Below, one piece after another: positions 1 to 64,000 of a DNA stretch of 64,000 bases (the first letter of the stretch is position 1; every line of letters starts with the position of its first letter). Origin of the DNA: Octopus vulgaris (lineage: Eukaryota); contig OX597825.1 in NCBI GenBank assembly GCA_951406725.2, positions 24,242,001 through 24,306,000 of the forward strand, written 5' to 3'. Below the pieces are notes generated by a model. That model was not told the DNA's origin. It saw nothing but the letters and a program-made list of their open reading frames with translations, and did not search any database. The position numbers and the translations under genes were made by a program.

Positions 1-30
1 TAGATTAAATAAAGTACCAACAAAATATAT

Positions 31-463
31 AGGCACAGGAGTGGCTGTGTGGTCAGTAGCTTGCTTACCAACCACATGGTTCCGGGTTCAGTTCCACTGC
101 ATAGCACCTTGGGCAAGTGTCTTCAACTATAGCCTCAGGCCGACCAAAGACTTGTGAGTGGATTTGGTAGATGGAAACTGAAAGAAGCCCATCGTATATA
201 TATGTGTGTGTATGTGTGTGTGTGTGTTGTATGTGTGTGTGTTTGTGTGTCTGTGTTTGCCTCCCCCCACCATCGCTTGACAACTGATGTTGGTGTATTC
301 ACGTCCCCGTAACTTAGCAGTTCAGCAAAAAGAGACTGATACAATAAGTACCAGGCTTACAAAGAATAAGTCCAGGGGTCGATTTGTTCGACTAAAGGCA
401 GTGCTCCAGCATAGCCACAGTCAAATGACTGACACAAATAAAAGACATAAAAGAATAAAAGAA
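31..463 (+). mobile_element. tRNA-derived SINE family A (CORE-like, internal TA/TG microsatellite)
   Basis: TGGCTGTGTGG A-box, GGTTCAGTTCC B-box, CCTTGGGCAAGTG core and TAAAAGA tail. More than 15 copies in the window. Confidence 0.85.
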
Positions 464-2549
464 AGGTCATTGATATCAAATTAAAAATTGCTGACCCTGA
501 CCTACAAATTGCTGACCTTGAGCCTAAATCAGAAACAATTATTATTAATGTGCTTTTTCCATGAGTGACTTTTTCCACGAATGGAGGCACTATCCTGGTG
601 GTTAGAGCAGCAGAATCATGGATGGATCATGGGTTCAAATCACAGACCAGGCGATGTGTGTGTTTATGAGTGAAACACCTAAGCTCCGTGCAGCTCTGGC
701 AGAAGGTAAGAGCGAACTTCTGCTGACTCTTTCGCTGCAACCTTCTCTCACTTTTTCCTCCTGCATCTAGCAGCTCACCTGTAATGGTCCAGCATCCCAT
801 CTGTGTGAGGAACCTATACACCACTGAAACTGGAAATCCGGCCCTTATGAGCCAGGCATGGCTCGGGAAGGAACAAGCAACAACAACAACACACAAGTGA
901 CTTGTGTTTAGTGATTAGTGTTTGGCTCATGATCATAAGATTGTGGTCTCAATTCCTGGACCAGGCGATGTGTTATATTCTTTAGCAAATGTTTCACTTT
1001 GCACAGCTCCAGTCTCCTCTGCTGGCAAAAATGAGTAATCCTGCGATGGACTGGCATCCTATCCCGTGGAAGAATATATACACCATAGAACCCAAAAAAC
1101 GTTCGATCCTTGATCCTTTTTTTTTTTTTCATGAGATATACAGAGCAGCCCAAAAGACACAGGTGCAAGCACCATCAAGCCTAATGTTTGGTGAGTGCCC
1201 CATCAGTGGACCCATACAACAGCACTGATTCTTCTGTAATATTACATCTGTATATATGCTCCCTTTTGACATGGCACTATACAATAATAAAACAATATGA
1301 TTAAATTAATTGTCTCTTTAAAGTCTCCAAATATTGTTCTGTTAATAGTTTTAGGTCAGAAGAATTTCAGTTTTGCACAATTATTGAAATCCATGGGGTG
1401 TAAGTTTTGAGTCCTGCACTTTGAAACCTTTTTTTGTTTTTTTTAATCACAGCACCAGCACTGGAGAGGTTAACTTGTATACTCTTTTACTCTTTTACTC
1501 TATTACTTGTTTCAGTAATTTGGCTGCGGCCATGCTGGAGCACCACCTTCAGTCGAGCAAATCAACCCTAGGACTTATTCTTTGTAAGCCTAGTGCTTAT
1601 TCTATCAGTCTCTTTTTCCTAAACCACTAAGTTATGGGAATGTAAACACACCAGCATCAGTTGTCAAGTGATGTTGGTGGGGGGGGGCGCAAACACAGAC
1701 ACACATACACACACACACACACAATGGCCCAGTGGTTAGGGCAGCGGATTCACAGTTGTAGGATCGTGGTTTCGATTCCCAGACCGAGCGTTGTGAGTGT
1801 TCATTGAGCGAAAACACCTAAAGCTCCACGAGGTTCTGGTAGGGGGTGGTGGTGGTCCCAGCTGTACTCTTTCGTCACAACTTTCTCTCACTCTTTCTTC
1901 TGTTGGCCTGCTTGCTTAGCCTGCAGGGTAGCGTCATTTGAAGGCTAAAACAATGTGAAGCGCATTGCGACCAGTGGTGTGTAGCAGCATCTGATAGCCT
2001 AGTCACTCACGGTGATATATCACGGTGATATATATATTTATATATATACATATAGATGAGTGTTATATGATGTGGATTAAGAGAATCATGTGGCTCACTC
2101 AGTATGGACTCATCTATCAATTCGCTGAATAATAAATTACAAAAAAGTGTAATGTAGAGGGTCCATAAATTATTGCTGTAACTATTATGCTCTGGAGATT
2201 TGATGAGCTAGTTTCCCTTATTTACATTACTGACAAAGATGATGATGATATGATGATGATGATGACAATAATGTTATTGTCAATCTTGTTAATTTAGGTT
2301 TTAGGTTCCAGTCGTTAGTTTGTTGCATCAATAAATAACAATTTGGTATTTTTACTAAATCCCTGCCAATTTTTTCATTGTTTTTAAAATTAAATGAAAC
2401 ATGTAGAGTGTGTAAGAAAAATGGTTACAGAAGCATTAAGATGATTAAATGAATAACAATAAAACTGACAACATTAATTACCACTAGGCTTGATGGGAAA
2501 CATACTATAATTGGTTGGGGGGTTTTACATATATATATTATATACACAA

Positions 2550-2581
<32 letters not shown>

Positions 2582-2688
2582 CATATATATGCACACATTC
2601 ATACATATATATACATAGATGCATACATACACACACAAATATTTGTTCATATATACATACATGCATATATATATATATATACATACAT

Positions 2689-2988
2689 GAAGGCGCATGG
2701 CTCAGTGGTTAGAGTGTTGAGCTTACAATCGTGGAGTTGTGAGTTCGAATCCAGGACCGGGATGTGTTGTGTTCTTGAGTAAGACGCTTTATTTTACGTT
2801 GCTCCAGTTCATTCAGCTGTAGACATGAGTTGCGACCGCACAGGTACCAAGCTGTATTGGCCGTTGTCTTTCCCTTGGATAACACTGGTGCCATGGAGAA
2901 GAGAGGCCGGTATGCATGGGTGACTTGTGCCTGGGAGGGTAACTTTCTAGGTGCAATTCCATGGTCAGTCATGACAGAAGGAGGTCTC
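2689..2988 (+). mobile_element. tRNA-derived SINE family B
   Basis: TGGCTCAGTGGTTAGAG A-box, GTTCGAATCC B-box. Body shared with copies at 7545, 7896, 21800 and ~51770-52175(-). Confidence 0.85.
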
Positions 2989-3124
2989 AGCACATACATA
3001 CATATATACACACACACATTTATACATATATGCATAAATACACGCACACACACACATATATATACATTCATTCACACACACACACATATATATATTTATA
3101 TACAAACATATATATATATAAATA

Positions 3125-3161
<37 letters not shown>

Positions 3162-3933
3162 TACATTTTTTTTATCTTTCTTTTTGTAGGGTGGGCATCT
3201 GTCAGTTGTGCTAAACATGTCCAAATATAGAAAGACTGGCAATTTTTGGTTCACTTTTTCTAGAACCTCCTTATCCTCTGGGGTAGCAGTGCCTTTTCCA
3301 AATGGAGCTGCTCAGACACCCATGTAGCAACTGAATCCTATTGCTGTCTAAGGTGACAAGGAGATGACTTTATATCTAGCATGGGCCGCCTACCTGCAGA
3401 TCACTGACAACATGCTTCCAACCTATCAGATCTGCATGCTTTGCCACCTTCCCATTTCTGCAGGGCTTCCGAATAAAAATGAAATAAGTATATACTAAAA
3501 ATAAATAACTGTATACTAAAAATAAAGATATGTACATACGGAAAATAAAATAAATATATATAGGGAAAAAAAAAAAAGCAGGACATATCGAGCAGAGGTC
3601 AGCAATGCCTGTGCAGTGTGTTAGGTCCAATAAGGCTTGCATGATACCTCACAGACCTTCTCCACTTTATTGACATTATCCAGAGACAAGCCAGAGCGAA
3701 ATGTTTGGTGCCAATATGAGTCGCAGGCTCAGGGATGTGGGAGCACCATGATCTTTAGCACAAACCAAAGGTCCCCAAAATGTCCAATGCCATTCCCTAC
3801 ATATCTGGTTTTATATAAGACTGACTCCCAGTGGTCTAATATATTCCAGATACCATCCCAGAATTTTTGCATACCCGTGCTATAGCTAGATAGCCTTTGA
3901 GCCTGCACTAGGTTCATCTGACTTATGCATACA

Positions 3934-3967
<34 letters not shown>

Positions 3968-3990
3968 CATATATATATATAAAGATAGAT

Positions 3991-4356
3991 AGATATGTTT
4001 AAGAGACAGAATCACCCTCAAGCAACTCAATTATCATTGAATGACATTTTCCACAATGTGTACATATAGGACTAAATATTAAAATTATCAAAATTAATAC
4101 CTTCAATTCTTATTCCAAATTATCAAAATAAATTTTAATATGGTATTGTATTTAGACATCTTCTATTTCAGCAATATTGGGGAATATGTTGTCATAAAAT
4201 GCGTGTAGTCTATATAATGTAAAGTATATGATTTGAATAAGAATTGAAGGTATTAGTTTTGATAATTTTAATATTTAAAATATGTACTTATCGTGGATAA
4301 TGTCGTTCAATGATGATTCAGTTGCTTGAGGGTGATTCTGTCTGTTAAACATATCT
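3991..4356. repeat. Fold-back inverted repeat in (TA)n
   Basis: Arms ~3991-4120 and ~4231-4356 are diverged reverse complements. Confidence 0.85.
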
Positions 4357-4455
4357 ATATATATGTATATAATACAGTGAGTAATTTATTTTAGTATCAC
4401 TAAATTAAACTTCTCTCCCCTGTGGACTCTGAAATAACTTCCCTAATATTAATAT

Positions 4456-4490
<35 letters not shown>

Positions 4491-4584
4491 CAGTTGAATA
4501 AAGTTAAAATATGGTCTGGTTTTTCACATTTTTTAGTACTGTATTTAAAAACACACACACACATACACACACACACACACACTC

Positions 4585-4630
<46 letters not shown>

Positions 4631-7250
4631 CTGTTGAATAAAGTTAAAATATGGTCTGGTTTTTCACGTTTTTCAGTACTCTATTTAAAAACATTTTTTT
4701 TTTCAATGTTGAAGTGTGTTAAACATTAAAAAAAAATATTTTGTAATGTTCATAAAGTTCGGTTAGCCCTCTCATAAATTCGTTGTAACCATCAGATTTC
4801 AAAATGTATTTTACTGCCTGTGGAGTTCTTTACAACTGTAGTAAAATGACTGACTTCTTCCTTTTTATACCTTTTAGAAGGCTCCAACAAGCTGAAATTT
4901 CCAAATACAGTTTTGACCAAGCTGCATACAGCTAAAAGTCACAGATTTCTGGGCATACCAATATTACTGGCATAGATTTCGCCTTTATTTTAACTGATAG
5001 CTTGTGGTTTATATGTAATGGTTTTATGAGTGAGCAAACTTAGTTGGTTTCAATCGTCTTTATTTCAATTGGTCGAAGTCTTCTGAAATTTGTTTATATT
5101 CACATGTTAGAGATATTTTTTAATCCACATCATTAACTGGTTGTTATATTATTGTTGTTATTTGTGTTCAGAACAGGTTTGAACATCCTAATAAAACATT
5201 TCTCTTTTATCTTTCTTCCAACCTCACTCATGTCATGTAGTTTGCGGAAAGGAAAAGTTAGAAAATTTTCTGGTCACGTTTCTATATGTTCACTCAATGA
5301 AATTTAGTAAGCCTTAGTGTTCCGGATTTAATAAGTCAGACACTAGGCTTACAAAGAATAGGCCCTGGGGTCGATTTCTTCAACTAAAAGGTGGTGCTTC
5401 AGTATGGCTACCGTTAAATGACTGAAACAAGTAAAAGAATAAAAGAATATATATATATACATATATATGCATAGATACGTGTGTGTGTGTTTAGACTGTC
5501 CACGTTGTTACATTACAAGTACACATGACCCACAAGATATCACTTCTCCATGGAATTGTTTATCTCTCTGAATTATAAAGAATTGTGTTCTATAATACTA
5601 GATATCTCTTCAAAGATAGCATCACATCATCTCAGACAAGGCAATATTGGCATTTCCCTAGTGGTGAGAATTTCTAAATTGTAAGATGGTGCATTGGAAG
5701 CACCATTACAACTTTGTGGTTATTTATTCCAGATCTCTGTACTTTGAGTTCAAATCCTGCCAAGAGCAACTTTGCCTTTCAGCCTTCTGGGACCAGCAAT
5801 ACAAAGAACCACTCAAATACTGAAATCAAAATAATTCAGAAAGCTCTTCTCTAAGATTTCTGGCTTTGTTTCTTTCTTAGAAACCATTATTAAAGTCAAT
5901 AATTTTTTTCTTTTCTTTTTTTTTTTTTTTTTTTTGCATATTAGGAACAACAAACATATCAAAATCATTTTCCTTGCTAAAGCAGAGATTATGCCTTACT
6001 GACCCCTTGGCAATCTTAATATACTCATGGTTCCCTTTTAAAATCAGTATTTTACAGGTAGATACCCTTCCTGTAGCCTCTCATGGTACATTGACACATT
6101 GTGCCAATAGTAAAACTTTATTATTTGAAACATAATATATCTGAAATAAATAAACACAGTAAATTATTGGCAATATTAAGGAAATAATGAATCTGTCCAA
6201 ATTACACATTTATGGGAAAATAGTGTTAATTTTTATTGACTTATGTTATAACTACACGAACAAGAGCAACGGATTGGAATAACTACATTATAATACATTA
6301 TACATACATTGCCCAAAAATATGTGGTATGCTATACAAGCTTGTCCAAATATTGTACTATCAAAAGCATGCAACTTATAGTCACTCACATTTAAATCTTG
6401 TGTTTGTTAAATGGTATTTATCTCTCACTGGATGGAGAACTTTTAGTTGATGCCACAAATGACAGGACAGTACCCTATATGCACATTAAATTACTGGGAA
6501 TTGCTACTTAGTGGGAGAGAATCACTTCTGGGTTTATTTTTCTAATGTTGAGAAATCATTATCAAAGAATGAAAAGTACATAAATATATTTCTATATAAT
6601 ATCTTTATTGTTTTCATGAGATAAAAACGAAAGTCATTAAAGCCTCTGGTAGCAGTAGAAGAAATGGTAGTTCGTTTCCTTCTTCTTTCTGGACTCTTCA
6701 GCACAGCATAACTTGATAATTTAAAATTAGTTAGCTTAAACGCATTTAAAAATTAAAAACAATCTGTTCCTTTTTTTCTTGTTCTAACTGTAGAGGAGAG
6801 ATAAAGATAGAGATAGAGGGAAGAAAACCTCATGTTTATGAAATATTTTGCATGTTTTTATCATCATTATCATCGTTGTCATTATTTAACGTCCACTTTC
6901 TATGCTGACATGGGTTGGACAGTTTGACTGAGGACTAGCAAGTTGGGAGGCTGCACCAAGCTTCAATCTGATTTGGCGAGGTTTCTACAACTGGATGCAC
7001 TTCCTAACACCAACCACTCTGAGAATGTAATGGGTGCTTTTTACATGCCACCAGCACAGGTTTCACTCAGGCAACATTGGCATCAACCATGCTCGAATGG
7101 TGCTGTTTACATAACACCAGCATGGGTACCAGTCAGGTGGCATGGGATAGGCCATACATGAATGGTGCCTTCATATATATATATATATGTATATGCTTTC
7201 GGTGTGAATGGTTTTCTTATATGGCATCATTTTTACAATCCTGTAAATAA

Positions 7251-7494
7251 TAATAATAGTATTTTTATATAACCTTAAAGCTTACGCTGATCACCATGCA
7301 ATGACTAAGGAAAATAGTCTAATAAAGGGGTATATAAGCCCTCAGCAGAAAAAAAAAAGGCTTTTCTCCGACATGGATAGGAAAGCCTTCTTTTCTTTGT
7401 TGGGGGCTTTTACGACCCTTTATTAGACTATTTTCCTTAATCATTGCACGGTGATCGCCATAAGCTTTAAGCTTATATAACAATACCATTATTA
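7251..7494. repeat. Fold-back inverted repeat in (TA)n
   Basis: ~115-bp arms (e.g. TAAGGAAAATAGTCTAATAAAGGG / CCCTTTATTAGACTATTTTCCTTA) with a short loop near 7370. Confidence 0.85.
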
Positions 7495-7544
7495 ATATAT
7501 ACATATACACACACACATATATATATACATATATATATATATAT

Positions 7545-7846
7545 AGGCGCATGGCTCAGTGGTTAGAGCATTGAGCTTACGATCGTGAGGTTGTGAGCTC
7601 AAATCCCGGACCGGGCTGCGTGTTGTGTTCTCGAGCAAGGCACTTTATTTCACGTTGCTCCAGTTCACTCAGCTGTAGAAATGAGTTGCGACGTCACTGG
7701 TGCCAAGCTGTATCGACCTTTGTCTTTCCTTTGGATAACACTGGTGGCGTGGAGAGGGGAGGCTGGTATGCATGGGCGACTGCTGGCCTTCCATAAACAA
7801 TCTTGCCTGGACTTGTGTCTAGGAGGGTAACTTTCTAGGTGCAATC

Positions 7847-7893
<47 letters not shown>

Positions 7894-8229
7894 GTGAAGG
7901 CGCATGGCTCAGTGGTTAGAGCGTCGAGCTTACGATCGTGAGGTTGTGAGCTCGAATCCCGGACCGGGCTGCGTGTTGTGTTCTCGAGCAAGGCACTTTA
8001 TTTCACGTTGTTCCAGTTCACTCAGCTGTAGAAATGAGTTGCGACGTCACTGGTGCCAAGCTGTATCGACCTTTGTCTTTCCCTTGGATAACACTGGTGG
8101 CGTGGAGAGGGGAGGCTGGTATGCATGGGCGACTGCTAGCCTTCCATAAACAACCTTGCCCGGACTTGTGTCTAGGAGGGTAACTTTCTAGGTGCAATCC
8201 CATGGTCATTCATGACCGAAGGGGGTCTT
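7545..8229 (+). mobile_element. Two near-identical tandem copies of SINE family B (tRNA-Arg-like head, TTACGAT loop)
   Basis: 7545-7851 and 7896-8229, separated by (TA)n. Confidence 0.9.
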
Positions 8230-9114
8230 TACCCCTTTTATATGTATATGTATATGTATGTATAATAAAAAGGTAAAAATTAATTTAGAATTATTTCCAA
8301 ATATAAAAAAAAAAAATAAAAGAAGTCAGATAAAAAAAAAACACACTACAAAAAAACTATAACAAATACATGTTCAAAAAGAAAAAAAAAGTAAGAAATG
8401 CCTGTCTAAAACTCAAAATGAAATAAGAATGTTACAGATTTTTGTTATAAATTTATTAAGCAATTGTTCCACCTTGACTTTGTCAGTTTCCACAGCTAAA
8501 CACAAAATATCAGTGATAAGCATTAACAAAAAAATAGAGCTTGCTTTCTTCTATTTTCATTTCTTTGGCTTCCATTAGTTAATAACATTGCTAAATGGCA
8601 AATTCTTCAAATATTTCTTGAGTTTTGCATTTGGTTTTTTGGTTTTCTAAAACTCTTTTACACATTACATAATAATTATAATGGAGTTTGAAAGTTGCAA
8701 TTACTAAGCATTTCACTGCAGAGGTGCAGCAGTTGAGTTGTGACTTTTGACATTATTGTATATCTTGGAATTAACAGTTATGGCCGAGTAGTTAAGAAGC
8801 TTGTTTTACTATTACATGGTTTCAGCTTCAGTCCCACTGTGTGACTGGCACGGTGGGGTGGCACCTTGGGCAAGTGTCTACTACAACAGTCTCAAGCTAA
8901 ACACCATCCGTCCGTGGTCGTTTGCCAGCCCCGTCTGGCACCTATGCTGGTGGCACGTAAAAAGCACCCACTACACTCTTGGAGTGGTTGGAGTTAGGAA
9001 GGGCATCCAGCCATAGAAACATTGCCAGATCAGACTGGGCCTGGTGCAGCCTTCTGGTTTCCCAGACCCCAGTTGAACCGTCCAACCCATGCCAGCATAG
9101 AAAGCGGACGCTAA

Positions 9115-9152
<38 letters not shown>

Positions 9153-9243
9153 ATATATAGGCAATATATATGTATATGAATTTTTTGCATAATAAGATAA
9201 AAAACCAAGGCTGTGTAGATATTAGAATATTTATAGATAGAAG

Positions 9244-9298
9244 GTCTTACAGCCTGTTTCTAGGATATTTTTATTAATAATATCCCTTCATTGGAGAC
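9244..9298 (-). ncRNA. Degenerate hammerhead ribozyme motif
   Basis: Minus strand: GTCT-CCAATGA-A-GGGATATT..AATATCCT-A-GAAA-CAGGCTG-TA-AGAC. The core G appears lost, plausibly by CpG decay. Confidence 0.55.
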
Positions 9299-9672
9299 AG
9301 TGTGAGAGGATAGTTAAGTCATAGTTTAGATGTAATACAAAATAGAGAGTGAGGTGGATACAAGATATGTATGGATATTGAAGTTGTAAATCCATTTTAT
9401 AGGCATAATGGTATATATGCAATATTCCAATATCCTTTGAGTAAAGTCCAAAAGTCCAACAGAGTTTAATATGATTCCTTCCAAATATAGAGTTTATAAG
9501 CAATGTAAGATTCCCTTATGAGTGAGATCCAGCAGATTTTTAAAATTGGTCATTGCCAGTAGAGAATTTATATACAATCATATACAAATCTGGAACTTAA
9601 CTATGGTCTGTCAATAGCACTTATTCAGCATTACCTGACACCTTTGGGTCTCAATGTGTGTATATATGTATG

Positions 9673-9832
9673 TAGGTGCAGGCATAGCTGTGTGGTAAGA
9701 AGCTTGCTTCGTAACCTCATGGTTCTGGGTTCAGCCCCACTGTGTGGCATCTTGGGCAAGTGTCTTCTACTATAGCCTCGAGTAGACCAAAGCCTTGTGA
9801 ATGGATTTGGTAGATGGAAACTGTTGCGTGTG

Positions 9833-9906
<74 letters not shown>

Positions 9907-10130
9907 TGTGTGTATATTTGTGTGTCTGTGTTTGTCCACCCACACACACACACCATCGCTTGACAACTGATGCTGGTGTGTTTACATCCCTGTAACTTAG
10001 CAGTTGAGCAAAAGATACTGATAGGATGAGTACTGAGCTTAAAAAGAATAAGTCCTGGGGTCAATTTGTTCGACTAAAGGCGGTGCTCCAGAATGGCTGC
10101 AGTCAAATGACTAAAACAAATAAAAGAATA
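9673..10130 (+). mobile_element. SINE family A
   Basis: Full-length match to 31-463. Confidence 0.85.
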
Positions 10131-12118
10131 TATACACATATATAGATGGATATATAATTCAATGAGATTTTGTTCTGCCAGGGTTTGCAAGATGTGCTTG
10201 CCAAGCTCTACAGATCTTCCAGAATGCTGCTCATCTTCTAGGCTGTAGTTTCCGGTTCGGAATTTCTAGAACTACTGTTGACACTGGCCTATGCTTATTG
10301 TCCAATCCCCATATACTGAACTAATATTCTTCACACTTTCTGTTGTGTGGTTGCCTTTATTGAATTCATAAAACAAAATAAGCTGGATATGTTCGTGTGT
10401 CACTTTCATTAAAGCTTTAGAAAAATAACTGTTAAAATCGAACTGCACTCTTCAAAACTTGCACTATGAATAAGGACAAGGTAAAATTACTACCAGCTTT
10501 TAAAGCAAGTTGATGCAGGTAGTTTATCCTGTCCCCCACTGACTTTTAGTTCATGCAATTGAAAAAACTGCATTATTCATGGGATGACCCAATTGAAACA
10601 GATAGCAAGCAACTTCAGTGTTTGCAGAAAAGATTGTGAAATTTTGTGTATTTTTCTAAGATAAAATTTTTAAAAGGAAGTATCTTAGCAAACTGAATTA
10701 TGCTTCTATATCTACCAGCTGTATCCTGTCACAACTTGTGAACTCTGCCTGTAGTCAAAGCACATAGCTGTTCTAAATGGCTCACTCCACTTAGCTGTAA
10801 AAAGATACCACGTACTAGTTTCACCGATCATGGAAAAAAAGTAAGGGTACTATAAAACTGAGGTGTGTTTCATGGTCTTGAAGTGGGAAAGCCGAGTTCA
10901 ATACTTCCTGGGGAAATAAAGCTTTGAGAAGGATGTTTCAATATGTTGACTTACCCTAGATATACTGCAAGAATACAATGCCGTCAACCGTATATCTATT
11001 CTTCAATATGTTCTGGAACTAACTACCATTTTTTTAAAGAGAGGACAGGGAGACAAGAAGGAAAGGTTGTTATAGGAAATAAAATGTTAAATATTGTATA
11101 ATGCATCATTGGCAGTTAGAAATATTTTTATAGAGTGTCTGCAGAGAAATTAGTTTTCCACTTGATGCGAAGGATTCTATTATAATAATAACCTGATATT
11201 TCAAAATGAAGGAAAAAACATATCAAGAATATTTGATGAGATGCAAGGGATGAGATAAATGCTATCAAGAATTCCCTCAAAGACTAAAGAACATCAAATC
11301 AAACTTGACTGCATGAAACCTTTTTGATTTTTTTTTTTTTTTTTTATTTTTTAGAATTTTCATTTTTTTTTCCCCCTCTTTTAACAAAATGTGAATGGTT
11401 TTAACATCGGTTGCTAAGAAAATTGTTCCCTCAAGAATGTAAAAAACTTGGAAGTATTCTTCGCAAACTCAACATAAACTTGAATATATTAAGCTTGCGG
11501 TTATTTTCACTTTTAATATTAAACTACGTTGCTATGCAATTTACACAATTAAATTTTTGCAATCATCATGAAAAATTCTTTCAGCATGCTTTAATATCAC
11601 TTACGCAGGAAGCAGGTGGGAATTCAAAAGCAGAACTAGATGCATATCTAAAATCCATTCCTTCTATTTCATCAAGGTTTTCCATATACGTACCTACTCT
11701 AGAAACCGTATGCATTCTTTATTACCTCTCCATTGCTTTTATTCCTCCTGTCATATGTTTTACATGCTGAAATTGCTGTGGTAGTTTTATATGAGGGAAA
11801 ACACATCACTGATGATCACTTGGGCTTTTTACAAACTTAATATTCTTCCTCTGGCTACCATGTTCTACATTGTTATATTATTCTTTATCATTTCTGTATC
11901 GTTCACTTTACATTCTCTTAAACTCTACCTTGATCTTCATTTCTACTTGGCTCTGATCCATTTCATCAGCTTCTACACTGTCTTCCAAAATTCTATGTTA
12001 TCCTGTGCTTTTTGTTGCTTGTTTGTGTCTACTTCTCCTACACCAATAACACACATTGTTGTTCTTATGAACAACCTGTTGTCCAAACCAAAGTTCTGAT
12101 GGTTCAGAACACCAATAA

Positions 12119-12526
12119 ACTCTTTTACTCTTTTACTTGTTTCAGTCATTTGACTGTGGCCATGCTGGAGCACCTCCATTAGTCGAGCAGATCAACCCCA
12201 GGACTTATTCTTTGGAAGCCTAGTACTTATTCTATCGGTCTCTTTTGCTGAACCACTAAGTTACAGGGACATAAACACACAAGCTTCAGTTGTCAAGCGA
12301 TGTTGGGGGGACAAACACAGACACACAAACATACACACACACTAACATATATATATACGTACATACACACATATATACGACAGGCTTCTTTCAGTTTCCT
12401 TCTACCAAATCCACTCACAAGGCCCGAGACTATAGCAGAAGACACTTGCCCAAGGTGCCACGCAGTGGGACTGAACCCAGAACCATGTGGCTGGTAAGCA
12501 AGCTACTTAACACATAGCCACACCTG
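12119..12526 (-). mobile_element. SINE family A
   Basis: Reverse-complement match to 31-463. Confidence 0.85.
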
Positions 12527-13114
12527 CTACAAATAAAAGTCAAATCTTTACTAAATAACATCATACTATCATAAAAAGGAAGGACACATCAGATAATGAG
12601 GTCTTAGATATTACAATACTTTTATTAATATTTTTGTGGTTTAATGGCAATCATGAGTCTGTTAGAAATAGCAGCCAAATCTCACCCCAAATAAAATTTT
12701 ACTAACTTAAAAGAGAAGGACACAGCAAAAAATGTCCTCCTAGATATTACTATGCTTGAAAAATGGACAGGATTGGACAGGATGGAATAGAACAAGCACA
12801 GCTGGAATATCTTTGATTGTATATTTGCTTGATCAGAACTGACCTAGATCTAGACATCGGCATCAACAGCAGCAGCAGCAAATGGCAATCAAAGAAGTTA
12901 TAGAATCCCTGGAGAGAATGAACAGAATATATATTTGACAGACATATGTCAGATGTGAATCTATGATATCCATTCTGTTTTTGGAACCATAAGCATATGG
13001 ATTATGATCTCTACTTCCTGCTGGATTAAACCAATCAACCATTGACAGCCAATGCTGATTTCATTAATGGTCAAATTTAAAAGAGGGGAAAGTGACTTTT
13101 TCTTACTCTTTACT

Positions 13115-14924
13115 CTCTTTTACTCTTTTACTTGTTTCAGTCATTTGACTGCGGCCATGCTGGAGCACCGCCTTTAGTAGAGCAAATCAACCCCGGGACT
13201 TATTCTTTCATAAGCCCAGTACTTATTCTATCGGTCTCCTTTTGCCGAACCGCTAAGTGGCGGGGACGTAAACACACCAGCATCGGTTGTCAAGCAATGC
13301 TAGGGGGACAAACACAGACACACAAATATATACACACACATACATATATATATATACATATATACGACAGGCTTCTTTCAGTTTCCGTCTACCAAATCCA
13401 CTCACAAGGCATTGGTCAGCCCGAGGCTATAGCAGAAGACACTTGCCCAAGATGCCACGCAGTGGGACTGAACCCAGAACCATGTGGTTAGTAGGCAAGC
13501 TACTTACCACACAGCCACTCCTGCGCCTATATTTATGTTACATGAATAACTTTATTCATAATAACTTTATTCATAATATGAAAGCATTTTGAAAGATGGA
13601 CAACTCATATATACTCTCGGTGGCATTCTTTTATGTATTAGCTCTGAGTCAATGCTTCTCAGGTTCAAATCTGGTTGAGGTTAACTTTCTCTTTTATCCT
13701 TTAACCCCGTATTTGCCGACCACTTTTTAATTATGGGTCTCTTTGATTCCTATTTTGCTCAGGAGGACTCTCATAACCATTTGATGTTTAAAAAAAAAGC
13801 ATGGTATATTTTTATGATAAATATTATAGGAATTGTACAAAAAAATTGTTCAAATACTTTGTATATTTTAGAAGTACATTAATCCCTCGACTATCATAGG
13901 TGTTATGTACCCAAACCTCCCATGATAGGCGAAAATCCATGAAATAGAAACAGTGCTGTACTGCATATTTTTTTTTATAATTCTTATAATTTATATATAT
14001 ATATATATATATATGGTTGTATTCAAAGCAATGATTAGTAACTTACGAAACTGGTATACTCTTTACTCTTTTACTTGTTTCAGTCATTTGACTGTGGACA
14101 TGCTGGAGCACCGCCTTTAGTCGAGCAAATCGATCCCGGGACTTATTCTTTGTAAGCCCAGTACTTATTCTATCGGTCTCTTTTGCCGAACCGCTAAGTG
14201 ACAGGGACGTAAACACACCAGCATCGGTTGTCAAGCAATGCTTGGGGGACAAACACAGACACACAAACATATACACACACATACATATATATACATATAT
14301 ACGACAGGCTTCTTTCAGTTTCCATCTACCAAATCCACTCACAAGGCATTGGTCAGCCCGAGGCTATAGCAGAAGACACTTGCCCAAGATGCCATGCAGT
14401 GGGACTGAACCCAGAACCATGTGGTTGGTAGGCAAGCTACTTACCACACAGCCACTCCTGCGCCTATATTTATGTTACATGAATAACTTTATTCATAATA
14501 ACTTTATTCATAATATGAAAGCATTTTGAAAGATGGGCAACTCATATATACTGTCAGTGGCATTCTTTTATGTATTAGCTCTGAGTCAATGCTTCTCAGG
14601 TTCAAATCTGGTTGAGGTTAACTTTCTCTTTTATCCTTTAACCCTGTGTTTGCCGACCACTTTTTAATTATGAGTCTCTTTGATTCCTATTTTGCTCAGG
14701 TGGACCCTCATAACCATATGATGTTTAAAAAAAAAATTATGTTATATTTTTATGATAAATATTATAGGAATTGTACAAAAAATTGTTCAAATACTTTGTA
14801 TATTTTAGAAGTACAGTAGTCACTTGCCTATCATGGGTGTTATGTACCAAAACCTCCCATGATAGGTGAAAATCCATGAAGTAGAAACAATGCTGTACTG
14901 CATATTTTTTTTATAATTCTTATA

Positions 14925-14958
<34 letters not shown>

Positions 14959-14998
14959 TTGTATTCAAAGCAATGATTAGTAACCTACGAAACCGGTA
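13115..14998. repeat. ~940-bp tandem duplication (SINE + flank + MITE left end)
   Basis: About 13115-14056 is repeated at about 14057-14998 with scattered substitutions; the translation products 13287..13592 and 14242..14529 are near identical. Confidence 0.9.
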
Positions 14999-15604
14999 TG
15001 CTTGAATCTCTTTAATAATTTCACAATAATGACATTTATTACTTTTATTCCTACCTCAGTTCATCTAATTATATATATCTTTCATTACTTTTCATAAAAA
15101 GCCTTTACTTTTTTTGATTTACAATGTACATTTTCGTTTATTTCTCTTACTTTCCCCTTACATTACCCTGTGTAGTTTCTATTTTCTTTTTGTAACATAT
15201 TACTATTTTTATATATATATATATATATATATTATTATATTTATAAATGCAAGACAACACCACACACTCACCTCCCGAGTTTCGTTTTCCATACAGTATA
15301 TGCAATTCTTTGTTTACTCATCTATGGTACACTATGTATTTTCTTTTAATATATTTTAATTAATGTGTTATACAGTGCAATACTGTACTGTATATTTATT
15401 TATTAATTTATTAATTTTTAGGCATGAAAATTCTTATTTTACCATAGAAATAATTAAAATCTAAAAAGATATGAATACCTATTGGCTGCAGAAACCCGCT
15501 ACATACTGAGGAGTCCGCAATATAAATTTATGTATATTAGCCAGAAAAATCCACAATGTTCTGAAGGCACAATAAGTGAACCATGATATGGCAAGGGATT
15601 ACTA
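14814..15604. mobile_element. pogo/Tigger-like MITE
   Basis: Left end TA-CAGTAGTCACTTGCCTATC; right end ATATGGCAAGGGATTACT. The left end is also duplicated near 13876. Confidence 0.6.
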
Positions 15605-16063
15605 CATAACCAATTTATTGCAGATAAACAAAATTTTATACGGGCCCCCAAGGGTGATATGGGCCCCCAAAGGTGATATGGGCCACAGTTGGGAACCACT
15701 GCTTTTGCCCTTTACCTGTCCAAAATGTTTCATTAGTTTGGCCTAAACATCCATACTTAGTTTTAGATTCTTAGACCTTTTTTCATTTGTTCTGGGTAAT
15801 ATAAAGTTTTCCTTTCAGGAGTCCCAAGTTACTCTATTAGTTGAAAAGAAAAATTGGGAATGTATATCATATATGATGCATAGATACCAGAGAAATATGT
15901 CCTGTGTCTCATGTGATACACAGGACAAGCAAATGGTTAAAGACTAATGAAAAATACATAATTAAAGGAGTTGATTTGCAGAACTTTCAGGGCATTGGAC
16001 AAGATGTCTTGTAGTATTTGTCCCAACACTTTGCATTCTGATGGTGCATAGCTTTCTTTGTTC

Positions 16064-16277
16064 TTAACCATTTTGTTAATATATTTCTATTGAAACAGAC
16101 TTTGTTTTGAATAATATTGAAAATAATAAAGAATTTAGTGAATTAGTCTTTATTAAGATAGTATTTGGAGCATAAACTAACATGCAATCTCAATGAAAGG
16201 TTCTCAGTTAGCTTGATTTAAAATAGGAAGTTTGTAGCATGGATCCATGGGCATGGGGTTCATTACAAAAGGGTTAA
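16064..16277. mobile_element. TTAA-flanked piggyBac-like MITE
   Basis: TTAA-CCATTTTG ... CAAAAGGG-TTAA. Related to 37585-38040 and ~59820-60020. Confidence 0.55.
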
Positions 16278-17121
16278 GAAAAATCTTTCCCTTAGACCAG
16301 AGATTACCAATCGATGCACCACAGACCAATACCAAGCCTTATATCATTTGGTCCTGGGCTACTGAGAAAGAATAAATTTTAACATTTCATTTCTGTTTTA
16401 TTTTTTATTGACTGTCACAGTTCTGCAGACTGTAATATTTTGGAAAATTACCATTCTTGTATCTACCTCTTCTCACATTTGTCTAAGACACAGCTTTTTT
16501 TGAATTTTTTTATGCACTGATGATTTTTTTTTTTTTTTGGTAATGTTCATAGTCACTTAGTTCACAGAAAAATTGTCCCGCCTACAGCTGGTCCACTGTG
16601 CAAAAACGGTAGGGAGTCAATGCTTTTAGAAACACTGTAGGGTAGAATGACAAGGCTTGTATAATGCATGGGCAACTGCCAACCTTCTACGAAATACTTT
16701 GCCTAGGCTGAAAACAAAGATTCGGAAACAGGTTCCAGCTTCACAGATGGAGGTCTTCTCTATAATCAAATCTCGAATTTTCCATTTATTTTATTATCCA
16801 CAATGGCTTATCTGACATACTCTGCAAGAAAAGAACAATGTCTTTTATTGTGTTCCTACAACTTTCCGTGTTATGGTACCAAGCAAATAAACAATAGAAA
16901 GGTACTATGGGGAGATAGGAAACAGCTTATAAAGAAGTCTATATGCCAAGATTTTCTATAGAATCAATACGATGCCACCAGCCTGGGTTGGCAGAAGTAT
17001 AGACAGTTTGGAGCTGTGTGCATGCATGCGTGTGTGTGTGTGTGTGTGTGTGCCTGCATGTATATGTAGATTATGTTACAACATTTATATTTTACATAAA
17101 TATCTGTATCTATGTATGGAA

Positions 17122-17191
<70 letters not shown>

Positions 17192-17194
17192 ATA

Positions 17195-18346
17195 TCATCA
17201 TCATCATCATCATCGTTTAACGTCCGTTCTCCATGCTAGCATGGGTTGGACGGTTCGACCGGGGTTCTGGGAAGCCAGAAGGCTGCACCAGGCTCCAGTC
17301 TAAATTTGGCAATGTTTCTACAGCTGGATGCCCTTCCTAACGCCAACCACTCCGTGAGTGTAGTGGGTGCTTTTTACGTGCCACCTGCACAGGTGCCAGG
17401 CGGGGCTGGCAACGGCCACGGTCAGATTGGTGTATTTTATGTGCCACCGGCACGGAAGCCAGTCGAGGCGGTGCTGGCATCGGCCACGAGTCGGATAGTG
17501 CTTTTTACGTACCACCAGACCAGGGATCCTGGCTGGTTCAATTCGATTTCGATTTCGCTTGCCCCAACATGTCTTCACAAGCAAAGGGGGTTGGCAAGGG
17601 TGCCTGTCGTACGGTCGCATTGGAGTATTTTACGTGCCACGGCCACGAGTCGGATAGTGCTTTTTACGTACCATCAGACCAGGGATCCTGGCTGGTTCAA
17701 TTCGATTTCGATTTCGCTTGCCCCAACATGTCTTCACAAGCAAAGGGGTTGGCATGGGTGCCTGTCGTACGGTCGCATTGGAGTATTTTACGTGCCACGG
17801 CCACGAGTCGGATAGTGCTTTTTACGTACCACCAGGCCAGGGATCCTGGCTGGTTCAATTCGGTTTCGATTTCGATTTTGCTTGCCCCAACATGTCTTCG
17901 CAAGCATGGGGGGTTGGCATGGGTGTCTGTCGTTGGATGAGGTTCTATATCGACTTCGCTTGCCTCAACCGGTCTTTGTGTCCAAGGGAGGAAAGGCATT
18001 CATAAGTGGGCTGGGCTCACTTGTCCTGCCTGGTCTTCTCACATACAGAATATTTCCAAAGGTCTCGGTCTCTGGTCATTTCCTCAATGAGGCCTAAAGT
18101 TCGAAGGTCGTGCTTCACCACCTCGTCCCAGGTTTTCCTGGGTCTACCTCTTCCACGGGTTCCCTCAACTGCTAGGGATTGGCACTTTCTCACACACCTA
18201 TCTTCATCCATTCTCGCCACATGACCATACCAGCGCAATCGTCTCTCTTGCACACCACAACTGATGCTTCTTATGTACAACATTTCTCTCAAGGTGCTAA
18301 CGCTCTGTCGAGTATGTACACTGACATTACACATCCATCGGAGCAT
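17195..18346 (-). mobile_element. 5'-truncated RTE-clade LINE (ORF C-terminus + 3'UTR + (TGA)n tail)
   Basis: 18017-18346 translates to MLRWMCNVS..QERRLRWYGHVARM..GTRGRGRPRKTW, typical of RTE C-termini. The UTR carries three ~158-bp tandem units. Confidence 0.85.
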
Positions 18347-18352
18347 ATATAA

Positions 18353-18409
<57 letters not shown>

Positions 18410-18485
18410 CAGACAGATAGATAGATAAATGGCTAGATAGATAGATATACACATATACACACACATACACACAAACAAACTCACA

Positions 18486-18587
<102 letters not shown>

Positions 18588-18835
18588 TACATATTTGCAT
18601 ACATATAAACATGGGTACAGATATTTATATAAGATATAAAAGTTGTATATATATATATATATATATATATAATTGAAATTTATAGAGAAATAAAAGACGA
18701 AGACAAGTGTATGAACAACAAGCAAATGTCTTAGTTTCACTCTTGAGAAAAAGGAAAAATTCTTTTATGTTTCAAGCCTACAACTCTTCAACAGAAAGGA
18801 ATAAGAGATACCTACATCACATGTACATACAGTTT

Positions 18836-18996
18836 CAGGAGTGGCTGTGTGGTAAGAAGCTTGCTTACCCACCACATGGTTCCGGGTTCAGTCCCACTGC
18901 ATGGCAGCACCTTGGGCAAGTGTCTTCTACTATAGCCTTGGACTGACCAAAGCCTTGTGAGTGGATTTGGTAGATGGAGACTGAAAGAAGCCCATC

Positions 18997-19041
<45 letters not shown>

Positions 19042-19251
19042 GCAATTGCAGACATGGAAGGTGTTTGTAAGTCATTTAAGAAACACACAAAGGCTGTTCG
19101 ATTCACTTCAACATTTAAGTATATTTTGACAAATTATACTAAAATGTTGAAGTGAATGTAATGGTTTTGTGTGTTTCTTAAATGACTTACAAACACCTTC
19201 CACGCTGCAATTGTTTTCGTTTCAGCACACTTGCTATGCAAGTACATCTCC

Positions 19252-19296
<45 letters not shown>

Positions 19297-19500
19297 GTGT
19301 GTGTGTTTGTTTATCTATGTTTGTTCCCCACCGTCACTTGACAACTTGACAAGTTTATGTACCCATAACTTAACAGTTCAGCAAAACAGACCAATAGAAT
19401 AAGTACTAGGCTTACAAGGAATAAGTCCTGAGATCAATTTGTTTGACTAAAGCCATGCTCCAATATGGCCAGAGTCAAATGACTGAAACAAGTGAAAGAA
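18836..19500 (+). mobile_element. SINE family A, split by a fold-back insert
   Basis: Head at 18836-19000 and tail at ~19295-19500. Confidence 0.8.
19042..19214. repeat. Fold-back inverted repeat splitting a SINE at its internal (TA)n
   Basis: ~80-bp arms (TGGAAGGTGTTTGTAAGTCATTTAAGAAACACACAAA and its reverse complement), ~11-nt loop. Confidence 0.9.
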
Positions 19501-19808
19501 TACATAGAGAAAGAAAGAAACTACATCGTAGCCTTTGTGCAGGTTTTGAGTTATGAAATCATACCCACTACACTCACGGAGTGGTTGGTGTTAGGAAGGG
19601 CATCCAGCTGTAGAAACACTGCCAGATCAGACTGGAGCCTGGTGCAGCCTCCTGGCTTCCTAGACTCCTGTCGAACCGTTCAACCCATGCTAGCATTGAA
19701 AACGGACGTTAAACAATGATGATTATAATGATGACAGATAGATAGATAGATAGATAGATAGAAGAAGAGAAATGACAAAGAGTAAACAATAACCTTATGA
19801 ACTTCATT

Positions 19809-19890
19809 AGCATACAACTGTTTCTGCTATAAGATGCGGTAGACTCATAGTTGGATGCATGAGTACCACCTCATAGCTTCATCAGAGCAT
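19809..19890 (-). ncRNA. Hammerhead ribozyme motif with long stem II
   Basis: Minus strand: CTGATGA-A-GCTATGAG-GTGGTA-CTCATG..TATGAG-TCTACCGC-ATCTTATAGC-A-GAAA-CAGTTG-TA. Stem I is weak. Confidence 0.6.
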
Positions 19891-20165
19891 CAAACATAAA
19901 GTGCATATACATATATACATCATGTTGTGTGCACCTAACTGAGACACAGTTGTGCTTGTCTCTCTCCATTGTTTTCTCTTCTTGTCTTTTCTTTCTGTAG
20001 AAGAATGTATGACACTCAAAATGTAAAAGGCTTTTCTTTCTATTTTTCTTAAGTGTAAACCTAATACATTCCACTGGTTTACTTCACCTTTGTGTTTTTT
20101 TAATATTTTTACACCACATACACAAACACAAGCAGACACATACATACATATACATATACATGGAT

Positions 20166-20250
<85 letters not shown>

Positions 20251-21103
20251 CAGAGAGTGAGACAGAAAGAGAGAAACAGATATCTGTGCATGCATGTATG
20301 TATGTACATCTGTATATATTTATATATGTATAGTATGTAGTTCACAAGCTCTGCAATGAGCCACTAAGTACCTTGGGAACGATCATATAATTGATAAGAT
20401 CCTCAATCCTGGATTTAAAATAATGTAACAGTAAATCCTGGTAGTTTTCATATCATAATAACTTTCCTAAATCTATTAAGCGGATGTTTTGAAACCTTTG
20501 TAATCCCGTTTTCTGATTAAACTGTTCTAATGCATGCTGTGCTAAATCCCAAAGCACCTTGGGAATAAATTTATAGCAGATAAAATCCTCAATTCCTAAT
20601 ACACCTATATACCTATGTACATAAAACCCATATATACATATGTGTGTGTATGGATGTATTCATAAGTGGTGGTTTCTCCCATTGGAGAAGACAGATGAGG
20701 TTTCTGCAATTCCTTAGTGAAAAACCTGCAGAGGTGATTTGTTTGTTGGGATCAAATATTTGTTATATACATGAGATCCCATTTTCCATCAAATCGACAT
20801 TACCTGTACAGGTGCATGGTATGCCATGCATCAGATCTCGAGGTGGTCATAGAGCAATGGGAAATATATTGTTTTGCACAAGAACACAATGCAGCATCCA
20901 GCCCAGGAATTGAAACCAAGATGTTGCAATCATGATAGCAACACTCTAACCACTAGTCCTTGAGCCTTCAGTACTTTATTAATACTATCTATCTATTTAT
21001 CTATCTATCGATACACACACACACACACAATATATATATATATACACATACATACATATATATATATCTGTAATATGATATGTGACAATTATTCAATTGC
21101 CAT

Positions 21104-21152
21104 AATAAGACTCTGAGTTTTGGATGTTGAAGTGGAAACTTCTTCAGTTATT
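21104..21152 (-). ncRNA. Degenerate hammerhead ribozyme motif
   Basis: Minus strand: AATAA-CTGAAGA-..-AAAA-CTCAGAG-TC-TTATT. Stem I is perfect, stem III is ACTC/GAGT with a GUC triplet. GAAA is mutated and stem II is poor. Confidence 0.5.
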
Positions 21153-21154
21153 GA

Positions 21155-21342
21155 AGCAAATCAAAATATGGTATGAAAATGACCGTTAAACAAAGGAAAA
21201 TTACTATGTAAATGAACCAGGAACCAAGTGGTTGGGAAGCAGGCTTCTTATCACACGGCTTCCCAACCTCATGGTTCTGGGTTCATTTACATAGTAATTT
21301 TCCTTTGTTTAACGGTCATTTTCATAGCATATTTTGATTGCT
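21155..21342. repeat. Fold-back inverted repeat adjoining a hammerhead motif
   Basis: ~85-bp arms. The inner part and the loop are SINE-head sequence. Confidence 0.9.
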
Positions 21343-21361
21343 ATATACATGTATATATATG

Positions 21362-21414
<53 letters not shown>

Positions 21415-21514
21415 ATGTATATATATGTATATATATAGATCGCCATGTTGATTCGTTAGTTACTGCATGCATTTTTTTCTCTCCTTCTTTCTGTGTTTTT
21501 TTTCTCTCTGTGTA

Positions 21515-21552
21515 TCTTTCTGTTGAAGAGCGAAGGCTCGAAACGTTAAAGA
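21515..21552 (+). ncRNA. Hammerhead-like motif (CUGUUGA variant) in a TA-flanked short repeat
   Basis: TCTTT-CTGTTGA-A-GAGC(GAAG)GCTC-GAAA-CG-TT-AAAGA. Related copies at 18761-18799(-), 19990-20030, 34931-34968 and 44141-44176. Confidence 0.55.
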
Positions 21553-21743
21553 CTTGTTTTATTTATATTTCCTGAGCGCCATACTAATACAATTGTTTGT
21601 TTGTTTTCCACCTGCCTTCGTCTTTTGTCTATTTTCATAAAGCTTCCCGTTATATATATATATATTGATTGATTGATTGATTCTAGTTTCAGCTCATGAG
21701 CTGTGGCCATGCTGGGGCACCACCATTTAAAAACACAGGTCGA

Positions 21744-21785
<42 letters not shown>

Positions 21786-21799
21786 GTGAAGGCGCAGGT

Positions 21800-22133
21800 G
21801 AAGGTGCATGGCTCACTGGTAAGAGAGTCGAGTTTACAATCATGAGGTTGTGAGCTTGAATCCCGGACCAGGCTGCGTGTTGTGTTCTTGAGCAAGACAC
21901 TTTATTTTACGTTGCTCCAGTTCACTCAGCTGTAGAAACGAGTTAAGTTGTCGCTGGTGCCAAGCTGTATTGGCCTTTGCCTTTTTCTTGGATAACACTG
22001 GTGGCGTGGAGAGGGGAGGCCGGTATGCATGGGCGACTACTGGTCTTCCATTAACAACCTAGCCCAGACTTGTACCTGGGGGGTAACTTTCTAGGTGCAA
22101 TCCCATGGTCTGTGTCATGACCGAAGGGGGTCT
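21800..22133 (+). mobile_element. SINE family B
   Basis: Match to 7896-8229. Confidence 0.85.
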
Positions 22134-22327
22134 CAGATATATATATATGACAGGCTCCTTTCTGAACCTGGAACCATGTTGTTAGGAATCAGGCTTCTTA
22201 CTGCACAGCCAATATATATATAATATATATATATATATATGTATATAATAATAAATATTAGGGAATGAATCCAAAATTACAGGGAAAAATCAGATTTAGG
22301 GTTAAATCCAATTTTATAGTAAAATAT

Positions 22328-22539
22328 TATATAATATAATTCGGGACAAAACCACTATTTTAAAACCAAACAAGGAAAGACTTAATCAATACATAAAATT
22401 TTAATATAAATTAAATAAACCGCCACTACAATTGTTTCATGTCTGCTACCGACAATCTTCAGGTGGATTTTCGATCTTCTAATCAGTATCAAATTGTTTG
22501 GTTTTAAAATAGTGGTCTTGTCTCGAACTATATTATATA
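22328..22539. repeat. Inverted repeat enclosing a hammerhead
   Basis: ~45-bp arms at 22328-22373 and 22494-22539. Confidence 0.85.
22423..22466 (-). ncRNA. Minimal type I hammerhead ribozyme
   Basis: Minus strand: CCAC-CTGAAGA-T-TGTC(GGTAGCA)GACA-T-GAAA-CAATTG-TA-GTGG. All three stems are intact; stem III ACAATTGT is palindromic. Confidence 0.8.
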
Positions 22540-22778
22540 TATATGTATATATGTATATATGGCGACCTCACTAGTGCTAGGGGTGTGTAAAAAGCATCGA
22601 GTACATTCTCTAAAGTGGTTGGCATTAGGAAGGCTATCCAGCCATAGAAACCATGCCAAAACAGACAATTGGAGCTTGATATAACACACCAGCTCAACAG
22701 TTCCTTGTCAAACTGGAAAGCAGACATTAGATGATGATGATGATTATGATGATGATGCTGATGATGGTGATGATGATC

Positions 22779-22809
<31 letters not shown>

Positions 22810-23424
22810 CTGTACTCTTATTACCTACCCAACCATCCATCCACCCTAACCTCTCACTACCTCCCCACATATTCATCCATCCAACTGTCAATCAATATAT
22901 CTTTCTAACCATCAATATCTCCATCTCCTTACCTTCCTGTCTGCCTTTTCATTCATTTAACTGGCAGCCTTTCCATCTTTCTGTCTAAAAGCCTGCATCT
23001 TTTGTCACCTTGCCTGTCAATATAGTTAGGCATTAAAAACCAAAAACAACAACTGAACCCTTATTGTCTGTTATCTGTTGCATTGTTCTCATATAATGGA
23101 TGGTTTTTGATATCCCATAATTTATTTAAATATCTGTTTCTTTTGCTATCTCTTATACTATTCAAATATATTCGATAGTTTTTGATATAACATTGCACAG
23201 TTAATATCAGACTCTGACAGTACTGTGTGACATTTAATTCCAATGACACAATATTTGTACATACACATGCATGCATGCACGCACACACAAGTACACACGC
23301 ACACACACACATACACACACATATGCACACATGCATACATACACATACACATGCATACACACATATTCACACACATACACACACACATATAAACACATAC
23401 ATATATCTAGAGATATGTGTGTAA

Positions 23425-24090
23425 CATGTAATACATGAATGGTTGTGTGAACAGCCATGCTACTTGGCAGTGAAACATGGGCTGTGACTGCTGAGGACAT
23501 CTAAAGGCTTGAAAGAAATTTATCTAGTATGCTCCATTGGATGTGCAATGTCGGTGTACATATACAACAGAGTATAAGCATCTTGAGAGAAAAATTGGGC
23601 ATAAGAGGCATCAGATGTGGTATTTAAGAGAGAAGACTGTGCAGGTGTGATCATGTGATTTGTATAGATGACGAAAGATGCATAAAGAAATACCAATCTC
23701 TAACTGTGGAAGGAACCTGTGGAAGAGGTAGACCCAGGAAGACATAAAATGAGGTGGTGGAGCATGATTTTCAAATGTTGGGTTGCACTAAGGTGATGAC
23801 AAACAATTGTGACCTTTGATGATTTGTTGTTCTTGAGAAGACCCGTCTAACCAAGAAAAATCATAGTTGTGTCTGGTACCGGTGACATATAAAAGCACCT
23901 GTGGTACCAGCAACATGTAAAAGGTACTGAATACACTGTCAGAGTGGTTGGTGCTAGGAAGGGCATCCAGCCGGAGAAACTATGTCAAATCAGACGGGAA
24001 CCCGGTCCAGATCCCCAGTTGACCAATCCCAGTCAAACCAACTAATCCATGCCAACATGGACAACGGACATAAAATGGTGTGGATGATGA
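23425..24090 (+). mobile_element. Degenerate RTE LINE 3' fragment
   Basis: Similar to the 17195-18346 element (GGATGTGCAATGTC, GGAAGAGGTAGACCCAGGAAGAC, GGAAGGGCATCCAGC), with stops and a GAT tail. Confidence 0.75.
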
Positions 24091-24112
24091 TACACACACA
24101 TACATACATACA

Positions 24113-24177
<65 letters not shown>

Positions 24178-24405
24178 GTGCGTATATATATATTTAGGGT
24201 TAAAAGTTCTATTGCCACTACCATCACCACTAGCAACAATAATTAAGGTGCTGACAATGATGATGATGACAATTGAAATATAAAAATATAAAAATCTCTG
24301 ACAAAGGATATTTACAACATTTCTAAAAATAACCCAACAATTGCTGCTTCGGCCAGGGTCAAGATACAGGACTCTTGACCTGTCCAACAAAGCGTGATGC
24401 CTAAA

Positions 24406-24519
24406 CCAATCAGCTCAACCAACCAATCAGCTTAAGTAATTGAGTGATACTACACACTGATTGGTCAGAATACAGTTTGCAAAACCTAGCACTCTGGAGC
24501 CTACCCAGCTGTATTTATA
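24406..24519. promoter_or_regulatory. Putative Pol II promoter in pLTR (CCAAT boxes + TATA-like)
   Basis: CCAATCAG at 24406 and 24423, inverted CTGATTGG at 24457, and TATTTATA at 24512-24519 (TATAAATA on the minus strand). Repeated in the 3' pLTR. Confidence 0.5.
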
Positions 24520-24582
24520 GCACAGAATCACTCATCTTGCTACAGTCAAAAATTGTGAAGCATGACTGTCAACACTACTACA

Positions 24583-24627
24583 TGAACCCGAAGATTGCAG
24601 AATTCAATGCATGAAAGTACTAGTTCA
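24583..24627 (+). ncRNA. Variant minimal type I hammerhead ribozyme in 5' pLTR
   Basis: TGAAC-CCGAAGA-T-TGCA(GAATTCAA)TGCA-T-GAAA-GTAC-TA-GTTCA. Stem I TGAAC/GTTCA, stem II TGCA/TGCA, palindromic stem III AGTACT. Confidence 0.75.
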
Positions 24628-24832
24628 ATCAGAATGAATATTTAACATTCTACTATTTCATTTTATTTTATTCAATTATAATATATTATCTTATAATATA
24701 TCATTATAAGATTGTAAATAAAACGTGAAAATCAGACAAGGTTGGAATTCTTTTTATTAATATATTCTTCTATACACAATCACACACACCCATATATATA
24801 TATATCTATATTCCTATTGTGTATATGCCAAC

Positions 24833-26125
24833 ATGTCTGGAAAGCAACAAACAAAATTAACAGAATCCGAAAGAATTCTAATGGAAATTTCATCGAAATT
24901 ATCAACACTCATCACGATGATTGACACACAATCCTCTATTTTAAAGGAAATAGAAAAACAGTCTACAGACGGAAAACTTGGAAATGAACACATAAACTCT
25001 GAAATTAAGAATTTAGCTGAAATGATACCAACAATTATAAAATCTACAAGAGAAAGCCTACCACAACCTCCTTGGATGTCAGAAATAAACGAAAGAAATC
25101 TGGAAAAAGAGGCACACCGAAAAAGAGAAGAGATACAGAAGACATGGAAAAAACTCCTTAACATAAGAAAACAAAACTTCTGGAAGGCATATAAATGCGA
25201 AAAATATGCTGAAATACATTCGAAATGGATATCTTTAGCGGCACCCATACTTCCTCGGAAGTACCTAATTAAAGAAATTGCAGGAGAACCAGAGGAAGAA
25301 ACTAAACTTCGATGGGACCTTAGTTTGATAAAATTCAGGACCGACATCTCCATTACCCTGTCTAAACAATCCCGCTACAAAGCCAAATACGAAGCTATCG
25401 ATGATCAAATCAGAGATGAAATATCCAAACTAACGACCGGCAATATAGCAGAAAAAATGCGAGAACTATGGATCAGAGATATCTCAAAAGAAGAAAGCAG
25501 ATCAAGAAAGTTTTGGCAGCGGAAACAACTATTTCTCGACAAATATGCTACAAATTACGGTAAAGACACCAGAACTCCGAGAAATAGCATTAAAAGTGGA
25601 CAACCTCACCAACGCAACATACACCAGAACACGTGGCAACATGAACACCCGTTTCACCACGAATCGAAGACGAACTACGGTAAGAACTCTTCCCATTTTG
25701 TATGCAAACACCCTAATGCACACAACATGAACAAAAAGCACAAACAAAATAGATATTGTTTTGAACAGACCATTAGCAGTAGAAATAACAGGAGATCATT
25801 TTCAAGACCTCAACAGAGATTACCCACAAGAAACTGGACAAAAAACCGATCTAGATCTAGAAGTAAACCCAGATCATTTCTCCAGGTGGTTAAAAACAAT
25901 GCTAACAAGAAATTGAAAAGTAGCATACATAATACCAAAAACAAGACAGAAAACATAACGAAACCAAGTAAAGTACCACAACCAAAACGCAAAATTCATC
26001 AAGCAAACATCAACAGGAATATAAATCATAACCAGAAAAAAATCCATTTTTTTACGTCAGGACAACAAACACCGGAGAAAGAAAAAATCCAAGAGGAAAC
26101 ATACCCCAAACAACTGAACGTATAG
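24833..26125 (+). CDS. PLE ORF1, 430 aa: N-terminal helical/coiled-coil-like region, Trp-rich helical domain, basic low-complexity C-terminus
   Basis: Uninterrupted non-repetitive ORF inside the element, with the ATG in GCCAACATG context 21 bp after the pLTR. C-terminal ~180 aa are rich in R/K/N/S/H (RSRSRSKPR). Function is inferred, not recognised. Confidence 0.85.
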   Translation: MSGKQQTKLTESERILMEISSKLSTLITMIDTQSSILKEIEKQSTDGKLGNEHINSEIKNLAEMIPTIIKSTRESLPQPPWMSEINERNLEKEAHRKREEIQKTWKKLLNIRKQNFWKAYKCEKYAEIHSKWISLAAPILPRKYLIKEIAGEPEEETKLRWDLSLIKFRTDISITLSKQSRYKAKYEAIDDQIRDEISKLTTGNIAEKMRELWIRDISKEESRSRKFWQRKQLFLDKYATNYGKDTRTPRNSIKSGQPHQRNIHQNTWQHEHPFHHESKTNYGKNSSHFVCKHPNAHNMNKKHKQNRYCFEQTISSRNNRRSFSRPQQRLPTRNWTKNRSRSRSKPRSFLQVVKNNANKKLKSSIHNTKNKTENITKPSKVPQPKRKIHQANINRNINHNQKKIHFFTSGQQTPEKEKIQEETYPKQLNV

Positions 26126-28359
26126 ATCCTAAAATAATTAATTTATCAAAAAGAGATCTTGACAATGATGAAATCCAACTTCTGTCAAAAGGACTGAAAT
26201 TCACACCTACACCAACAGCCAACCACCAAGAATTAAAGGAGGATATCCAAAAATTCTGTCGAAAATTACGACTTGTAGAATTCTTCGCTAACAAAAGTAA
26301 TGAGATTGATGAATCCCTAGTAAGGAATAAATCAAATTTCACCCCACCAAAAGGAAGAAATAACTACCTTGACCAATACATTGATATCCTGTCTAAATTT
26401 CCCCTTAGACGCAATACCAATGTTAGGCCAAACATTAGCAAATCAGAGATGTCTGCATGTAAACGTATACAAAACGATCAAACAATAATAATTAAACAAG
26501 CAGATAAAGGTGGTGCAATTGTTATTATGGATACCGAATACTATAAGGATTTGGTTGAAGACCAACTGAAGGATACAACCTTCTATTGTGAAATACCCGC
26601 AAATATAGACCACCACATCATGAAAAAGATCAACAACCTGATTTCAACACACCACAACTCACTTACGGATAATGAAAAAGACTACATCACCAATTTTGAA
26701 CCAAAACCCAGCAACTTCTACGGCTTACCAAAAATACACAAATCAAAAAACATTCAACAGGCAGTAAAAGAACAAGAAAGTGAGTACATAAAATTATTAC
26801 ATCCAAAAGACCTAAAACTTAGACCTATTATAGCTGGTCCAGCATGCCCTACACACCGTCTAAGCAATTTTATTGACATTGTTTTGAAACCACTATGTAC
26901 TTACATACCAAGTTTCATCAGGGATGACATCGACTTCCTGTCCCATCTTCCCAAAACAACAGAAACAAATTCAGTTTTGCTAAGTTTTGATGTGGTAAGC
27001 CTCTACACCAATATTCCACACGATTTAGGAATAAAGGCGATTAAATACTGGTTAGAAAAACATAGAGAAGTGATTCCCAGCAGATTCACAGTGCCATTTA
27101 TATTAGACACAGTCAAACTTATTCTAGAAAATAACACATTCTTCTTCAATGGAAAGAATTACATCCAAATTAGAGGCACGGCGATGGGAACGAGGTTTGC
27201 TCCCGTTTACGCCAACTCTGTAATGGGATACTTAGAAGAACAACTCTACCAAGAGGTGGAGGTAAACTATGGCACTGGATTTAGAAAGTATATTGAAAAG
27301 GCATGGAAGAGATACCTAGACGACTGTTTCATAATCTGGACAGAATCTCTAAATACTCTGGAAGAGTTCAATATCCTCCTGAACAACCTACACCCATCTC
27401 TCAAATTTACAAAGGAGATGAGTAGTACCAAATTACCATTCCTGGATATAATGGTAATTAAAAAAGACACCACCATCACCACAGATATATACTATAAACA
27501 CACAGACACACATCAATACCTAAATTTTAAGTCGTGCCATCCACCACATACAAAACGTAACATCCCATACTGCCTAGCCAGAAGAATTTGTACTATTGTA
27601 GAAGATGCAAATATCAGGAACAAACGCCTAATAGAACTAAGAGAATTTTTGCTCAAACAAAAATACCCATCTCTACTTATAGAAAATGGCATACAGCGGG
27701 CTATAAAAATACCTATACAACAACTTAGGACAACCCAAGGAAGAGGAAAACAAGAACAAGTCATACCATTCATAGTGACACACAACCCATGTCACCAGAA
27801 TATCTTCAACATTGCCAAAGCAAACCTACCAATCATTGCCCAAAGTAATGAATTAAAAGACATAATCAAGGATCGAGCTATGGTGCTTAGTAAAAGACAG
27901 CCTAAAAACTTGAAAACATTACTAACAAAGGCAAAATTTGACCTCAGCAACAAAGACCAAACATTCACGGTATCTAAATGCAATGATAGCCGATGTGGCA
28001 CATGCCAATTCATACATACCGGTCAATATATAAACACAAAAACCGGGAAAATATTCACAAACGCGAATATGAACTGCAAAAGCAGAAATTTAATTTACTG
28101 CATCAAATGCCCAAATTGTGAAGAAATATATGTAGGTCAGACGGGAAACGCACTATTAGAACGCTCACGTGTACACCGGCAACAGATTAGAGACCCAGAG
28201 GTCCGTCAGATACCTTTGAGTAACCACCTAGCAACATGTGGTCGGAAAATATATATAATATTTCCATTCTACAAATTACACAGCCCAAGTGAAATCGAGA
28301 GGAAAATCAGAGAAAATAATTTTATTGATAAATTCGAACCCAAGCTAAATAAGCAATAA
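26032..28359 (+). CDS. PLE ORF2: reverse transcriptase + Cys-rich linker + GIY-YIG endonuclease (frame open from 26032; first ATG at 26449)
   Basis: Hand translation upstream of the ATG gives the PLE N-terminal motif IINLSKRDLDNDEIQLLSKGLKFTPTP. Then follow KQADKGGAIVIMD, FYGLPKIHK, LRPII, SFDVVSLYTNIP, GTAMG, RYLDDCF, LPFLDI, KCNDSRCGTC and LIYCIKCPNCEEIYVGQT, with downstream His residues. Confidence 0.95.
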   Translation, partial: PEKNPFFYVRTTNTGERKNPRGNIPQTTERIDPKIINLSKRDLDNDEIQLLSKGLKFTPTPTANHQELKEDIQKFCRKLRLVEFFANKSNEIDESLVRNKSNFTPPKGRNNYLDQYIDILSKFPLRRNTNVRPNISKSEMSACKRIQNDQTIIIKQADKGGAIVIMDTEYYKDLVEDQLKDTTFYCEIPANIDHHIMKKINNLISTHHNSLTDNEKDYITNFEPKPSNFYGLPKIHKSKNIQQAVKEQESEYIKLLHPKDLKLRPIIAGPACPTHRLSNFIDIVLKPLCTYIPSFIRDDIDFLSHLPKTTETNSVLLSFDVVSLYTNIPHDLGIKAIKYWLEKHREVIPSRFTVPFILDTVKLILENNTFFFNGKNYIQIRGTAMGTRFAPVYANSVMGYLEEQLYQEVEVNYGTGFRKYIEKAWKRYLDDCFIIWTESLNTLEEFNILLNNLHPSLKFTKEMSSTKLPFLDIMVIKKDTTITTDIYYKHTDTHQYLNFKSCHPPHTKRNIPYCLARRICTIVEDANIRNKRLIELREFLLKQKYPSLLIENGIQRAIKIPIQQLRTTQGRGKQEQVIPFIVTHNPCHQNIFNIAKANLPIIAQSNELKDIIKDRAMVLSKRQPKNLKTLLTKAKFDLSNKDQTFTVSKCNDSRCGTCQFIHTGQYINTKTGKIFTNANMNCKSRNLIYCIKCPNCEEIYVGQTGNALLERSRVHRQQIRDPEVRQIPLSNHLATCGRKIYIIFPFYKLHSPSEIERKIRENNFIDKFEPKLNKQ

Positions 28360-28461
28360 TAATAATACTTAGAGGTATTACTTCCACTGCTACGACCATG
28401 ACCACTAACAACAACAACAATACTAAAGGTGATCAAGACGAAGATAGCAGGAAAATTATCT

Positions 28462-29082
28462 TATTTAGGGTTAAAAGTTCTATTGCCACTACCATCACCA
28501 CTAGCAACAATAATTAAGGTGCTGACAATGATGATGATGACAATTGAAATATAAAAATATAAAAATCTCTGACAAAGGATATTTACAACATTTCTAAAAA
28601 TAACCCAACAATTGCTGCTTCGGCCAGGGTCAAGATACAGGACTCTTGACCTGTCCAACAAAGCGTGATGCCTAAACCAATCAGCTCAACCAACCAATCA
28701 GCTTAAGTAATTGAGTGATACTACACACTGATTGGTCAGAATACAGTTTGCAAAACCTAGCACTCTGGAGCCTACCCAGCTGTATTTATAGCACAGAATC
28801 ACTCATCTTGCTACAGTCAAAAATTGTGAAGCATGACTGTCAACACTACTACATGAACCCGAAGATTGCAGAATTCAATGCATGAAAGTACTAGTTCAAT
28901 CAGAATGAATATTTAACATTCTACTATTTCATTTTATTTTATTCAATTATAATATATTATCTTATAATATATCATTATAAGATTGTAAATAAAACGTGAA
29001 AATCAGACAAGGTTGGAATTCTTTTTATTAATATATTCTTCTATACACAATCACACACACCCATATATATATATATCTATAT
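28462..29082 (+). repeat. 3' pseudo-LTR (direct repeat copy 2)
   Basis: Same sequence as 24191-24811. Begins 102 bp after the ORF2 stop and runs into (TA)n. Confidence 0.95.
28854..28898 (+). ncRNA. Variant minimal type I hammerhead ribozyme in 3' pLTR
   Basis: Identical copy of 24583-24627. Confidence 0.75.
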
Positions 29083-29648
29083 ATATATATATGTATATAT
29101 ATGTATATATATGTATATATATATATATATAAACATATAAATACACACACATATACATGTAAACATACATGCATATTATATATGTATGTGTACATAACTA
29201 TATAGATATATATAGTTATAGATACATATACATATATGTATATATACACACACATATATACATGTATGTATTCTTATACATATACATGCACACACATACA
29301 CACACACGTACATATATATGTCCATAGGAAATAAGAGAGAGTGAGATGTGTGACTGACTCCTTTTTTTTTTACATCAATTCTTAATGTTAGCTTTAGTGA
29401 AAAATAAAAATGAAAAAGAACAATGTCAATTTTTCCCAAACATACCAAGTTAGATGAAAAGTATGATAAAATATATATATTTAGATATATTCCAATTTAA
29501 TTTCATTAATTCGGTTGTGTTATAAATTTACACACTCCTCTAGTCTTCTGATATGATTATACCATTTTTTTTCAGGAAAAAGTGAAACTTGGCAACTCAT
29601 AGCATATGCTTACTTTCCTTGGAGAAAAAACATCTATTTTTAAAAGAT

Positions 29649-29682
<34 letters not shown>

Positions 29683-29699
29683 CACAAATATACATATAC

Positions 29700-29742
<43 letters not shown>

Positions 29743-29781
29743 TATACACACACACATATATATATATACATACATATATAT

Positions 29782-29818
<37 letters not shown>

Positions 29819-30399
29819 GCAGATACAGTTGTTGTTGTTGTTGTTGTTTTGATTATTGCGGGGGGTTGTTGGTGTTGTTCTCGTTATTTTGTTTATTATT
29901 TTCCATTCGGTTTTAGATTTATGAAATATTTAACGTTATTTTGTTATTGTAGACATTCGCTGTTTTATCATGTTTATGATCACAAAAAAAAATATTCAAT
30001 TATGAACCAACAAATTTATAACCACATCTGCAACTGTTACTACATAAGATGAAAACATTTTCTTTTTCACTTAAATACGTTTTTTTTTGTGTTTTATTAC
30101 TATATATATATATATATATATAGTGCCTGATGAGCTGTCTGATATAGCGTCTGAAGCAATGCTACTCTTCTCTATTCAACCATGGGTAAAATTTCTAAAG
30201 ATCTTGTGTAATTCATCACACATAATAATTTATATGTAATGTAATTCAGAGTAGTATGGCACAGAAACAATTGTAACCAGTATTAAATTTATACTTTATT
30301 GATATCTTCATTTTCTTCCTCGTCTTATACGCATATATATGTGTACATGGATATCTATATATATATATATACATGTATATATTTGGGTGTGTGTATGTA

Positions 30400-30797
30400 T
30401 AGGAGTGGCTGTGTGGTAAGTAGCTTGCTAACCAACCACATGGTTCTGGGTTCAGTCCCACTGCGTGGCATCTTGGGCAAGTGTCTTCTGCTATAGCCTC
30501 GGGCTGACCAAAGCCTTGTGAGTGGATTTGGTAGACGGAAACTGAAAGAAGCCCGTCGTATATATGTATATATATATATATATTTGCATGTGTGTGTATA
30601 TGTTTGTCCCTCTAGCATTGCTTGACAACCGATGATGGTGTGTTTACGTCTCCGTCACTTAGCAGTTCGGAAAAAGAGACCGATTGAATAAGTACTGGGC
30701 TTACAAAGTCCCAGGGTCGATTTGCTCGACTAAAGGCGGTGCTCCAGCATGGCTGCAGTCAAATGACTGAAACAAGTAAAAGAGTAAAAGAGTAAAG
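30400..30797 (+). mobile_element. SINE family A
   Basis: Match to 31-463. Confidence 0.85.
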
Positions 30798-30827
30798 GAG
30801 TATATGTAGAAGGTTGAAAGGGATATA

Positions 30828-30907
<80 letters not shown>

Positions 30908-31127
30908 TATATATACATACATGTGTTCTCATTGTAGCCATGAAATAGATGAGATTTTCTATAGAGTCCTTTACTTCTAATAATCATATCTTGTCTACCC
31001 AACATCAATATTGAGACTTCATTTAAACTTCTGTCTTTCAAGTATTATCCTGAGTATATTCCATATACATACGTACATACATGTGTATTTACATACATAT
31101 ATATGTGTGTGTATATATATATGTATA

Positions 31128-31189
<62 letters not shown>

Positions 31190-31626
31190 AGTATACATAT
31201 ATACATATATACATATATACAAACAAGCACACAATTACCAGCACATATACATGTGTGTGTGCGCCTGTGTGTGCATGTGTGTGTGTGCGCCTGTGTGTGC
31301 ATGTGTGTGTGTCTATGTGTGCGTCTGTGTATCTGTCTTTTGTGTACATAATATTAAGATATATGTGAAGAGTATTTTTCTGGCTTTAAGATATGTCAAC
31401 ATTTTCTTTATCCGTTTTCATTTATTTCCGAAATTCATATGAAGAAAGGAAATTAGAATGTGTAAGCATTTTTCTTAAACAACTGGGTTTTTACTGAAAG
31501 TTACTGGTTTATTTTCATCTCCAGGTATGAAATAGGTTTTTTTTTCCTTTGTACACTTTTGTATGAATACATTTATCGCATTGAAAGCCAAAAAGACAAT
31601 TCTGCAATTTTATTGTATGTAAGCTT

Positions 31627-31862
31627 TCTTATTTCTTTATTGCTCACAAGTGGCTAAACATAGAGGGGATGAACAAGGACAGACAAAGGAATTAAGTCGA
31701 TTACATCGACCCCAGTGTGTAACTGGTACTTAATTTATCGACCCCGAAAGGATGAAAGGCAAAGTCGACCTCGGTGGAATTTGAACTCAGAACATAAAGA
31801 CGGACGAAATACCGCTAAGCATTTTACTTGGAGTGCTAACGTGTCTGCCAGCTTGCCGCCTT
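31627..31862 (-). mobile_element. SINE family C (Nin/Deu-domain-like)
   Basis: Reverse complement contains GCCTTTCATCCTTTCGGGGTCGATAAATTAAGTACC, resembling the Nin/Deu SINE central domain. Confidence 0.75.
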
Positions 31863-32704
31863 TGTATGTAAGCTTTCTGTATAAGGTAGCAAGCTGGCAA
31901 AATTATTAGGACATCAAACAAACTGCTCAGCAATATTTCTTCTGAATCCAAATCCCTCCGAGGGGAACCTAACCTTTCATCCCTTTCGGGGTCCATAAAT
32001 AAAGTATCAGTCATGTACTGGGGATGATGTAATCGACTTACCCCACCCCCACCCTCACATCAAATGTTGTTTTGCCTTGAACCCTGCATCAGACTGGCAT
32101 ACCATTCAAGGAGAATGTTATGGTCTGAGACACATATCTCTTTATCATCGTCAACACTATCATCTAAAGTCCATTTTCTATGTTGGCATGGGTTGGACGG
32201 TTTTACATATGCTGGTAAGGCCAGGGCCCACACTAAACTCCTTTGTCTGTTCTGGTGTGATTTCTACAGCTGGATGCTCTTCCTAAAGCTTTGGTTATGA
32301 TCGAAAAACATCCCAACAAATACACAACCAAATCATCACAACTTCTAAATATATATAACATAGAGAAAATAGTACTGCTGTGTACCACTCATACATCTTA
32401 TGTAGGGCACTTTCAATGTAGTGAATATAACAACAACACTAAACAAACTACAGCACATACCCAAGGCTCTAATGTTCTTCTTCATGTGCCACCCGTACAA
32501 GTGCCAGTAAGGCAACGCTGGTAACGATCACACTCGAATGATGCTTTTTATGTGCCACCAGCACAGGAGCCAGTCAGAGGCCCTGGCAACGATCACTCTC
32601 AGATGGTGCTTTAACAATACCTAGCAATTAATAGTATAATTAATTTATTTTGCTTCTTACCGATCCAAATTACAATGGTAGCATTGAAGATATTATATAC
32701 ATTT

Positions 32705-33121
32705 AAGGCGGTGAGCTGGCAGAAATGTTAGCAAGTCGGGCGAAATGCTTAGCAGTATTTCGTCCGCTGCTACGTTCTGAGTTCAAATTCCGCCGAGGTC
32801 GACTTTGCCATTCATCCTTTTGGGGTTGATAAATTAAGTACCAGTTACACACTGGGGTCGATATAATCAACTTAATCCGTTTGTCTGTCCTTGTTTGTCC
32901 CCTCTATGTTTAGCCCCTTGTGGGTAGTAAAGAAATAGGTATTTCATGTGCCGTTATGTTCTGAGTTCAAATTTTGGCGAGGTCAACTTTACTTTTCATC
33001 CTTTCGGGGTCGATTAAATAAGTACCAGTTACGCACTGGGGTCGATATAATTGACTTAATCCATTTGTCTGCCCTTGTTTGTCCTCTCTGTTTTTAGCCC
33101 CTTGTGGGTAGTAAAGAAATA
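32705..33121 (+). mobile_element. SINE family C, tandem dimer
   Basis: Head GGCGGTGAGCTGGCAGAA, B-box GAGTTCAAATTCC; the body is repeated twice. Confidence 0.8.
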
Positions 33122-33561
33122 GATATTATATACATTTGCTCATTTGTGTTACATTAGTTTGTTTATTTGTTTTTTTTTTTTGCTATGAATGATGACAGAT
33201 TTGAGGAATATGTTAGTAAGTCATTGTCTGACAGCTTGATGGCTTTTCTGTTGTTAACACTGGATTGCTTTCCCAGTAAGGTGTCTTTCATTCCGCGTGA
33301 CTTTGAAGACACAAAGCAAGTGGATGCTGTGTTGACAGAAGAACAAACAACATCAACATCACACCACCTGTATCTCACAACTTTCAGACAAGCAAGTTGT
33401 AAGCAAACACGTAGGCACACAAACATACACTAACACACACACATACGCATAAACCGAAAGGCCAACACAAAGAGTAACACTATAACCTTCAAAACTTCCT
33501 TGTAAATGATTCATTTACTACTCAATTCCTATGCTTTATTCTGTTTGCTGTTCTGGCATTT

Positions 33562-33595
<34 letters not shown>

Positions 33596-34174
33596 TGTGT
33601 CTGTGTTTGTCCCCCCAACATTGCTTGGCAACTGATGCTGGTGTGTTTATGTCCCTTTCGTGATTGATAAATTAAGTACCAGTTATGCACTGGGTCGATG
33701 TAATCGACTTAATACCTTTATCTGTCCTTGTTTGTCCCCTCTATGTTTAGCCCCTCGTGGGCAATAAAGAAATAAGAATCGTGAGCATGCAGGGCAAAAT
33801 GCTTGGTGGTATTTCATCTGCCATTACGTTCTGAATTCAAATTCTGCTGAGGTCAGCTTTGCTTTTCATCCTTTCAGGGTCAATGAAATAAGTACCAGTT
33901 ATGCACTGGGGGTTGATATAATTAACTCGTCCCCTTCCCTCAGAACTTTTCAAGGCCTTGTGTCTAGAGTAGAAATCATTGTTATTACTATCATATAATT
34001 ATGCAACTGTTTTCTTTTGATTGCTCTCTTCCAAATTTACAAACAAGGTTTTGTGTGGACTCAGGCTCTTGTATGGGACAACATACCCAAGGTACTATGC
34101 AGAAAGACTGAACCCCCAAAGTTGGGAGATAAACTTCTTAACCATACCTATACTGAGAAATGTATATGTGTACT

Positions 34175-34830
34175 GGTGGCCCATAAAAGGCACTGTGCCA
34201 GTGACACATAAAAGACACCTGTGCTGGTGACACATGAAAGTCTCCTGTGGTGGTGACATGTAAAATGCACCTGTGCCACTGGCATATAAAGGCACCCATA
34301 CTGGCGACACATAAAAGGCACTCATGCCAGTGAAACATAAAGGGCACCTGTGCTGGGGACATGTAAAAAGCACCTGTGCCATTGAGATGTAAATGGCACC
34401 TGAGTCAGTAACACATAAAAGGCACCTGGGCTGGTGATACATAAGAGGCACTTGTACCAGTGACATGTAAAAGACACATGTGGTAATGTAACGTAAAAGG
34501 CACCTGTGACAGTGACACATAAAAGGCATCTGTACCAGTGACATGTAAAAGACACTTGTGCTAATGTAACGCAAAGGGTACCTCTTCCAGTGATACATTA
34601 AAAAGGCACTTGTGCCAGTGACATGTAAGAGGCACTGTGCCAGCGACACGTAAAATGCCGTCGTGCTGGTGACACATGAGAAGTACCCATGCTGCTGACA
34701 TATAACAGGCACCAGCAAACTCTGTGTGGTGGTTGGCATTAGGAAGGGTGTCTAGACATAAAAACCAATCCAAAACAAACAATGTAGTCTGGTACAGCTC
34801 TCCAACTTACCTGTTCCAGTTAAATCATCC
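34175..34830 (+). repeat. Degenerate ~27-30-bp minisatellite ending in an RTE-type tail
   Basis: Recurring CCTGTGCCAGTGACACATAAAAGGCA-like units. Confidence 0.7.
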
Positions 34831-35181
34831 ACACACAAACACACACATATACATATACATATGATATATATACATTTACATATATTAAGATCGCTAGCCA
34901 CTACACATTCTTTATTTTCTTTTTGCGTTCCTTTCTGTGGAAAAACGTAAACTTGAAACGTTAAAGACTTTTTCACTTCCCAAGTGTTAAACTAATACAT
35001 CTGTTTGTTGTCACCACCACCTGTCTTTGTCTTTTGTATTTTTGTAAATTCTCCCTCTATATATATATATAATATACATATATATGTATATATGTTATAT
35101 ATGTATATATGTTATATATATATATATATATAGTATTATATATATACATATATGTATATATATACATATATATATATATTT

Positions 35182-35212
<31 letters not shown>

Positions 35213-35217
35213 ATAGT

Positions 35218-35341
<124 letters not shown>

Positions 35342-35367
35342 CACACATATACACTCATATGCAAAGG

Positions 35368-35406
<39 letters not shown>

Positions 35407-36192
35407 ACACACACAAACACAGGTAACAGTATTTCTCTCTCACGTTATTTTTGCATTATTAGTGTTGTTTTTTTTATTCTTTTCATTATTGTTTTCACTC
35501 TTGTTATTCTTGTTAATTTTATCTCTTTTGAAAATTTTTCCTTTTCTGTTTTTCTCTTTTCTTTCCTGTTTAATCCCCACGCCCACCTCTGCTCCCGCCC
35601 CGAACACCTACGCCTTATTGCAGATCCCCAAATTATCTCAGTTTAGTATTCGTTATCACGCTTGTAGTATTAATGAAAACGCTTAAACCAGAGCTGAGAA
35701 GCTATCGCAGATTATGATAACATAAACACGCAACTCCAACAAATTGGCTGCTTTAAAGATTACAGCCAGATCAGGGACTTTTAATTGATTTATTTAATGC
35801 TTACCAAATAAATCACACACTCACACACACACACAGATGTATTGGTGTATGTGTCTATATATATGTTTATAGGCACAGGAATGGCTACGTGGTAGGATGT
35901 TTGCTTCCCAGTCAAACGGTTCCAGGTTCAGTCCCATTGCATGGTACATAAGGCAAGTGTCTTTTATTGCAGTTCTGGGTAGCTAAAACCTTCTGAGTTC
36001 AGTGTTTTAAATTTGGGTTTTGTTCTCATTAACAGAGGTGGTCAGATCTACCTCAGTGCCATCGCAACCAAGGTTGATTAGAGGTTATGTTAACCACATG
36101 AGGGGATGGTTGTATCCAAGGAAATACTGGTTCAGTTCCTAGTATTTTGGGGGGAATTAAATTTTCTTGAAACAATAGGTATATATATATAT

Positions 36193-37288
36193 AAAAAGGA
36201 AATGAAGAAAATGCTGACAAAATAATTTAAGTAAGGGAGAGTGTATTTAATTAGGTGAAAGTTCTTTTTTTAAACAAAAAAAGAGAAAAATTGGGTTAGA
36301 ATATAATGTTCATTTTTTGTGAATGATTTCAGTGTATAAGAAAAAAAGTAAGAGTCTTTTACAGTGTTCTGTTTCAGAATAAGATATTTATACACTGAAA
36401 TCATTCACAAAAAATGGACATTGTATTCTAACCCAATTTTTCTCTTTTTTTTGTGTTTAAAAAAAGAACTTTCACCTAATTAAATACACTCTCCCTTACT
36501 TAAATTATTTTATCAGCATTTTCTTCATTTCCTTTTTTTCATATATCACAACTCGTGTTCCATATCTCCTTTTTTAAATATATATATATATATATATAGC
36601 ATATAGTTTATATCCATTTAAATCAACAAAAGAAAAATGGAGAGAAGGAAATTGATAATTGTTCATTATTAACAACAAATTGGTTGTCTTTGCTTCTTAC
36701 GGCTGTTTCAATTAATACTAAATAATTGAATTCCAAATTTGTACATTGAATTTACATTTATGTAACATGAGTATAATTCTATCAGAAAAAGAGAAAAAAA
36801 AGATGTATCTTTGGATGTTATGTGTGGGTTTATTAATTCATTTCAGCAGACCATCAATTCATTTTAGCATACTCTGCTGAAATGAATTGATAAGCCCACA
36901 CATAACATCCAAAAGCACATGTTTTATTTTCTCTGATGAAATTATACACATGTCACATAAATGTAAATTTAGTGTACAAACTTGTAATTAAATTATTGAA
37001 TATTAATTGAAACAGCTGTAAAAAGCGAAGGCGACCAATTTGTTGTTAATAAGGAACAATTAGTAACTGCCTAATGTCCATTTTCTTTTCTTCTCTTAAG
37101 TGGATATAAATTATAAATATATATATATATATATATAACAACTTATAAACAAGGGCAAAAGAAAAATTATACACATCGTGTATTTATAGTGAGTGTATAA
37201 TGAAATGTGGAAATTGATGATTTAAAAGTCTGTTATCAGTATATTGGCATGGAAATAATTTTTCTTTTGCCCTTGTTTATAAGTTGTT
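36193..37288. repeat. Three consecutive unrelated fold-back elements separated by (TA)n
   Basis: Arms 36193-36339/36388-36537 (near perfect), 36602-36850/36873-37115 (diverged) and 37137-37170/37255-37288 (perfect 34 bp). Confidence 0.9.
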
Positions 37289-37375
37289 TATAATTTTAAC
37301 CTTTAAAGGTATTTTAATATGCTGCCACTTTTTGATGAAATTTTTTTCTGAAAAACATTTCATCCTATATTAATA

Positions 37376-37430
<55 letters not shown>

Positions 37431-37584
37431 TATATATATATATATATAAAATTATATATATATAGGTAGGGCTGTAATAAGTTTGCCTCCATTTCCATTT
37501 TAACATATGATGAAATTCTGAACTTCTTTTTTACAACAATGCTAAACTTTCATGTTCAACCAAAAATATATCCTGTTTTACATT

Positions 37585-38040
37585 TTAACCTTTTTGATAC
37601 CAACCCATTCGAGGCTGCTCCTCTTTCTATAATATACACTCCCTGTTTTAACCCTTTCACATTTAAATTCATCATATCTGACCCATATATTTTATGCATT
37701 TTATGTTTAAACTGGCCAGATAGAGCCTCTCACACCTACCCTACAATGTAATTCTAAAGATAAATAATTACATCACCAAAATCACAAAGCTATGAGGTTA
37801 AGCAGGATTCATTCAAAACAATGAATAAATAAGGAATATATTTGATAGAATAATTTGAATATTAAAGGGTTAAGGCAATCTAAATGAAAGCCTTCCTTTG
37901 AAATTTAATATTAATTTATATTCCAAACCTCAGTTCAATATTGACAAAATTATTTTACTAAATCCTTCAATATTTTCAAAGTTAATTGAAGCGAAGGAAG
38001 TGTATTTCGACAGAAATACGATAAAAGAAAATGGGGTTAA
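37585..38040. mobile_element. TTAA MITE with a second TTAA MITE nested at 37648-37873
   Basis: Outer TTAA-CCTTTT..GGGG-TTAA; inner TTAA-CCCTTT..AAAGGG-TTAA. Confidence 0.6.
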
Positions 38041-39384
38041 TAATGGCTGCATATATTAATCTCCCTCTAAGCCTCCATTTTAACATACTTAAACCTTGTT
38101 TAATCTAATCAGTGATTAATTTTAATGTGAAATTAATTATGAAAACACCTCTAACGAACAAACACGATGTGATAACAGTCTTAATTGACCATCTCATAAA
38201 TGTTAATTGAATAAACTGAATTATTAAAATATACAATAAACAGTTTACTGAAACCAATTTAATTACCATTTAATTATTAGTACTTCATTTATTAATACCC
38301 GGAAGAATAAACGGAAAATTCACCCCAGGAAGGAATTTAACTGAGAATTTTGAGGTTCCAAGTAACAAAGTAAACATGTCAAATATCTGGTTCTATCCTC
38401 TATAATGTATACCCTTTGTTCTGTGTTCCAATATAAATCTTTTATGTGCTTTGATATTAATCAATTATATGCTAATTGATTAATTGTACAGTTATAATGT
38501 GATTGGATGCAGTGTTAAAAAAAAAGAAAGGATTACCTGTTTTGGCCCTTAATGCAAAGAAATGCTCCTGAGGATTTTCTGTGTACTAATGATCCTGTTG
38601 TGGAGGCACAATGACCCAGTGGTTAGGGCAGCGGACTCGCGATCAGGGGATTACAGTTTCGATTCCCACACTGGGCGTTGTGTGTGTTTCTTGAGCAAAA
38701 ACACCTAAAGCTCCACCCCAACTTTCTCTCACTCTTTCTTCCTGTTTCTTGCGTAACATTGCGATAGACTGATGTCCCGTCCAGCTGGTGGATATATATA
38801 CTCCACAGAAACTGGGAAGGCTTGAAAAGGGCGCATAAATAAAAAACAAATGTCAGCTTTCTCCCTTAATGAAAATGTTTCAAAATTTTATTATAAATAA
38901 GAAGGATTAATAAAATAAGGTAACGAGAATTTTCCATAGGTTTCTACTTTTTTTTCTTTTTCCTGAAATTTTAACTTTCTATGTGAAAGGCACCAGTGAT
39001 TTTTCTTGTTTGGAACTTTAATGTGCCATGGAATAAAAACAAAAACAGAAAAAAAAGCAGTTATATGAACTGTTGGTATAGAGTATTACATTCTTAAATA
39101 TTTCATTAATTAAAATTAATCACCTAAATTCAAGGAGACTAGGTATTGTTTTTTATATAGTTCATACAACCCTTAACAGGTCCCAAGGAGGTGAACTTCA
39201 CTAAAGGTGCCCAAGGTCAACGAAGTAATATTAACCAATTAACATTCAGATTCTCTGTTAAATGTAATGCCTATTTATTCATATTGGTTTTGAATTAATC
39301 ACGGATTATTTTGTAGCTTTAAGATTTCAATGATGTGATTGCATATTTTCAGAATGACATCATAGGGTATGCCCAAATTTAATA

Positions 39385-39775
39385 TAGGTGTAGGAATGGC
39401 TGTGTGGTAAGTAGCTTGCTTACCAACCACATGGTTCCGGGTTCAGTCCCACTGTGTGGCATCTTGGGCAAGTGTCTTCTACTATAGCCTCGGACCGACC
39501 AAAGCCTTGTGAGTGTATTTGGTAGGCAGAAATCGAAAGAAGCTTGTCGTATATATGTATATATGTGTGTATGTGTGTGTGTGTGTATGTTTGTGTGTCT
39601 GTGTTTGTACCCCCAGCATCGCCTGACAACCGATGCTGGTGTGTTTACATCTCTGTAATGTAGTGGTTCAGCAAAAGAGACTGATAGAATAAGTACTAGG
39701 CTTACAAAGAATAAGTCGATTTGCTCGACTAAAGGCGGTGCTCCAGCATGGCCGCAGTCAAATGACTGAAACAAA
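39385..39775 (+). mobile_element. SINE family A
   Basis: Match to 31-463. Confidence 0.85.
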
Positions 39776-40776
39776 TTAGAGAGATAAAATGAAATAGAAT
39801 ATTTGGGCTAGATATGGCCAGTTTCATTGCTAAAGAGTTAAATCTTGTAGATGGATCAACTCTGCTACCCAAACTTGCCCATAGCAAAAATGGAACTGGG
39901 AACAAAAGAACAAGACAAAATTCCACAAAGTACTTTGTCTGCTATGTTAACAACTCTGTCTGTTCACTGTCTGAGATTTGTATCTGCAAAAAAGAAAATC
40001 AATAAATAGATTTTTTTTTTTTAAAGTGCAAAATATGTGATAGGGTTATATTTGTGGAGAGATGATTGAAACATTTCAAGACGCTGGTGGCAGCATCATT
40101 AGAGAATTATGGTGTTTTGTTTAGTTTGAAATGTTGAGTCTAAATCTGTCAAAGTCATACTTCACCACCCTTGATAAAGACACAGACACCCACCTCTCTT
40201 TTTTGCTTTCTGACAATTCTATATCTTTCTTTATAACATTTTCAGCCCAGATTCTTTCATCTGGAAAGATGAGATTTTTTTTTCTTCTCTCTTCCCTCAA
40301 GAAACACATGAATGACAAACATTAGAAACTCTCCATCACAAACGAGATAATTTTACTTTTAGACCATTCCTATATCTACTGCCAGGCAGAAAAAACACAG
40401 TAGGAAAAAAACAAGCACAATCAAATATAATTTTTGCTATCAACAAAAAAATATTTGTTTTGCAGAAATGACTGAATAGTTGAGAAGTTTGCTTCTCAAC
40501 TGACTATTCTTGGTTTTGGTCACACTACAAAGTACTTTGAACAAGTGCCTTCTACTATAACATCAGACTGACCAATGCCTTGTGAACAAAATTAGTAGAT
40601 GGAAAACTGTGATGAAGCTTGTCATACACACACACACACACACACGTTCATCCATACATAAAACTTAGATATGTTTCAACCAAAGAGTGGTCCAGGCCGT
40701 GTCTAACTTAATAGCACTACCTGATAGGATTATCTAAATCCTTTTTAAGTCCAGTTTTGTTTATGGTCCATTCAAG

Positions 40777-41187
40777 TACTCTCTTTACTCTCTTTTACTT
40801 GTTTCAGTCTTTTGACTGCGGCCATGCTGGAGCACCGCCTTTAGTTGAGCAAATCGACCCCGGGATTTATTCTTTGTAAGCCCAGTACTTATTCTATCGG
40901 TCTCTGTTGCCGAACCGCTAAGTGACGGCGACGTAAACACACCAGCATCGGTTGTCAAGCAATGCTAGGGGGACAAACACAGACACACAAACACACACAC
41001 ACACACATATATATATATACATATATACAATGGGCTTCTTTCAGTTTCTGTCTACCAAATCCACTCAAAGGTTTTGATCGGCCCGAGGCTATAGTAGAAG
41101 ACACTTGCCCAAGATGCCACGCAGTGAGACTGAACCCGGAACCATGTGGTTGGTAAGCAAGCTACTTACCACACAGCCACTCCTGCG
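40777..41187 (-). mobile_element. SINE family A
   Basis: Reverse-complement match. Confidence 0.85.
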
Positions 41188-41340
41188 TAGTGAGTTCTTG
41201 TTGAGTGAGTTGTATCCAGGTATGGGTGGCTTATCTGGTATTCTTTGAAGAAATCTGTCCAGACCCCGTTTAAAGGTGATGGGATCCTTTTCCTCTTTAA
41301 TCAGTTTTGGGACAATGTTAAACAGGTCAGGGCCTGTTGA
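41188..41340 (-). pseudogene. CR1-group LINE ORF2 C-terminal fragment
   Basis: Hand translation: STGPDLFNIVPKLIKEEKDPITFKRGLDRFLQRIPDKPPIPGYNSLNKNSL. Confidence 0.7.
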
Positions 41341-41935
41341 AACAGCTAAAAGATGAATGTGTGTGTATGTGTGTGCACACGTATTATATGTTTCACAACA
41401 ATTACTGGATTTGAAATGAAAATATCGTAAAATATGTTTTTAATTGATTTAATTGGCATTAAATAATACAGAATTGCTGGTTTATAAAATACCACAGGAC
41501 ATGGTATATAATGTGACATTTTCAACTTTGCTACATAGTTTAATTAAGGGTAAATTAATCAATACTTGATTGCAACAGCTGCTCAACAATATTGAAAACT
41601 TTTCACTTACTTAACAACAACGTACTTTGTTTTGTCTGACAGCTGTTTTCATTTCCATGACAACTGTTAACCCTGGTTAAGAGGGTGAAATGTTATTTAT
41701 TATTGTAAGCAATGTTCTGTCTAAATTTTTGCCATGAGCTCTCCTCCTCATCTGCCTCATTTTCATCAGCGTCAGTGTTGTCATCGTTGTCATTGTCATT
41801 GTTGACATTGGCATCATCGCTGTCGTCATCGTCATCATCATCGTCATCATCATCATCATAATCTTCATTATCACCATCATGATCTTTTAGTGTCTTGGTA
41901 TCATCCTGGCAGGGATTGGATGGTTGGACAATAAA

Positions 41936-42195
41936 AGGCATATAGTGTAGTGGTTAAGAGCGCAGGCTACTAACCCCAAGATTCTGAGTTCCATTCCAGG
42001 CAGTGACCTGAATCATAATGATGATGATGATGATGATGATGGTGACGACGACGACGACGACGACGACAATAATAATAATAATAACATTGAAAAATACCTT
42101 AGGAATGAGAAGCCAGGGTTCGAAATTTCCCCAAGACACCTGATGAAGACTGGAAGGTATATCAGCCGAAACATTGTGTTAACAACAAACAAGGA
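41936..42195 (+). mobile_element. tRNA-headed SINE-like element ending in a hammerhead motif
   Basis: A-box-like TAGTGTAGTGGTTAAG (41943), B-box-like GTTCCATTCC (41988), trinucleotide spacer, then the HHR at 42135. Confidence 0.6.
42135..42180 (+). ncRNA. Minimal hammerhead ribozyme downstream of a tRNA-like head
   Basis: GACAC-CTGATGA-A-GACTG(GAAGGTATAT)CAGCC-GAAA-CA-TT-GTGTT. Confidence 0.7.
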
Positions 42196-42433
42196 CGAAG
42201 GAGGAGGAGGAAGAGGAGGAGTATTGCCATGATGGCGAGGTTGATGATGATGATGATGATGATGATGTTGATCACAATGACAATGTTGCAGAAAATAAGG
42301 ATGGTGATCATGGTGACAACAACAACAACAATAAAGATGAGTAGGAGGAGGAGGAGGGGTATTGCCATGATGGCAAGGATGATGATGATGATGATGTTAA
42401 TGATGGTGATGATGATGACGATAATGATGATAA

Positions 42434-42464
<31 letters not shown>

Positions 42465-42590
42465 AGTGATGGTAGTGGTGATGATGATGTTAATGATGGT
42501 GGTGGTGGTGGTGGTGATGATGATGATGATGTTGATGATGGTGGTGGTGGTGATGATGATGATGACGACGATGGTGATGTTGATGGTAGT
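42195..42590. repeat. (GAT)/(GGT) trinucleotide array
   Basis: Read directly from the sequence. Confidence 0.9.
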
Positions 42591-44003
42591 TTGCCTAAAT
42601 ACAATATATGTGTAAAAAGAATTGTTTGCTTAAATTGTTTATTTTCAATCCAGTTTGTTTGAAAGCAAGCTAGATATAAAATGGTTGGGGATTCTCCAGC
42701 TGAAAACCAAACTTTATTGTGTAAACAGAAAAATTTATAGAAAGTAATCTACAAAGTAGCTATTATAATAATATTATCCCTTTTGGTAGAAATATATTAA
42801 ACAAACAAAGCAAAACAAAAGAAACAAACAAAGAAAAAATCCATGAAGATAAACCTTTTCAATTTTTCCCTAGAAACTCTTCAACATAAACACAAGCCAT
42901 ACAGAAAAGGACTTACACAGAGGACAGATACTTCTAATAAAATAAAACAATTAAGAAAAAAGGAAAAAAGACTATGTTTTGGGATTTAAAAAAAAAATTT
43001 TTTTTGCCAATAAAATTCTAAGCTTGAAATCAATCTTTTTTTTAAAATATCTTTTCTATATTCTTTTACTCTTTTGGTTGTTTCAGTCATTTGACTGTGG
43101 CCATGCTGGAGCACCACGTTTCAGTTGGAGACATCGAACCCCCGGGCTTGTTCTTTGTAAGCCTGCTGCTTATTCTATCGGTCGCTTTTGCCAAACTGCT
43201 AAATTACGGGGACATAAACACACCGACATCGGTTGTCAAGCGATGGTGGGAGGGATAAACACAGACACACAAATACATACATACATACATACATATATAC
43301 ATACATACATACACACATATATATATATATATATATATGACGCAGGCATAGCTGTGTAATAAGAAAGCTTGCTTCCCAACCACATGGATCTGGGTTCAGT
43401 CCCACTGTGTAGTGGCTTGGGCAAGTGTCTTCTACTATAGCCTAGGACCAACCATAGCCTTGTGAGTGGATTTGGAAGACAGAAACTGAAAGAAGACCAT
43501 CATGTATGTGTGTGTGTGTAATTGTGTGTCTGTGATGCCCCCCCCACACACCAATCGCTTGACAGCCAATGTTGGTGTGTTTGAACCCCCATAACTTAAT
43601 GGTTCATCAAAAGATACTTATACAATAAGTAGTAGGCATACAAAGAAAAACTCTTGGGATCGATGAGTTCCACTAAAGGTGTATTTCAGGATGGGTTGTT
43701 TTTCCCCACTTTTTGACCAGATACAATACTCATTTATTTTTATCAAAAAAATTAAAAGTATTATTATTGTTATGATAAATGTATTATCATGATTAATGAC
43801 ACTGAAAGACATCAAAAACGAGGCAAACTAATTTAATGTGCCAGTAATTTTAATGAATTAAATATTATGAAATTGATGTGATACTTACTGTGTACCTACT
43901 TTTTCACCCCCGCCCTATATATATATATATATGTATATATATACTCACACATACATATACACACACATACACAAACACACATACTGGGACAAACACATAC
44001 ATG

Positions 44004-44034
<31 letters not shown>

Positions 44035-44346
44035 TCTAAGTTCTTTAATGTTCTAAGTTTATATATATATATATATATATATAAATCATTGGCGATTTTC
44101 TTTCTCTGTCTTCCCTTCCTTGGACTTTTCCTTTTTTCTATAATTCTGATGAAGAGCTCTGCTCAAAATGTTAAATCGTCCTTCTTTCTTTCCTTTACTG
44201 AGTATCCACTAACACTATACTTGTTCCACGTCCTCGCATTGTTGTTTTCTCTTTGCTCATGTTTGGATTAACTATATATACATACACACACACACACACA
44301 CACATAGACACACACACACACACACACACAGACACACACACACATA

Positions 44347-44883
44347 GAGGGTAGTGCAAAAGTAAGTATATATAATTATGAAAAAGAAAAAAAGAAAACA
44401 CGTACAATACTCATGAATTTTTATCAAAAAAATTAAAACTTATGATAAAAGTATTATTATAATAAAAATAATAAATGCGCCCTTTTTAAAGCCTAGCCAG
44501 GCTCATGGTCCCGGTTTCTATGGTGTATGTGTACCCCATCTGGATGGGACGCCAGTCCATAGCAGCGTTGCTCATTTTTGCCAGCTGAGTGGACTGGAGT
44601 AACATGAAATGATGTGTTTTGCTCAAGAACACATGTCGCCCCGTCCGGGAATCAAAACCACAATCTTACGATCATGGTGCTGACACCCTAACCACTAAGC
44701 CACGCACCTCCACAAAAGTTTTATTATAGTTATATAATACCATATAATAATCATTACCAAGATTAACAACACTGAAAATATCAAAACTGAGGCTAATTAA
44801 TTTAATGTGTTAATAGTTTTAATGAATTAAATATTATAATGTTGATGTGATGCTGACTGTATACCTACTTTTGCACGCTGCTG
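44347..44883. mobile_element. Tc1/mariner-like MITE interrupted by a SINE (~44465-44713, minus)
   Basis: TIRs GTGCAAAAGTAAGTATA / TATACCTACTTTTGCAC, TA-flanked. A partial second copy lies at ~43720-43916. Confidence 0.6.
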
Positions 44884-44943
44884 TACCTAAGACACAAGAG
44901 AAAATGCATCTGGAATCCAGAATACGTTTAAGATGTCATCATA

Positions 44944-45337
44944 TACTCTTTTACTCTTTTACTTGTTTCAGTCATTTGACTGCGGCCATGCTGGAGCACG
45001 GCCTTTAGTCGAGCAAATCGGCCCCGGGACTTATTCTTTGTAAGCCCAGTACTTATTCTATCGGTCTCTTTTGCTGAACCGCTAAGTGACGGGGACGTAA
45101 ACACACCAGCATCAGTTGTCAAGCAATGCTAGGGGGACAAACACACACACACTTATATATATATACATATATACGACAGGCTTCTTTCAGTTTCCGTCTA
45201 CCAAATCCACTCACAAGGCATTGGTCGGCCCGGGGCTATAGCAGAAGACACTTGCCCAAGATACCACGCAGTGGGACTGAACCCGGAACCATGTGGTTGG
45301 TAAGCAAGCTACTTACCACACAGCCACTCCTGCGCCT
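44944..45337 (-). mobile_element. SINE family A
   Basis: Reverse-complement match. Confidence 0.85.
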
Positions 45338-46303
45338 ACATACATATTCTATTACGTATGTTATGATGAAATATGTTTTGTTTTTATGGTTTGCGTATGT
45401 GTATGTAACATTACAACTATACAGTGGTGGTATGCTTGATATATAGGAATATGTTTCTTAACTATTTACCCACAATGTTAAATAAATCAATAACATTTCT
45501 TCTTTGTTCTGGAAATATGGTTGATGGAATATATATGAGTTTTCGGAAAGAATTCTAAGAAGTAAAAACCAGCATGCGTCTCATCCGCTGAATGCTCGGA
45601 ATATCTCAATACAAAATATATGTTACATTGTAAATAGCAATCCATAAAATATTGTTTTTTTGCTATTTTAACTGCAAACCATAATCTTCTCTTTTGATGA
45701 GTGATCTCTCAGACACTGCTAATGAGTAACTTTCAATAAATATTGTCAGCCGTAGTAGTTGTAAGCTTTGGAGGTGCATGGCTTAGTGGTTAAAGTGTTG
45801 GACTCAGGATTGTAAGATTGTGGTTTCAAGTCCTGGACCAAGCAATGCATTGTGTTCTTGAGCAAAACACTTCATTTCATGTTGCTTCACTCCACTCAAC
45901 TGGTAAAAATGAGTAATCCTGCGATGGACTAGTATCCTATCCAGGGGAAGATATATACACCAGAGAAATCATGAAACCAGCCCTATGTCCCTTATAGAGT
46001 AATGTAGACAGACCATAATAACAGGCAGATTTTTACAACTTTATCCAGTATCTTCACATGCAATCAGCCAATTGGCTGACATGTGAAGGTTCATGGTTAA
46101 GTGGGATTAGGACATTAGGTTCGTGATCATAAGATTATGGGTTCAGTTCTTAGACTGAACAGTATGTTGTGTCCTTGAGCAAGTTACATCATTTCACATT
46201 GCTCTAGTTCACTCAACTGAAAATGAGCACCAGCAAAGTATTGGTGCAGCCCCACCTCTCTCTCTCTCTCTCTCTTATTCCAGCTGTCACATCATCAAGA
46301 TCC

Positions 46304-46540
46304 CTATTTCTTTACTACCCACAAGGGGCTAAACACAGAGAGGGGACAAACAAGGACAGACACACGGATTAAGTCGATTATATCGACCTTAGTGCATAAC
46401 TGGTACTTAATTTATCGACCCTGAAAGGATGAAAGGCAAAGTCGACCTCAGCGGAATTAGAACTCAGAACATAACGGCAGACAAAATACCGCTAAGCATT
46501 CCGCCTGGTATGCTAACGTTTCTGCCAGCTCGCCGCCTTA
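46304..46540 (-). mobile_element. SINE family C
   Basis: Reverse-complement match to the 32705 copy. Confidence 0.8.
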
Positions 46541-47285
46541 TCAAGGTACCACTGGGCCATGGGTGGGAGGGCTGAGAGGACTTTTATCTTTGCTTATATT
46601 TCCATTGGCATCTCTGAAACAATTAGCCGAAGCATAATGCAATCTGTCAAGTCATACCTGCTTCAGGTGATGACTAAGGTAAGCCATCTACATTAAGTAA
46701 AGTCGTCTTTTCAGTGTTTTGCAATGAATAAGTATCCATAGCGACCACTTTGCTTCTCCGTCACTTAACAATAAACCTTAATCTTCAATGTCACAATGAA
46801 GTTGTCTTTGGAGGTAATATGCCACAAAGTTTGGCATTATTTTAATGTTCTTCCCATGACGTGTGAAATGCTGGCCTTAGTCACCTACACAAAGGTTAAT
46901 GATATAATTGAATCATTCCTTTACTAATAAATAATCAAAATTAAATGATAATTTCTGAATGTCTTAATTTACTGTAGGTAACCAAACACTTCCGATTCTT
47001 AATTAATAAAATGGGAAATTAATTAAATATTGTTTCCGTGTGTTATAATTACTTTCAAGTTTTGGCACTATGCCAGCAATTTCAGGGAAGAGGTAGGTCA
47101 ATTAGATCAAACCCAGTGCTTAACTGTATTTATTTTATTAACCCCACCACCCTAAAGGATTGAAGGCAAAATCAACCTGGGCAGAATTTGAACTCAGAAT
47201 ATAAAAACATGAAATGTTGCCTAGCATTTTGTCCAACATCCTAACGATTCTGCCACTTCACTACCTTACAAAGCATTATTATTAA

Positions 47286-47687
47286 CTAGCAGTATAGCCT
47301 GGCGTTGCTCGAGTTTGTTTTCTTTTCGACCCTTTAGAATTGGAATTTTTGAAAAGTAAAAAATTTGCATTATGTAACTTGTTATTCTCTTTAAGTGAAC
47401 ATTTTTCTGGTTGAAATACACCAAAAAATAGCGACACAGTAGTCAAAAAATTGTAAAAAATAAGGATTTTCACAGAAAAAAAGCATCTTTTTGGTGTAAA
47501 TAATTTTTGGTCTTAATATGGTTCGATTTGAATTTTTTCTTCTACGGAATGAAGAGCAAGCCTTCTTCTATCATACTGTCAATTTTTGTCAACTTGCACC
47601 GCAAGGTCTCTGAGGAGATAGTGTTAGATGAAGGCTACCAAACCTGCCATAGACACACACAGACAACTTCAGCTTTATATATAAAGA
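47286..47687 (-). mobile_element. Non-autonomous Helitron
   Basis: Minus strand begins A|TCTTTATATATAAAG and ends with a subterminal GC hairpin relic (CGAGCAACGCCAGG), then CTAG|T. No TSD. Confidence 0.8.
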
Positions 47688-48145
47688 TTTGTGGTAAAAG
47701 TGATGATCTGGTAAAGTTGATAGCATTCTAGACAAAATGCTTAGCAGCATTTAGTCTGTCTTTAGATTCTGAGTTCGAATTTCACCAAGGTCATCTTTAC
47801 TTTTCATTATTTCTGTTCGATGAATAAAGTACTAGGACCAATGTAATTAACTAGCCCCAGGGGCCGACGAATTAAGAATCAGTTGAGCATTAGGGTTGAT
47901 ATCATTTACTAAATCCATCCCTCCAAATTTCAGGCCTAATGCCTGTTATAGAAAGAATTATTATTTCAAGGTGGTAATGTGATAAGCTCAGAGAATTGTT
48001 AGACTGTGACAAAATATACTTTGTGGTATTTGTTTCAGCCCTTTGCACTCTGAGTTCAAGTCCAGTAAATGTCCACTTTTTTTTTGCATCTTTCCAAGAT
48101 GGGTAAAAATAGTACCAATCACGTACTGAAGTCAATGGTATTGAC

Positions 48146-48376
48146 TGGCGAGCTGGCAGAAACGTTAGCACGCCGGGCGAAATGCTTAGCAGTATTTCGT
48201 CTGCGTTACGTTGTGAGTTCAAATTCCGCTGAGGTCGACTTTGCCGTTCATCCTTTCGGGGTCGATAAATTAAGTACCAGTTACGCACTGGGGTCGATGT
48301 AATCGACTTAATACCTATGTCAGTCCTTGTTTGTCCCCTCTGTGTTTAGCCCCTTGTGGGTAATAAAGAAATAGGT
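48146..48376 (+). mobile_element. SINE family C
   Basis: Match to the 32705 copy. Confidence 0.8.
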
Positions 48377-48994
48377 ATTGACTGACCATCAGCCCTCAGA
48401 ACCATGGGTCTTTTGAAATGGAGGATTAGAAGAATCAGAAAACAAAATGTGTATTTGTTTTGGCTCTTTATGTTCTAAGTTCAAATGCTGCTAACTTCAG
48501 CTTTGCATTTCATCTTGCCCAGGGGCACTAGCATAGCTAGGGTGGGGTGGAAGGGGCAGTAGGGGTGGTCCACACCAGGTGGCACTTTTGGATCTTCTGT
48601 AGGCAACATGTGCTTTTTATGGGGTCTGGGGGCAGTAAACAGGTCTGCCTAGCAACTATGGACAATAAAATCATGTGCTTGTCAACAATTAGGGTTGATA
48701 TAATCAATGAATTCCCTTTCCCCTCAGAATTGCTGGCCTTGCACTTAAATCAGAAACTCTTATAGCACTATACAGAAGTAGAGCAGGGCACCACAATATA
48801 ATCATTTCTGCTCTAAGCACAAGGCCCAAATTTTTGAGGAGACGGCCAGTCAATTAGATTGACCCCAGTACACAACTGGTACTTAATTTATCAACCATGG
48901 AAAGATGGAAAGTAAAGTTAACCTCAGCAGAATTTGAACTCAAAACGTAAAGACATGAAATACTGCTAAGCATTTCACCTGGCATGCTACCCTT

Positions 48995-49545
48995 TCTTAC
49001 TTCTTTATTGCCCACAAGGGGCTAAACATAGAGGGAACAAACAAGGACAGATAAAGGGATTAAGTTGATTATAAGCCTACACTGGTGTGTAACTGGTACT
49101 TATTTAATCGACTCCGAAAGGATAAAAGGCAAAGTCGACCTCGGCAGAATTTGAACACAGAGCATAACAGCAGACGAAATACCACTAAGCATTTCGCCCA
49201 GCATGCTAACGTTTCTGCCAGCTCGCTGCCTTGGGCACTACAATGTATTATCTGTAGACGAAATCAGCTCACTGCATTGGGCACTACAATGTATTATCTG
49301 CAGACGAAATACCTATTTCTTTACTGCCCACAAGGGGCTAAACACAGAGGAGACAAACAAGGACAGACAGATGGATTAAGTCGATTATATCGACCCCAGT
49401 GCGTAACTGGTACTTTATTTATCGACCCCGAAATGATGAAAAGCAAAGTGGACCTTGGCAAAATTTGAACACAGAACATAACAGCAGACGAAATACCGCT
49501 AAGCATTTCGCCTGGCATGCTACCACTTCTGCCAGCTCATTGCCT
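48995..49545 (-). mobile_element. SINE family C, two tandem copies
   Basis: Two reverse-complement copies, each followed by the same flank TTGGGCACTACAATGTATTATCTG. Confidence 0.8.
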
Positions 49546-50260
49546 TGGGCACTACAATGTATTATCTGTATAAAGCTGATTATGTAATTCATACTTTGAT
49601 AAACTCCCAAACATGTATTTTTTTTACATCAGAAAAATGTGTTCGAAGTAATTAAAACATCGAAGAGATGGCGCATAGATGCCAGGAAATCAAGTGGGTG
49701 TTAATTATTTTTGTTATTGCACGAGATAAATTAAAACAGAACAGAAAGTGCATCGTTGCATGTGATTAAATAAATAAAACAGAATTATTAACGATAGAGA
49801 ATTAGGAGTTCATTAACATGGGTTTACTTTAAGAGCAACCAAAGGATATGCTTACATGTAGTAATATCACACATGTTTTGGGTAGCGGTGGAGGTGGCGG
49901 TGGCGGTGGAGGAAATGTTTAGCTTTGAATATTTTGATGGAAATTAGCATCCAAGAATATGTCGATGCGGAACTGATAAACAGCCTGTGACTTAAATATG
50001 AGCCAAGTGTTGAACCAAGATTGCGTTTTGTAAGATGTGTTTGTTTTGACTTAGCTATTGCTGTGACTCATATACAAATACATACAGTTATGAGCATGAG
50101 TGACTCCGACACCTTGAAACATACAGAAACATAATTAAAGACTTCATGGCATTTTGACTTTCACTCACTCGATTATGTCTTCAACAAACTGTTTAATATC
50201 CTTTCTATGAAAGGCTCAAGTCCTGAAATTTGTGGAGAAGTAGGGGGTGAGCTGGTCAAT

Positions 50261-64000: not shown

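Follow-up and report, generated by a model that had tools for sequence, protein, structure and literature searches.

The 64,000-nt stretch of Octopus vulgaris DNA analysed here (the window) carries a Penelope-like element (PLE) whose reverse transcriptase-endonuclease (RT-EN) is, judging from comparison with its relatives, very probably produced in gag-pol style, by −1 frameshifting at a U_UUU_UUU heptamer, and not as a separate cistron. This reading is based on ORF1 proteins that end in an xF[LF] motif, the restriction of x to residues with an NNU codon, heptamers with an in-phase U6 run, the −1 overlap of the two frames, and the lack of an early AUG in ORF2. The first-pass annotation had called the element a bicistronic PLE; the two ORFs stand, and the separate cistrons give way to an ORF1 plus a −1 frameshift fusion, which fits better.

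Structural annotation

The element and its flanks comprise the following features.

24100..24190, no strand: (TA/CA)n microsatellite of the 5′ flank, the target (sequence)
24191..24811, forward: 5′ pseudo-LTR (pLTR), 621 bp, exact repeat of the 3′ copy
24406..24519, forward: candidate promoter, with CCAAT at 24406 and 24423, ATTGG at 24460 and TATTTATA at 24512
24583..24627, forward: minimal type I hammerhead in the 5′ pLTR (relaxed minimal-hammerhead descriptor)
24833..26125, forward: ORF1, 430 aa (open frame)
26032..28359, forward: ORF2, 775 codons without a stop, in the −1 frame with respect to ORF1, encoding a PLE RT with its thumb, the Cys linker and GIY-YIG
26047..26053, forward: slippery heptamer U_UUU_UUU, read in the ORF1 frame
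27313..27324, forward: RT catalytic YLDD (D430, D431; sequence and alignment)
27979..28005, forward: C-x4-C-x2-C linker (C650, C655, C658) of Neptune/Nematis/Naiad type (sequence)
28090..28350, forward: GIY-YIG endonuclease with CCHH (Pfam, alignment)
28462..29082, forward: 3′ pLTR, 621 bp, carrying the second hammerhead
28854..28898, forward: minimal hammerhead in the 3′ pLTR (same descriptor)
29083..29320, no strand: (TA)n-rich 3′ flank (sequence)

Both frames are unbroken, and the pLTRs, which had looked identical on first reading, align with 0 mismatches over 621 bp at a period of 4271. No target site duplication can be defined because the 5′ flank is a (TA/CA)n microsatellite. With identical pLTRs and TA-repeat flanks, the element is intact and its insertion probably recent, in keeping with the young, intact element originally proposed. 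The 5′ pLTR would derive from the 3′ end of another unit lying ahead of it in tandem, and would supply the promoter; the CCAAT, ATTGG and TATTTATA motifs are putative promoter elements by their likeness to consensus motifs.

Of 24 public runs listed, from 6 studies of one organism and one of them possibly the source of the assembly, 20 contain between 88 and 97% of the element's 31-mers, and the sequence as a whole is therefore real. BLASTN and tblastn searches within the window found no further copy or derivative of the element or its pLTR, the sole other match being a fragment of an EN (5169-5327) with 44% identity. The window thus offers no support for the first-pass suggestion that the element is a candidate driver of TA-targeted derivatives.

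Functional annotation of ORF2 and classification

The Pfam RVT_1 score of ORF2 is 27.9 bits, slightly below the cut-off of 29.6, with the catalytic motifs all present, and that of GIY-YIG is 24.4 bits, above the cut-off of 22.6. The endonuclease retains its conserved residues (Y689, Y700, G702, R711, E761 and N773) and its cysteines and histidines (H715, H732, and C693-P-N-C696 between the two Tyr motifs, the CPNC noted, like the Cys linker, at first reading); a further Cys, C682, goes with the linker. Out of 167 conserved columns the element deviates in 6, the median across 47 rows being 5; the catalytic residues are intact, and the RT carries L396S at a conserved column. This substitution and the U4C core of the hammerheads speak against taking the possible competence of the first-pass annotation as established. 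The RT homologues measure 517-803 aa among the best 120 of 700, lengths of up to 1357 aa being allowed. An RT profile gave 0 matches to PDB sequences, and viral contigs yielded no relatives.

A PLE-type RT with a C-terminal CCHH GIY-YIG, pLTRs and a hammerhead motif (with a variant core) make this an endonuclease-bearing (EN+) PLE; it departs from the canonical single-ORF form in its two overlapping frames, which are conserved in relatives. Its GIY-YIG does not lie N-terminal to the RT, as it does in Naiad/Chlamys, and it is set apart from Athena/Terminon by the presence of the EN and by a single sense TTAGGG close to the pLTR start. From C650 to C658 and then 23 aa to the next Cys, the linker region resembles that of the Neptune rows and differs from the short one of the Nematis rows (Fig. 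S2 of Craig et al. 2021, compared by eye). In a FastTree phylogeny of 82 relatives, with no named Neptune reference among its rows, the element groups (support 99) with frameshifted elements that carry the linker and falls outside a clade (support 100) whose members showed no linker. By its sequence features the element is a two-ORF variant of the Neptune-type EN+ PLE, as the first-pass annotation had held on the strength of the linker.

The accompanying statement that EN+ PLEs are usually single-ORF agrees with the abstract of Craig et al. 2021 (PMC8557442), which terms canonical EN+ PLEs single-ORF; it needs qualifying in that the literature already makes mention of two-ORF EN+ PLEs and of PLEs with a frameshift. 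The Fig. 1 legend of the same paper states that a frameshift with a pseudoknot can separate ORF1 in some PLE clade, and ORF1 esterases in Penelope/Neptune-like elements appear in the available text of Schneider 2013 (PMC3905857) and Rodriguez 2017 (PMC5408684).

The ORF1 family

ORF1 had been assigned to the element at first reading, and its homologues do lie directly upstream of related RTs. They form a large, unnamed, helical family present in 578 clusters, the longest homologue being at most 706 aa among the best 150 of these; a weak search of 1378 candidates of 754-2150 aa found no longer one. The N-terminus is coiled-coil-like, the core (about aa 80-245) is confidently predicted to be all-helical, and the tail (aa 246-405) is basic and disordered, with 37 K/R against 4 D/E. 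ORF1p is likely to be an RNA-binding, oligomerising equivalent of Gag/ORF1p.

Pfam has no family for ORF1, a PDB sequence search returned coiled coils as the sole matches, and Foldseek gave nothing at E<=0.001. The best hit of a wide structural search (Z 9.6, rmsd 5.0, 147 aligned) scores no differently from what generic helical bundles give; the best ESM Atlas score, 0.86, is to mollusc clusters lacking names. One candidate identity found no significant support, namely that the core is the detached N-terminal domain of single-ORF PLEs: the two have parallel predicted layouts (helix, Pro loop, helix, helix), the hhalign match is not significant (E=0.068, probability 0.8%), and the HMM scores overlap those of reversed controls.

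Evidence for a probable −1 frameshift

The ORF1/ORF2 overlap is 94 nt, and a heptamer of the X_XXY_YYZ class lies in phase within it. A −1 slip at 26047..26053 would fuse ORF1 aa 1-407 to ORF2 aa 8-775, giving a product of 1175 aa. The first Met of ORF2 is residue 140, and a start there would cost the protein about 105 conserved residues.

Tails were counted in 96 of 153 ORF1 proteins, those of at least 300 aa. The xF[LF] motif occurs within the last 70 aa in 84/96, as against 16/96 for the preceding 70 aa, and is absent from 12/96. The residue x of the terminal motif can always be encoded by NNU: K, E, Q, M or W stands there in 0/84, compared with 61/124 comparable dipeptides elsewhere. Among the 57 proteins excluded as below 300 aa, xF[LF] lies close to the C-terminus in 23; tails shorter than 10 occur in 5, always within the core or mid-protein and not at the junction.

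The DNA of related loci is consistent with this picture. At 57 distinct RT N-termini, U6 runs occur 14 times in the −1-compatible phase, and once and twice in the other phases. Where ORF1 has a match, the window included, the upstream open frame is in −1 relation at 9/9 loci and a U6N heptamer is in phase at 8/9; L141 has ORF1 in the −1 frame with an imperfect heptamer, U_UAU_UUU. Of the 38 RT starts that a short open frame precedes, 25 have no in-phase U6, mostly in distant or decayed elements, and in L074, a decayed element related to L004, the run is one T short. The site is also found in a separate RT clade (L035, L036, L045) whose ORF1 does not match the family. The ORF1 of these three and of L053 may be an esterase, going by a DxxH motif; Pfam gave no match for these four proteins.

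No stem-loop or pseudoknot above shuffles was detected downstream of the element's site (folding z about 0, pseudoknot score 0), and in a crude pseudoknot scan of 13 sites L003 alone beat all 100 shuffles. The site thus appears to act like a −1 programmed frameshift site, though not one of the structure-stimulated kind as far as the scans show. In the paper text that it covered, our literature search found no description of a slippery site in EN+ PLEs.

Three other routes to an RT product were weighed. The U-run could be the polypyrimidine tract of a 3′ splice site, the RT being made from a spliced mRNA, and PLEs are known to carry introns. An AG directly follows U6 in 7/13 DNA sites, a CAG ends at 26060, just past the run in the window, and in 59/84 proteins the codon after xF[LF] begins with G, which would allow UUUUUUAG to serve as a splice acceptor as well. 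Yet the phase is kept at the 6/13 sites with no AG directly after the run, both donor-like sites (25560, 25680) when joined to 26061 stay in the ORF1 frame and miss that of the RT, and the AGs of the right phase (26035, 26077, 26095) have no pyrimidine tract. Splicing would also leave the constant −1 read-through of the site by ORF1 unexplained, and we consider it improbable. A truly bicistronic arrangement, with ORF2 having a promoter of its own or being translated through reinitiation, internal initiation or a non-AUG start, we hold to be just as improbable: a Met precedes the first conserved motif in some related RT frames, but the ORF2 described here has no AUG before residue 140, and the in-phase U6 and NNU-only preceding residue would have no role.

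The idea of a single 1175-aa ORF split by a one-base homopolymer deletion, whether assembly error or mutation, can draw on the A7 and T7 runs within the overlap and on the base loss exemplified by L074, but it is extremely improbable and nearly refuted by the relatives, since no fused relative was seen among the homologues searched and the relatives with 42-48% identity are interrupted at this very position, sharing both the C-terminal peptide and the length of the tail. It is comparison with relatives that argues against a junction indel (26035-26053) and against splicing.

Spacing between the heptamer and the ORF1 stop

Exactly 10 codons separate the heptamer from the ORF1 stop in 24/84 proteins and 5/13 DNA sites, and in none is the distance shorter; tails exceed 10 in 60/84, including the element, whose own gap is 23 codons. 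Any idea of ribosome collision therefore concerns the relatives. A 10-codon gap would correspond to about one ribosome length, eukaryotic disomes lying about 30 nt apart in the available text of Arpat 2020, and would be near the spacing at which terminating ribosomes stimulate frameshifting in synthetic E. coli reporters (heptamer 8-10 codons before the stop, peak at 9, no RNA stimulator, in the available text of Smith et al. 2019, PMC6815119).

It is reasonably probable that the relatives' spacing stems from shared ancestry, a missed small RNA structure or constraint from the RT peptide, and not from collision. On the ORF1 tree the 10-codon label clusters, with 14 changes against 21 when shuffled (0/500 as low; a quick tree). 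Synonymous resampling of the RT frame gives a joint P=0.04 for no early stop at the 13 sites; much of the 10-codon floor can therefore be put down to the RT peptide. The stops at +30 are UAA or UAG, and not UGA, the slow stop used in E. coli, 60/84 tails are longer than 10, a pseudoknot is named in the Craig 2021 legend, and mouse liver, in the available text of Arpat 2020, has no disome signal at stop codons, possibly for technical reasons. Other observations pull against this reading: the ten-residue tails (n=24) share a mean identity of 11% yet are equal in length and do not form one clade; L020 and L036, distant from the window's close relatives, also have exactly 10 codons; about 8% of tails would be expected at exactly 10 given at least 10, against the 24/84 and 5/13 seen, in rows that are not independent; and, in a post hoc comparison, Pro stands among the last two residues in 9/24 ten-residue tails versus 2/60 others.

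We put forward only tentatively that, in a widespread EN+ PLE clade, the slip is stimulated not by RNA structure but by a ribosome terminating ORF1 10 codons downstream; the element could then, equally tentatively, be an intact member of a subfamily whose stop has shifted to 23 codons. A two-ribosome queue behind its 23-codon tail was considered and rejected: 20-21 codons would be expected, and a stop on the conserved RT-frame I-D is a simpler cause. Our literature search found no natural collision-stimulated −1 frameshift, only synthetic E. coli reporters.

Candidate hammerhead ribozymes

Each pLTR has one descriptor match, with a U4C core, which bears out the earlier claim of pLTRs bearing a hammerhead-type motif; a search of the element with Rfam detected no ribozyme. 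The layout consists of a 5-bp helix I, a 4-bp helix II bordered by U.U and a 4-nt palindromic loop 3, with cleavage predicted after 24622; besides U4C, the core is without the G10.1-C11.1 pair. Dinucleotide shuffles of the pLTR gave 0/2000 matches, a lenient control because the descriptor was drawn up after the motif had been spotted by eye. The relatives L006 and L081 have the identical layout, including the U.U-flanked helix II, but a canonical core.

Proposed mechanism and significance

The 5′ pLTR would promote a transcript spanning both ORFs, from which the majority of ribosomes would yield the 430-aa helical and basic ORF1p and a minority would slip to make the 1175-aa ORF1-RT-EN fusion; in many relatives, the slip may be stimulated by a ribosome terminating 10 codons downstream. 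The GIY-YIG would nick (TA)n, the RT would prime at the nick, and partial tandem synthesis would regenerate the 5′ pLTR. Paired hammerheads may, via their palindromes, cut the 4271-nt unit RNA, cleavage probably being weak because of U4C.

PLEs, to which telomerase is sister, usually receive a single-ORF annotation. In a large invertebrate branch of them, an ORF1 family that lacks annotation (578 clusters, without a match in Pfam or the PDB) is present, and ORF1 and RT are probably expressed at a gag-pol-like ratio; transposable element and gene pipelines would therefore overlook ORF1 and truncate the RT. Should the 10-codon spacing prove causal, these elements would offer natural eukaryotic cassettes for structure-free frameshifting, an evolutionarily maintained case of collision-driven programmed frameshifting in which RT output is tied to ribosome load. 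Being intact and having identical pLTRs, the copy described here could serve as a start for PLE retrotransposition assays.

Comparison with known systems

EN-minus Athena/Terminon PLEs, in work attributed to Arkhipova in 2017, reportedly combine a coiled-coil ORF1 with a frameshift. The element shares with them a coiled-coil ORF1 upstream of a PLE RT and hammerheads, and differs in its endonuclease, its (TA)n insertion and the absence of a reverse-complement telomeric repeat tract.

Retroviruses and LTR elements express gag-pol through −1 frameshift sites such as the U_UUU_UUA of HIV-1. The heptamer class is the same, as is the predicted excess of a structural protein over an enzyme fusion; in contrast, no downstream stem-loop or pseudoknot was detected in the element, and its ORF1 is unrelated to Gag.

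The synthetic system of Smith et al. 2019 (PMC6815119), in its available text, is matched by the relatives' floor and peak at 10 codons, but it is artificial and bacterial, with a slow UGA and about 2-fold effects, and the window's copy has 23 codons. With esterase-ORF1 Penelope/Neptune-like elements (PMC3905857, PMC5408684, available text) the element shares the plan of an EN+ PLE with an upstream ORF1; its own ORF1 is instead all-helical, ends in a basic tail and matches nothing in Pfam or the PDB, and the same text of the two papers describes no frameshift for PLEs. The minimal PLE hammerheads of Cervera and de la Pena 2014 (PMC4209133, available text) likewise are type I motifs in both pLTRs, with a short helix I, a palindromic loop 3 and predicted dimer action, the element differing in its U4C core without the G10.1-C11.1 pair.

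Set against the Neptune-group EN+ PLEs, as far as the available parts of PMC8557442 describe them, the element has an ORF1 of an unnamed family in −1 overlap and no pseudoknot was found, and it shares with them the RT with a C-terminal CCHH GIY-YIG, the CX2-5CxxC linker with long spacing, the pLTRs, the hammerhead and the TA target.

Structure and integrity of the element

The first-pass annotation described a two-ORF Penelope-like element (PLE) whose anatomy (pLTRs, ORF1, an RT/GIY-YIG frame, the Cys linker, and CPNC) is borne out by the repeat, frame, and motif data; the element is real and intact.

Features of the element
24191-24811 and 28462-29082, pLTR pair, an exact 621-bp repeat with a period of 4271
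24833-26125, ORF1, 430 aa
26032-28359, ORF2 frame, 775 codons without a stop

Aligned with each other, the pLTRs are exactly identical over 621 bp, and because of this identity a recent insertion is suggested, with assembly polishing as an alternative cause. TA-rich microsatellite flanks the element at both ends, and no second copy lies within the 64-kb window. In 20 of the 24 listed public runs (6 studies, one organism), 88-97% of the element's sampled 31-mers are present.

Against Pfam, ORF2 scores 27.9 bits for RVT_1 (cut-off 29.6) and 24.4 bits for GIY-YIG (cut-off 22.6), and it carries the C-x4-C-x2-C linker, CPNC, both His of the CCHH set, YLDD, and all of the GIY-YIG residues Y/Y/G/R/E/N. 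The RT deviates at 6 of 167 conserved columns (46 homologues compared; median over all rows 5), L396S being the sole clearly non-conservative change.

The ORF1 family

ORF1 has four close homologues, and a profile search returned 578 clusters at 50% identity, the named matches being mostly molluscan; bacterial labels among them probably reflect host contamination. The best 150 of these clusters are mostly 340-450 aa if complete and none is fused to an RT, nor was a longer form present among 1378 candidates; RT homologues (best 120 of 700) reach 803 aa. When 141 fetched loci were scanned with the ORF1 profile, matches were found in L001, L003, L004, L006, L009, L010, L082 (=L140), and L141, although the match in L006 belongs to the next tandem copy, a contig edge cutting the frame ahead of its own RT. 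ORF1 therefore belongs to the element, with homologues in RT-bearing loci, and its reading as unrelated flanking DNA falls away.

The predicted structure (pLDDT 71, core >90) is all-helical up to residue 245 and disordered beyond, with a strongly basic disordered tail. Pfam, PDB sequences, the ESM Atlas, Foldseek, and a wide structural search yielded no assignable family or fold; the composition suggests RNA binding and oligomerization. Residues 102-241 are predicted to form a helix (33 aa), a Pro loop, a helix (47 aa), and a further helix, a layout paralleling the N-terminal domain that single-ORF PLEs carry in frame with the RT (L017:136-675: 32, Pro loop, 47, 47), for which sequence support is not significant.

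Expression of the RT

The first AUG of ORF2 occurs only at residue 140. ORF2 lies in the -1 frame and overlaps ORF1 by 94 nt, with U_UUU_UUU in phase at 26047. A slip here would yield a 1175-aa ORF1-RT-EN fusion, and from this arrangement we consider it likely that the RT is made by -1 frameshifting. The earlier bicistronic reading holds for the two ORFs but probably not for a separately translated second cistron, given the missing early AUG and the conserved in-phase heptamer.

The -1 relation is found in 9/9 ORF1-bearing loci (window included) and a U6N heptamer in 8/9, the exception being L141 (U_UAU_UUU). Of the U6 runs at 57 distinct RT starts, 14 have the phase that a slip needs, against 1 and 2 in the two alternative phases; an in-phase run accompanies 13 of 38 short-leader starts versus 1 of 15 fused ones. 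The slip-site peptide xF[LF] is found near the C-terminus of 84 of 96 ORF1s of at least 300 aa, compared with 16/96 in the interval just before. Its x is K/E/Q/M/W in 0/84 at the site versus 61/124 elsewhere, as expected because U must precede UUU. L035, L036, and L045, of a separate RT clade with ORF1s not matching this family, have the identical slip site, and L031 and L053 have the slip-type site U_UUA_AAC, directly followed by the ORF1 stop.

The main rival is splicing, with the U-run ahead of an acceptor AG. An AG does often directly follow the run, but it is missing at 6 of 13 sites, and the window's two donor-like sites join in the wrong frame. A sequencing indel breaking one continuous ORF is very unlikely, since relatives share the arrangement.

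Spacing of the ORF1 stop

One might look for a stimulator of frameshifting in downstream RNA structure; neither the site in the window nor those of most relatives have a fold that outscores shuffled sequence, L003 being the exception. The conserved feature is the heptamer-to-stop distance, which is exactly 10 codons in 24/84 proteins and 5/13 DNA sites, and below 10 in none of either. The DNA-site stops are real stops within long contigs, so this spacing is no contig-end artefact. The 24 ten-codon tails show 11% identity and require 14 changes on a quick tree, clustered yet not forming one clade. Under a null drawn from downstream RT sequence (rows not independent), 54% of distances fall below 10 and ~8% of those of at least 10 are exactly 10; with a stricter null keeping the RT-frame peptide, the floor of 10 in 13 sites has only P=0.04.

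Post hoc, Pro is among the last two residues in 9/24 ten-codon tails versus 2/60 others; Pro slows termination. In the E. coli reporter results of Smith et al. 2019 (PMC6815119), a UGA-paused ribosome raises -1 frameshifting ~2-fold with the heptamer 8-10 codons upstream (peak 9), and the mammalian disome data of Arpat 2020 place A-sites 30 nt apart, with no disomes at stops in that study. Tentatively, and with the odds somewhat against it, a terminating ribosome 10 codons downstream may stimulate the slip by collision in this family. The window's copy is itself no example, because its subfamily has a 23-codon tail.

The motif (E)T-x-(P/V/L)-K recurs in long-tailed ORF1s of several branches, placed 6-9 residues ahead of the stop (P0128, P0130, P0132, P0147, P0150, P0158, P0171, and window 26096-26125), independent of tail length (22-38).

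Hammerhead motifs

The claim of ribozyme-bearing pLTRs stands on one minimal type I hammerhead in each (24583-24627 and 28854-28898, relaxed descriptor); an Rfam search of the element found no ribozyme. The descriptor, composed after the motif had been seen, matched 0/2000 shuffles. Helices I and II are present in the predicted fold, whose energy does not surpass that of shuffled sequence (z -0.18). In layout, the motif agrees with the dimer-type PLE hammerheads that Cervera and de la Pena (PMC4209133) describe as cleaving weakly in vitro. L006 and L081 share the U.U-flanked helix II and 4-nt palindrome but have a canonical core, and because the window's core has U4C, activity of the predicted motif is doubtful.

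Other PLEs and repeats

Further features of the window
22260-22530, minus strand, ~280-bp element between TA repeats
4500-5340, minus strand, decayed, 5'-truncated 3' end of a related PLE, in TA repeats
30394-30608, SINE-like copy
14066-14301, SINE-like copy
49313-49547, SINE-like copy

The ~280-bp element, framed by inverted repeats, has a canonical-core hammerhead (22466-22423) with a 6-nt palindrome and resembles a non-autonomous derivative from a different PLE family; it has 13 nt in common with the start of the element's pLTR, inverted with respect to the hammerhead and possibly shared by chance. The decayed remnant has an EN C-terminus 44% identical to the element's, a 3' terminus resembling its pLTR end, and a short duplicated tail. 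The SINE-like copies exemplify several interspersed families of 200-240 bp, with 6-9 copies each per 64 kb, many adjoining TA repeats and none similar to the pLTR.

Among the fetched loci, L035, L036, L045, L053, and L031 form a separate Zn-linker RT clade with the same -1 layout and ORF1s of 533-844 aa if complete; these have no Pfam match and may be esterases, from a DxxH motif near the end. L023:671-1759 and L024:2998-3828 are single-ORF PLEs with additional N-terminal parts, which we take to include a 2A-like peptide (SGDVELNPGP) and a protease-like stretch, respectively. The 59 PLE loci within bacterial MAGs (L081-L139), some on megabase contigs, are most likely host contamination.

Comparison with known elements

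The linker, CCHH, pLTR, and hammerhead motif are those of EN+ PLEs and Neptune. In an RT tree of 82 unnamed relatives only, the element lies in a well-supported frameshifted clade and outside the clade without an observed linker. Judged by its sequence, it would behave as an EN+ PLE of the Neptune type whose expression resembles gag-pol. In the literature covered, which did not extend to Repbase, Arkhipova 2006, or the publication on Terminons, neither the heptamer nor this ORF1 family nor the stop spacing is described. Beyond the element alone, interest comes from the unannotated ORF1 family and an apparently structure-free, probable slip site with 10-codon stop spacing. Two-ORF PLEs are already known in print: according to the Fig. 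1 legend of Craig 2021 (PMC8557442), a frameshift accompanied by a pseudoknot can set ORF1 apart, and Schneider 2013 (PMC3905857) and Rodriguez 2017 (PMC5408684) deal with Penelope/Neptune-like elements whose ORF1 is an esterase.
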